IMG/VR virus record: IMGVR_UViG_3300017912_004379
Span: 1-46,605 of that record
DNA from: a virus
Lineage: Duplodnaviria; Caudoviricetes
Direction: 5' to 3' (one strand)
Length of the DNA stretch: 46,605 nt
Shown here: positions 1 to 46,605 of the stretch, piece by piece
How positions within the stretch are numbered: the first letter of the stretch is position 1
How the letters are laid out: the number at the start of each line of letters is the position of its first letter
The notes under the pieces: generated by a model
What the model was told of the DNA's origin: nothing
The model's database searches: none
What the model saw: the letters and a program-made list of their open reading frames with translations, nothing else
Made by a program: the position numbers and the translations under genes

Positions 1-36
1 CGTATCAAAAACCTAGCATTTTACCAATAATAGTAG

Positions 37-65
37 TAGACATTAGATAAATATAGTTGTATATT
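37..65 (+). promoter_or_regulatory. Sigma70-like promoter (TAGACA-17-TATATT) with an embedded TAAATA box, upstream of ssb
   Basis: TAGACA 37-42, TATATT 60-65, 17-nt spacer; TAAATA at 48-53. Confidence 0.55.
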
Positions 66-90
66 ACGTACTATATGTCTAATATACATT

Positions 91-125
91 TAGGCACAAA
101 CAACATAGGCACAATAAAAGGAGGC
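91..125 (+). repeat. TAGGCACAA direct repeat / AGGC triplet in the ssb leader
   Basis: TAGGCACAA at 91-99 and 106-114; AGGC at 92, 107 and 122 (15-nt period), the last overlapping the AGGAGG Shine-Dalgarno. Confidence 0.8.
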
Positions 126-132
126 TTACATT

Positions 133-1119
133 ATGGCATCATTGGCTGAAATAAGAGCGAAGTTAAAATCTCAAGAAGTGAATCGCTCCACTTCATCAAC
201 GGGCGGCGACAACGCCATCTACCCACACTGGAACATATCAGAAGGCTCAGAAGCAGTAGTTAGATTCTTACCAGATAAGGATGTTAACAACACTTTCTTC
301 TGGACAGAGAGAAACATGATCAAACTACCATTCGCAGGTATCAAGGGTCAGACTGATTCTCGACCAGTTACTGTACAGGTACCTTGCATGGAGATGTATG
401 GCAAGACTTGTCCAGTGCTTACAGAAGTAAGACCATGGTTCAAAGACAAGAGCATGGAAGACATGGGCAGAAAATATTGGAAAAAGAAAAGTTACATTTT
501 CCAAGGTTTTGTCGTGACTAATCCGTTAGCGGAAGACACAACACCTGAGAATCCAATTAGAAGATTTATAATTGGTCCTCAAATCTTCAACATAATCAGA
601 GGAGCATTGATGGATCCAGAGATGGAAGAAATGCCAACTGACTACGTGAAAGGTGTTGACTTTAGAATTACGAAAACAACTAAAGGTGGATACGCAGACT
701 ACTCAACATCGAAATGGTCAAGAAGAGAAAGAGCTCTTGAAGAAGCAGAGAGAGCCGCTATTGAAACAAATGGTTTGTTCAATTTAAATGACTTCAGACC
801 GAAAGAACCAACCGAGGCAGAAGTAAAAATAATAAAAGAATTATTTGAAAAATCTGTCGAAGGAGAGGCTTATGATCTTGAGCAGTATGGTCAGTACTTC
901 AGGCCTGCAGGCGTGGCTTATCAAGGTAAACCACAAACAGCAGTTCCGACAGCATCTGCTCCAGCGGCAACACCGGTGGCAGAAGCGGCACCAACTGCGG
1001 CTCCTGTAACTGAATCTGCACCAGCACCACAACCAGCGGCGGCTACGGCTCCTGCAGGTGACAGTGCCAAGAGAGCAGAAGACATCTTGAAGTTGATTAG
1101 ATCAAGACAAGCAAAATAA
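133..1119 (+). CDS. T4 gp32-like single-stranded DNA-binding protein
   Basis: VVRFLPD, C..CPV, YWKKKSY, F.I.K..KGGYADY..S motifs typical of the gp32 family; Ala/Pro-rich linker; directly upstream of UvsX. Confidence 0.88.
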   Translation: MASLAEIRAKLKSQEVNRSTSSTGGDNAIYPHWNISEGSEAVVRFLPDKDVNNTFFWTERNMIKLPFAGIKGQTDSRPVTVQVPCMEMYGKTCPVLTEVRPWFKDKSMEDMGRKYWKKKSYIFQGFVVTNPLAEDTTPENPIRRFIIGPQIFNIIRGALMDPEMEEMPTDYVKGVDFRITKTTKGGYADYSTSKWSRRERALEEAERAAIETNGLFNLNDFRPKEPTEAEVKIIKELFEKSVEGEAYDLEQYGQYFRPAGVAYQGKPQTAVPTASAPAATPVAEAAPTAAPVTESAPAPQPAAATAPAGDSAKRAEDILKLIRSRQAK

Positions 1120-1134
1120 TCTGACATTTTACCA

Positions 1135-1174
1135 AGGCCCTAGCATTGACGTTAGGGCCTAGGTATGCTAATAT
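1135..1174 (+). promoter_or_regulatory. Hairpin overlapping a sigma70-like promoter for uvsX
   Basis: Inverted repeat AGGCCCTA (1135-1142)/TAGGGCCT (1153-1160); TTGACG 1146-1151, 17 nt, TG-n-TAATAT 1166-1174. Confidence 0.55.
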
Positions 1175-1194
1175 AGATTACAAGGATATAAATT

Positions 1195-2247
1195 ATGACA
1201 AAAGTATTTGACGCAACAAAGTTTAGAAAAAGCATTACCAAATCAATCCAGGGACTGGGCATAGGTTTCAGCGACCCAACAGACTGGATATCAACAGGAA
1301 ATTACGCATTGAACTATTTGATGACAAGTGATTTTAACAAAGGAATTCCCCTAGGCAAGGTGACAGTACTTGCCGGTGAGTCTGGTGCGGGTAAATCTTA
1401 CATAGCATCAGGCAACATTATTAAGAACGCACAAGACCAAGGCATCTTTGTCATACTGATCGACACAGAGAATGCATTAGATGAACAGTGGTTACAGGCA
1501 CTAAATGTTGACACGTCTGAAGACAAACTTATGAAACTGAGTATGTCAATGGTCGACGACGTGGCTAAGACTGTGTCAGAGTTCATGAAAGGTTACAAAG
1601 AACAACACGCCGACAACAAGGAAGGTGCACCTAAAGTGTTATTTGTAATAGACAGTTTGGGCATGTTGTTGACACCAACAGATGTAAACCAATTCGAAGC
1701 AGGTGAGATGAAAGGTGACCTCGGTAGAAAACCCAAGGCACTAACGGCACTCGTGAGAAACTGTGTTAACATGTTTGGTAGTTGGAATGTAGGACTTATA
1801 GCGACTAACCACACTTACGCATCACAGGACATGTTTGATCCAGACGATAAAATCTCGGGTGGGCAAGGATTTATCTATGCATCTAGCATAGTTGTCGCAA
1901 TGAAGAAACTAAAATTAAAAGAGGACGAAAAAGGCAACAAGGTAAGCGATGTGAGAGGTATCAGAGCGGCATGTAAGGTAATGAAAACAAGATATGCCAA
2001 ACCGTTTGAGGGTGTGCAAGTTAAGATTCCTTATGACACAGGCATGGACCCATATAGCGGACTCGTAGATTTGTTTGAGAAAAAAGGCATACTTGTACAG
2101 CAGGGTAATAGGCTCAAGTACGTTGATTCTAAAGGCAAAGAACACATAGAATTTAGAAAAGCATGGGTCGGAGATAAATTAGATATGATAATGGCAGAGT
2201 TCAAAGAATCTGCACCCAAAGAAGTAGAGGAAGAAGTAAAAGAGTAA
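1195..2247 (+). CDS. uvsX: RecA/UvsX recombinase
   Basis: ISTG..ALN, Walker A GESGAGKS, IDTENA, VIDSLG, SGGQGFIYASS motifs. Confidence 0.95.
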   Translation: MTKVFDATKFRKSITKSIQGLGIGFSDPTDWISTGNYALNYLMTSDFNKGIPLGKVTVLAGESGAGKSYIASGNIIKNAQDQGIFVILIDTENALDEQWLQALNVDTSEDKLMKLSMSMVDDVAKTVSEFMKGYKEQHADNKEGAPKVLFVIDSLGMLLTPTDVNQFEAGEMKGDLGRKPKALTALVRNCVNMFGSWNVGLIATNHTYASQDMFDPDDKISGGQGFIYASSIVVAMKKLKLKEDEKGNKVSDVRGIRAACKVMKTRYAKPFEGVQVKIPYDTGMDPYSGLVDLFEKKGILVQQGNRLKYVDSKGKEHIEFRKAWVGDKLDMIMAEFKESAPKEVEEEVKE

Positions 2248-2480
2248 TGATCGACTTTACACACGAAGACATAGAAAGACTATGGGACTCTGTAGTACAT
2301 TATGTACCGGAGCGACAAAAACTGGACATGGCAATAGACTTCATAAAAAGTTTAGAAGATATCGGTGTAGACACTGACGAAATAAAAGCGTCGGCCGAAT
2401 ACGATCCTAAATTAGAAGAAGCCATTAATACCGTGTTCGAAGAAGATGAAGAGTCAGACGGATACGGAGATGATGATTAA
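2247..2480 (+). CDS. Small acidic hypothetical protein between uvsX and uvsY
   Basis: 77-aa ORF coupled to uvsX by a TAATG overlap. Confidence 0.75.
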   Translation: MIDFTHEDIERLWDSVVHYVPERQKLDMAIDFIKSLEDIGVDTDEIKASAEYDPKLEEAINTVFEEDEESDGYGDDD

Positions 2481-2934
2481 TTGGTACAACGAAGTCAGCA
2501 GGAACTTAGACAAAATACCAGACTGCATAGCATATTTTGATAAAGAATTACTAGAAGCAAAAAAGCAGTGCAAAATATACGGTAACCTCGAACGAGCAAG
2601 TGCGGCACTGCCAGGTATCGTGGAAGAACGATTCGGACAACTACAACAACTTGAAGCAATACTAGAATATCTCAACATAGAGTTGCGTAGATTAAGATCT
2701 AAGACATTCAGAAAATATTTAGAAAACTACAACAGAGCATTATCAAGCAGAGATGCGGAAAAGTATGTTGACGGTGAGGACGATGTTGTTGACATGGATA
2801 AAATTATTAATGACTTTGCTTTGATAAGAAATCAATGGCTAGGCATCACCAAAGGACTGGATCAGAAACAATGGCAGATCACAAACATTGTAAAATTGAG
2901 GGTCGCGGGTATGGAAGATGCAGACATCAAATAG
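2470..2934 (+). CDS. uvsY: UvsY-like recombination mediator
   Basis: Helical ~155-aa protein with SRDAEKYVDGE and KGLDQKQWQITNIVKLR, resembling UvsY; downstream of uvsX; start placed at ATG 2470. Confidence 0.75.
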   Translation: MMINWYNEVSRNLDKIPDCIAYFDKELLEAKKQCKIYGNLERASAALPGIVEERFGQLQQLEAILEYLNIELRRLRSKTFRKYLENYNRALSSRDAEKYVDGEDDVVDMDKIINDFALIRNQWLGITKGLDQKQWQITNIVKLRVAGMEDADIK

Positions 2935-3535
2935 AATAATACTGACAGACGTAGACGGCGTCCTACTGGAATGGGAGAAACATTTCACGGACTGGATGTT
3001 GCAACGTTCTTACTATAACGATAATGAACGTGTGTATCCATATAAATTATTACCAAACAAACAAAACACGTATGAGATGGCCGAAAGGTTTGGCCTTACC
3101 ATACCAGAAATACGAAAAGAAATTAGAGAATTTAATAAAAGTGCATGGATGGCCACACAATGTCCTATGGAAGATTCGCAGACATGGGTAAAACTTTTAG
3201 CGGCAGAGGGTTGGACATTTATACCAATAACATCACAAACATCTGACATACCGGCTCAGTTAGTAAGAAAGAAAAGACTTGGTGAACTGTTCGGTGATCA
3301 TATATTCAAGAATTATCATATTTTAGACACTGGTGCTGATAAAGATTCTGCTCTAGCCGAATTTCATGGTACCGGACTATATTGGGTGGAAGACAAGCCA
3401 AATAACGCTGTAGCCGGGCTCAAATACGGTTTAAAGCCTATATTAATAGACCATCCATACAATCGAGATTTTGATCACCCTGATATAATCCGTGTAAATA
3501 ATTGGAAACAAATACACCAAATATTATCTAGATGA
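2918..3535 (+). CDS. HAD-superfamily phosphatase / 5'-nucleotidase-like (T4 30.2-like)
   Basis: N-terminal DVDGVL motif I, ITS motif II, WVEDK motif IV, HPYN. Confidence 0.8.
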   Translation: MQTSNRIILTDVDGVLLEWEKHFTDWMLQRSYYNDNERVYPYKLLPNKQNTYEMAERFGLTIPEIRKEIREFNKSAWMATQCPMEDSQTWVKLLAAEGWTFIPITSQTSDIPAQLVRKKRLGELFGDHIFKNYHILDTGADKDSALAEFHGTGLYWVEDKPNNAVAGLKYGLKPILIDHPYNRDFDHPDIIRVNNWKQIHQILSR

Positions 3536-4206
3536 AAATTTACGTAGGCTGGGACTCCAGAGAAGACATAGCATATCAAGTCTGTGAACACTCTATAAAA
3601 CGTAGGGATCCTTCTGCGGAAGTTATTGCTCTCAAACAAAATGACATGAGAGCTCAAGGAATTTACACACGAGAAAGAGATAAACTTGCCTCAACTGAAT
3701 TTACGTTCACTAGGTTTTTTGTTCCTTATTTGAATGACTTCAAAGGATGGGCAGTATTCTGTGATTGTGACTTCTTGTGGAAGATCCCAAGTCATATGTT
3801 GACCAAGTATATGGATCCAAGTAAAGCAGTGGTTTGTGTTCAGCATGATTACACACCAAAGGAAACTACAAAAATGGATGGCCAAGTGCAAACAGTATAC
3901 CCGAGAAAAAATTGGAGTAGCATGGTGCTTTGGAACTGCGGACATGAAAAGAATAAGATACTTACACCAGAATTCCTAAATAACCAAACACCAAAATTCC
4001 TACACAGATTCAGTTGGCTCGAAGATTCAGAAATTGGTGACCTACCCCATCATTACAACTGGCTAGTTGGCTGGTATAGGGAACCTGAGGACGGATCACC
4101 AAAGATATTACACTACACAGAAGGTGGACCATGGTTCGATGGATACAGGCATTGTGATTACTCAGACGATTGGAAGAAGGAAGCAATCAATCTCTTCAGT
4201 GCATAA
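3532..4206 (+). CDS. Glycosyltransferase, GT-A fold (GT8-like)
   Basis: IYVGWD.RE, STEFTFTRF, DCD (DxD), YPRKNWSS, HYTEGGPW motifs. Confidence 0.85.
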   Translation: MKIYVGWDSREDIAYQVCEHSIKRRDPSAEVIALKQNDMRAQGIYTRERDKLASTEFTFTRFFVPYLNDFKGWAVFCDCDFLWKIPSHMLTKYMDPSKAVVCVQHDYTPKETTKMDGQVQTVYPRKNWSSMVLWNCGHEKNKILTPEFLNNQTPKFLHRFSWLEDSEIGDLPHHYNWLVGWYREPEDGSPKILHYTEGGPWFDGYRHCDYSDDWKKEAINLFSA

Positions 4207-4637
4207 TGGACTGGAACAAACTAAAACCTCAGAACTATCATACAGAACCAGTAGAACACGTGCTGGTTACCAACCTTATACAACTTAATGATTATGACAA
4301 GTTATATGAGAATCAAAATAACACCAGTCATTATCTATGGAAAGAATTTTGTGAGAAACACAAAACGCAGGCTGTTTTACATGAAAATTTTGACAAACTA
4401 GATTTGTCCCAAGACATAATTTGCCTTTGGTTTTTCAAGGAACGGAGTGACGGCACCTCCGCCTATGTACACCTGGCGGGGAAACAAATAAAGTACAATC
4501 CTAATGTGTTATTAGTCACAAAATGTAAAACTATTAAATTTTTCCATAGCACAAGAAAATATATAAGGAGCCCAGTTTTTCAGATGCAGATGGATCATGA
4601 CACTTATAACAGTATCGTACGTAAATTTCAAAAATAG
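4206..4637 (+). CDS. Hypothetical protein (possibly a degenerate 2OG-Fe(II) fold)
   Basis: Start moved to ATG 4206 (TAATG coupling); N-terminal EPVEHVLV resembles the start of the oxygenase at 8431; no HxD triad seen. Confidence 0.6.
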   Translation: MDWNKLKPQNYHTEPVEHVLVTNLIQLNDYDKLYENQNNTSHYLWKEFCEKHKTQAVLHENFDKLDLSQDIICLWFFKERSDGTSAYVHLAGKQIKYNPNVLLVTKCKTIKFFHSTRKYIRSPVFQMQMDHDTYNSIVRKFQK

Positions 4638-5233
4638 ATTTTATCTATTTGTTCAACGTTTTCTTTTTTCTCAATTATTTCACTGTTGTTGAACCCAAGT
4701 TGAAACATATATTCATCCATTTCGTTTTCAGAAGGCATGTCAGGAAAGTTTTTATCTTTGAATAAGTTTACTTCTTGTATAACATATTTTGCACGTGTGA
4801 AGATATCTGGAGCACCTTGCATTACCATTATTTCAGCACCTTGCACATCTTGTTTAATCAAATCGTACTGAGCATCCTTACCAACCAACATGTCCAATGT
4901 TGTCATCTTTCTCGTCTCATAATTTTTGAATATTCCAAACAATGTTGAGCCCTTAGTGTATGTGACCTTCTTTTTGCTTCCCTTATCAATTTCTCTCAGA
5001 TACATCTTTACATCTCGATTGCTATCACCCAGTACCGCGATATGATAATCCGAGGTTATTTCTTTTAACCTTTTCTCGTGCTTAGGACCTGCTTCTATGC
5101 AAGTGTAGTGTGCGTCTGGCCAAATCTCCTTGACATTTTTAGTCCAAAATCCATTCCAAGCGCCAATATCTAATATTCTCGCAGGAGTGAATTTTTTCTC
5201 AACTTTTAATTTTTCCAAATATTTGTACATCAT
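4628..5233 (-). CDS. FkbM-family SAM methyltransferase
   Basis: ILDIGAWNG, IEA, TLD, LIKQDVQGAE motifs; start placed at ATG 5233. Confidence 0.85.
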   Translation of the reverse strand: MMYKYLEKLKVEKKFTPARILDIGAWNGFWTKNVKEIWPDAHYTCIEAGPKHEKRLKEITSDYHIAVLGDSNRDVKMYLREIDKGSKKKVTYTKGSTLFGIFKNYETRKMTTLDMLVGKDAQYDLIKQDVQGAEIMVMQGAPDIFTRAKYVIQEVNLFKDKNFPDMPSENEMDEYMFQLGFNNSEIIEKKENVEQIDKIYF

Positions 5234-5868
5234 GCCTTTCTGTAAACAATGTCTGGCCAAGTTTTGATTAGTATGTCAAAGCCTATGCTTTCTAAATATT
5301 TTTCAATACGTGTATTGCTACTGCCATATTTTTTACTGTTGTTGTTCAACTCTATCATTAGACACTCAACATTTTCTAACATTTTTTCAGCACCCTTTAA
5401 CACTTCCATTTCAAGTCCTTCGACGTCTATTTTTATCATGTCTACATCTGAAATGTTCAATGTATCTAACTTCGATATTACGGTATCTCCTTTCTCTAAC
5501 AAGACCCTAGTGTTTTGCGTAGCAGTTTCATTCGTAAGTTTTATCTTACCGTCTTGATTACCTATTGCATGGTTGAATAATTTCACGTGTTCGTAATGTC
5601 CAACGTTCTTAATCAAACATTCGAAATGTGTCTTATTAGGCTCATAACAAAATATTTGATCAGCATACTTCTGCATTGCCATTGACCAAGTTCCGCACCA
5701 TGCCCCTATGTCAAGTACCATTTTGAACTTCTTGTCATTCCGATCACACCACCGCAAAAATTGTTTTAGACATTTATCCTGCATGTGAGGGTACCCTTTT
5801 TCGCGCCATTGATCTATCTGTGCATCAGACGATGGAACCCATAAGCCGTCCGATAACTGTTCTATCAT
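5230..5868 (-). CDS. FkbM-family SAM methyltransferase
   Basis: VLDIGAWCG, YEP, IKIDVEGLEMEVLKGA motifs. Confidence 0.9.
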   Translation of the reverse strand: MIEQLSDGLWVPSSDAQIDQWREKGYPHMQDKCLKQFLRWCDRNDKKFKMVLDIGAWCGTWSMAMQKYADQIFCYEPNKTHFECLIKNVGHYEHVKLFNHAIGNQDGKIKLTNETATQNTRVLLEKGDTVISKLDTLNISDVDMIKIDVEGLEMEVLKGAEKMLENVECLMIELNNNSKKYGSSNTRIEKYLESIGFDILIKTWPDIVYRKA

Positions 5869-6680
5869 AGCAGTCCCTTGTCCATTAGTATTTCCACAGC
5901 AGTGCCATTTTCAAACTCTTCAGGTGTGAACTGTTGATATGCCAGACTATACAACCAAGGTTCAGGTCCGCCGTAGTAAGGATTCTCGATGTCTGAAAGT
6001 TCTACATTTCCAACGTCTACAGCAAAACTTTTATTATCACAAAAAACAGGAATGCCTTCACATATGGCTTCCACCGCGGCGATCGAACAACTTGTGACAA
6101 CGCACCATGCTTCTTTGAGATCCTCGGATAGGGGTACCTTTGCCTCACTCGGTCCTGATGTACCCCTGCCCCTAGGCTTGTGTCGAAGTTTGATAGGTCT
6201 GTCCGTGTATCTTTTAATCTGTTCGATGATGTCGTTAGTCCAATTTGGCTTGTCTAAATAACTGTTGACCCCGGGAGAACTAGGACAAACTAATATATGT
6301 TTGCCAGCGAAATTTGGTGCTTTGATCTTTATTCCAAACTTCTCAAATCTGTCTGCTCTACAGTCTTTTATGTACGAAACATGAATTGAATTCTTGCAGA
6401 TTCGCCAGTAATGATTATCAGGTTTAAGATTGTTGTTATCGAATCTACCGAAATATGGAGTGTCAGCAAACCAGAAAGAATGATTACGTGCTTCCAATTT
6501 CTTGACCATATCTAGGTTGTTGTTTACAAATCCCCAAAACATACTGTTACTGACAGGCTCCGATTCAACCGCATTGTCAAGCGTCGTGATCTGATCTGGC
6601 CATGACTGTTCTACACCTTTGAACACTTCCCAGGCTTTACTTTTTACGTTACTAAATGGTGCGTAGATTGTTAGCATCAA
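5865..6680 (-). CDS. KpsS/KpsC-like capsule-polysaccharide family protein (paralogue 1)
   Basis: D.PYF, ILVCP, RHKP, VVTSCS.AAVEA..GIPVF, WLYSLAYQQFT.EE..G pattern shared with four other ORFs in the window. Confidence 0.6.
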   Translation of the reverse strand: MMLTIYAPFSNVKSKAWEVFKGVEQSWPDQITTLDNAVESEPVSNSMFWGFVNNNLDMVKKLEARNHSFWFADTPYFGRFDNNNLKPDNHYWRICKNSIHVSYIKDCRADRFEKFGIKIKAPNFAGKHILVCPSSPGVNSYLDKPNWTNDIIEQIKRYTDRPIKLRHKPRGRGTSGPSEAKVPLSEDLKEAWCVVTSCSIAAVEAICEGIPVFCDNKSFAVDVGNVELSDIENPYYGGPEPWLYSLAYQQFTPEEFENGTAVEILMDKGLL

Positions 6681-7314
6681 TATAATCTTTCAACTTTTCT
6701 GCCCACTGTTTGTGTCCCTCTGCAGATGGATGAGGGTCAGTTGGACTGACGATTAATTTTTTGTCAGAAACAAATTCAAGGTGGCTTACATTTGGACTAA
6801 AAAATCTATCCATGTTGATTGCATTCCTAATCACATGAAAGTCCTCTGTGCCATTTCCAAAATCGTTAGGCAAAGAATTGTACATCACATAAGGTATTCG
6901 CTTACGTTCAAAGTAGTTCTGTAAATCAAAAACATTATCAAGAAAATTCATAGTAAGATTGTTTTCTATGTCCCACCCCTTATGACTTCGTATGAAACTT
7001 ACATTATCCAATGTCTTCCACGTACGCCAGGTGAGTTCGGAACCTGGTATGCGTCCTTTCTTCCATCCATCATCTGTTATGTAATCGTTCCTGACAGCAC
7101 TGGACCATCCTATAACTGCAAAAATATCTTTGTCATTGTTTTGTTCTACCCAGACTTTGGTGGAAAATCCTATCCTTGTGTTTCCCCTACCTCCCATCGC
7201 CAAGTTTGCTAGATCCATTTTGTAATTGTCCGCAATTATTTTTGTGGTAAATGTGTCAACACCGTCTTTGGGTCGAGGTGTTAGAAAACTGCATCCATTT
7301 GAAAATAATATCAT
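6652..7314 (-). CDS. SGNH/GDSL-like hydrolase or acyltransferase
   Basis: NGCSF, NLAMGGRGN, D.HPSAEGH motifs. Confidence 0.6.
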   Translation of the reverse strand: MILFSNGCSFLTPRPKDGVDTFTTKIIADNYKMDLANLAMGGRGNTRIGFSTKVWVEQNNDKDIFAVIGWSSAVRNDYITDDGWKKGRIPGSELTWRTWKTLDNVSFIRSHKGWDIENNLTMNFLDNVFDLQNYFERKRIPYVMYNSLPNDFGNGTEDFHVIRNAINMDRFFSPNVSHLEFVSDKKLIVSPTDPHPSAEGHKQWAEKLKDYIDANNLRTI

Positions 7315-7345
7315 GATCGTGTATTATAACATAATTATTAATAAA

Positions 7346-8434
7346 ATGCCAGTCAAAAATATATCCTCGCTAAAGTATTTCCTCGATCGTTGGGAGATGG
7401 TCGATCCAGAGTACAACTATACTGTTCCTTATCATGAATCTATCAATCCACACTTCACTAGTTTACCAACATTTGTAGCGGAGTTTCATAACTGCAAGGT
7501 ACATACCTGTCCTTTACTACTAACAAGGGAAAACAAACTAATAACAGAACATGTATGGAAACTAACACACAAGAGCAGGCACAAACCACACAAAAGTCAT
7601 AAACTTTGGACAGACTGGGACACAAAAATTGATATGGAACTACCACCAGTGAAAGAATCATTTAACGAGACACACACATATGTTTGGTTGCCTGTGGACG
7701 AGGACAGTCTAGCAAATCCGTGGCATATATGGATAGATGTGATATCAAAATTTAGATTGATAGAAAAAAGGTGGTCAACAAATTTCAACAGATATTGTTA
7801 CATAATGGCCAATCATAGTCCTTATTTTGAAAAAGTTTGTAAGTCTCTATTTCCTGACGTCAAGATTGTTGTCATGCCCAAGGGAGAGACATGGCAGTTC
7901 AAACATTTGATTGTGCCAAGCATGAGCAACGTCAGAGACGGGATAATAACACCGCCATTGGCTCCATGGCTTAGACATTTCAAAGGCCTTAAAAACTTGA
8001 AAGGAGTAAAGCCTAACAGGAAGATTGTGGTGCTCAGACCGGGGGCAACATCAAGGAAACTAGTCAATTCAGACGAATTACTTTTGAAGTTAAAGGGGTG
8101 GGAAACTGTAGTGCTAGAAAAATTATCTATCAAAGATCAAATGAAAACATTTGCCGAGGCTTCGCATGTATTGGCGGCACACGGCGCTGGCTTGACAAAC
8201 TTGTTATGGTGTCAACCAGGCACAAAGGTGATTGAAATACAGGATAAAAATATGATACACAAGAAAGTTTATCCATTGCTATCACATCATTTAGGTTTAG
8301 ACCATAAGTTATACCTGGCAGATGTGGTGCCAATAGAAAGAGAAAAAGGTGCCAAACCCAAAGGTATTAAAAGATTCAGTGACATGATAAACTTTAAAAT
8401 AAACATACCCGACATAATGGAGCACTTAGAATGA
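7346..8434 (+). CDS. Glycosyltransferase family 61 (DUF563)-like
   Basis: NPWHIW.D, R.LVN..E, LS..DQ..F..A, AHGAGLTNLLW, VIEI motifs; start placed at ATG 7346. Confidence 0.82.
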   Translation: MPVKNISSLKYFLDRWEMVDPEYNYTVPYHESINPHFTSLPTFVAEFHNCKVHTCPLLLTRENKLITEHVWKLTHKSRHKPHKSHKLWTDWDTKIDMELPPVKESFNETHTYVWLPVDEDSLANPWHIWIDVISKFRLIEKRWSTNFNRYCYIMANHSPYFEKVCKSLFPDVKIVVMPKGETWQFKHLIVPSMSNVRDGIITPPLAPWLRHFKGLKNLKGVKPNRKIVVLRPGATSRKLVNSDELLLKLKGWETVVLEKLSIKDQMKTFAEASHVLAAHGAGLTNLLWCQPGTKVIEIQDKNMIHKKVYPLLSHHLGLDHKLYLADVVPIEREKGAKPKGIKRFSDMINFKINIPDIMEHLE

Positions 8435-9186
8435 CAGTTTCAGTGCTACAAAAGACGCCAACGTTGCTAATGGATCCTTATCCACATGTTATAATAGAAA
8501 ATGCGTTACCTGAAGATGTATATGCGAGGCTAGAAAAAGAATGGCCCACGCAACAACTTCTATCCACTGAACCGTTTGATGACGGCATATGTTTCAGACT
8601 CAAATCAGATCAGATGTTGAAAAAAGATGTGGTGTCAGATGCATGGAGGGAGTTCGCCGAATATCATACGTCAGCATCATTTTACAAGGAAGTGAAAAAT
8701 ATATTTGGTGATCTGATGCCTAATGTGGCTGACATCGACCAAACAATAAGTCCGCGAGGATGGGACAAAGGTGGAGACAAGATAGGCAGTGATTGCCAAA
8801 CGGTAATGCACAAACCTGTTGACTTTAGTTCGAGAACTCCACACATCGACAATCCAAGGGAAATATATGCAGGACTCCTTTACATGCCATACGATGATGA
8901 CAAGAGCACCGGAGGCGACTTCCAGTTGCACAAACAACAGGCACAGATAACCGAAGTAAACAAAAACGGTGGCAGAGCAGTGGGAGATAAGGCTGGAGAC
9001 ATAGTAAAGACTGTGCCATACAAACGAAACACTTTTGTTATGTTTTGCAACAATTCTACTAACACTATCCATAGTGTGTCTGCTCGAAGCAATGCTGTTA
9101 GACACAGAAGGAGCGTCAACATCATTGCAGAATTTAACAAGATTGCAAAACGTTCAATGTTTGCTGTGAAGGAAACAAGGAAGTGA
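8431..9186 (+). CDS. 2OG-Fe(II) oxygenase
   Basis: PYPH.IIENAL, HID (HxD), GLLYM, GGD, distal HSV and R.SVN. Confidence 0.8.
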   Translation: MTVSVLQKTPTLLMDPYPHVIIENALPEDVYARLEKEWPTQQLLSTEPFDDGICFRLKSDQMLKKDVVSDAWREFAEYHTSASFYKEVKNIFGDLMPNVADIDQTISPRGWDKGGDKIGSDCQTVMHKPVDFSSRTPHIDNPREIYAGLLYMPYDDDKSTGGDFQLHKQQAQITEVNKNGGRAVGDKAGDIVKTVPYKRNTFVMFCNNSTNTIHSVSARSNAVRHRRSVNIIAEFNKIAKRSMFAVKETRK

Positions 9187-10001
9187 ACATAGCAGGTATT
9201 CATACAACCAAACCACGAACACAAAGATACGTTGAAGCCTTTGTCAAAGGCACACCGGGACCAAGCAAAATATATCAGTTCAGAGATCTTAGACATCTGC
9301 CAAACGAGAATCTGACCATGTATGGAATACTGGCTGGATCCGGAGAAGTTTATAAGTGGTGTATCAAAGAGGCAAAAGATTTTTATTTTATGGACCATGG
9401 GTATTTCACTAACGCCCATGATAGTCCGCATTGGTTGAGAATAACAAAAAACAAACACTGCCAAAACGTTCTACAAGATAGGCCAGCGGACAGGTATGAA
9501 AAAAATTTCAAGCAGGATATAAAACCATGGAAGAAACATGGCTCTAAGATCTTAGTATTGCCTCCCACCAACGCAATAGCAAACTTTTTTGGTGTAGAAG
9601 ATTGGTTAGATACTACTCTGAAAACTTTACAAGCAAACACAGACAGAGATATTGTAGTAAGAGAAAAACCTTATAATCCGACAGTGGCCATAGATCATGT
9701 TGGGGCAACAGTAAAAATAGACAAGCCAACAAAAAATCAAGGAAGGATCAATTGGAGTGATTACTATGCAATGGTAACATACAATTCAAATACTATGATA
9801 GCCAGTCTCGCTGAAGGAATTCCGGTATTTTGTGACCCGCGGAATTCGGCGGCGGCTCCTATATCAGAGACAGACTTTACTAAAATTGAAACACCTAAAT
9901 ATGGTGATAGAGTTGCATTGTTTTCAAGTCTAGCGTATAATAATTGGACAATGAACGAAATGGCAGACGGCACGGCATGGAGAATGATTAATGAAAGTTG
10001 A
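9183..10001 (+). CDS. KpsS/KpsC-like protein (paralogue 2)
   Basis: MDHGYF, ILVLPP, VREKP, VTYNS...GIPVF, LAYNNWT..EM.DG. Confidence 0.6.
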   Translation: MNIAGIHTTKPRTQRYVEAFVKGTPGPSKIYQFRDLRHLPNENLTMYGILAGSGEVYKWCIKEAKDFYFMDHGYFTNAHDSPHWLRITKNKHCQNVLQDRPADRYEKNFKQDIKPWKKHGSKILVLPPTNAIANFFGVEDWLDTTLKTLQANTDRDIVVREKPYNPTVAIDHVGATVKIDKPTKNQGRINWSDYYAMVTYNSNTMIASLAEGIPVFCDPRNSAAAPISETDFTKIETPKYGDRVALFSSLAYNNWTMNEMADGTAWRMINES

Positions 10002-10974
10002 GATATTTAGAAGAACTGTAAAAGATCGTAGGCGTGGTAATAGTTATGAATTGTTGTATCATCTTAAAGAAGGCATAGAAGCCGCAGGCGATGAAGCAGT
10101 AATAGTGAATGAAAACAGGTCTGGCCCTACTGTGGAAGGCGAAATGATACCTACTGCTCCAATGGCCGCGATGTTTGGATATGGTGGTGATAAACAGATG
10201 CATCACACTAAAGGTAGGAGAAGAGAACTTGCCGACAACTGTAGAGCTAAAAAGATTCCTTTGATAACTTTTGACGGCGGATTACTTTCTAGTTTTGGCA
10301 ATGTTTCTACATCGCCAGATCACCATTTTAGAGTGTCGCTGTATACTCCAATGAACGACGGCAATTTCCTTTCTGACAACAGTCCAAGCGATCGTTGGGA
10401 AATGCTGGTCAAAAAATTTAATGTGAAATATGAACCATGGAGGAAGTCCAATCCGGCAGATCCTATAATATTTGTTATGCAACCTAAAGACAATTGGAGC
10501 ATGAACGAATTGGATCCCATAGATTGGTTTAAAGGAGTTTATGAGAAATTAAGACCTATTACAAATAGGAAATTTATAGTAAGGCCGCACCCTAATAATG
10601 TGTCGAACATACTTGAAAGGAAGAACGAATTTCCGAGTGACGTTGAGATACAGTACACAAAAAAAGATTTTGTTGGTGACGAGAAAAAGTATTATAGATT
10701 TCATTTCCAGGACGTTATAACTAATTGTCATGCTGTTGTTACTCACAATTCTACTGCCAGCGTCGACTCTTGTGTTCGTGGAATCCCTACCTTTGTTACC
10801 TCAGATCTTGCACTTTGTTGGCCAGTAGCGAACAAAGATCTTACTAAAATAGAATCTCCGGACTACCCAGACCGTACTCAGTGGGTCAACGATTTGGGCT
10901 ACAAATTATGGAGTATCAAAGAGATAAGAGACGGCACAGTCTATAAAAGATTCAAATCTAAACTAGGATTGTAA
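9991..10974 (+). CDS. KpsS/KpsC-like protein (paralogue 3)
   Basis: MQ..D.S, VRPHP, VVTHNSTASVDS..GIPTF, DR.QW...L.Y..W...E..DG. Confidence 0.62.
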   Translation: MKVEIFRRTVKDRRRGNSYELLYHLKEGIEAAGDEAVIVNENRSGPTVEGEMIPTAPMAAMFGYGGDKQMHHTKGRRRELADNCRAKKIPLITFDGGLLSSFGNVSTSPDHHFRVSLYTPMNDGNFLSDNSPSDRWEMLVKKFNVKYEPWRKSNPADPIIFVMQPKDNWSMNELDPIDWFKGVYEKLRPITNRKFIVRPHPNNVSNILERKNEFPSDVEIQYTKKDFVGDEKKYYRFHFQDVITNCHAVVTHNSTASVDSCVRGIPTFVTSDLALCWPVANKDLTKIESPDYPDRTQWVNDLGYKLWSIKEIRDGTVYKRFKSKLGL

Positions 10975-10978
10975 ACGT

Positions 10979-12721
10979 ATGTGTGGGATATACGGGATTA
11001 CTGCTAGTGACCAACACTTCATTAATGACTATATGAATATCTGTAAGCATAGAGGACCAGACGGTGGATCAAAAATTGAAATTGTAAATAAAAAATCCGG
11101 AAACACTGTTACATTAGGTCATAATCTTTTGAGTATCATGGCAGAACCTACCAAGTCCTATCAACCATGGAGGACACCAAAAGGCAACACTTTGATCTAT
11201 AACGGAGAAATATTCAATTACTTTGAACTGAAAGAAAAATATCCTGCATTCAAAGATACCACAGGATGTGACACTGAACTACTTGCCTGGGGACTAGATA
11301 AATTTGGCCTAAAGTTTATTGACGAGATAGACTCAATGCATGGCTTTGCCTACTACGAACCAGACAAAGATAAGATTACTCTGAGCAGAGACCACGCCGG
11401 TATAAAACCATTGTACTACGCTGAGATCGAAGAAGGACTGGTTTTTGGATCAGAAGTGAAAGGAATGTTGGACAAAGTGCCTGGCTCAAGAAAGTTAGAT
11501 AATCTCGCGGCAAGTTTCCAAAGTAGGACAGGACTCAACCCTTTACGTAACACGCTGTTCAGTGGCATAAAAAAATTATTGCCTGGTGAAACAATAGTGT
11601 GGGACATAGCAAATAAAAAAATATGTGATACAAAACGAATTTACATCAAACCGAATTCTAATATCAAATTTGATCCTGATGAGTTTAGAAAGCAACTTGC
11701 AGATGCAGTCAAACGCTGTTCTATCGGTAGAAGGAAAATAGGAGTGTTCTTGAGCGGCGGACTGGATTCTAGTGTAGTTGCCTACGAGCTCAGTAAAATT
11801 AAAGACGAAGTTTATACATTCACAAACAAATTTACTCCTGAAGTGGAAAGTGATGAGGATTTCAACAGCGATGCAAAAGCGGCCAAAATACTAGCAGAAC
11901 AGAATAAATTTATACACTCTGAAGTCGAGATCACTCCTAAAATTTTTAAGGAATCCTGGAATGACTCGGTGTACTATGGAGAACAACCGTTATACACAGC
12001 CAACTCCTCACTTTACTGCTATACAAATAAATTTTTAGCAGAACAGGGTGTGGTTGTTACAATGTCCGGAGACATGGGAGATGAGATACTGGCAGGGTAT
12101 GTAAAATACAAACACATGTTGCAGGGTCGCATAAGACTTAATTCTTGGTCCGAGGTGCTTACGCATTGGCTTAATAGAATAAAAAGACCTGTGCCTTTGA
12201 CTGACAACATACTCTCTGATAAAGTGCTCCTTGAAGAATTCAGTAAATGTTATTCGGACGAATTATGGAACAAGGATGATCCAACAGCGTCTTACATGGC
12301 GCTGGACTGTGTCACTCAGGTTCCCACCGAATTTTTCAGTAGAAATGATACCTATGGAATGGCCTACAGCATGGAAGGTAGATTTCCACTCGCGTCTAAA
12401 TTTTTTATGCAATACTGCTTGAACATTCCGACCAAATACAAAATAGGATCCAGAGATGCGGACACCAAGATGTTGACAAAGATTTCATACAAAAAATTAT
12501 TGCCGCAACAAATCATCAAAAAAGAGAAGACAGGATGGACTGTTCCTATAGGATACTGGTTAAAAACAAACATCGATCAAGACCTAACAAATTTTTACAC
12601 ACAGAGTGTTGGCGAACAAAATAAAATGAACACTATCACAATTAATGCAAAGGTTGGTAAGAGCATTATACCCGCATGGGCATATAAAAGTTGGAAGGAA
12701 AAATACGACATTAAATATTGA
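10979..12721 (+). CDS. asnB: Asparagine synthase (glutamine-hydrolysing)-like amidotransferase
   Basis: N-terminal MCGI, HRGPD, NGEIFN, RDHAGIKPLYY, LSGGLDSS, SGDMGDE motifs. Confidence 0.92.
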   Translation: MCGIYGITASDQHFINDYMNICKHRGPDGGSKIEIVNKKSGNTVTLGHNLLSIMAEPTKSYQPWRTPKGNTLIYNGEIFNYFELKEKYPAFKDTTGCDTELLAWGLDKFGLKFIDEIDSMHGFAYYEPDKDKITLSRDHAGIKPLYYAEIEEGLVFGSEVKGMLDKVPGSRKLDNLAASFQSRTGLNPLRNTLFSGIKKLLPGETIVWDIANKKICDTKRIYIKPNSNIKFDPDEFRKQLADAVKRCSIGRRKIGVFLSGGLDSSVVAYELSKIKDEVYTFTNKFTPEVESDEDFNSDAKAAKILAEQNKFIHSEVEITPKIFKESWNDSVYYGEQPLYTANSSLYCYTNKFLAEQGVVVTMSGDMGDEILAGYVKYKHMLQGRIRLNSWSEVLTHWLNRIKRPVPLTDNILSDKVLLEEFSKCYSDELWNKDDPTASYMALDCVTQVPTEFFSRNDTYGMAYSMEGRFPLASKFFMQYCLNIPTKYKIGSRDADTKMLTKISYKKLLPQQIIKKEKTGWTVPIGYWLKTNIDQDLTNFYTQSVGEQNKMNTITINAKVGKSIIPAWAYKSWKEKYDIKY

Positions 12722-13641
12722 TCATGAGTAGTCTAGCAGTAGTGACAACATTTCCACCAAACAGGTGGACGGCATATGCAAAAAGAATGATCGAAAGCCA
12801 TGTCAAATATTGGCCAGATGATGTAATGCTCCATGCATACTATGAAGGTGCCAGACCAGATTTCAATAACGCAAAGGTAAAATTCATTAATATCGAAGAA
12901 GCAAATCCTGAACTTGTAAAATTTAAACAAAGACACAAAAACGATCCCGTGGCAAATGGAGAAACTACAGAGATACCCGGTGGCGTAAGACGTGTTGCTG
13001 GGGCAGGCGACAAAGATAGAAACAAAGGATCATTCCTTTGGGACGCAGTGAGATTTTCACACAAGACATTTGCCGTAGACCATGCAATCAAGAATATAGA
13101 TGCTGACTATGTGCTATGGCTCGATGCAGACACATACACGTTCAGACACATCACAAAGCAGTTTGTTTTGGATCTGTTGCCAGGTGACAAATTAGTAAAC
13201 TACCTAGGCCGAGTGACCTATCCTGAATGTGGGTGGGTATGCTACAACAAAAGACATCCAAAGATACAACAATTCATGAAGTACTGGACAGACCTATACA
13301 TAAATGACACAATCTTCCAGGAGTTGGAATGGCATGACAGTTATTTGTTTTGGCAGTGTGTCAAAAGGATAGCACCTAATGACGGAGTAGATATTGGTAA
13401 GGGAGCAGGCGTAGAAGGTCTTCATGTATTCATCAACAGTGTGCTAGGTGATTATATAGACCACATGAAGGGCAAAAGAAAAATTAAAGGCAAAAGTTCT
13501 CGTTCTGATCTGAGAACCAAGAAGAATCAGGAATATTGGAAAAATGTTGAGAGCTATGATCCATTTGGTGGTGTAAAATTTGATGTGAAACAGGCGGAAG
13601 ATATAGTCAGCAAAGTCGCAAAAGGCAAACAAGGAAACTAA
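12718..13641 (+). CDS. Glycosyltransferase, GT-A fold
   Basis: VVTTF, DAVRFSHK, WLDADT (DxD), EWHDS, DHMKGKRK; paralogue of 37700-38503; true start may be ATG 12724. Confidence 0.75.
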   Translation: MIMSSLAVVTTFPPNRWTAYAKRMIESHVKYWPDDVMLHAYYEGARPDFNNAKVKFINIEEANPELVKFKQRHKNDPVANGETTEIPGGVRRVAGAGDKDRNKGSFLWDAVRFSHKTFAVDHAIKNIDADYVLWLDADTYTFRHITKQFVLDLLPGDKLVNYLGRVTYPECGWVCYNKRHPKIQQFMKYWTDLYINDTIFQELEWHDSYLFWQCVKRIAPNDGVDIGKGAGVEGLHVFINSVLGDYIDHMKGKRKIKGKSSRSDLRTKKNQEYWKNVESYDPFGGVKFDVKQAEDIVSKVAKGKQGN

Positions 13642-14510
13642 TGAACGTAGAAATATGGCCAGCACATGGCCCACTTAATTCGAAAGATGTGTTCGCTAAA
13701 TTTATAAAATCTTTACATAGATCGGGCGAACAAGTTTATGAGAATGTGGCAGTCCCCAATGCAGACGTGGCAGTAATATGGAGTGTGCTTTGGCAAGGGA
13801 GAATGCGTAACTACAAAGAAATATGGGACAGATATAGAAAAGCAAACAAGCCTGTGATTGTAATCGAAGTAGGTGGCATCAAGAGAAACGAAACTTGGAA
13901 GATTGGCATCAATGGGGTAAACAGAGAAGCCGATTTTGGAAATCAAATAGTGGACGATCAAAGATGGAAAAAATTCAACATAGAACTTAAACCATGGAAG
14001 CAGACAGGTGACAACATTATAATCTGTGGACAACATCACAGCAGTCATCAATGGCGCAACAATCCGCCAATGTCAGAATGGTTCGATAACCAGATAGTTG
14101 AAATAAGAAAATATACTGACAAGCCAATTATTATTAGGCCTCATCCTAGAAATCATATCAGGATGGATGTAAACAAATATAAAAATGTCAAAATAGTCGG
14201 ACCTCGCAGAGACACCAACACCTATGATGATACTGATCTTACTGAACGTCTGAAGTCAGCATGGGCACTGGTAAATCACTCCAGCAACCCTGCCATGACA
14301 GCGGCCATGCACGGCATACCGGTCTACGTATCGGAATCCAGTCTGAGCTATGACATTGCCAACACAAATTACAATAATATTGAAAATCCAAAAATGCCAG
14401 ACAGGCAACAATGGGTAAACAAACTGGCATTTACTGAGTGGTGGCCAGATGAAATAGAACAAGGAACCCCGTGGCAGAGAATAAAAAAGAGGCTCGAGGA
14501 GAAATATTAA
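13641..14510 (+). CDS. KpsS/KpsC-like protein (paralogue 4)
   Basis: IEVG, ICGQ, IRPHP, VNHSSNPA..A..GIPVY, DRQQW...LA..EW..DEI..G. Confidence 0.62.
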   Translation: MNVEIWPAHGPLNSKDVFAKFIKSLHRSGEQVYENVAVPNADVAVIWSVLWQGRMRNYKEIWDRYRKANKPVIVIEVGGIKRNETWKIGINGVNREADFGNQIVDDQRWKKFNIELKPWKQTGDNIIICGQHHSSHQWRNNPPMSEWFDNQIVEIRKYTDKPIIIRPHPRNHIRMDVNKYKNVKIVGPRRDTNTYDDTDLTERLKSAWALVNHSSNPAMTAAMHGIPVYVSESSLSYDIANTNYNNIENPKMPDRQQWVNKLAFTEWWPDEIEQGTPWQRIKKRLEEKY

Positions 14511-15259
14511 TGGGAACATTTCGCGTGAATAAAAGGAACGAAGTTCTACCAATAGAGTTTGAGACATACAAAGGCGAGGAGATAATCGTCAATACAATTA
14601 TACGTAATGGAAAACGTATTCATGAAAAAGAATTTTATGAAGATAAGGTCCAAGCAGTACCGAGGGGCAACGCCTACTGTATCGGAAACGGCCCTTCACG
14701 AAAAGGTTTTGACCTTAACAGATTAAAGCCGCACGGTCAGACGTATGGATGTAATGCTCTTTATAGAGATTTCATGCCTGACTTTATTTTTAGTGTTGAT
14801 GCAAAAATGACGGCACAGATGTGTCTAGATAAAGTTGGTAGAAAAACAATTCATTACGCACCTTCTTTAGAAGTAAACCGGAGACATGCCAAAGGTATGA
14901 TACACCTCATACCAAACAACCCACACTGGATATCAGGCAACCAAGCATTCTGGACAGCGGGTGTCCACGGACACAAAAACATATACCTAATCGGTTATGA
15001 CTTCAGAGAATACGGAAAAGGAAAACTTAATAACATATATCAGGATACGTTAATTTATGGTGAACGCAACGGCGACACTGTGTTTGATGGATGGCTAAAA
15101 CAGTTCCGTGACATGATTAAGATGCGACCTTACATTAATTTTACAGTTGTACATGACGATCCGCCCCATTACTTTCATTATCTCCAGACAGGAACCGATT
15201 TAGGAAACACCCGGGTTATAAGTTATTCAGATCTGGATGAGGAACTAACACCTAGATAG
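14510..15259 (+). CDS. DUF115/Maf-like (sialyltransferase-related) protein
   Basis: IGNGPS, YGCNALYR, SG..A, IYLIGYD motifs; start placed at ATG 14510. Confidence 0.6.
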   Translation: MGTFRVNKRNEVLPIEFETYKGEEIIVNTIIRNGKRIHEKEFYEDKVQAVPRGNAYCIGNGPSRKGFDLNRLKPHGQTYGCNALYRDFMPDFIFSVDAKMTAQMCLDKVGRKTIHYAPSLEVNRRHAKGMIHLIPNNPHWISGNQAFWTAGVHGHKNIYLIGYDFREYGKGKLNNIYQDTLIYGERNGDTVFDGWLKQFRDMIKMRPYINFTVVHDDPPHYFHYLQTGTDLGNTRVISYSDLDEELTPR

Positions 15260-15721
15260 ATTTAGTCCCGCTGATTTAAATTTGCCTTTCCAAGCAAAGA
15301 AGTTAGCATTATGGTTTGAATACGGATCTTTCATCCAAGTCATTTGGTATAGGTGTACCATTTCATGAGCAAGTGTTTCTATAAAATCTTTCCATTTAGG
15401 AAACTTGCAGTGTAATTCTATATAGTATTCTACTTCGATATGATATGGTATGACTCGTTGATCAAATTTACCTTTTGGTGTTTTTCTATTGTCCCAATTG
15501 GCCACGCATCTGCCCCAATCCTTGTGCAACTTTTTTATATGTAAAGGCACTCTTGGTAATCTACCATTGAACAATCCTCTGTTGATGACATTGAACCAGT
15601 GATAGCATTGTTGTTCTGTTGGTTTAAATCCAGCAATATTTTTATGTCTAGTCAGAGTGTTTTCCAACTTAATTTTCAGTTGCTTACGTACATTCACACT
15701 TTTATTTTTGTACCTTTTCAT
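15245..15721 (-). CDS. SprT-like zinc metalloprotease
   Basis: N..LF...LP, TLAHEMVH (HExxH), downstream H...F. Confidence 0.8.
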   Translation of the reverse strand: MKRYKNKSVNVRKQLKIKLENTLTRHKNIAGFKPTEQQCYHWFNVINRGLFNGRLPRVPLHIKKLHKDWGRCVANWDNRKTPKGKFDQRVIPYHIEVEYYIELHCKFPKWKDFIETLAHEMVHLYQMTWMKDPYSNHNANFFAWKGKFKSAGLNLSRC

Positions 15722-15723
15722 GG

Positions 15724-15751
15724 TTGACTATATTACCAATTATGCTATAAT
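15724..15751 (+). promoter_or_regulatory. Sigma70-like promoter
   Basis: TTGACT 15724-15729, TATAAT 15746-15751. Confidence 0.6.
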
Positions 15752-15775
15752 ATACTAATAATTATCTAAAATACC

Positions 15776-17134
15776 ATGACTGATATGCACACAGATTTGC
15801 CAAAAACAATTAACGAAGCACTAAAAATACTAGCCTATAATGATTATTTTTGGGCAAATTCATCAATGATAGGAAATACAGCCATAATCAAGCCACACCC
15901 CAAAGATCATGAGACAGTGAGATCGCTCGCAGAAGCACAATATCCATGGACAGAGAAACAGGGTAAATTAGCCTTGGTAATACTGAAAAGATACCTTACC
16001 AAGTTCCAGACACACGGCATGGACATTAAAAAACTATTAGACAATCCTGTTTACGAAGACGAGTTTCGTGTGATAAGTCACCATAAAAGTATTGAGAAGT
16101 ACACAGATGACAACAATGTGGAGAAAATAGAAATGAAATTTCCATACCACAAAAAAGTCATCCAACTTATAAGATGTCTCAAAGATAAACGTGACATGCC
16201 TGCCGGATATTGTCAGTATGATGGTGAAGCAAAAAAATGGACTTTCCTACATAGCGATGTCACTGCCTACTATCTAACATTGATCGCTGTTAGATACGAT
16301 TTTAAATTCAGTGACGACAGACTTTTAAATGACTATGAAGCAGTCAAACAGGAGATAATAGGTCACAAGCAACCAACAGCACGATTGATTGGCGGTGAGG
16401 TTGTTTTAGAGAATGCTCCTGAATCGCTACAAGAGTATTGGAACAAACACTTAAAAAATAAAAATGCTTTGAATCAAGTTGATTCGCTTAAAAATTTTAA
16501 TATTTCAACCACTGGTATAAACATTCCATCGGCAACAAGAGTAGGAAAAAGTATAGCACATAAAAATCATCACAAGTTATGGATCGATAGCAAGAGTTAC
16601 ACAAAGCGAGAAGTTGTAAGTGGCATAGTGGAACTTGACTGTTTTCCGTTGCTTGTTCCAGTAAGTGGTGACATTCACATGGAGGAAGATGTAAAAACTT
16701 TTTGGGAATGGTTGAATTGCTTCAAAGAAAACGGGATAGATATTTTGAATGACTGTTCATGGGGGTTCGATGTTAAAGAACCAATCTACAAAAAGGACAT
16801 AGACAAATTCACAAATGAAAGACACTGGTTAGTAGACAACCAAAAACCTCACGAATTTTTCCAGAACCTTTACGAATTACATCAAATGAGTAAACAGTTC
16901 AAGTTGATAACTGATAATACCAAAATTATATTTGTAAGAAATAGAATACCGAGGGCGTTGATTAAAAGTAATATAAAACCAAAGGCTTCGTTGATTGCCG
17001 TTGGTGGTGGCTATTATTCAACAGGCACAGACAATCTTAAAAGACTTCTTGAAAATCTTCCAAAAAAGTTGTATTATAGTGATCATCAGCCGAGTAGTTG
17101 GGATTGGCATGATCATATTATAAGAAAACTTTAG
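15776..17134 (+). CDS. Hypothetical protein upstream of the UvsW-like helicase
   Basis: 452-aa ORF; no motif recognised. Confidence 0.8.
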   Translation: MTDMHTDLPKTINEALKILAYNDYFWANSSMIGNTAIIKPHPKDHETVRSLAEAQYPWTEKQGKLALVILKRYLTKFQTHGMDIKKLLDNPVYEDEFRVISHHKSIEKYTDDNNVEKIEMKFPYHKKVIQLIRCLKDKRDMPAGYCQYDGEAKKWTFLHSDVTAYYLTLIAVRYDFKFSDDRLLNDYEAVKQEIIGHKQPTARLIGGEVVLENAPESLQEYWNKHLKNKNALNQVDSLKNFNISTTGINIPSATRVGKSIAHKNHHKLWIDSKSYTKREVVSGIVELDCFPLLVPVSGDIHMEEDVKTFWEWLNCFKENGIDILNDCSWGFDVKEPIYKKDIDKFTNERHWLVDNQKPHEFFQNLYELHQMSKQFKLITDNTKIIFVRNRIPRALIKSNIKPKASLIAVGGGYYSTGTDNLKRLLENLPKKLYYSDHQPSSWDWHDHIIRKL

Positions 17135-17135
17135 A

Positions 17136-18605
17136 ATGAGCAGTTGTAAATTAGTAATTAAAGACGAAGTAAATGTGAAGTTCGAGAACTTATCTCTTGA
17201 ATGGAGGAAGCGTCTTTCAAATAAATTCAAATACGAAATACCATATGCAAGACATCTCCCAGCAGTCAAACTTGGAAGATGGGATGGAAAAGTTTCTTTT
17301 TTTGGATTAGGCGGAACAACGTATCTAAATTTAGTAGATCAAATTATTCCAATACTTGACGAAGGTGGAGTTTACATAGATGTAGTCGACCATAGGATCA
17401 AACACGATTTTGAATTCAAAGCGGTGGATAAGAATTATCTGTCTCACATCACTTGGCCGGACAATCATCCAGCGGCGGGACAGCCAATCATATTACGAGA
17501 TTATCAAGTTGAAACATTAAACAAATTTATCGAGAACCCACAAAGCATACAAGAGATCGCCACTGGTGCAGGTAAGACCATTATTACAGCGGCACTGTGC
17601 CAATTGGTCGAGCCATACGGCAGGACCATCACTATTGTACCTAACAAAAGTCTAGTTACCCAGACCGAGGAGGACTTCCTTGCTTGTAATCTTGACACTG
17701 GTGTGTACTACGGAGACAGGAAAGAAGTTGGCAGATATAACACAATAGCAACCTGGCAGAGTTTGAATGTGCTAGAAAAGAAAGCGAAAAATGAACATAG
17801 CACAGAATTCAAAGAGTTCTGTGATGGCATTCAAACTGTGATTATAGACGAGGTACATATGGCAAAAGCGGATGTGTTGAAAAGATTACTCACTGGGCCA
17901 TTTGCACATTGTGGAATACGTTGGGGACTTACAGGCACAGTGCCAAAGGCCGACTATGAATTTATGGGCTTGAAATGTAGCATAGGAGAAGTTGCAAACA
18001 GAATACAGGCGAGTGAACTACAAGACAAAGGTGTACTTGCCAACTGTCACGTCAACGTAATACAAACACAAGATCATCCGCAATTCAAAACATACAGTGA
18101 AGAGCTGAAATGGCTGACTACGGATACAACAAGAATGACCTGGGTGGCAAACACAATAAAAGATATTGCAACATCAGGAAATACTTTGATACTTGTTGAC
18201 AGAATCTCTGCAGGTGAATTACTTGAGAAAAAAATCCCAGGTTCGGTATTTGTATCAGGATCAACTAAAAACATGGATAGAAAGGAACAGTATGATGAAA
18301 TATCTACTTCAACAAATAAAGTTATTATTGCCACATATGGAGTTGCCGCTGTTGGCATTAATATTCCTAGGATTTTTAATCTTGTTCTCATAGAACCAGG
18401 CAAGTCGTTTGTTCGGGTAATTCAAAGCATAGGACGAGGTATCAGGAAAGCCGAAGACAAAGACAGCGTACAGATATGGGACATTACCAGCAGTTGCAAG
18501 TTTGCAAAAAGACATTTGGGTGCTAGGAAAAAGTTTTACAAAGAAGCAAATTATCCGTATAATATAGAAAAGATAAATTATGAAAATCCTTACACTAGAC
18601 GATAG
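17136..18605 (+). CDS. uvsW: UvsW-like superfamily 2 helicase
   Basis: WDGK, LRDYQ, ATGAGKT, DEVH, GLTGT, QSIGRGIR motifs. Confidence 0.92.
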   Translation: MSSCKLVIKDEVNVKFENLSLEWRKRLSNKFKYEIPYARHLPAVKLGRWDGKVSFFGLGGTTYLNLVDQIIPILDEGGVYIDVVDHRIKHDFEFKAVDKNYLSHITWPDNHPAAGQPIILRDYQVETLNKFIENPQSIQEIATGAGKTIITAALCQLVEPYGRTITIVPNKSLVTQTEEDFLACNLDTGVYYGDRKEVGRYNTIATWQSLNVLEKKAKNEHSTEFKEFCDGIQTVIIDEVHMAKADVLKRLLTGPFAHCGIRWGLTGTVPKADYEFMGLKCSIGEVANRIQASELQDKGVLANCHVNVIQTQDHPQFKTYSEELKWLTTDTTRMTWVANTIKDIATSGNTLILVDRISAGELLEKKIPGSVFVSGSTKNMDRKEQYDEISTSTNKVIIATYGVAAVGINIPRIFNLVLIEPGKSFVRVIQSIGRGIRKAEDKDSVQIWDITSSCKFAKRHLGARKKFYKEANYPYNIEKINYENPYTRR

Positions 18606-19083
18606 AGCATACACACTAGAAAAGATACCGGAATGGGTCGATGAAAAGTTGAGGTTCGCTGTGCTGGACAACTCGGATCCAAACAACCCTGATTTCTTTT
18701 ACATACCTCTAATATTTTTAGAAAGTTTCAATGCCCCTGCGGCAGTGTTGGAAATAGGACCACACAAAATAAAAATGCCATTGGACTGGAAGATGCTGAT
18801 AGGTGAGGCAGGCCAATCTGAAATGCATGTGTTACCGATAACAAGTTTAAACGACAGAGGGTTCGATGCATTTACATTCAACCCATTGTCAAGTTCAAAG
18901 CCGGACTTTCATCCAATAGATGTTGTGGATATATACACCGAAGTTAAATGGTACTTTCCAAAAATAAAATCAGGACAGATGTTGGCTGTCCCTCTCAACA
19001 ATGGGCCTAAACCAATGTGTGCTTATTTTGTTAAGGACATTTCAAGACAATGCGAACAGGTAGATTATGGCTCGGTCTGGTAG
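18580..19083 (+). CDS. Hypothetical protein in the replication cluster
   Basis: 167-aa ORF overlapping the helicase end. Confidence 0.75.
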   Translation: MKILTLDDRAYTLEKIPEWVDEKLRFAVLDNSDPNNPDFFYIPLIFLESFNAPAAVLEIGPHKIKMPLDWKMLIGEAGQSEMHVLPITSLNDRGFDAFTFNPLSSSKPDFHPIDVVDIYTEVKWYFPKIKSGQMLAVPLNNGPKPMCAYFVKDISRQCEQVDYGSVW

Positions 19084-19309
19084 AAAATCAATTAAAATAA
19101 AAGCACCAATCATGATTACAAATGATAAAATTGCCGTGTGGATGGACCATGGTGAATGGGCCATGGATTTTTTTGACTGGCTGACCAAGAACAAATTGAA
19201 TAAAAAACTTTCAGGTTTACAACATATGCAAAATAAAATAAAATTAACTTTTGTTACAGCAAAGGACTGTACAATGTTTGGATTGAAATATGCCGGCAGA
19301 AAAAAATAG
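19067..19309 (+). CDS. Hypothetical protein
   Basis: 80-aa ORF in an operon-like chain. Confidence 0.65.
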   Translation: MARSGRKSIKIKAPIMITNDKIAVWMDHGEWAMDFFDWLTKNKLNKKLSGLQHMQNKIKLTFVTAKDCTMFGLKYAGRKK

Positions 19310-19742
19310 AAAATTTTTTGATCTACGAAACGGACTCAAAGCAGTCGACTTCAGAAACAAGGATTACTTTGACAGGATAGATGATAAGGAGAAATCCTTG
19401 TATTCACCTTATATGCTGATGAGATATGTGTCAAGCACATCGGCCAAAGATCCATTCTTTGTGGAACACTACGTTGAGATGGTCAATGAGTGCGTCAACA
19501 AACACTGCTTTACACTAGGAAAGCACAAGAAATTACTATGGATACTCACTGCTATGTGTGGATCACTGCAACAGCAATTTCATCCATGGATCAAACCAAT
19601 GAAACGTGTGCCAAATAAAAGTTTGAAAAAATTACAACAGATCTATCCAACGTGGAAAGAGTCTGATCTGGAAACACTAGACCAGATTATCACTGACAGA
19701 GAACTAGAGGAATTAATCGAAGCACATGGCCTCAACGAATAG
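19290..19742 (+). CDS. Probable clamp-loader small subunit (T4 gp62-like)
   Basis: YSPYMLMRY.S, V..VNE.VN, HPWIK pattern and size resemble gp62. Confidence 0.5.
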   Translation: MPAEKNRKFFDLRNGLKAVDFRNKDYFDRIDDKEKSLYSPYMLMRYVSSTSAKDPFFVEHYVEMVNECVNKHCFTLGKHKKLLWILTAMCGSLQQQFHPWIKPMKRVPNKSLKKLQQIYPTWKESDLETLDQIITDRELEELIEAHGLNE

Positions 19743-20409
19743 ATGCACTTACTGTGGCAAGGAGTTTGCCAAGGCACGAACACTACAGGTACACTTATGT
19801 GAACCAAAGAGAAGATATCTACAGAAAGATGAAAAGTGGGTGGTGAACGCATTTATGGTGTTCCAAAGATTCTATCAGATACATCAACATAATGCAAAGA
19901 CAAAGACATACGACGAGTTTGTGAAAAGTGCGTACTACAATGCCTTTGTGAAATTTGGTAGATTCATAATGCACATCGACCCCTTGTACCCTGACAAATA
20001 CATAGATTTTGTTTTGAAATCAAAGATCAAACTCGATCACTGGGCCAGAGATGACCTATATGAAACATATCTTATCGAAGCGTTGAAGACCGAGCCCGTG
20101 GAGGCCGCACTACAAAGAAGCATAACAACCATGATGGATTGGGCCACAGAACAGAATGCACAATGGTCAGACTACTTCAGACTTGTTAACACGAACAGGG
20201 CAGTCCAACACATACAGCAGGGCAAGATAAGTCCGTGGCTATTGTTAGGTTGCAGTGCAGGCAAAAGGATGTTAAAATCATTTAATGACGAACAATTACA
20301 GATGATAGAAAGATTTATTAACCCAAGTTTCTGGCCAAGCAAATTAAAAAGTTATCCAGCGGATCACATGTTGGTGCAGGACACGGCGAGGGAGGCCAAG
20401 ATTGTCTAA
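19726..20409 (+). CDS. Zinc-finger-containing hypothetical protein
   Basis: N-terminal CTYCGKEF...TL..H.C (C2HC finger). Confidence 0.7.
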   Translation: MASTNRCTYCGKEFAKARTLQVHLCEPKRRYLQKDEKWVVNAFMVFQRFYQIHQHNAKTKTYDEFVKSAYYNAFVKFGRFIMHIDPLYPDKYIDFVLKSKIKLDHWARDDLYETYLIEALKTEPVEAALQRSITTMMDWATEQNAQWSDYFRLVNTNRAVQHIQQGKISPWLLLGCSAGKRMLKSFNDEQLQMIERFINPSFWPSKLKSYPADHMLVQDTAREAKIV

Positions 20410-20635
20410 GATAAAATTAGAGGTTGCAGAAAATTTAGATTTCGAAGAAGGTGATTGTGCAATAACAATAAAGAAAGATGGAACAATAGGAAAAGTGATT
20501 ATGCCAAAAATGAATACAGAAACGTTAAACACAGAGGGATATAAAATGCTTCTCGAAGTTGTTGAACTTTTACAGCCGGGATCCAAAGAAGAATTTCTCA
20601 AGCACAACGAAAAAGAAAAAGGGAGCATACACTAA
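20402..20635 (+). CDS. Hypothetical protein
   Basis: 77-aa ORF coupled to the next gene (TAATG). Confidence 0.6.
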   Translation: MSKIKLEVAENLDFEEGDCAITIKKDGTIGKVIMPKMNTETLNTEGYKMLLEVVELLQPGSKEEFLKHNEKEKGSIH

Positions 20636-21225
20636 TGCCTGATGTTGACATAGACTTTTATGACAGAGACAACACATTGAAGTTGTTCAAACACACACCC
20701 GCTTCTATGTCCAAAGACGGTAAGTTTGAAAAACACAAGACCGGCGTGTATTTTCACGCCGTGCCAGAACATCCTGTTACAGGTCATGCATCATTGGATT
20801 ACAAAGAAGCAGAGGACAGAGGTTACTTCAAGATAGACTGTTTGAATGTCAACATTTACAAGGAAGTCAAATCAGAGCAAGAGCTTGTGGAACTGATGAT
20901 ACAAGAGCCCGACTGGGACATGCTTCAAGATCCAAAAGTTGTTGAAAAACTTTTCCACCTTAACGGACATTACAACATAGTAAGTAAACTCCAGCCAAAG
21001 ACGATAGAACAACTTGCGGCTGTATTAGCGATAATACGTCCTGCCAAAAGACAGTTGATGTATAAAGAATGGGAAGACATTATGAAAGAAGTGTGGGTTA
21101 GGCCAACAGATGGTTCTTATTTCTTCAAGAAATCACACGCTGTTGCATATGCACAGGCCATAGTGGTGCAGATGAATTTGATCAGCAGAGCTAAATATAG
21201 TTTTGATGCAACATCAAAAAACTAA
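20635..21225 (+). CDS. Minimal DNA polymerase III alpha (DnaE)-like catalytic protein
   Basis: PDVDIDF, KHKTGV, YFKIDCL, LAIIRP, FKKSHAVAYA: all core C-family motifs in 196 aa. Confidence 0.8.
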   Translation: MPDVDIDFYDRDNTLKLFKHTPASMSKDGKFEKHKTGVYFHAVPEHPVTGHASLDYKEAEDRGYFKIDCLNVNIYKEVKSEQELVELMIQEPDWDMLQDPKVVEKLFHLNGHYNIVSKLQPKTIEQLAAVLAIIRPAKRQLMYKEWEDIMKEVWVRPTDGSYFFKKSHAVAYAQAIVVQMNLISRAKYSFDATSKN

Positions 21226-21361
21226 AAGAAAAATCCAAAAAAGACGAACCAAAAAATCCACCGCTTCTAAAAAGGATCCATATGGGTACCAGCCAGATAG
21301 TCCCTTAACACAACACTATCTTACAACAGGTGCTATACTTCCTGAAAATAAAGAAGATTAG
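21206..21361 (+). CDS. Small basic protein (51 aa, not in the ORF track)
   Basis: MQHQKTKRKIQKRRTKK...ENKED; TAAATA box at 21192-21197 just upstream. Confidence 0.5.
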   Translation: MQHQKTKRKIQKRRTKKSTASKKDPYGYQPDSPLTQHYLTTGAILPENKED

Positions 21362-21732
21362 ATCGGACGTCTTACCAACTGTATGGTTCTTCTTTTAACC
21401 CGTTTCTTTGAAATATCAGATAACTTCACTGTTGGGCCGTGTACTATCTCGATGTCCTTAGAATTCAATGTAACCAGAGTTGACCTAAAATAACGGAACT
21501 CACCTTTCAAGAATATGTTGATTGGTAATTTTCTATTGGATTCATGCCACCAGATTTCACCGCATTTCAAAAATCTAACTTTGTCCTGTGGAGAATAAAG
21601 TCTACCGTAATCGTAGAAACTTATAACATTGGTATCCTGGTTCTGAACTATGCCTACATATTCTAAATCGCCTTTTCTAATTAGGCTCAGAAATGGGAAC
21701 TTGTCCCTTAGAGTGTTAAAAATTTCGTTCAT
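21358..21732 (-). CDS. Hypothetical protein
   Basis: 124-aa ORF (EYVGIVQN, WWHESNR.LPINIFL). Confidence 0.75.
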   Translation of the reverse strand: MNEIFNTLRDKFPFLSLIRKGDLEYVGIVQNQDTNVISFYDYGRLYSPQDKVRFLKCGEIWWHESNRKLPINIFLKGEFRYFRSTLVTLNSKDIEIVHGPTVKLSDISKKRVKRRTIQLVRRPI

Positions 21733-21740
21733 TCTATATC

Positions 21741-21758
21741 TATAAATACTGTTAAATA
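21741..21758 (+). promoter_or_regulatory. T4-like late promoter boxes
   Basis: TATAAATA 21741-21748 and TAAATA 21753-21758, 6 nt before ATG 21765. Confidence 0.6.
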
Positions 21759-21764
21759 TGTACT

Positions 21765-22586
21765 ATGCAAACAGTTTCAAGGTATTTACTATCGCAATTG
21801 GTAATCGCTTACCAAAGCGGTTATCACGGGAGGAATTCAAAGGTGTACGATAGGCGTATCACACTACACAGAGGGGTTACGAATCCTATTACTTTTACGT
21901 TCAAAAACGAGGATCAAAAGTCCCAAGACGTATCTAGTAAGACTGTTTCAAGTGGAAATTACTACCAATTAGAGGTTATCGACACAGAATCACAGCAATC
22001 AGTGATTACTAAGAACTTAACCATAATTGACGACGGAAGCACTGTTTCAACTAAAGGCCAAGCGAGTTGTGAGATATCAGATGGTGACTTACTAGAGTTG
22101 GACGCCAAATTCTACACTTATGCGATTAAAGAAATCAAATCAGATGGAAGCACTTTGGTGACCTACGCAGATACAAGTTACGTTGCTGGAGGTACCATGG
22201 AAGTTCTTGATGGTGCGTATGCACAATTCCTACCAAGCACTAGTGTTTCATCCTTTACAGCGTCTGGTGGACCGTTGACATACACAACAGGAAAAATCAA
22301 TGCCAAGCCAGGACTAAACAACAACAAGGCACTGCACACTATCGCTGTGTACACAAAAAACTTCAGTGGAGCATTAAGAGTGCAAGGAACAATGAGCACA
22401 TCTCCAGAAGAAACAGATTACTTTGATATTACCATGGAAGGTGCAAGTGGGCCTGCAAATTCATTCACTGATTCAACAACAGTGACCACATTCAACTTCA
22501 CGGGCGTTTACCAAAACATCCGATTCAGTTGGGGCAACAGTAGTGGTAACACTGGAGTGATTGACAAAATCCTTTACAGACAGTAA
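21765..22586 (+). CDS. Probable virion structural protein
   Basis: Thr/Ser/Gly-rich, beta-like composition; late-type promoter upstream. Confidence 0.5.
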   Translation: MQTVSRYLLSQLVIAYQSGYHGRNSKVYDRRITLHRGVTNPITFTFKNEDQKSQDVSSKTVSSGNYYQLEVIDTESQQSVITKNLTIIDDGSTVSTKGQASCEISDGDLLELDAKFYTYAIKEIKSDGSTLVTYADTSYVAGGTMEVLDGAYAQFLPSTSVSSFTASGGPLTYTTGKINAKPGLNNNKALHTIAVYTKNFSGALRVQGTMSTSPEETDYFDITMEGASGPANSFTDSTTVTTFNFTGVYQNIRFSWGNSSGNTGVIDKILYRQ

Positions 22587-22589
22587 AAT
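22561..22589 (+). promoter_or_regulatory. Sigma70-like promoter for primase
   Basis: TTGACA-17-TAAAAT, 7 nt before ATG 22597. Confidence 0.65.
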
Positions 22590-22596
22590 ATAGGGT

Positions 22597-23610
22597 ATGA
22601 ACCTGATCCAGTCGAATATTCTGACGAGTTTGCCTACGGGCAGAAAGAAGACGCCCAGTGGGTGGATATCATTCAATGCACCATGTTGCGTACACAATGG
22701 TGAAACAGCAGACAAGAAAAAACGTGGCGGAATAATGACAAGTGCAGACGGCACTATCAGTTATCACTGTTTCAACTGCGGCTTCAAAGCAAGTTATGTA
22801 GTAGGTAGAAAACTTACATTCAAGATGAGACAGTTCATGGGATACATTGGCATACCCGATGACACAATACGTAAATTGGCCATAGAAGCCATGCGTGAAG
22901 AAGAAAGTGATGTCAAATATGAAAAGAAAAAATTTGTTACATTTAAGAAAAAAGAATTACCCAAAGACACAAGAACACTGGGCGAATGGCTAGAGGAGTA
23001 CACAGTGGGCACGATGTCCACAGAACAACAAAACAAAATTGATAATCTGTTGAACTATCTCACAGGTAGAGGCATAGGTCCTGATTGGTATGACTTCATG
23101 TATTCATCTAACAAGCACTGGGACACTGACAAAAGACTACTGATTCCATTTTACTGGCGTGGTGATATTGTTGGCTTTACAGGAAGGATGTTTGAACAAT
23201 CAGACAAAGTAAAATATTACACAGATGTACAACCAGGATATGTGTTCAACATGGACGCACAAGATTGGACAAGGAAATTTGTAATTGTTACAGAAGGGCC
23301 GTTCGATGCAATTACCATTTCTGGTGTCAGCATACTCGGATCGGAGATAAATGATACACAGCGAGAGCTCATAGATGGATTGGGCAGGCAAGTTATTGTT
23401 GTACCGGATAGAGATGCACCAGGAGAAAAACTGATCAATCAAGCAAAAGAATTTGGATGGAGCGTTGCGTTCCCTGAATGGGAAGACGGAGTCAATGATA
23501 TAGCAGAGGCGGTACAGAAGTATGGTAGATTATTCACAATACAATCAATATTGAAAACAACTGAAAGCAACAAGTTGAAAATAGATTTGAAAAGGAAAAT
23601 GTATGGTTAG
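22597..23610 (+). CDS. DNA primase (gp61/DnaG-like)
   Basis: N-terminal zinc ribbon (PCC...YHCFNCG), RLLIPF, TOPRIM EGPFDA and DRD. Confidence 0.9.
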   Translation: MNLIQSNILTSLPTGRKKTPSGWISFNAPCCVHNGETADKKKRGGIMTSADGTISYHCFNCGFKASYVVGRKLTFKMRQFMGYIGIPDDTIRKLAIEAMREEESDVKYEKKKFVTFKKKELPKDTRTLGEWLEEYTVGTMSTEQQNKIDNLLNYLTGRGIGPDWYDFMYSSNKHWDTDKRLLIPFYWRGDIVGFTGRMFEQSDKVKYYTDVQPGYVFNMDAQDWTRKFVIVTEGPFDAITISGVSILGSEINDTQRELIDGLGRQVIVVPDRDAPGEKLINQAKEFGWSVAFPEWEDGVNDIAEAVQKYGRLFTIQSILKTTESNKLKIDLKRKMYG

Positions 23611-24511
23611 TTTCCACATCGAACCAACTAGTAAATGCACACTGGAATGTCCTTTATGTGACAGGACATGGTTCTATGAAACGTTCAAGAGACGTAATTT
23701 ACATGAGATTAACATCGACCACCTTGTTGATTTTGTGGGACCAAATGCAGACATCTATATGTGTGGCAACAACGGTGACCCAATATATCATTCTAAATTT
23801 CTCGAGTTGTGCGAAAGACTAAAAGCAAATAATTGTAAAATCTCAATCACAACAAACGGCTCGGCAAAAACTAAAAAATGGTGGCAAAAATTAAATGACA
23901 TTTTAGATCAGAATGACTTAATTACATTTTCCATAGACGGACTAGAAGATACTAATCACCTATACAGGAAAAATGCAAAATGGAAATCAATTATGGATGC
24001 CGTAAATGTTCTACAAAAACGTAGATGTAAAATGAATTGGAAATTCATTGTATTTAAACACAACCAACATCAGATCAAAGACGCTAAAGAACTTTCAACA
24101 AAATTACAGTTTGATCATTTTAGTTTAGAACAAAGTGATAGATGGATGGGCAAAAAAGATCTAATGCCGGACAGAGAATTTGTAGACACATATTACCAAC
24201 ATCAACAGCAAGTGCTGATAGATCCAAATTACAGAACGAAGATGCAACCGTTTTGTTTGGTCAACGATAAGCCAAGCAATGATTTATACATAGATGCCGA
24301 AGGAGATTTTTATCCATGCTGTTGGCTGGGCACATACAGATACAAATTTAAAAGTGTATTTTCTCCAAAGGGTCAAAAGTTCAACATACAAAATAACACC
24401 TTAGATGGTATTTTAGGTGACACCGCAGTGAAAGAGTTTTTCAATTCAACAAAACAATTTACATCTGCTCATAATTGTTGTAAAATAAAGTGTGGAGTAA
24501 AAAATGGATAA
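23603..24511 (+). CDS. Radical SAM protein with a C-terminal SPASM/Twitch-like domain
   Basis: CTLECPLC (CxxxCxxC), GNNGDP, TNG, FSIDG, G.FYPCC, C-terminal CC..KC. Confidence 0.88.
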   Translation: MVSFHIEPTSKCTLECPLCDRTWFYETFKRRNLHEINIDHLVDFVGPNADIYMCGNNGDPIYHSKFLELCERLKANNCKISITTNGSAKTKKWWQKLNDILDQNDLITFSIDGLEDTNHLYRKNAKWKSIMDAVNVLQKRRCKMNWKFIVFKHNQHQIKDAKELSTKLQFDHFSLEQSDRWMGKKDLMPDREFVDTYYQHQQQVLIDPNYRTKMQPFCLVNDKPSNDLYIDAEGDFYPCCWLGTYRYKFKSVFSPKGQKFNIQNNTLDGILGDTAVKEFFNSTKQFTSAHNCCKIKCGVKNG

Positions 24512-24665
24512 CAAAGACTTGAAAGAACTAAAATCAGAAATTAAAAAAATGTCAAAAAAAATTGATGTGCTGGAACAAAAACTATCCAAACACATTGTTT
24601 TCATAGAACAAGTTTATGCCCCGTTGCAAAAAAGCATTGATAAATTTAAGAGGTTTTTCAAATAA
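24504..24665 (+). CDS. Small coiled-coil protein (53 aa, not in the ORF track)
   Basis: MDNKDLKELKSEIKKMSKKIDVLEQKL...FFK; GGAG upstream; stop overlaps the helicase ATG. Confidence 0.65.
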   Translation: MDNKDLKELKSEIKKMSKKIDVLEQKLSKHIVFIEQVYAPLQKSIDKFKRFFK

Positions 24666-26104
24666 TGGCTGAATATACATTCGACGTACAGAAACTTTAC
24701 ATAGAGATGCTGTTGGCAGATGCTGAATCATTTGCAAGGGCACAGAACATATTCAAGCCTGAATCATTCGATCGTAAATTACAACCAATAGCCAAGTTTG
24801 TCAAAGACTACATGGATGAATACAAAGTCATGCCTGACGTCGAACAGGTGAACGCAAAACACGATATCAAACTGAAGTCAGCAAAGGATTTAGATCCAAG
24901 TCACTTCAATTGGTTGTTGGACGAATTTGAAACATTTTCAAGACACAAGGCTCTGGAACATGCAATACTCCAATCTGCAGACTTATTAGAAAAGGGTGAT
25001 TATGCTCCAGTGGAAGATATGGTCAAAGACGCAGTCAATGTTGGCCTTACACGTGATCTTGGTACAGACTACTTTGAGGATCCGAAAGGAAGACTAGAGG
25101 CACTCAAGGCAAACAACGGGCAGATCAGCACTGGCTGGGCTAACCTAGACAAGAAACTATTCGGTGGATTTAACCGAGGAGAACTAAACATCTTTGCAGG
25201 TGGATCAGGCGCAGGTAAGAGTTTGTTCTTACAAAATCTTGCGGTAAACTGGGCACAGGTTGGTCTGAACGTTTGTTACATATCTTTCGAGTTGAGTGAA
25301 CAACTTACTGCGATGAGGTTGGACGCTATGATGACAAACATTCCAACAAAGAAAGTATTTCCTGAGATTGACAATGTAGAAATGAAAGTAAAGATGTTGG
25401 CAAAGAAATCAGGTACCTTGCAAATAAAATATTTGCCAAGTGGTAGTAACGTGTTAGATGTAAGGACATACTTGAAAGAATTAGAACTAAAGAACAAAAA
25501 GAAAATTGACTGTATACTGATTGACTATTTAGACCTAATGATGCCAAAAAGTAAGAGAATATCGCCAGCGGACTTGTTTATAAAAGACAAGTACGTGTCT
25601 GAAGAATTGAGAAACTTGGTTGTAGAGAAACAATGCGTATTGGCAACTGCTTCGCAATTGAACAGAGCATCTGTTGAAGAAATTGAATTTGATCATTCGC
25701 ACATCTCAGGCGGACTATCTAAAATACAAACAGCGGATAACGTTATAGGTATATTCACAAGTAGGGCTATGAAAGAGCGTGGGAGATATCAAATACAGTT
25801 CATGAAAACAAGGAGTTCAAGTGGTGTAGGCCAGAAAGTTGACTTGGAGTTTGACGTGGACAGTTTAAGAATTAGAGACCTGGCAGATGATCCAGAGTAC
25901 AAACAGTTTGATAAGCAGAGAAGCACAATTTATGATTCTCTGAAACAAACTTCAAAAGTATCATCAGATGGCACGCCTAAAGATGCAAGGAACGAAGTGC
26001 CCGACCCACGTAAGGGAGATACAGTAGGCAAAGTAAAGGCCACTGTTGAAGGTGGTAAACTGAGACAACTTCTAAACGAACTGCACTCAGATGAAGAACA
26101 GTAA
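24665..26104 (+). CDS. Replicative helicase (gp41/DnaB-like)
   Basis: ISTGW..LD, GGSGAGKS, SFEL, IDYLDL, TASQLNR, KTR motifs. Confidence 0.93.
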   Translation: MAEYTFDVQKLYIEMLLADAESFARAQNIFKPESFDRKLQPIAKFVKDYMDEYKVMPDVEQVNAKHDIKLKSAKDLDPSHFNWLLDEFETFSRHKALEHAILQSADLLEKGDYAPVEDMVKDAVNVGLTRDLGTDYFEDPKGRLEALKANNGQISTGWANLDKKLFGGFNRGELNIFAGGSGAGKSLFLQNLAVNWAQVGLNVCYISFELSEQLTAMRLDAMMTNIPTKKVFPEIDNVEMKVKMLAKKSGTLQIKYLPSGSNVLDVRTYLKELELKNKKKIDCILIDYLDLMMPKSKRISPADLFIKDKYVSEELRNLVVEKQCVLATASQLNRASVEEIEFDHSHISGGLSKIQTADNVIGIFTSRAMKERGRYQIQFMKTRSSSGVGQKVDLEFDVDSLRIRDLADDPEYKQFDKQRSTIYDSLKQTSKVSSDGTPKDARNEVPDPRKGDTVGKVKATVEGGKLRQLLNELHSDEEQ

Positions 26105-26771
26105 TGACATCAACTACATATACGAGAAGTTAAGCTCTCTATATCCGCACTATTCAAATCGAAAACCCAAGGCAAAGATATATTCAAAAGCCTATACAAG
26201 TTTGATAGGCGTCATGTTGTCCGCACAAAGCCAAGACAAGAGAACAGCGATAGCGTGTGATCAACTGTTTGCGTTGGCAGACACACCAGAAGAAATGATA
26301 AAACTGTCACAGGATGATATAATCGAAGCAATAAAACCTGCAGGGTTATTCAATGCCAAAAGCAAAAATATTCTTGCCACAAGCAAGATGTTGTTAGAAA
26401 AATTCAATGGACAGGTGCCAAGGACACAAAAAGAACTTATGACACTGCCCGGAGTTGGAAGAAAAAGTTCAGACATCGTTATGAGGTTTGTGTTTGGCGA
26501 ACCGCACATAGCAGTTGACACCCACGTGTTCAGAATGTTGTGGCGTTTGGGTTGGATAGACAGTCTGGACGAAGGCAAGGCATCAATCACAGTGAACAAC
26601 ACAACACCGAGCAAATACAAATACGGTGCTCATATGTGGTTGATTACACATGCAAAAAAAGTTTGCAAATCAAGATCTCCAATCTGTGCACCTTGTGTAT
26701 TGAGTGCGGCCTGTGACAAAAGAGATATCAATATTCCTAAAAGTAAACTGCGCCAAAATCTACAGTCATAA
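26091..26771 (+). CDS. nth: Endonuclease III (DNA glycosylase/AP lyase)
   Basis: LSAQ..D, HhH LPGVGRKS, VDTHVFR, [4Fe-4S] motif C-x6-C-x2-C-x5-C. Confidence 0.93.
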   Translation: MKNSNDINYIYEKLSSLYPHYSNRKPKAKIYSKAYTSLIGVMLSAQSQDKRTAIACDQLFALADTPEEMIKLSQDDIIEAIKPAGLFNAKSKNILATSKMLLEKFNGQVPRTQKELMTLPGVGRKSSDIVMRFVFGEPHIAVDTHVFRMLWRLGWIDSLDEGKASITVNNTTPSKYKYGAHMWLITHAKKVCKSRSPICAPCVLSAACDKRDINIPKSKLRQNLQS

Positions 26772-26780
26772 TAATATACG

Positions 26781-26834
26781 TAGATAAATATATTTGCTCA
26801 AGGCAATAACAGGCAAACATAAAAGCATAGGCAA
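26781..26834 (+). promoter_or_regulatory. dnaE leader: TAGATAAATATA box plus AGGCAA repeats
   Basis: 12-bp identity to 44-55; AGGCAA at 26801, 26811 and 26829. Confidence 0.6.
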
Positions 26835-28526
26835 ATGAAAGACAAAGAACTAAACGACATAACAAGGCTGTACGATAGATTCATTAGGCAATGTCCAGGC
26901 ACAGAAGAATACACGCATAGGCTAGCCGAGGAAACTCGCATCATCCTTCAACTACGTTTCGTAGACTACTTCATCCAAATATGTGACATCATTGCAATGA
27001 CACGAGACATACCACACATGACACGTGGTAGTGCTGGTTCGTCATTGGTCTGTTACCTACTGGGCATAACAGATGTGGACCCAGTGGAGTGGGACATACC
27101 CGTGGCAAGATTCCTCAATCCCAATCGAGACGACCTACCTGATGTTGATATAGATTTCCCCCATCACAAGCAGGATGAGGTCATGCAGAGGATCTTCAAG
27201 AAGTGGCCCGGACGCAGTGCTAGGATATCTAACTACGTGCTCTATCAAGATAAATCAGCAAGGCGTGAGGCGGCCAAAAGACTTGGTGCCAAAGGTAACC
27301 TACCCCGCAGGTTCACATATGATTCACTAGGTATCGATAGCAAAGAGGCCAAGAGAATCGAAAACAAATTGAAAGGCAAGAAAAGATGCATATCAAAACA
27401 CTGCGGAGGAATACTGATGTTTCAAAGACAACTACCAAAAAGCCTGTTCACGGCGGAGAATCAAATACTACTAGACAAGAACGAAGTGGAGGACCTGGAA
27501 CACCTGAAGGTGGACATTTTAGCCAATCGTGGTTTGTCACAACTCATAGAGATAGATCCAACCATGAAACTGACCGACTACCCGGAGGAAGATGCCGCTA
27601 CCTCGGACCTTTTGTGCCGCGGAGACGTGTTGGGAGTGACACAGGCAGAGAGCCCGGCCATGAGGAGGTTGTTCAGAGCAATACAACCAAAAGGTAGGCG
27701 TGACTGTGTGTTTGGCACAGCATTGATAAGGCCAGTTGCCATATCCGGACGTAAGAAGGCAACCATGTTCCATGACTGGAGCAAGGAGCGTATGAGTGAC
27801 ACCATAGTGTATGAGGACGATGCCATAGACAGGATATCAGAAGTGCTAGGAATAGACAAGTACGAAGCGGACATGTACAGGAGAGCATTTGCTAAAAAGA
27901 ACGAAGAGAAGATCATGGAGTTCATATCGAGGTTAGGCAATCATCCACGCAAAGACGAAATAATAACAATGCTACAATCATTATCTGGTTTTGGTTTGTG
28001 TAGAGCTCATGCTGTGAATCTAGGGAGACTGATATGGGCACTTGCATATCAGAAAGCACACAACCCAGAAAAGTTCTGGAAGTCGTGTCTAAAACACTGC
28101 CAAGGTTCCTACAAGCGTTGGGTGTACAGGACTGAAGCAAAACGTGTTGGAATAGAAGTTGTGACACCAAGTAAGTCAGACAAATGGGACACGCCGGAGT
28201 TTCAATATAGGAAGTACGGCTGGTGGAGTCAGAATGATTTCATGCCAGGAATGTATGTGAAAGAATTGTACATGGACAAAGTGGAGTTTGCCGGGATGAT
28301 AGCCAACGGCAGAGTTTTCCGCGGGGACAAAGGAAGATACGTAACGTTTTTGACGTTAGGGGTAGGCAACGGACAGTACATAGATGTAACAATAAAGAAA
28401 GCATTCGCCTACAGTGATCATGATGTAGTTTGGGGACAAGGAACAATAAAACATTCTAATAATTCAGACTATGTCGAATGCTACGACTCCAAAGGATTCA
28501 GACTAGAAAAATTTATCCATAACTAA
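26835..28526 (+). CDS. dnaE: Compact DNA polymerase III alpha (DnaE)-like polymerase lacking the PHP domain
   Basis: RGSAGSSLVCYLLGIT.VDP, RFLN..R..LPDVDIDF, KHCGG, KVDIL, Q.ES..M, ALIRP, GLCRAHA, AYQKAH.P..F; C-terminal OB-like segment. Confidence 0.88.
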   Translation: MKDKELNDITRLYDRFIRQCPGTEEYTHRLAEETRIILQLRFVDYFIQICDIIAMTRDIPHMTRGSAGSSLVCYLLGITDVDPVEWDIPVARFLNPNRDDLPDVDIDFPHHKQDEVMQRIFKKWPGRSARISNYVLYQDKSARREAAKRLGAKGNLPRRFTYDSLGIDSKEAKRIENKLKGKKRCISKHCGGILMFQRQLPKSLFTAENQILLDKNEVEDLEHLKVDILANRGLSQLIEIDPTMKLTDYPEEDAATSDLLCRGDVLGVTQAESPAMRRLFRAIQPKGRRDCVFGTALIRPVAISGRKKATMFHDWSKERMSDTIVYEDDAIDRISEVLGIDKYEADMYRRAFAKKNEEKIMEFISRLGNHPRKDEIITMLQSLSGFGLCRAHAVNLGRLIWALAYQKAHNPEKFWKSCLKHCQGSYKRWVYRTEAKRVGIEVVTPSKSDKWDTPEFQYRKYGWWSQNDFMPGMYVKELYMDKVEFAGMIANGRVFRGDKGRYVTFLTLGVGNGQYIDVTIKKAFAYSDHDVVWGQGTIKHSNNSDYVECYDSKGFRLEKFIHN

Positions 28527-28533
28527 CGTAATC

Positions 28534-29223
28534 ATGCAAAGGTGTAGAGATTTCGAAAAAACATTTACGTTAGTTCCTGAGTCATGGCACAGATGCCACC
28601 AATATGCTGTTAGTGATAAACTTATGCCAACCCTTAAAAATGTTTGGAGTTTTGGCATCAGCAAAGAATGTAAGATGGAGGAATCAATCAGGAAACACAA
28701 CAAGCAGACAAAAATAAACACATGGGATCCAACTCCTATCAGTCAAGCAACGATAGACAAAGCAAACAGTAGAAGTGCCAACATAACTCACACGAACAAG
28801 GCATATGATCCAAAATATAAGGCACTGACTTTTTACACAACAGATCCTACAAAACGATGTTACAGTTTGGAAAATTTTGATCCAGAGAATTTAGTGCATT
28901 CCTATTCCGTCGCCTGCACCAGCATCAAAGAAATTTCGGAAACTCTGGGAAACGATGTTGACCTAATAAAATTTGACATAGAGGGTCGATGGTATGAGAT
29001 ATGCAATGAAATCTTAGATTTACGTATTGCAGTAAAACAGGTTGTGGGTGAGTTCGAAATGTACATGGGAGACACCGACACGGAGTTCAAAAAATTAGAA
29101 TCAATAATTGAAAAGTTTGAATCAAAGGGCTATCAAACTTACTGTAATCGATTATTAGCAGAAACTAATTCAGGGCACATACCCAACAATCCGTGTGTTG
29201 AACTTGCGTTCATCAAAACTTAA
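28534..29223 (+). CDS. FkbM-like methyltransferase
   Basis: VWSFGI, WDPTP, VDLIKFDIEG, Q...EF. Confidence 0.65.
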   Translation: MQRCRDFEKTFTLVPESWHRCHQYAVSDKLMPTLKNVWSFGISKECKMEESIRKHNKQTKINTWDPTPISQATIDKANSRSANITHTNKAYDPKYKALTFYTTDPTKRCYSLENFDPENLVHSYSVACTSIKEISETLGNDVDLIKFDIEGRWYEICNEILDLRIAVKQVVGEFEMYMGDTDTEFKKLESIIEKFESKGYQTYCNRLLAETNSGHIPNNPCVELAFIKT

Positions 29224-29224
29224 A

Positions 29225-29953
29225 ATGGCAAAAAGTATCAAACAAGTAAAAACTAAAAAAGCCATCCTCGACTCGCTGTTGCGAAAACTAAAATCATATA
29301 GGAAAATAGACCAAGAAGAAAAAAACTTGTTGCAGGATTTTATCAACTTGGATCCTATATTTGCTGGACGACTAGATAAATTTGATTTCAGTGGCACAAG
29401 AGAAAAATGGATACAATTTCATGCAGAATACAATTTTAAGATAGACACAGGACACTGGATGGAGTTTGGAGTAAGAGAAGGATCAACGATAGAACAGTTT
29501 TTGAAATACAATCCGACTGCACACATTCACGGCTTCGATTCATGGGAAGGACTTCCGGAGGCATGGGACGTTGGAAATAAAGTATACCAACCAGGTGACA
29601 TGGCAGTACCAATGCCTAAGTTTGATGAAAGAGTTGAACTTTGGAAAGGCTGGTTTGAAGATACAATAGATCCATGGAAAACTAAACACCATGGACACAT
29701 TCAACTTCTACACGTCGACGGCGACCTTTATTCATCTGCAAAGACTGTGCTTACAAAACTCAATGATAGAATTATTCCCGGCACAGTGATTATATTTGAT
29801 GAGATAGCAAACTGGAGATTGGCAGGAAAGATGAGCGAATGGTGTGATGGCGAATGGTTGGCTTTGTTAGAATGGACGAAGGATTTTAATCGCGAATACA
29901 AACCTTTAGCACGTAGTTGCCTAAACCAAGCCAGTATTGAAATTTTAAAGTAG
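29225..29953 (+). CDS. TylF/MycF-like O-methyltransferase
   Basis: MEFGVREG, GFDSWEGLP, KGWFEDT, LHVDGDLYSS, IIFDE; start placed at ATG 29225. Confidence 0.85.
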   Translation: MAKSIKQVKTKKAILDSLLRKLKSYRKIDQEEKNLLQDFINLDPIFAGRLDKFDFSGTREKWIQFHAEYNFKIDTGHWMEFGVREGSTIEQFLKYNPTAHIHGFDSWEGLPEAWDVGNKVYQPGDMAVPMPKFDERVELWKGWFEDTIDPWKTKHHGHIQLLHVDGDLYSSAKTVLTKLNDRIIPGTVIIFDEIANWRLAGKMSEWCDGEWLALLEWTKDFNREYKPLARSCLNQASIEILK

Positions 29954-30733
29954 GCTATTCTGTCTAACAAAAAGATTTAATTCATCTGCCCATCTATGAT
30001 GCCCAGTTTCGTTTGGGTGTCCGTCGTTTGCAGATTTGGTCCATCCGTTTTTGGCCACAAACTCAAAATGGCTTTGAAAGTAATCTTTATTATTAACCTT
30101 TACCTTGTGGTCCGCTGACGACCTATTGTTTAATTGCATTTGCACGTTTTCTTTAGCATAGGCACTAGTCTCAAAGTTATAAAAATGTTTTCTATCTATC
30201 TGATCTTTAAGTAATTTTAAGTCCGGTCTAGGCTTACCGTCAACTTCGCTTTCTGGAAGATCATTTGTAAGTGCATGATAAAAAACGTATGGTATGTTAT
30301 GAAATTTTAGGAAATACTGTAATGATAAGATATTAGTGTATAGTTTCACAGCACTGGCCAGCTCTATATCAAAATCCTTGTCTCGCATAAAAAAATCATG
30401 ATGTGGCAACTGCCATGTACCCCATTGAAAATCAAATTTTAACAATTCACCTTTGATGCCTCCTTGCTTTTCTTTTGGTGTGGCCATACTGCTGACATAG
30501 TCCCACCTGTATCCAGTGGTCCATCCTATGCTAACAAAAGTGTCTTTGATCTTATCTGGATTCTTGAAAAACCAATGCATGGTTGTGTTTACTATCCTGT
30601 CATTACCCCTACCACCCTTTGCGAGATTGATCGTAGGCTCCTGTATTTCCAAAAGTTTCCCTAGTGTCTGATGGCAACTGCCGTACGTCTTTTTTGTACT
30701 AAAACTACAACCGTTACTTAGATGATATTTCAT
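29945..30733 (-). CDS. SGNH/GDSL-like protein
   Basis: SNGCSFS, NLAKGGRGN, DGHPNETGH; paralogue of 6652-7314. Confidence 0.6.
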   Translation of the reverse strand: MKYHLSNGCSFSTKKTYGSCHQTLGKLLEIQEPTINLAKGGRGNDRIVNTTMHWFFKNPDKIKDTFVSIGWTTGYRWDYVSSMATPKEKQGGIKGELLKFDFQWGTWQLPHHDFFMRDKDFDIELASAVKLYTNILSLQYFLKFHNIPYVFYHALTNDLPESEVDGKPRPDLKLLKDQIDRKHFYNFETSAYAKENVQMQLNNRSSADHKVKVNNKDYFQSHFEFVAKNGWTKSANDGHPNETGHHRWADELNLFVRQNSLL

Positions 30734-31632
30734 ATACTATTACTTACGTGTTCCCAACATTCGCCCGATTCAAATTCCTCAATACTCCATTGGCAGTGTG
30801 CAATTTTGTTTGCCCATGCCGACTTATCGCCGCGATACGGATTTTCAATCTCATGTATCTCTTTACTGCTCACTTCATATGCCATACTACCTGTGTCGCA
30901 GGCTATATTGGGTATGCCCTGTAACACTGCATCTATTCCAGAACCTGAGGTATAGGTCACTGTGCACCAGGCTTTTTGTAATTGCTCCTGTATGGGCATG
31001 AAGCCTTCTTTCAAAAGATCTGTCTCTTGCCAATGCACGTCCGCAACTTTTAAAATTTTTTCCTGTAGTTGTTTGTGTAGCGTGGACTTTCTGTATAAAG
31101 GATGAGGCCTTACAATAATTTTCATGTCAGTGTGTTTCCGTATTTCGTGTAATGTGTTCTCTGTCCAATCGAAAACATCAGTACCCCTCATGCTGGCGTC
31201 ACCGACTTTTTGCATACACAGTAAAACGTAATCTCCGGAGGACTTCCATTCAACATTTGGGTCATAGCCGTTTCTTTCAAACACCTTTTTTGATCTATCC
31301 TCAGTAATATGTTCGAATCCCCAACGGGCATCATCCCAAAGGAAACCGTTCACACCTACTCTAAATTCATTGTGGAATGCTGTTGTTATTGGCCTGCCTA
31401 TTAGTTGCGTTTCCAATTGTACGTAGGGCATACCACTTTCAATGATTTTGCCTTTTCCTCTGTGTGCTGGCTTGCCTCGTTCTTTCTTGTAACTGCCGAA
31501 GATAACGGCACAATCGTATCTGTTTGCCTGGTGACTATCCACCATTTCGCCACCACAACCTTTGGCAAACGATTGCATATAGTTCAAATAGTGTTCGTTG
31601 TTGGCTGTGTCCTTGATTACCGCTACTCGCAT
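30730..31632 (-). CDS. KpsS/KpsC-like protein (paralogue 5)
   Basis: MQKVGDAS, VRPHP, VTYTSGSGIDA..GIP, IAHCQWS.EE..SG; start placed at ATG 31632. Confidence 0.62.
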   Translation of the reverse strand: MRVAVIKDTANNEHYLNYMQSFAKGCGGEMVDSHQANRYDCAVIFGSYKKERGKPAHRGKGKIIESGMPYVQLETQLIGRPITTAFHNEFRVGVNGFLWDDARWGFEHITEDRSKKVFERNGYDPNVEWKSSGDYVLLCMQKVGDASMRGTDVFDWTENTLHEIRKHTDMKIIVRPHPLYRKSTLHKQLQEKILKVADVHWQETDLLKEGFMPIQEQLQKAWCTVTYTSGSGIDAVLQGIPNIACDTGSMAYEVSSKEIHEIENPYRGDKSAWANKIAHCQWSIEEFESGECWEHVSNSI

Positions 31633-31764
31633 GGAGTATTTACGTAGCGAAGCGAAAGCGTAAATTTTACCAAGTATGCGTTCTTTAGAAGTTACGCGAC
31701 AGCGTAAAAGCGTAAAGCCGACCTGACCTGGACGATAATTAACAGTAGCAATGGGAGTAAGACG

Positions 31765-31932
31765 ATGGGTATCCACTACGATTACAAGAGCACCAGAGGT
31801 GCCAAGAAGATGCAGAAGCAACAGCAACGTGAGGAGCGTAGGCGCAGGAAGAAGACACAGCCGGCAACTACGCCACGACAGGACGAGACTCGACCCTTGA
31901 CCCTTGACATGATAACTGATCCAGACAGATGA
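31765..31932 (+). CDS. Small basic protein (55 aa, not in the ORF track)
   Basis: MGIHYDYKSTRGAKKMQKQQQREERRRRKK...DPDR; GGGAG upstream; ATGA overlap with the radical SAM gene. Confidence 0.6.
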   Translation: MGIHYDYKSTRGAKKMQKQQQREERRRRKKTQPATTPRQDETRPLTLDMITDPDR

Positions 31933-32918
31933 TAAACCGCAGACTGTTTGACCACTACGGCATCGACACGAGCAAGGACCTGCGTATCAAGAACAGGTGT
32001 GCGAGGCCCTACGACACGGTGCTGATAGACAAACAAGGCAGTTGCTACGCCTGTGAATGCACCGCGTGGTTACCACAGAGCATAGGCAACCTACAGATCA
32101 AGAGCCTGGCGGAGATAGTGGGTTCGGCGATGCACCGCCACCTGCAGGGTTCCATCGCGGATGGCACCTATCGCTACTGTAACAACAGCCAGTGCACCTA
32201 CATCAAGAAGAACGTATTCGAGCAGGACTCCGGGGGCATCAGGCACCTGAGACTGGCCATAGACGACAGTTGCAACCTCAGGTGTCCCAGTTGCCGTAAG
32301 AACCTCATATTCCACAAAGATGGCTCAGCACACAGGCTGGGCATCAGACTGGCGGACAGGATAAACGAGTGGCTGTACCACCATGATGGACCCATACAGG
32401 TGCACATCGGATCCGACGGTGATCCGTTCGCATCTCACGTGTACAGGCACTTCATGGAGCAGACCCCGGAGCGTGACAACATCAAGTATTCCATACTGAC
32501 CAACGCACTGATGTTCAATGAGTTCCACACGCGGGTTCCCTACGTGATGAAGAACCTCAACGAGCTGGGAGTCAGCATAGACGGTGCCAGCAAGGACACC
32601 TACGAAAAACTGCGGCTCGGTGGTAGGTGGGACAAGATCAACGATAACCTGACCAGCATCGCCGATGCCAAACGCAGACACGGATTCAAGTTCATACTGT
32701 ACTTCGTGGTGCAGAAGGACAACCATCATGAGATGGACGACATGCTGGCCCTGGGCGAACGCTACGGCGCCGACCGAGTCAACTTTTCTCTGATAGAGGA
32801 CTGGGGAGTCTTACCCGACTTCAAGTCCAAACTGCCTCCATTGGAGGACCCTGCGTTCAAAGAGATGTTGGAAAGGTGCACCAGATCAGAACTGGGCAAC
32901 ACCTGGATGCATCGCTAG
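31929..32918 (+). CDS. Radical SAM protein with an N-terminal SPASM-like Cys domain
   Basis: CNLRCPSC, GDPF, TNA, SIDG...TYEKLR.GG.W; extra N-terminal CARP, CEC, YC...C. Confidence 0.88.
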   Translation: MINRRLFDHYGIDTSKDLRIKNRCARPYDTVLIDKQGSCYACECTAWLPQSIGNLQIKSLAEIVGSAMHRHLQGSIADGTYRYCNNSQCTYIKKNVFEQDSGGIRHLRLAIDDSCNLRCPSCRKNLIFHKDGSAHRLGIRLADRINEWLYHHDGPIQVHIGSDGDPFASHVYRHFMEQTPERDNIKYSILTNALMFNEFHTRVPYVMKNLNELGVSIDGASKDTYEKLRLGGRWDKINDNLTSIADAKRRHGFKFILYFVVQKDNHHEMDDMLALGERYGADRVNFSLIEDWGVLPDFKSKLPPLEDPAFKEMLERCTRSELGNTWMHR

Positions 32919-34009
32919 TTCGCGACTGTGTTGTAGATCTTCATTATTTCCTTGAGAGTGTCTTGAGACACGGACTTAGGTGCACAGGTGCCACACACGC
33001 ACTTTGTCTGGGCACAGATCAAAGTTGGAAGTTCCCGTTGTGTCCTCATCTTTTCTATGTAGTCGGGCATGGTGTTTATGTCCGCGATTGGTCCTGTTGT
33101 GCCATCTAACTTGACCCTGCAGTCCTTGTTGGTGAAGTACTGCCCAGTAACATTGTTGCCGAACAGGAAAAATTGATTTGCGGAACAGTGCCAACCCTTG
33201 AATCCATCTGGTCCACGTGGCACCAGCGTGTTGGTCTTTCGCAGTTGCCTGTCGAAACACATCTTACGTCCGCCACAACAGGCCCTGGTCTGCCGATTGG
33301 CTGTTGTGTCATGTTTCCAACCCATCAGCTCTACTGGGTCAATAAATTCTCCCAGGTCTGTGAGGTGCTGTTTGCTGTACATTCCCAAAGTCCCGTCCAG
33401 CAATCTTGGCCTGGCGTTGACTCCTTTTTCCTTTGCCCATCGCAAGAACTCTATGCAATCTTTCCAGTGATCAGCGTGGGGATACATGCAGACTATGGTG
33501 TCGTGTTCCTTTTTGATCTCACCGAGATAAAGAAGATTGTTCCTGAACATTTTTTTCAATTTTTCAGCACCCTGGCTGTGATAACTCATTGTGATTCCCT
33601 CCACGTGTTCGCAGATGAGTCTCCAAGACTTCTCTGTGGCTGTGCCGTTAGTTGTGAGTCTTCTTTTGAGTTTCCAATTATCTTTGTACTGTTCGTATCT
33701 TCTAGAAGAATGTACCATGAGTTCTATTATGTGGGGATGATAGATGACTTCGCCTCCTAACATCTGCATAATGACTTCTTTAGATGCCTGTTTCTTGTGA
33801 GACATCACAACATCAATGTACTCGTACATCTGGTCGAGCATGAGCAAAGATTGTTTGACGCTAGGGTGTGGGATCGAGTTGTCGTGTCCTGTTGGTCCTA
33901 TTGGACAGTAGGCACAGTCGTAATTACATTTCAAAGTCACTAGCCAGTCTACCAGCAAACTCATTCTTTGGTTGGGATGATATGCAGGTTCAATTGTTTG
34001 TATGGACAT
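32915..34009 (-). CDS. Radical SAM protein
   Basis: CNYDCAYC, GGE, TTNG, SYH; C-terminal F.GW.C and C...C.C..C; start placed at ATG 34009. Confidence 0.85.
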   Translation of the reverse strand: MSIQTIEPAYHPNQRMSLLVDWLVTLKCNYDCAYCPIGPTGHDNSIPHPSVKQSLLMLDQMYEYIDVVMSHKKQASKEVIMQMLGGEVIYHPHIIELMVHSSRRYEQYKDNWKLKRRLTTNGTATEKSWRLICEHVEGITMSYHSQGAEKLKKMFRNNLLYLGEIKKEHDTIVCMYPHADHWKDCIEFLRWAKEKGVNARPRLLDGTLGMYSKQHLTDLGEFIDPVELMGWKHDTTANRQTRACCGGRKMCFDRQLRKTNTLVPRGPDGFKGWHCSANQFFLFGNNVTGQYFTNKDCRVKLDGTTGPIADINTMPDYIEKMRTQRELPTLICAQTKCVCGTCAPKSVSQDTLKEIMKIYNTVAN

Positions 34010-34067
34010 CACCAATATTTAACTTTTGAAATTTTACCTATCATTTTTGCTGGCCGTAAATATGAGC

Positions 34068-34592
34068 ATGTCGAAACGTTACAATGGCCATATGAATGAA
34101 AAGTGTCAAGTTGTCAGCATATTCGGAACCTACGTTTATCCCATCCACGGCGCCGGATACAAGACTCTGTTCGACGAAGCAGATATGACGTTCACGAATC
34201 ATGAACTTAGAGCATGTCCTACGATAACTGTGCTTCTTCAAGATCCTTTTAAAAGATTCAAGACAAGTGTGCATTCATACTGTGAGCAACACAAAAAGGG
34301 AATACAAGAAGTGTATGAAAAAATAAAATCGGGCAAACTAGTGGACAAAACTTGGTCGCCACAATACGTTTGGCTGGTTCACCTTCACAAACACTACAGA
34401 GGGCCTGTGCATCTAAAATCTTTAACTGAAATAAATCACATCACACGTCGAGATCAAGAGCAAAAGTACACTCAGGCCGACGTGGAACCTATAGACAGTA
34501 TCGTCAAGGTGGACAAGCATTTGATGAGATACATCAATAAAACAGTCGACTTGACTGAACTTGTTAGGCGATACAATGCTTTTCTATTTTAA
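34068..34592 (+). CDS. Hypothetical protein, weak sulfotransferase-family resemblance
   Basis: PI...G, QDP..RF.T and D...PQ resemble Sulfotransfer_2 motifs; start uncertain (34062/34068/34092). Confidence 0.45.
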   Translation: MSKRYNGHMNEKCQVVSIFGTYVYPIHGAGYKTLFDEADMTFTNHELRACPTITVLLQDPFKRFKTSVHSYCEQHKKGIQEVYEKIKSGKLVDKTWSPQYVWLVHLHKHYRGPVHLKSLTEINHITRRDQEQKYTQADVEPIDSIVKVDKHLMRYINKTVDLTELVRRYNAFLF

Positions 34593-35258
34593 TTTAGTTC
34601 CAAACTTTTCCAAGAACAGTTGAGCGAAACGCTTGTGATGTTCAACACCATAGTGTAATCCATCGCTGGCCAGATTTGGTTTCTCGAACTGTTGTCTTTG
34701 TTCCCTGCTATCCCAGTATGGCCAACAATTCTTCACCGTGTAATCTTTAAGCACATTTAGATCGGGTATCTCATGATGATAGGAATCATGGGCAAAGCAA
34801 TGAAAAGTTTTACAATTATTTTTTTCAGCATATTTTTCAAGTAGAAAAACATTCTTTAAAAAGTTGTTCTTGTCGGTCTCGGTGTTCTCGTATTTCAAGT
34901 ATTCGTCACCTCCGGTGATACTCTGTGCGTAGGAATCAAGTTTCTCTCTCCTACTCCATATCGGCCAACACACAATTATTATTCTGGGATCTATGAGTTT
35001 TTCACATCCGTACAGTATCCTTACAACCTTGTCCGCACTTGCTCCAGGCTGTGCGAGATTCCAATACCGCAAACGTCCAGTGTTGTGTTGCGAAAGGTGT
35101 GCAACCCAGTGTGTGTCCTCGTGTCCTACTCCATAGGTGTGACTACATCCAAGCACAACCACATTCTTCTTTCCCGAAGGCATTGGATCCCAACTTGGAC
35201 ACCTGTAGCCAAACGCTGACTCGGGCAAACCTTTATCTGTGTAATATCCGTGTTTCAT
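34584..35258 (-). CDS. SGNH-like protein
   Basis: LGCSHTYG.G, NLA.PGAS, DGLHYG..HH. Confidence 0.6.
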   Translation of the reverse strand: MKHGYYTDKGLPESAFGYRCPSWDPMPSGKKNVVVLGCSHTYGVGHEDTHWVAHLSQHNTGRLRYWNLAQPGASADKVVRILYGCEKLIDPRIIIVCWPIWSRREKLDSYAQSITGGDEYLKYENTETDKNNFLKNVFLLEKYAEKNNCKTFHCFAHDSYHHEIPDLNVLKDYTVKNCWPYWDSREQRQQFEKPNLASDGLHYGVEHHKRFAQLFLEKFGTKLK

Positions 35259-35542
35259 TTTACTTTGGCAAGTTTCTTGTTCAATAGATGTTGGATGTAT
35301 AACTCCATAAAGCCCATCCTACCTTTGTTTCCAAACATGCTAGGGTACTTCATTCTACCCAACATCAAAAATTTCTCGTCAGCAAATAGATCAAGCCTGT
35401 TCCTTTTGTATCTAAATTCTAACGCCTTGTTTTTCCATAGATACTTAACGAGTTTGGATTCATCTAGAAACATTTGCTCGGCCAGTTTTGGAGGAATGTT
35501 TTCTTTGAATTTCTTTAGTTTAATCGAATAGAATTTCTTCAC
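35255..35542 (-). CDS. Basic hypothetical protein
   Basis: 95-aa ORF, GTG start 5 nt after a TAAATA box. Confidence 0.6.
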   Translation of the reverse strand: MKKFYSIKLKKFKENIPPKLAEQMFLDESKLVKYLWKNKALEFRYKRNRLDLFADEKFLMLGRMKYPSMFGNKGRMGFMELYIQHLLNKKLAKVK

Positions 35543-35561
35543 GTGTCTATTTACTGGCGTT

Positions 35562-35638
35562 TGGTGTGCCCGGCAGGATTCGAACCTGCGACCCCAAGTT
35601 TAGGAAACTCGTATTCTATCCAACTGAACTACGGGCAC
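35562..35638 (-). tRNA. tRNA-Arg (CCT)
   Basis: Cloverleaf GTGCCCG/CGGGCAC, loop TTCCTAA, GGTTCGAATCC, encoded CCA. Confidence 0.93.
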
Positions 35639-35642
35639 GAGT

Positions 35643-35717
35643 TGGCGGTCCCTAGGGGAATCGAACCCCTCTTTCGAGGATGAAAACCACGTGTCCTAAC
35701 CGATAGACGAAGGGACC
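35643..35717 (-). tRNA. tRNA-Glu (TTC)
   Basis: GGTCCCT/AGGGACC acceptor, loop TTTTCAT, GGTTCGATTCC, encoded CCA. Confidence 0.92.
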
Positions 35718-35722
35718 TTATA

Positions 35723-35796
35723 TGGTGGAGGATAGGAGAGTCGAACTCCTGACTCATCCATGCCATGGATGCGTGATCCCACTTCACCAATCCCCC
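35723..35796 (-). tRNA. tRNA-Ala (GGC)
   Basis: GGGGGAT/ATCCTCC with G3:U70 identity pair, loop ATGGCAT, GTTCGAC, encoded CCA. Confidence 0.93.
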
Positions 35797-35868
35797 AAAT
35801 CCACCAATCACATGCAAGGCCAATGACTTTTTTGGTGTTTTTGGTAAACTTGGCATAATTGGTGTTTG

Positions 35869-35944
35869 TGGTGCCGCTTCACGGATTCGAACCGCGGACC
35901 TACTGATTACAAATCAGTTGCTCTACCGGCTGAGCTAAAGCGGC
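35869..35944 (-). tRNA. tRNA-Thr (TGT)
   Basis: GCCGCTT/AAGCGGC acceptor, loop TTTGTAA, GGTTCGAATCC, encoded CCA. Confidence 0.95.
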
Positions 35945-35956
35945 GTCACAGTTATT

Positions 35957-35985
35957 ATACTACACTATAAAACGCCTGTAGTCTA
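35957..35985 (-). promoter_or_regulatory. Sigma70-like promoter for the tRNA cluster
   Basis: TAGACT-17-TG-TAGTAT on the minus strand, followed by AAT; resembles the clpP promoter (TTATAGTGTA.TATAA). Confidence 0.55.
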
Positions 35986-36048
35986 CCTGTTAAACGCACA
36001 CAGAAGCACGTACACGCATGGTAAAGCCCGAGTTGGATTAACTGTGTG

Positions 36049-36846
36049 TTACTGTTTTCTCATACCGTTAAACACGGTGGTTTTCAGTTTGCTGTTGTCC
36101 TTGTCGACAGACTTGAATGTGTCAAAGTCAATGCCAAGTTTTTCCAACAGTTTGGTCATTGCCTTCACGTCTTTTGGTAAACACATACCGCCATAACCTT
36201 TGAGGTTTTCGTTGACGTCCAGATAGGTGTCTTTGCATCTACCAAATTTTACAAATGCGTCTTTCACTGTCGTGTAGTCACAGTCTAGTTTGCCACACAC
36301 CTCGGCCATTATATTGGCAAATATTATTTTGTATGCGGCGAACACATTGTTATAGTATTTCAATATCTCTGCTTCTGTCGGTTTCAATCTCACTGAGTCC
36401 TTAGGGTAATGTCCGTGTGCTTCTACCAACTTTTCGAAAACAAACTTGTCGTGTGTGCCTACAGCCAACAAGTTATGGTTGTGTATGAAGTCGTCCACTG
36501 CACAACGCTCTCTCAAAAATTCTGGAACAAAACATAAGGTTAGGTTATTGAATTCGTTGATTGCCTGTTGTGTGAAACCACATTCTACCGTGCTTTTGAT
36601 TGCCACAATGCCTTTGTATTCATAAGCAGACAATTCTTTAAGGACACTTGTGATAATGGTTGTATCACAACTACCATCATCGCTTTGAGGAGTGGGCACA
36701 CACAGGAATACAATCTCACTTGGCAGTATGTCTTTTATTGTGCTGTTCAACTTGAGGTCATGACAAAAAACCTCATGTCCTAGTTTCTCAAATCCTGTGT
36801 TTATTGCCGAACCCACGACGCCTAATCCAATTATTCCTATCTTCAT
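36049..36846 (-). CDS. UDP-glucose/GDP-mannose dehydrogenase family protein (short form)
   Basis: GLGVVG, CVPTP, IKSTV, PEFLRE, AE..KY..N, GYGGMCLPKD. Confidence 0.9.
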   Translation of the reverse strand: MKIGIIGLGVVGSAINTGFEKLGHEVFCHDLKLNSTIKDILPSEIVFLCVPTPQSDDGSCDTTIITSVLKELSAYEYKGIVAIKSTVECGFTQQAINEFNNLTLCFVPEFLRERCAVDDFIHNHNLLAVGTHDKFVFEKLVEAHGHYPKDSVRLKPTEAEILKYYNNVFAAYKIIFANIMAEVCGKLDCDYTTVKDAFVKFGRCKDTYLDVNENLKGYGGMCLPKDVKAMTKLLEKLGIDFDTFKSVDKDNSKLKTTVFNGMRKQ

Positions 36847-37703
36847 TACCAGTATGCCTCCACTGTCTTCTCCATGCCGGCACGAAGGCTGGTGTAATTT
36901 TCAAATCCTGTCAGTTCCCTAACCTGTTTTGTGTTGGGACATCTCCTAGTAACAGATCCCCTAGGGCCGTCTCGTATTTCTAATAGTGTTGGATCAACTC
37001 CCATGATGTCCATTATACATTTCGCAACGTCCTCTATCTTTATCTCTTCCTGTTTGCCAACATTCACTATCTTGTCATTGGCTTTCAAAACCAGATCATG
37101 AGTCATGGCGATTGCATCGTCCACATAACAGAAACTCCGTGTGTCGTTGCCCTTGATGTAGTACTCACCTTGCTTTGCTCTCTCAACAAATTCACTGATG
37201 AAGTGATCCCGTTGTCCAGGACCATACACATTGAAATATCTTATGATCAACCAATGTGTAGAGAGATTTGATATCAAATTTTCACCCAGTGCTTTCGGAA
37301 TGCTGTAACTCCATCTCGCATTCGTTATGTCGTCAAACATAATAGGAACTTGTTCGTCGGTTGGCACATCATAAAAACCTTTATCCACTGCACCATTGAA
37401 TATTTCACACGTGCTGGTGAAAACTATTTTTGTGGGTGTATGCTTGTACCTATCAACTATGTGCATGGTAGGTAATGTGTTGTTCATTGTTACTTCGGTC
37501 GGTGTTTCATAGAAAAGTCTTGTGCCGTTTGTTGCCGCCATGTGTACAACAATGTCACAGTCTGGCATGTTGTCCACAACAGACTTGTCTTTTAGATCCT
37601 GTCCGTCTGCAAGATCATAAGTTGTTACCTCATGCTTGTCTTTGATGTGATCTAAGTAATGCCGACCAATAAATCCTTTGTGACCTGTCAGGACTATTCT
37701 CAT
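36846..37703 (-). CDS. NAD-dependent epimerase/dehydratase
   Basis: LTGHKGFIG, HMAA, YSIPK (YxxxK), RYFNVYGP, RSFCYVDD. Confidence 0.9.
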   Translation of the reverse strand: MRIVLTGHKGFIGRHYLDHIKDKHEVTTYDLADGQDLKDKSVVDNMPDCDIVVHMAATNGTRLFYETPTEVTMNNTLPTMHIVDRYKHTPTKIVFTSTCEIFNGAVDKGFYDVPTDEQVPIMFDDITNARWSYSIPKALGENLISNLSTHWLIIRYFNVYGPGQRDHFISEFVERAKQGEYYIKGNDTRSFCYVDDAIAMTHDLVLKANDKIVNVGKQEEIKIEDVAKCIMDIMGVDPTLLEIRDGPRGSVTRRCPNTKQVRELTGFENYTSLRAGMEKTVEAYW

Positions 37704-38503
37704 TTCCAATACTCCTGTTCGGTTCTCTCTGCTTTAACTTTGTCTTTGAAATCCTCGATGTTGCTTCGTCCTTTGGCTTTCCTTTCGTCGCCCTTGAGGT
37801 GATCCATGAAGGTTCCCAACATAGTGTTCACAAAAGGATGTCGCTTTCCCAGTCCTCCTGGTCCTGTGATATCGTTGCTCTTTGCTACGTGGGTTTGTTC
37901 AGTGATCCTACGAGCAGTGTCGTATGTGAAACAATCCACTTGATACTCGAGATCGAATACCTTTCCTGTGGTATATAGATCCTCAAACACGTCCGCGAAG
38001 TTTCTTGTGTTTGGATGTTTTAGATTGTACATTATGAATCCAGTTTCCGTGAACGGCAGTTTCTTGTTGTTGGGCCTTCCTATGTAGGCTGTAAAAATGT
38101 CATCCGGTAAGAGATCCATGAGCTTTGAGACAGGCGGTTCAGCAAAGGTCACTGTGTCTGCATCTAAGAATATAAGTGTGTCTGCCTCTGAATTTTTAAT
38201 CCTGTGGCATTGAGCGAAAACCTTGTAGCAAAATTTTATCGCATCGTATTTGAAATCTCTCACTCCGTGCCTGATACCGTTGTTGTAATCATTGTTGTGC
38301 GACGCCACAAAGTTTCTTGCTTGTGGACATACCGCAAATATGTCATGCTCAATCACACGTGGGTCATTCAGTCCTGTGCTTACGTTTTCACAGTAGAGAT
38401 GTATCTTTATATCGGCGGGCCAGTATTGTAGAAATGTCTCCACCATGCGTTTACCATACTGTTCCCATCCTGGCTTGTGGAATGTTGTTAGGACTTCGAT
38501 CAT
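37700..38503 (-). CDS. Glycosyltransferase, GT-A fold
   Basis: VLTTF, DAIKFCYK, FLDADT, ETGF, MDHLKG.ERK; paralogue of 12718-13641. Confidence 0.75.
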   Translation of the reverse strand: MIEVLTTFHKPGWEQYGKRMVETFLQYWPADIKIHLYCENVSTGLNDPRVIEHDIFAVCPQARNFVASHNNDYNNGIRHGVRDFKYDAIKFCYKVFAQCHRIKNSEADTLIFLDADTVTFAEPPVSKLMDLLPDDIFTAYIGRPNNKKLPFTETGFIMYNLKHPNTRNFADVFEDLYTTGKVFDLEYQVDCFTYDTARRITEQTHVAKSNDITGPGGLGKRHPFVNTMLGTFMDHLKGDERKAKGRSNIEDFKDKVKAERTEQEYWK

Positions 38504-38577
38504 CGCGAATATTTAAGTACGGTATTATAATAGGCTAATATTTCCACTAGCTATGTAATATTAGTATATCTGGTATG

Positions 38578-38606
38578 TTGACAATGCATAAATAAAAGTT
38601 TAAACT
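38578..38606 (+). promoter_or_regulatory. Sigma70-like promoter with an embedded TAAATA box
   Basis: TTGACA 38578-38583, TAAACT 38601-38606, TAAATA 38589-38594. Confidence 0.55.
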
Positions 38607-38626
38607 ATACTAAAGGAGAGATTGTC

Positions 38627-38806
38627 ATGAGAGATGTTAATTCTTTACTTGCTTATGCAAAACAGATGCAAAAAAAAGCCAAAGAGGCTTTGCTTAATAA
38701 ATCCATGCGTAAAGAAGTGAACGTGGGTGCAAACGGCACACAAAGTTACATCATTAAGAATGGTCCTAACGCAGGTATGGTGGCCCAAAAAGATAAGTTT
38801 CAATAA
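38627..38806 (+). CDS. Small hypothetical protein (59 aa, not in the ORF track)
   Basis: MRDVNSLLAYAKQM...EVNVGANGTQSYIIKNG...; AAGGAG Shine-Dalgarno. Confidence 0.7.
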   Translation: MRDVNSLLAYAKQMQKKAKEALLNKSMRKEVNVGANGTQSYIIKNGPNAGMVAQKDKFQ

Positions 38807-38851
38807 AACAACACCAGATTATTTTAAATTTCCTTGGTGTAAATATTTCGT

Positions 38852-39094
38852 ATGACCAAAGAGTTTGAAAGATATCTAATCGTAATACTGCTTCTGATCC
38901 TTATTGGATTAAGTGGGTGCGTATCAAAACAAAAGCCAATGGAAACCAAAGAGCCAAAGGCTACCACAACAATTGACACAATAGGGAAACTGGATGCAAT
39001 AAGCAACGTGCTAGGATGCCTGTTCGATCCAACGCCTTGCCAAAAAGCAAATAAAAAATTACAAGAGGAACTAGACAATGGCGATTCCAAATAA
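38852..39094 (+). CDS. Putative lipoprotein
   Basis: Hydrophobic signal followed by an LSGC lipobox. Confidence 0.7.
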   Translation: MTKEFERYLIVILLLILIGLSGCVSKQKPMETKEPKATTTIDTIGKLDAISNVLGCLFDPTPCQKANKKLQEELDNGDSK

Positions 39095-39452
39095 TTTTAA
39101 AGTAACAACAGCGATAGGCGAAACTGATAATTTCATAGGAGCCGATATCAGTTTCTATCATATCACTCTTAAAGACAACGGTGCATCCGCGGTGGACGTA
39201 AGGACAGAACTGGGCTTTGACGAGGCAGTACATAATGTCATACGTGCAGTGCTGGACAGAGGCACAATAGTGCATCAGAGGATAGACAATGCAAACTCCG
39301 GCAGAATTGACATAGCCATGGAGAGGGCGGGTTGGACAGCGGCCACTTTACAGACCGCTATACGTGATCTAGGCGCAACTGTTGGTGTTAACGATGTGGA
39401 TCTACGTGGCACTGTGGTAACAGAAACCGAGCTAAAACTAGACGCAAGTTAA
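39078..39452 (+). CDS. Hypothetical protein
   Basis: 124-aa ORF with a GAGG Shine-Dalgarno. Confidence 0.75.
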   Translation: MAIPNNFKVTTAIGETDNFIGADISFYHITLKDNGASAVDVRTELGFDEAVHNVIRAVLDRGTIVHQRIDNANSGRIDIAMERAGWTAATLQTAIRDLGATVGVNDVDLRGTVVTETELKLDAS

Positions 39453-39482
39453 AATAAATACAACTAGTCAAGGAGGACAAAC

Positions 39483-39596
39483 ATGTTTATAACAATTGGA
39501 TTCATAGTTGGTTTCATCGCAGGATGGTGGGTCAACGAAAAAGTAGAAAACTTAGGAGAAAAGATTAATCCATTAAAATGGTTTAAGAAAAAATAA
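39483..39596 (+). CDS. Membrane microprotein (37 aa)
   Basis: MFITIGFIVGFIAGWWVNEK...NPLKWFKKK; AGGAGG Shine-Dalgarno. Confidence 0.75.
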   Translation: MFITIGFIVGFIAGWWVNEKVENLGEKINPLKWFKKK

Positions 39597-39597
39597 T

Positions 39598-39747
39598 ATG
39601 TTCAAGAAATTAAAAATGCCAAAGATCAAGATGCCTAACGTTGTAGGCAACGTTAAAGCGTTAAGCAAAAAGATCGGTGAGGAAGTCAAGGGTTCAACAA
39701 AAGGTGCTGTCAAAAGCGTTAAAGGTTTGAATCCATTTAAAAAATAA
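39598..39747 (+). CDS. Lys-rich microprotein (49 aa)
   Basis: MFKKLKMPKIKMPNVV...LNPFKK; starts 1 nt after the previous stop. Confidence 0.65.
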   Translation: MFKKLKMPKIKMPNVVGNVKALSKKIGEEVKGSTKGAVKSVKGLNPFKK

Positions 39748-39763
39748 TGATAGAGGGTTTGGT

Positions 39764-39925
39764 ATGTTCAGATACATCAGACGATGGTTCGAGAGATACA
39801 AGCAGTTTACTTTTGATTCCTATGATCCACCAAAACCCACTATCTATAAATTAGGCAACAAGAAGTACGTTAAAGTAAAACGCCTAAGGACTTCATCAAA
39901 GTCAAAAGGTCCATATCTCAAATAA
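39764..39925 (+). CDS. Basic microprotein (53 aa)
   Basis: MFRYIRRWFERYKQF...GPYLK; AGAGGG upstream. Confidence 0.55.
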   Translation: MFRYIRRWFERYKQFTFDSYDPPKPTIYKLGNKKYVKVKRLRTSSKSKGPYLK

Positions 39926-39929
39926 TCAG

Positions 39930-40060
39930 TTTACTATTTGTAAATTTTGTAAATTTAAATTTACAAAAGATTTACACCGTTTACAACGTACGACTAGGTT
40001 TTTACGGTTTTTCGTGTATAATTTACAATAAGTAAATTTACAAACTTTAATTTACAAAAG
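39930..40060. repeat. TTTAC/GTAAA repeat array with a 24-bp perfect palindrome
   Basis: About 11 TTTAC/GTAAA units; TTTTGTAAATTTAAATTTACAAAA at 39945-39968; GTAAATTTAC at 40032-40041. Confidence 0.8.
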
Positions 40061-40070
40061 GAAACAAACA

Positions 40071-40229
40071 ATGTACGCAGACAAAAAGAAAAGCAAAAAA
40101 ATTTATGTAGAAAGCAAATGTGTTTCTCGTGACGACTGTTGTTGGGATGAAACACCTGATACGGATATCGTTACTGTAAATGAAGAGTCCCATGAGCAGT
40201 GGCCAGAACATTGGAAGGTTATACAGTAA
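40071..40229 (+). CDS. Microprotein (52 aa)
   Basis: MYADKKKSKKIYVESKCVSRDDCCWDE...WKVIQ; AAGGA Shine-Dalgarno. Confidence 0.6.
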   Translation: MYADKKKSKKIYVESKCVSRDDCCWDETPDTDIVTVNEESHEQWPEHWKVIQ

Positions 40230-40408
40230 TGTGGCCCTACACCGACGAAGAGGCAGACTTCCTGTCATTTCCAAAAAGGGAACAGGGTCCAAAGCAATGG
40301 GATCAGTCGGGTTGGTATTGGGAGAGATACAAGGACAAGTGTTTGAATGAACTGGCTCCCCTAGAAGATCTCACAGAAACTGAACAGCCGTTTAGACAAG
40401 CGGCCTAG
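40229..40408 (+). CDS. Microprotein (59 aa) ending in -QAA
   Basis: MWPYTDEEADFLS...FRQAA; TAATG coupling to the upstream ORF. Confidence 0.65.
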   Translation: MWPYTDEEADFLSFPKREQGPKQWDQSGWYWERYKDKCLNELAPLEDLTETEQPFRQAA

Positions 40409-40431
40409 AATAGACCGCTGTGTCTCAAATA

Positions 40432-40578
40432 TTAATTGAATGTTTTTTGTGATCCAAAGAATCTAGCGATCCTTGTGTATAACTTGGACACCCATTCTGG
40501 TCTAGGCACTGCCCATGTCACTGCAATCGCACTGATAAGCAATCCCAATTCCATTAATTCATGTAGTAAAAAACTCAT
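40432..40578 (-). CDS. Membrane microprotein (48 aa)
   Basis: MSFLLHELMELGLLISAIAVTWAVPRPEW...; AAGGAG Shine-Dalgarno. Confidence 0.65.
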   Translation of the reverse strand: MSFLLHELMELGLLISAIAVTWAVPRPEWVSKLYTRIARFFGSQKTFN

Positions 40579-40623
40579 GTGTTTCTCCTTTGTTGCAAAT
40601 AGTAATTATTCGTAACTAGAATG

Positions 40624-41892
40624 TCAAGCCTTAAAATTGGTTAACCAATTTAAAGTGTGAATTGACTGCACCAACTCAGGAGTAATCTTGTTGAACATCT
40701 TGATAATTTCCATGTTGGCTCTCCAGTAAATCTGTTGTGCTAGGTTTTTTTCAGCTCGATATGACTCCTGTGCTTTTTTACATTGTCCCAAGATGTATTC
40801 CTTTGTTTCTTCATCTGGAGTGTAAAATTTCTCCGTACACGGCACGTGTTTGACCATGGGAATTATTTCATCTGATGCCCACTCGGCTATCTGCCTTTTT
40901 AGCCATCCCACCCCCATGAGATCTTTTAACTGTTCATGATCACAACTTTCATTGTCAATCCTGTGCCACGTTTCGAACCAATCTTTTGAAGTGGCCGGTG
41001 AACAGATCTTTTTCTTGAACATTTGGAACAACAGATCATCCTCCCACCGGTGTATGACCTGTTTGCCCAGTGAAGGATCTATTTTTTCTTTCCATTCGTG
41101 TCCCATGTTGCCCAACTTGTATCCGTAGTCTGTGATGTGAGAAAAATTTGTTCCTGTACCACGTAGGTAAATCAACATGTCGTCTGGTATGAATCTAATC
41201 CAACTGCTTTGCCTGTGTAAAAGGAGGTCGTCTGTTCCTACTGGTGCCACTATCATGCCGTCAAAAGGGTTATCCCTGAGATACATACTTGCAGGCGGCT
41301 GTGTCATTAAACTTATACAAGGCATGTCATACTGATCGGCGGCACAATATTGCCTTATCATCGCATGTGTGTTATAGTCTGTTTCGTTGAAATCAACCAC
41401 GTGGTTTTTAACACCAAGTACTTTGGTCATTTTAATAGCATTCGATTCAGTTATATTGGACATGTATCCTCGCCATGGATCTCCCCTCACCACGAAACTT
41501 TCAAAATCCACTTTGTTCTTGACCAACCATGCCAGGGTTAGAGTGCTGTCTACGCCACCGCTGAGCCCCACAGCGACCCTTTTATTTTGATTAACTATCT
41601 TCTGCATTTGTTTGTCAAACTTCTTTAATGCGTATGCTTTGTATTCATCGAGTGTAATTTTGAAACTGATATCAACCTGATGTGTCTCACACTCGATATT
41701 TTCAGCTTTTTTGGTTTTGAGAAAATCACCAGCTTCATTGGTGTGATTTTGCTTTCTTGGGTCGAAGGTGACGTCTTTGTAAGGATCTATGGTCTTCCAA
41801 GCCGCTATCATGTCTGCTATGCTTTTGCATTCTTTTTGATCATGGTGCCATGTCCATGGCCAGAAATCAAACTCGGGATCGGTAATAAACAT
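40624..41892 (-). CDS. PP-loop / asparagine-synthase C-terminal-like ATP pyrophosphatase
   Basis: VAVGLSGGVDSTL PP-loop and GTDDL; no N-terminal MCG glutaminase domain. Confidence 0.65.
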   Translation of the reverse strand: MFITDPEFDFWPWTWHHDQKECKSIADMIAAWKTIDPYKDVTFDPRKQNHTNEAGDFLKTKKAENIECETHQVDISFKITLDEYKAYALKKFDKQMQKIVNQNKRVAVGLSGGVDSTLTLAWLVKNKVDFESFVVRGDPWRGYMSNITESNAIKMTKVLGVKNHVVDFNETDYNTHAMIRQYCAADQYDMPCISLMTQPPASMYLRDNPFDGMIVAPVGTDDLLLHRQSSWIRFIPDDMLIYLRGTGTNFSHITDYGYKLGNMGHEWKEKIDPSLGKQVIHRWEDDLLFQMFKKKICSPATSKDWFETWHRIDNESCDHEQLKDLMGVGWLKRQIAEWASDEIIPMVKHVPCTEKFYTPDEETKEYILGQCKKAQESYRAEKNLAQQIYWRANMEIIKMFNKITPELVQSIHTLNWLTNFKA

Positions 41893-41924
41893 TACCCATA
41901 TTTACAGGTCACAGAGTTGCCAGG

Positions 41925-42038
41925 CTATTTTTCCGGAGTGTCTACTTTTTTTACTTGTTTCTTGCCGTGTTGGTATCCCATGTGATATGCCACAGCAATG
42001 AAAGTGGCGATCAATAACGTATGCCAAATGTAGAACAT
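41925..42038 (-). CDS. Membrane microprotein (37 aa)
   Basis: MFYIWHTLLIATFIAVAYHMGYQHGKKQVKK...; TAATTA box 5 nt upstream. Confidence 0.65.
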   Translation of the reverse strand: MFYIWHTLLIATFIAVAYHMGYQHGKKQVKKVDTPEK

Positions 42039-42049
42039 ACTGTTAATTA

Positions 42050-42649
42050 TTACTCTTTGTCGTCTTCTGCTCTGTTTGTGATCACCTTGTCGGCCAGTCC
42101 GTACTCGACGGCTTCCGCGGGAGTCATGAACTTGTCACGCTCCATGTCGTCTTTCAGTTTCTGCAAGGGTTGACCTGTTGTCTGCTCGTATATCTCTGTG
42201 AGCTCTTTCTTCCAACGCAACAGTTCGTTGGCTCTTATCTCCACGTCTGTGGCCTGTCCACTCGCACCGCCCAGTGGCTGGTGTATCATGTGTCGTGCGT
42301 GTGGCAACATCAGTCGCTTGCCTTTGGCACCCGCTGACGCAAGGAGTGAGCCCATGCTACATGCCTGGCCCACCACTATGGTCTGTATGTCTGACTTCAC
42401 ATACTGCATGGTGTCGTATATCGCCATGCCTGCCGTTACCAGTCCGCCCGGCGAATTGATATACAGTGTGATATCCTTCTGGGCATCCTGTGACTCCAGG
42501 AACAACAGTTGAGCACACAACACACTCGCGGTGTTCTCTCCTATCGGACCTTCCAACATGATTATCCTGTCCTTGAGCAGTCTAGAGAATATGTCATACG
42601 ATCTCTCGCCCTTGGATGTCTGTTCTATCACTATTGGTGTAAGTGGCAT
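42050..42649 (-). CDS. clpP: ATP-dependent Clp protease proteolytic subunit
   Basis: [30 protein letters not shown] (Ser), MIHQP (His), MERD (Asp); start placed at ATG 42649. Confidence 0.96.
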
Positions 42650-42655
42650 AGTGTT

Positions 42656-42684
42656 ATAATACACTATAACCCGCGATAGGTCAA
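42656..42684 (-). promoter_or_regulatory. Sigma70-like promoter for clpP
   Basis: TTGACC-17-TG-TATTAT, 6 nt before ATG 42649. Confidence 0.6.
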
Positions 42685-42710
42685 CCTTGCAAATGTGCTG
42701 TTATAACCGA

Positions 42711-42809
42711 CTAGATGTGTGCGAACAGGCCCATCGCCACCATGAACGCCACGAACACCCAGCAGTCCACTGCGTGTCGCTCTATTGCGTTGTATCTCTT
42801 GTCCGACAT
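42711..42809 (-). CDS. Membrane microprotein (32 aa)
   Basis: MSDKRYNAIERHAVDCWVFVAFMVAMGLFAHI; TAATG coupling to 42809-42997. Confidence 0.55.
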   Translation of the reverse strand: MSDKRYNAIERHAVDCWVFVAFMVAMGLFAHI

Positions 42810-42997
42810 TACAGTTGCACCGGCACCACGTACTCTTTGCCGTCCACTTCTATGGTAGTTTTAATGCCCCAGGCACGTGTGGGGTTGACGAACCAGTTCG
42901 CCTCCGTGTGTTCAACTTTGCGTTGCTTGTTGGTGTTGGATTTCTTGTACTTCTTGGCTGTGCTCAACCATTCGTTCTCTTGATCTGTGTATATCAT
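42809..42997 (-). CDS. Small hypothetical protein
   Basis: 62 aa; AAGGA Shine-Dalgarno. Confidence 0.7.
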   Translation of the reverse strand: MIYTDQENEWLSTAKKYKKSNTNKQRKVEHTEANWFVNPTRAWGIKTTIEVDGKEYVVPVQL

Positions 42998-43019
42998 TTG
43001 TTCCTTTGTTTTGCTTTAT

Positions 43020-43140
43020 TTTATCTGATTTGGTCGGTGAAAACTAGTGCTGTCTGCACATAGGTGCCATGCACGATGGCGCCAGGATCTGATCCCCTCT
43101 CGCTTCACAGATCCTGTACATGCCACGTATCGTTACATCT
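43020..43140 (-). other. Candidate structured 5' leader RNA
   Basis: TGTATAAT box at 43144-43151 (minus strand), then a 9-bp perfect inverted repeat CAGGATCTG/CAGATCCTG (43083-43116) with flanking pairings. Confidence 0.4.
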
Positions 43141-43214
43141 GTAATTATACAATCCTGGCGGTGGTATTGCTACCGTTATTTTTCCTGCGTGTAAATTTTT
43201 ACAACTGCCGGTTG

Positions 43215-43499
43215 TTACTCTGTGGGGTACTCGCCACCGACCTTCTTCAGCATACGTATGGCCTCCAACAGGTACTCCTCGCACTTGGTGGTGTTGCCCG
43301 TCACACGCATCTCCACTCCCTTGTCTCGCCACTGCTGTGATTCAGTGAACAGGGGTGCGTCCGAACGCTTGGCCTCGAAGTTCTGGTAGTGTATCATCTC
43401 GTCTGTGCATGAGCCGTTGCCCGATGAGTGTCCAGACTGTGCTGGCACTGTGAGGCACATCAGCAATATAAAACTCAACAGTATTCCTATCGATCTCAT
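43215..43499 (-). CDS. Secreted small protein
   Basis: Signal peptide followed by a helical domain with two Cys; TAAATA box 7 nt upstream. Confidence 0.7.
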   Translation of the reverse strand: MRSIGILLSFILLMCLTVPAQSGHSSGNGSCTDEMIHYQNFEAKRSDAPLFTESQQWRDKGVEMRVTGNTTKCEEYLLEAIRMLKKVGGEYPTE

Positions 43500-43505
43500 A
43501 ATGTA

Positions 43506-43649
43506 CTATTTATTTTTCCGCTGTGCAAATTTTTTGAATCTCAGGTACAGCGCCTCGTGGGGTTTTTGGCCCGCCCTGTAACTGCTGACCAGTCCCATTA
43601 TGACGCCGGGCACTGTGAATATCAGTATGATTATGACAGCGGTTTTCAT
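43506..43649 (-). CDS. Membrane microprotein (47 aa)
   Basis: MKTAVIIILIFTVPGVIMGLVSSYRAGQKP...; ATGA overlap. Confidence 0.6.
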   Translation of the reverse strand: MKTAVIIILIFTVPGVIMGLVSSYRAGQKPHEALYLRFKKFAQRKNK

Positions 43650-43738
43650 ATGATCAGGGTGCCGTGTATCTTGCCCAGGATCAGGCTGATCGCTATCGCT
43701 GACGCAAATATGCCTGCTATGATCCAGAACAGGTCCAT
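43646..43738 (-). CDS. Membrane microprotein (30 aa)
   Basis: MDLFWIIAGIFASAIAISLILGKIHGTLII; TAATG overlap. Confidence 0.6.
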   Translation of the reverse strand: MDLFWIIAGIFASAIAISLILGKIHGTLII

Positions 43739-43809
43739 TATCTCAATGCCCATATCCCCAATGGTATGGCTATCGCGTAGTAGGTGATGATCATGATCTC
43801 CACTACCAT
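43738..43809 (-). CDS. Membrane microprotein (23 aa)
   Basis: MVVEIMIITYYAIAIPLGIWALR; overlaps the previous stop. Confidence 0.55.
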   Translation of the reverse strand: MVVEIMIITYYAIAIPLGIWALR

Positions 43810-43874
43810 ACGTAGATGCCAAGATATATGCTGACTGCTATGACCATGACCCAGAATGTTAAGTTAGAACGCAT
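43803..43874 (-). CDS. Membrane microprotein (23 aa)
   Basis: MRSNLTFWVMVIAVSIYLGIYVW. Confidence 0.55.
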   Translation of the reverse strand: MRSNLTFWVMVIAVSIYLGIYVW

Positions 43875-43890
43875 ACAAATATATATGCCG

Positions 43891-44145
43891 TTAATGCTCG
43901 GCTTTATCTAGTAGTATTAGTTGATCGATGATTCTCATGATCTCTGACTTGAGATGCTGGATCTCCGCGTACACCACTTCTCGCTGTTCTGGGTTCACAT
44001 ACTCCAACTGCTGTAAGAGTTCCCACATGTTCATGTAACGCATCTGCAGTTCTTCCTTGAGTGAGAACACAGCGAACGTGTTCTCGTGGAATGCCAGGGC
44101 ACTGGCAGTCATTAGTACAAGTATGAATACGACACGTAACAGCAT
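43891..44145 (-). CDS. Secreted helical protein
   Basis: Signal peptide ending SALA; TAAATA box 5 nt upstream. Confidence 0.7.
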   Translation of the reverse strand: MLLRVVFILVLMTASALAFHENTFAVFSLKEELQMRYMNMWELLQQLEYVNPEQREVVYAEIQHLKSEIMRIIDQLILLDKAEH

Positions 44146-44651
44146 ATGGTTATTTAACGGTCAAGCGACACCGTTTGGAACCTGGGTATGCAGGGGTAAT
44201 TTTCCTGCTGTCATTTTTTTTATATAGGGGGTATTTTATCATTGCCCTACCAAATCTGCCACCATGCCATAAATTTTACAAGCCGACCGGCCTGACTCAG
44301 AAAATCTTTTCGACACCTTGTCGACCGTGTGTGCCACTCTTGATGGTGTCCACGGTTCTCCACCGTTATAGGCTGTTATAATGTGGGCCACCTCCCCCGC
44401 ACTCAGATCAATTGTGAGTCCCCCGCTCGCGGCGGTAATGATTGGTAAAGGCCTCTGACGACCGGCCCCGACCCAGAATGGAGACATGGTAAGCAATGGT
44501 AATGCCACCGCCCACCAAACCAAATCCACCAATGGAATGCGCCACGGATGCGAGAAATATGGTAGGGAATGGTAAACCCAGATTGGCGGCGAGGACCCCG
44601 GTCCGTGTGCACCATTACCAACTGTTACCACCGCACCGATAAATAGGTTAT

Positions 44652-44735
44652 ATGCTCACTTATTTCACAGCCTATGTGATCGTGCTTGGCCTACTCGGCT
44701 ATGCCCAATACATCCGCAACAGGTATCTGCGATGA
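44652..44735 (+). CDS. Membrane microprotein (27 aa)
   Basis: MLTYFTAYVIVLGLLGYAQYIRNRYLR; TAAATA box 6 nt upstream. Confidence 0.6.
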   Translation: MLTYFTAYVIVLGLLGYAQYIRNRYLR

Positions 44736-44824
44736 AGACCACACTCAAAACCCTAGCCATAGCCCTAGTGATAGTGATCGCCTGTCTGGTGGTGCATTAT
44801 GCGATAGGCACATTCTCCTACTAA
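44732..44824 (+). CDS. Membrane microprotein (30 aa)
   Basis: MKTTLKTLAIALVIVIACLVVHYAIGTFSY; ATGA overlap. Confidence 0.6.
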   Translation: MKTTLKTLAIALVIVIACLVVHYAIGTFSY

Positions 44825-45008
44825 GGTCTCCACCTCATATTGTTCCAGATCAGCTCATGCCTGCCGAGGTGCCCACCTTGGTCATATGATCCGATATGGC
44901 CCAAAACAGACAGCGAAGCGTCAGCGTGGTAATCAAAATTCCTAAGGATGGCAGGCATAGTTCAAATGCTCCATGCTCGTAAACCGCCTAGCGATAAGTA
45001 TCCGTATC

Positions 45009-45185
45009 ATGCCCACCCAAAGAGAATACGAAAAGCACAACCCAGAAATCAAATCAGATCATCGCCCAGCATGGCGTCCCAGGTTCCTGGACCATTCGGT
45101 GCCACAAGAGGGATCTGCCCTCATAGTGAAGACCATCATCGGTGCTCTCGCTCTATATGGCTTATACTCATTAATCTTCTCGTAG
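45009..45185 (+). CDS. Tail-anchored membrane microprotein (58 aa)
   Basis: MPTQREYEK...ALIVKTIIGALALYGLYSLIFS; TAAGTA box 8 nt upstream. Confidence 0.6.
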   Translation: MPTQREYEKHNPEIKSDHRPAWRPRFLDHSVPQEGSALIVKTIIGALALYGLYSLIFS

Positions 45186-45411
45186 TATAGGTTCCGTAGA
45201 TAAGGGTCAAGGACAATAAAGCAAGGTCGAGGACTAACAGTAGATACATTAGGATAGGGTACGAGGAGAGTCAAAAATCTGCCTTACGCTAGTTTCCTGC
45301 GGAAACTTATTGGCATATCTCCGCTTTACCACATCAAGTAAATGTCCTGAAAATTTTTTGCGGACGCATCGTCTTCGACGCGGGTCGCTCCCTCCCTTAC
45401 CATTACCAACA

Positions 45412-45762
45412 CTAGGCCGCAAGCCTTCCCTTCTTGTAATCACCCGATATCTTGCCCTTGTAGGCATGACAGTTCTTGCATAGGGTCTGAACATTTTCTG
45501 GGGTGTTATTGTATCTGTTTCCGTCCTTGTGATCCAGGTCCAATTGTCCACTATCCAATATGGTGCTGGTGCAATCAGGGTTCTCGCAATGGTCTTTCTT
45601 GTGAGCCTTTACGCCTGTTTCTAGTGGTGCCTTTCCGTATGATGCATCATGGCATTTCCAACAATAGGGTCTATATCTTTTTGATCCATCGCGATTGGTT
45701 CCACTCCATGCCACAAGTCTGTCGCAACCATAGTTGATGCAACTTGGTCTTATCTTTTTCAT
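45412..45762 (-). CDS. HNH endonuclease with zinc-binding motifs
   Basis: C...GC, CWKC, C...C, LDLDHKDGNRYNN.PENVQTLCKNCH; AAGGA Shine-Dalgarno. Confidence 0.88.
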   Translation of the reverse strand: MKKIRPSCINYGCDRLVAWSGTNRDGSKRYRPYCWKCHDASYGKAPLETGVKAHKKDHCENPDCTSTILDSGQLDLDHKDGNRYNNTPENVQTLCKNCHAYKGKISGDYKKGRLAA

Positions 45763-45914
45763 CTGTTCCTTTCTTTCTTATATTATTACACGGATCACCC
45801 ACATCTCCTAATGGGTTTTCCATGGTATAAAAAAAAATTAACCAAACTGCTTGTTCGTAAAGTGCTCTTAAATTATAGCACGGATAGGCATGATGTCTAC
45901 GATGTTTGGTAAAG

Positions 45915-45956
45915 AAAAACCCCCACTGAACAATTTTCGGCCGTCCAGTGAGGGTA
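45915..45956 (-). terminator. Probable intrinsic terminator
   Basis: Minus strand CCCTCACTGGAC...GTTCAGTGGGGG followed by TTTTT. Confidence 0.55.
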
Positions 45957-45986
45957 TCCATCAAAGGGAGGTCTGATGAATTCTGT

Positions 45987-46067
45987 CTATAGGGTGTTGC
46001 CTGGTCCTCCCGTCAGTAGGACTATCAGTGTGAATACAGTGGCGAACACTATGATTTCTATGCCCAT
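45987..46067 (-). CDS. Membrane microprotein (26 aa)
   Basis: MGIEIIVFATVFTLIVLLTGGPGNTL; AGGAG upstream; TAGATG adjacency. Confidence 0.6.
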   Translation of the reverse strand: MGIEIIVFATVFTLIVLLTGGPGNTL

Positions 46068-46172
46068 CTATATCGCTCCTATCAGCATGAGTCCACCCAG
46101 GTTTCCGATCAGGATCAGTGCTACTATAATGGCTCCCATGATCAGGATCCGTCTGTGCTCTGGTGTGATCAT
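46068..46172 (-). CDS. Membrane microprotein (34 aa)
   Basis: MITPEHRRILIMGAIIVALILIGNLGGLMLIGAI; ATGA overlap with the ATPase stop. Confidence 0.6.
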   Translation of the reverse strand: MITPEHRRILIMGAIIVALILIGNLGGLMLIGAI

Positions 46173-46605
46173 GCTCCCGGCCTCATACAGGTCTGTTCCG
46201 CCAGGTGCTGATATCTGTCCGGCGCCATCTTCCAGAGATCTGCTATCTTCAGCACCATCCTCAACGATATCTCTCTCAACTTGTGCTTGTTATCAAATAT
46301 GAACTGCACCAACTTCGCCTCTTCTTCCTTGCCCATGGCATACTTCTCCAGCATACCTGCACCACAGATCTGTCGGATACGGAGCATACGATCCCTCATG
46401 GAATCTATTGTGAGATCCAAGTAATGGCATCTGCTCTGTAGGGCCTGTAGATGGTCCTGCAACTTCTTGGATTTCACATTGTCAAACTTGATGTTCGTGA
46501 TAAAGATCACACCACCAAAGAACTCAAAACTGTTGGGCATTCCCTCTGCCATCAGTGTCCTGCTCTCCGTGTTCCAGTGTAGGGTTCGCTTCTTGCCTGT
46601 GTCCA
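46169..46605 (-). CDS. AAA+ ATPase, C-terminal part (5'-truncated by the window edge)
   Basis: Frame stays open to the window end (DTGKKRTLHWNTESR..P.SFEF.G.VIFITN, ALQSR sensor-1/Arg-finger pattern). Confidence 0.75.
   Translation of the reverse strand, partial: DTGKKRTLHWNTESRTLMAEGMPNSFEFFGGVIFITNIKFDNVKSKKLQDHLQALQSRCHYLDLTIDSMRDRMLRIRQICGAGMLEKYAMGKEEEAKLVQFIFDNKHKLREISLRMVLKIADLWKMAPDRYQHLAEQTCMRPGA

Follow-up and report, generated by a model that had tools for sequence, protein, structure and literature searches.

Are four ORFs of 23, 23, 30 and 47 codons, lying end to end on the minus strand of a viral DNA of 46,605 nucleotides (the window), genes in their own right, and if so, what might their products do? 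The first-pass annotation read them as a chain of single-helix membrane micropeptides joined by start/stop overlaps. The four ORFs are present exactly as it claimed, and all three overlaps are confirmed in the window sequence. The chain, like the neighbouring parts of the block described below, is on the minus strand. It begins with pepA (43803-43874; 23 amino acids, MRSNLTFWVMVIAVSIYLGIYVW), whose start codon lies 16 nucleotides past the stop codon of the upstream gene p84. pepA overlaps pepB (43738-43809; 23 amino acids, MVVEIMIITYYAIAIPLGIWALR) by 7 nucleotides (ATGGTAG), pepB overlaps pepC (43646-43738; 30 amino acids, MDLFWIIAGIFASAIAISLILGKIHGTLII) by a single nucleotide (TAATG), and pepC overlaps pepD (43506-43649; 47 amino acids) by 4 nucleotides (ATGA). 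Six nucleotides separate the pepD stop codon from the start of the next gene, p94.

As the first-pass annotation described, each ORF is predicted to encode essentially one hydrophobic helix. The best 19-residue Kyte-Doolittle mean is 1.99 to 2.61 for pepA to pepD and 1.96 for a fifth micropeptide, pepG, introduced below, and it is this hydrophobicity that suggests membrane insertion. In pepD, two motifs are invariant: PGxxxG, carried by the N-terminal helix (mean hydropathy 2.61 over residues 3-21), and SSYRAG.(K/R)P, which follows the helix. The tail of pepD is basic, and its C-terminal flank has a net charge of +7. pepA, pepB and pepC, each one hydrophobic helix, have no charged C-terminal tail like that of pepD. 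Conserved residues are not significantly concentrated on one side of any helix (the observed moment was equalled in 907, 2708, 542 and 476 of 5000 shuffles), so a defined packing face is not demonstrated.

The conserved start of pepC is the codon pair for Met-Asp (MD), not an in-frame ATG 15 nucleotides upstream, and where pepB is missing pepC begins at this same MD, 17 nucleotides past p84. We therefore rejected a longer, 35-amino acid version of pepC, since the upstream ATG is a by-product of Ile-Trp codons in pepB and loci lacking pepB start at MD. The conservation of every start codon and the independent occurrence of the members likewise led us to reject a programmed frameshift that would fuse pepA to pepB.

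The tiling had been regarded as improbable by chance, and this argument does not hold. When we simulated 200 windows with a first-order Markov model and collected ATG-initiated ORFs of at least 20 amino acids with junctions of -8 to +1 nucleotides, 43 of the 200 gave a chain of at least four. Tiling alone is therefore not rare, and the status of the ORFs as genes rests on their conservation in relatives. The search for relatives found six viral-contig loci and 410 metagenome relatives, and 80 of the latter were retrieved. Occurrence was counted in 88 non-redundant loci, the window among them. Many of these loci may share phage populations, so that the numbers of distinct DNA versions (34 to 66) are the safer counts. 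pepA and pepB each occur in 48 of the 88 loci (36 and 34 distinct DNA versions, respectively), pepC in 77 (61 versions) and pepD in 85. Start codons (ATG, rarely GTG), stop codons and lengths are kept in 48 to 85 loci, and at least 10 residues of pepD are invariant in alignments of 56 to 67 sequences.

The amino acid sequences of pepA to pepD are under purifying selection, with dN/dS ratios of 0.21, 0.15, 0.24 and 0.26, respectively, at dS values of 0.8 to 1.05. When all six frames were compared for pepA to pepC, no other frame gave a ratio as low as the proposed one (0.22-0.25 versus 0.31-2.5), and the control frames of pepA range from 0.31 to 2.4. The first-pass annotation had named a lack of ribosome occupancy together with the loss of frames or overlaps in relatives as grounds for abandoning the cassette; in the search of relatives both are kept, with dN/dS of 0.15-0.26. 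On this comparative evidence, we regard the four micro-ORFs as real protein-coding genes.

The junctions are conserved along with the coding sequences. pepA and pepB overlap by 7 nucleotides in 39 of 39 loci, the junction is -1 nucleotide in all 24 loci where pepB and pepC are adjacent, and pepC and pepD overlap by 4 or 7 nucleotides in 76 of 76. The last of these overlaps survives a change of register, for it is ATGA in the window and ATGGTAA in a related locus (L002). Where additional members, pepE and pepF, are inserted, their junctions range from -7 to +7 nucleotides. Shine-Dalgarno-like 4-mers precede none of the four micropeptide starts and one of the eight small genes of the block, compared with 16 of 44 large ORFs, and the p94 start is also without such a motif. 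Conserved stop/start overlaps and gaps of a few nucleotides, retained in diverged relatives, formed our working definition of a translationally coupled operon, and the sequences of this block fit it. Together with the missing Shine-Dalgarno motifs, the conserved overlaps suggest that translation of the members is coupled.

The set is not fixed, and 26 cassette architectures are seen among the loci. The arrangement 84-C-D-94 occurs in 13 loci, 84-A-B-C-D-94 in nine, A-B-C-D-94 in seven and 84-A-B-E-C-D-94 in six. The cassette is therefore modular, with pepC-pepD as a near-constant core and pepA, pepB, pepE and pepF as accessory members. pepE (20 loci) and the cysteine-rich pepF (6 loci) are found only in relatives. 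pepG, missed by the first-pass annotation, lies farther downstream in the window (42711-42809; 32 amino acids, MSDKRYNAIERHAVDCWVFVAFMVAMGLFAHI), has a C-terminal hydrophobic helix, and overlaps the stop codon of the gene p62 by one nucleotide (TAATG). Its relatives are present in 41 loci, including 22 of the 28 that hold both p62 and the gene for the protease subunit ClpP. The idea of a membrane-peptide cassette is thus upheld as far as it concerns a real, conserved, overlap-joined set of one-helix peptides, but the four do not form an obligate set.

Two readings would deprive the peptides of significance. One is that the micro-ORFs are chance ORFs, or decayed pieces of a former multi-pass membrane gene, which the frequency of tiled chains in simulated windows (43 of 200) would seem to allow. 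However, start codons, stop codons and lengths would not be expected to persist in 48 to 85 loci, selection is purifying in the proposed frame only, and no longer fused homologue exists among the sequences searched, where a search of longer proteins returned three matches of 91-98 amino acids without domains; we consider this reading almost certainly wrong. A second possibility is that the micro-ORFs are translated only to feed ribosomes to p94, as leader peptides or as spacers in a re-initiation relay, and that the peptides themselves are functionless. The conserved junctions, and the lack of a Shine-Dalgarno-like motif ahead of p94 or any micropeptide, are what such a relay would show. Selection on the peptide sequences (dN/dS 0.15-0.26 at dS of ~0.8-1.0) and the 10 or more invariant residues of pepD across 56-67 sequences are not, and many peptide-bearing loci have no p94 to feed (for example, 84-C-D and 84-A-B-F-C-D), which makes this proposal very improbable.

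The genes around the micropeptides are likewise small. The cassette was said to be flanked by two proteins with signal peptides, and both do have an N-terminal hydrophobic segment (best 19-residue means of 2.36 for p84 and 1.99 for p94), which may be either a signal peptide that is cleaved off or an anchor that stays on. p84 (43891-44145; 84 amino acids) combines this segment with a helical hairpin and is predicted to be exported or anchored. Its AlphaFold model (pLDDT 92.2; 33 distinct sequences were aligned) has helices at residues 2-46 and 52-83, a generic hairpin for which we found no family or fold match and no Foldseek match at E <= 0.001, and in the ESM Atlas it matches nothing but unnamed viral clusters of its own. 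p94 (43215-43499; 94 amino acids) has two invariant cysteines and is predicted to form a three-helix bundle, with a pLDDT of 79 overall and ~90 over residues 31-90. It has 61 homologous clusters, all unnamed. Its fold gives generic helical-bundle matches only, with none in BFVD at E <= 0.001, and its best VIA match (2oo2_A; Z 8.5, rmsd 2.4, 69 aligned) does not reach the level at which helical-bundle matches are informative. Against the PDB, the p84 and p94 profiles recover only designed or unrelated helical proteins.

Downstream of p94 is a conserved non-coding spacer (42998-43214), which blastn aligns in ~41-48 loci per 100-nucleotide bin and which has no Rfam match at E <= 1. It is followed by p62 (42809-42997; 62 amino acids), which is predicted to be soluble and basic, belongs to no family found in Pfam, PHROGs or NCBIfam, and is the sole gene of the block with a Shine-Dalgarno-like 4-mer upstream. 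Beyond pepG, a ClpP protease subunit (42050-42664; Pfam CLP_protease, E 4.5e-81) forms a conserved downstream anchor that is 78-100% identical across the loci of relatives.

Searches with every small protein against Pfam, PHROGs and NCBIfam gave nothing above threshold. At E <= 10 in Pfam, pepA to pepD, pepE and pepG are unmatched save for weak matches of pepD to MWFE and DUF4044, and at E <= 1 in PHROGs, pepA, pepB, pepC and pepG are unmatched. pepD, p84 and p94 match PHROGs families of unknown function weakly (E 0.017 or weaker). The best score of pepD in the ESM Atlas, 0.83, is at chance level. A pepD profile searched against 1.84 billion representatives gives 11 matches at E <= 0.001, which are members of the same family or two-helix variants of it, except for one repetitive protein of 263 amino acids (E 2.9e-4). 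Distant pepD relatives, of 75-100 amino acids, have a second hydrophobic helix.

Conserved promoter-like elements precede the block. The first, P1 (44233-44262), consists of GTGGCA, an 18-nucleotide spacer and a TG-extended TAAAAT, and is listed by a promoter scan. Its core, GGCAATGATAAAATACCC, is unique within the window, and 45 of the 88 loci have P1 upstream of the first cassette gene, whichever gene that is. A second and weak site, P2 (44146-44180), has TTCCAA, 17 nucleotides and TTAAAT, and ends 6 nucleotides from the p84 ATG. At this place in relatives, a perfect TTGACA-17-TATAAT stands 6-7 nucleotides before the ATG in 16 of 49 element copies. An mRNA transcribed from P2 would be leaderless or nearly so. 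Early expression from such an mRNA is speculative, however, because the P2 copy in the window is weak and escaped the promoter scan. The conserved elements resemble sigma-70 promoters and, as such, suggest early expression. In three RNA libraries there are contigs that span parts of the cassettes of relatives, including a 431-nucleotide contig in run X2 that corresponds to 43426-43583 and 43707-43798; these are assembled contigs only and are silent on transcription, strand and timing. Rfam gives no RNA at E <= 1 over 42600-46605, and nothing but tRNAs at the gathering threshold over the whole window.

The gene content assigns the window, which is a genome fragment, to an uncultured jumbo phage of marine origin with Atu_ph07-like and Rak2-like myoviruses as relatives. 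It encodes a gp32-like single-stranded DNA-binding protein (SSB), UvsX, UvsY, DnaB and a primase, and its UvsX is 64-70% identical to those of Phosso, Atu_ph07, Vibrio phage 2.275.O and Rak2-like phages. CheckV estimates a completeness of 13% for these 46.6 kb. The pepD relatives fall into 131 protein clusters and 410 metagenome matches, all marine or viral. The family is absent from the cultured phages and cellular genomes searched: DNA searches and pepD protein searches of deposited phages (50,697 GenBank records) found no match to the cassette, and genomes of 185,579 species contain no relative of it. The annotation of the Atu_ph07 ClpP neighbourhood shows no comparable array of micro-ORFs. 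Nor is the cassette mentioned in the abstracts consulted on coupled phage small membrane proteins, marine ClpP jumbo phages and small-gene catalogues.

With moderate confidence, we propose that the micro-ORFs are real, selected genes for one-helix peptides of the inner membrane, which are translationally coupled, are likely expressed early, and belong to a modular, dispensable accessory block directed at the host envelope. In this scheme, stop/start coupling would yield each one-helix peptide, likely early in infection, and the site of action of the peptides would be the inner membrane of the host. pepC and pepD might work there as a membrane pair, while the accessory pepA, pepB, pepE and pepG, together with the predicted exported proteins p84 and p94, could modify envelope functions. 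By analogy with small bacterial regulators of membrane proteins and with T4 Imm and Sp, the most likely candidate roles would be to exclude competing phages or to modulate membrane proteins of the host; sequence, profile and fold comparisons gave no link to exclusion, regulator or holin families. A bolder version, which we put forward only tentatively and think unlikely to be right in full, is that up to seven separately translated helices of 22-48 amino acids form a multi-helix assembly in the inner membrane, in fixed proportions set by re-initiation without Shine-Dalgarno sites on a leaderless mRNA. Around a core of pepC and pepD, the subunits pepA, pepB, pepE, pepF and pepG would then be swapped so that the assembly is directed at different machines of the host envelope. 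A respiratory complex is a possible target, as hinted by the MWFE-like helix of pepD.

This hint bears on an improbable alternative, in which pepD would imitate one of the small accessory subunits of a respiratory complex of the host and dock on a host energy-transducing complex. Like MWFE (NDUFA1), pepD has a single N-terminal helix, a Pro-Gly and then a stretch containing Tyr and Arg, and 42 of 56 pepD family members match the MWFE family (PF15879) at E <= 0.01. When 30 members were scanned individually, 24 matched, with 16.7-28.1 bits over model positions 8 or 9 to 34-45 of 55, but only one of the 30 (L047, 28.1 bits) passes the 27-bit gathering cut-off, and the pepD of the window is below it (20.1 bits, E 8e-4). 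Moreover, a pepD profile searched against all PDB chains finds six sequences at E <= 10, none of which is the complex I subunit MWFE/NDUFA1, and the best of them is an unrelated light-harvesting protein (E 0.067). MWFE is a mitochondrial supernumerary subunit, and we know of no bacterial counterpart. The resemblance is therefore sub-threshold and not reciprocal, and no known family fits.

In another alternative, the peptides would co-assemble and form a hetero-oligomeric pore, similar to a holin or viroporin, that depolarizes the inner membrane and times lysis or host shutdown, with pepD as a minimal one-helix holin. The predicted pepD helix with its invariant PGxxxG and basic C-terminal tail (net +7) is holin-like, tight coupling would suit a fixed stoichiometry, and the second hydrophobic helix of the 75-100-amino acid relatives is also compatible with such a function. 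Described holins are ~60 amino acids and up, however, and pepD is shorter and has no endolysin nearby. The window ORFs of at least 90 amino acids matched no lysis family, with endolysins, spanins, lysozymes, amidases and transglycosylases all covered, in a window that represents 13% of the genome. Holin families in Pfam and PHROGs are not matched, the sigma-70-like elements suggest early and not late expression, and members are freely gained and lost. We consider a pore doubtful for these reasons, and prefer an accessory block of envelope-directed peptides.

Several known systems resemble parts of this block. AcrZ, MgtS, MgrB and KdpF are examples of bacterial small membrane-protein regulators. 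Like the cassette peptides, the regulators of this class (review: PMC12648545) are ~20-50 amino acids long, consist essentially of one transmembrane helix and are often missed by annotation; they act by binding larger membrane proteins. They are, however, single genes scattered in cellular genomes, whereas the phage cassette strings together as many as seven by stop/start overlaps, and the cassette peptides have no sequence similarity to them.

The T4 proteins Imm, Sp and RI are small, are made early and have a membrane segment at the N terminus; they act at the inner membrane or in the periplasm, and the parts of T4-like genomes in which their genes sit are variable and dispensable. p84 and p94 resemble them in size and layout, although the cassette micropeptides have only a half to a quarter of their length, and no sequence match in PHROGs, Pfam or the PDB connects Imm, Sp or RI to proteins of the block. 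Adjacent genes that each encode one transmembrane helix of ~30-80 amino acids are also known from psbE-F-L-J and petG/L/M/N, whose products assemble into one complex. The likeness is in the series of one-helix genes; nothing here indicates a photosynthetic host, and the Pfam families of PsbE/F/L/J and PetG/L/M/N have no match at E <= 10 among pepA to pepD, pepE and pepG.

Type I toxins such as Hok, TisB, Ibs and Ldr are hydrophobic single-helix peptides of the inner membrane, 19-50 amino acids long, and are in this respect similar to the cassette peptides. They are stand-alone genes repressed by antisense RNAs, however, whereas the cassette peptides are serial members of an overlap-coupled polycistron. 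The Rfam search of 42600-46605 (E <= 1), which covers described families only, found no type I antitoxin.

Small single-helix proteins are a known but poorly charted class, and those known from phages are mostly isolated genes. Here, seven unannotated peptide families, the shortest of 22-23 amino acids, are shown by comparison of relatives to be real genes. They are arranged as a modular, overlap-coupled array in a lineage common in marine metagenomes (410 contigs matched). The array could serve as a test bed for re-initiation across very short cistrons without Shine-Dalgarno sites, and is a candidate phage toolset for acting on bacterial membranes. It is also a warning that standard gene callers, whose minimum-length cut-offs are well above 23 codons, miss whole gene arrays in jumbo phages. 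pepD at least is already a predicted protein in a public collection, on a contig of 46,605 bases, and its close relatives carry the JGI label "uncharacterized membrane protein".

The four micro-ORFs, here called pepA to pepD, lie end to end on the minus strand, and each is predicted to encode one hydrophobic helix. On the minus strand of 43100-44300, an ORF list with a 20-aa minimum contains pepA (43803-43874, 23 aa), pepB (43738-43809, 23 aa), pepC (43646-43738, 30 aa) and pepD (43506-43649, 47 aa), joined in order by ATGGTAG, TAATG and ATGA, and the ORFs and overlaps described in the first-pass annotation are thus confirmed to the base. Their best 19-residue Kyte-Doolittle means are 1.99 to 2.61. 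The array is flanked by an 84-aa ORF, p84 (43891-44145, minus), whose stop is 16 nt upstream of pepA, and a 94-aa ORF, p94 (43215-43499, minus), which begins 6 nt after pepD ends; each has a hydrophobic N-terminal segment. The annotation also considered such tiling unlikely by chance, but when the window was simulated 200 times with a first-order Markov model, 43 of the simulated sequences contained a chain of at least four overlapping ATG-initiated ORFs, and tiling by itself is therefore weak evidence for genes.

The observation is nonetheless real and the genes are genuine, lacking annotation at the 23-30-aa scale. The marine data of Tara, JGI and ENA contain 131 protein clusters homologous to pepD (25-83 aa), and the most informative name that any of them bears is "uncharacterized membrane protein". 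A scan of viral contigs yielded 6 loci; one of metagenomes yielded 410 relatives, and the 80 best of these were retrieved. Excluding four duplicates from the same contigs, the window's own locus and that of Agrobacterium phage Atu_ph07, the set comprises 87 loci plus the window (88). Both frames and overlaps are preserved in these relatives. Pairwise Nei-Gojobori dN/dS on codon alignments (dS 0.8-1.05) is 0.21 for pepA (48 of 88 loci, 36 distinct DNA versions), 0.15 for pepB (48 loci, 34 versions), 0.24 for pepC (77 loci, 61 versions) and 0.26 for pepD (85 loci, 66 versions). Lengths are near-constant, and the start codon is ATG, rarely replaced by GTG. In ungapped sets, the proposed frames of pepA, pepB and pepC have the lowest dN/dS of the six (0.22-0.25 versus 0.31-2.5). 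The corresponding value for pepD, 0.46-0.49, arises because N-terminal variants differing by one residue in length are misaligned, and is corrected to 0.26 by gapped alignment. Residues P14, G15, G19, S22, S23, R25, A26, G27 and P30 of pepD are invariant in alignments of 67 and 56 sequences; Y24 is invariant in the latter and nearly so in the former. Four distant relatives of 75-100 aa (P0126, P0128, P0129 and P0130) retain SSYRAGQ and have an additional hydrophobic helix at the C-terminus.

No small protein of the block has an above-threshold family in Pfam, PHROGs or NCBIfam. A pepD profile finds only 11 representatives among 1.84 billion proteins, some of them the longer forms of 75-100 aa with two hydrophobic helices; there are no relatives in the genomes of 185,579 species, and no longer fused form was found among longer proteins. 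Although 42 of 56 pepD members match Pfam MWFE at E <= 0.01, only one of the 30 members listed reaches the family cut-off and a reverse search from pepD found no complex I chain. Membership was rejected, and the resemblance is kept as the sole remaining lead to the identity of pepD. The predicted folds are a helical hairpin for p84 (pLDDT 92) and, for p94, a three-helix bundle preceded by an N-terminus modelled with low confidence; fold searches with these models gave no specific structural match.

The junctions are conserved. The genes pepA and pepB share 7 nt in every one of 39 loci, pepB and pepC share 1 nt in all 24 loci where they adjoin, and pepC and pepD share 4 or 7 nt in every one of 76. 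The last junction has two registers, the window's ATGA and the ATGGTAA or ATGGTGA seen in L002, so that overlap is retained despite a changed junction sequence. No Shine-Dalgarno-like 4-mer lies at -20 to -4 before the starts of pepA to pepD, p84, p94 or pepG, a fifth micropeptide; such 4-mers precede 16 of 44 large ORFs and occur in 13% of random 20-mers. Retained overlaps and the lack of these 4-mers suggest that the micropeptides are likely translated by coupled re-initiation.

Between a conserved promoter-like element upstream and the ClpP gene downstream, content varies among 26 architectures. The most common are 84-C-D-94 (13 loci), 84-A-B-C-D-94 (9 loci, the window among them), A-B-C-D-94 (7 loci) and 84-A-B-E-C-D-94 (6 loci); 84-A-C-D, 84-A-D, B-E-C-D and 84-A-B-F-C-D are also seen. 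Here E is pepE, a single-helix peptide of 29-34 aa with GWY at its end (20 loci, for example L028:555-659; dN/dS 0.29), which occupies the pepB-pepC interval (pepB-pepD in three loci) and is joined to both neighbours by stop/start overlaps. The 29-aa pepF (dN/dS 0.09) contains 10 or 11 cysteines, as in MKRCKCCRCHCERCTCAYCRCDDCGETRD; it is not present in the window and lies between pepB and pepC in six loci (L019:552-641, L047:515-604, L052:413-502, L060:545-634, L069:1066-1155 and L070:423-512). It is soluble, and possibly a metal-binding peptide or a modified-peptide precursor. In L003 (918-1604, minus) and L004 (3287-3973, minus), an opposite-strand ORF of 228 aa, methyltransferase-like by eye, supplants pepA to pepC together with the N-terminal part of pepD, of which just the conserved SSYRAGQKPH tail stays in frame, a natural disruption of the cassette. 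The variety of architectures and these disrupted loci indicate that the array is dispensable and accessory, with pepC-pepD as its most constant pair. Downstream, a 217-nt non-coding spacer (42998-43214) between p94 and a 62-aa gene, p62, can be aligned in ~41-48 relatives per 100-nt bin; it contains no convincing ORF and gave no Rfam match. The hydrophobic pepG (42711-42809, minus, 32 aa) overlaps the p62 stop through TAATG, lies 46 nt upstream of ClpP and has relatives in 41 loci. Another 22-aa hydrophobic ORF follows pepG in L005 and L009.

The upstream element is a TG-extended -10 sequence (44262-44233, minus), the core of which is found in 45 of 88 loci before whichever gene is first. A second site lies downstream of it; of 49 element copies, 16 are followed there by a perfect TTGACA-17-TATAAT, with 6-7 nt between its end and an ATG. 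The window's version, TTCCAA-17-TTAAAT followed after 6 nt by the p84 ATG, is weak and not among the sites listed by a promoter scan. These signals suggest that the host polymerase would recognise the promoters, that expression would be early and that the first cistron would be leaderless. Portions of the cassettes of relatives are covered by contigs from three marine RNA libraries, although contigs alone are not proof of transcription. In L005 (521-703) and about 16 other loci, but not in the window, p84 is separated from a perfect TTGACA-17-TATAAT promoter by a ~60-aa gene starting MPYYYV, whose ATG is 6-7 nt past the -10 hexamer. Farther upstream, 44263-45400 (minus) has ~47% G+C, more than the remainder of the window. 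Its DNA is conserved in 4-20 relatives per 100-nt bin, and no ORF in it has a family match. A 130-aa GTG-initiated ORF (44239-44631) has differing frames in relatives, and the region may be non-coding.

These observations are consistent with an early accessory operon directed at the envelope, whose members this phage lineage gains and loses freely. It would comprise five predicted single-helix peptides and two predicted exported helical proteins, p84 and p94. On the model of bacterial small membrane regulators and the early envelope proteins of T4, the most likely role of the peptides would be to enter the host inner membrane and there modulate or protect envelope functions, with pepC and pepD acting together. 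The main rival, in which the peptides assemble into a pore or holin-like structure, is disfavoured, as lysis genes were not found among window ORFs of at least 90 aa and the promoters are of early type. Conservation along the helices marks no significant single helical face. The cassette belongs among phage small membrane proteins, already a known kind, and stands out for its array form, coupling and ocean abundance.

The window is a 46.6-kb IMG/VR virus fragment (CheckV completeness 13%) encoding gp32-like SSB, UvsX, UvsY, a DnaB-type helicase, primase, Pol III alpha-like polymerase pieces, methyltransferases, three radical-SAM proteins, sugar-nucleotide enzymes, ClpP and four tRNAs. Its UvsX is 64-70% identical to those of Sinorhizobium phage Phosso, Atu_ph07, Vibrio phage 2.275.O and Rak2-like phages, which indicates a marine relative of the Phosso/Atu_ph07/Rak2-like jumbo-myovirus group; phages with similar UvsX have genomes of 349-490 kb. 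Among deposited phages, the cassette region has no DNA match and pepD no carrier, and the annotated genes beside the Atu_ph07 ClpP are of ordinary size. The radical-SAM ORFs, three in one 46-kb fragment, lie at 23603-24511 (plus), 31929-32918 (plus) and 32915-34015 (minus), the last two being convergent with a 4-nt overlap at a local G+C peak of 50% (32-34 kb). An HNH endonuclease ORF (45412-45762, minus) lies within a ~500-nt stretch (45406-45905) that aligns with almost no relatives while both flanks align, and this stretch looks like a homing-endonuclease insertion specific to the window genome.
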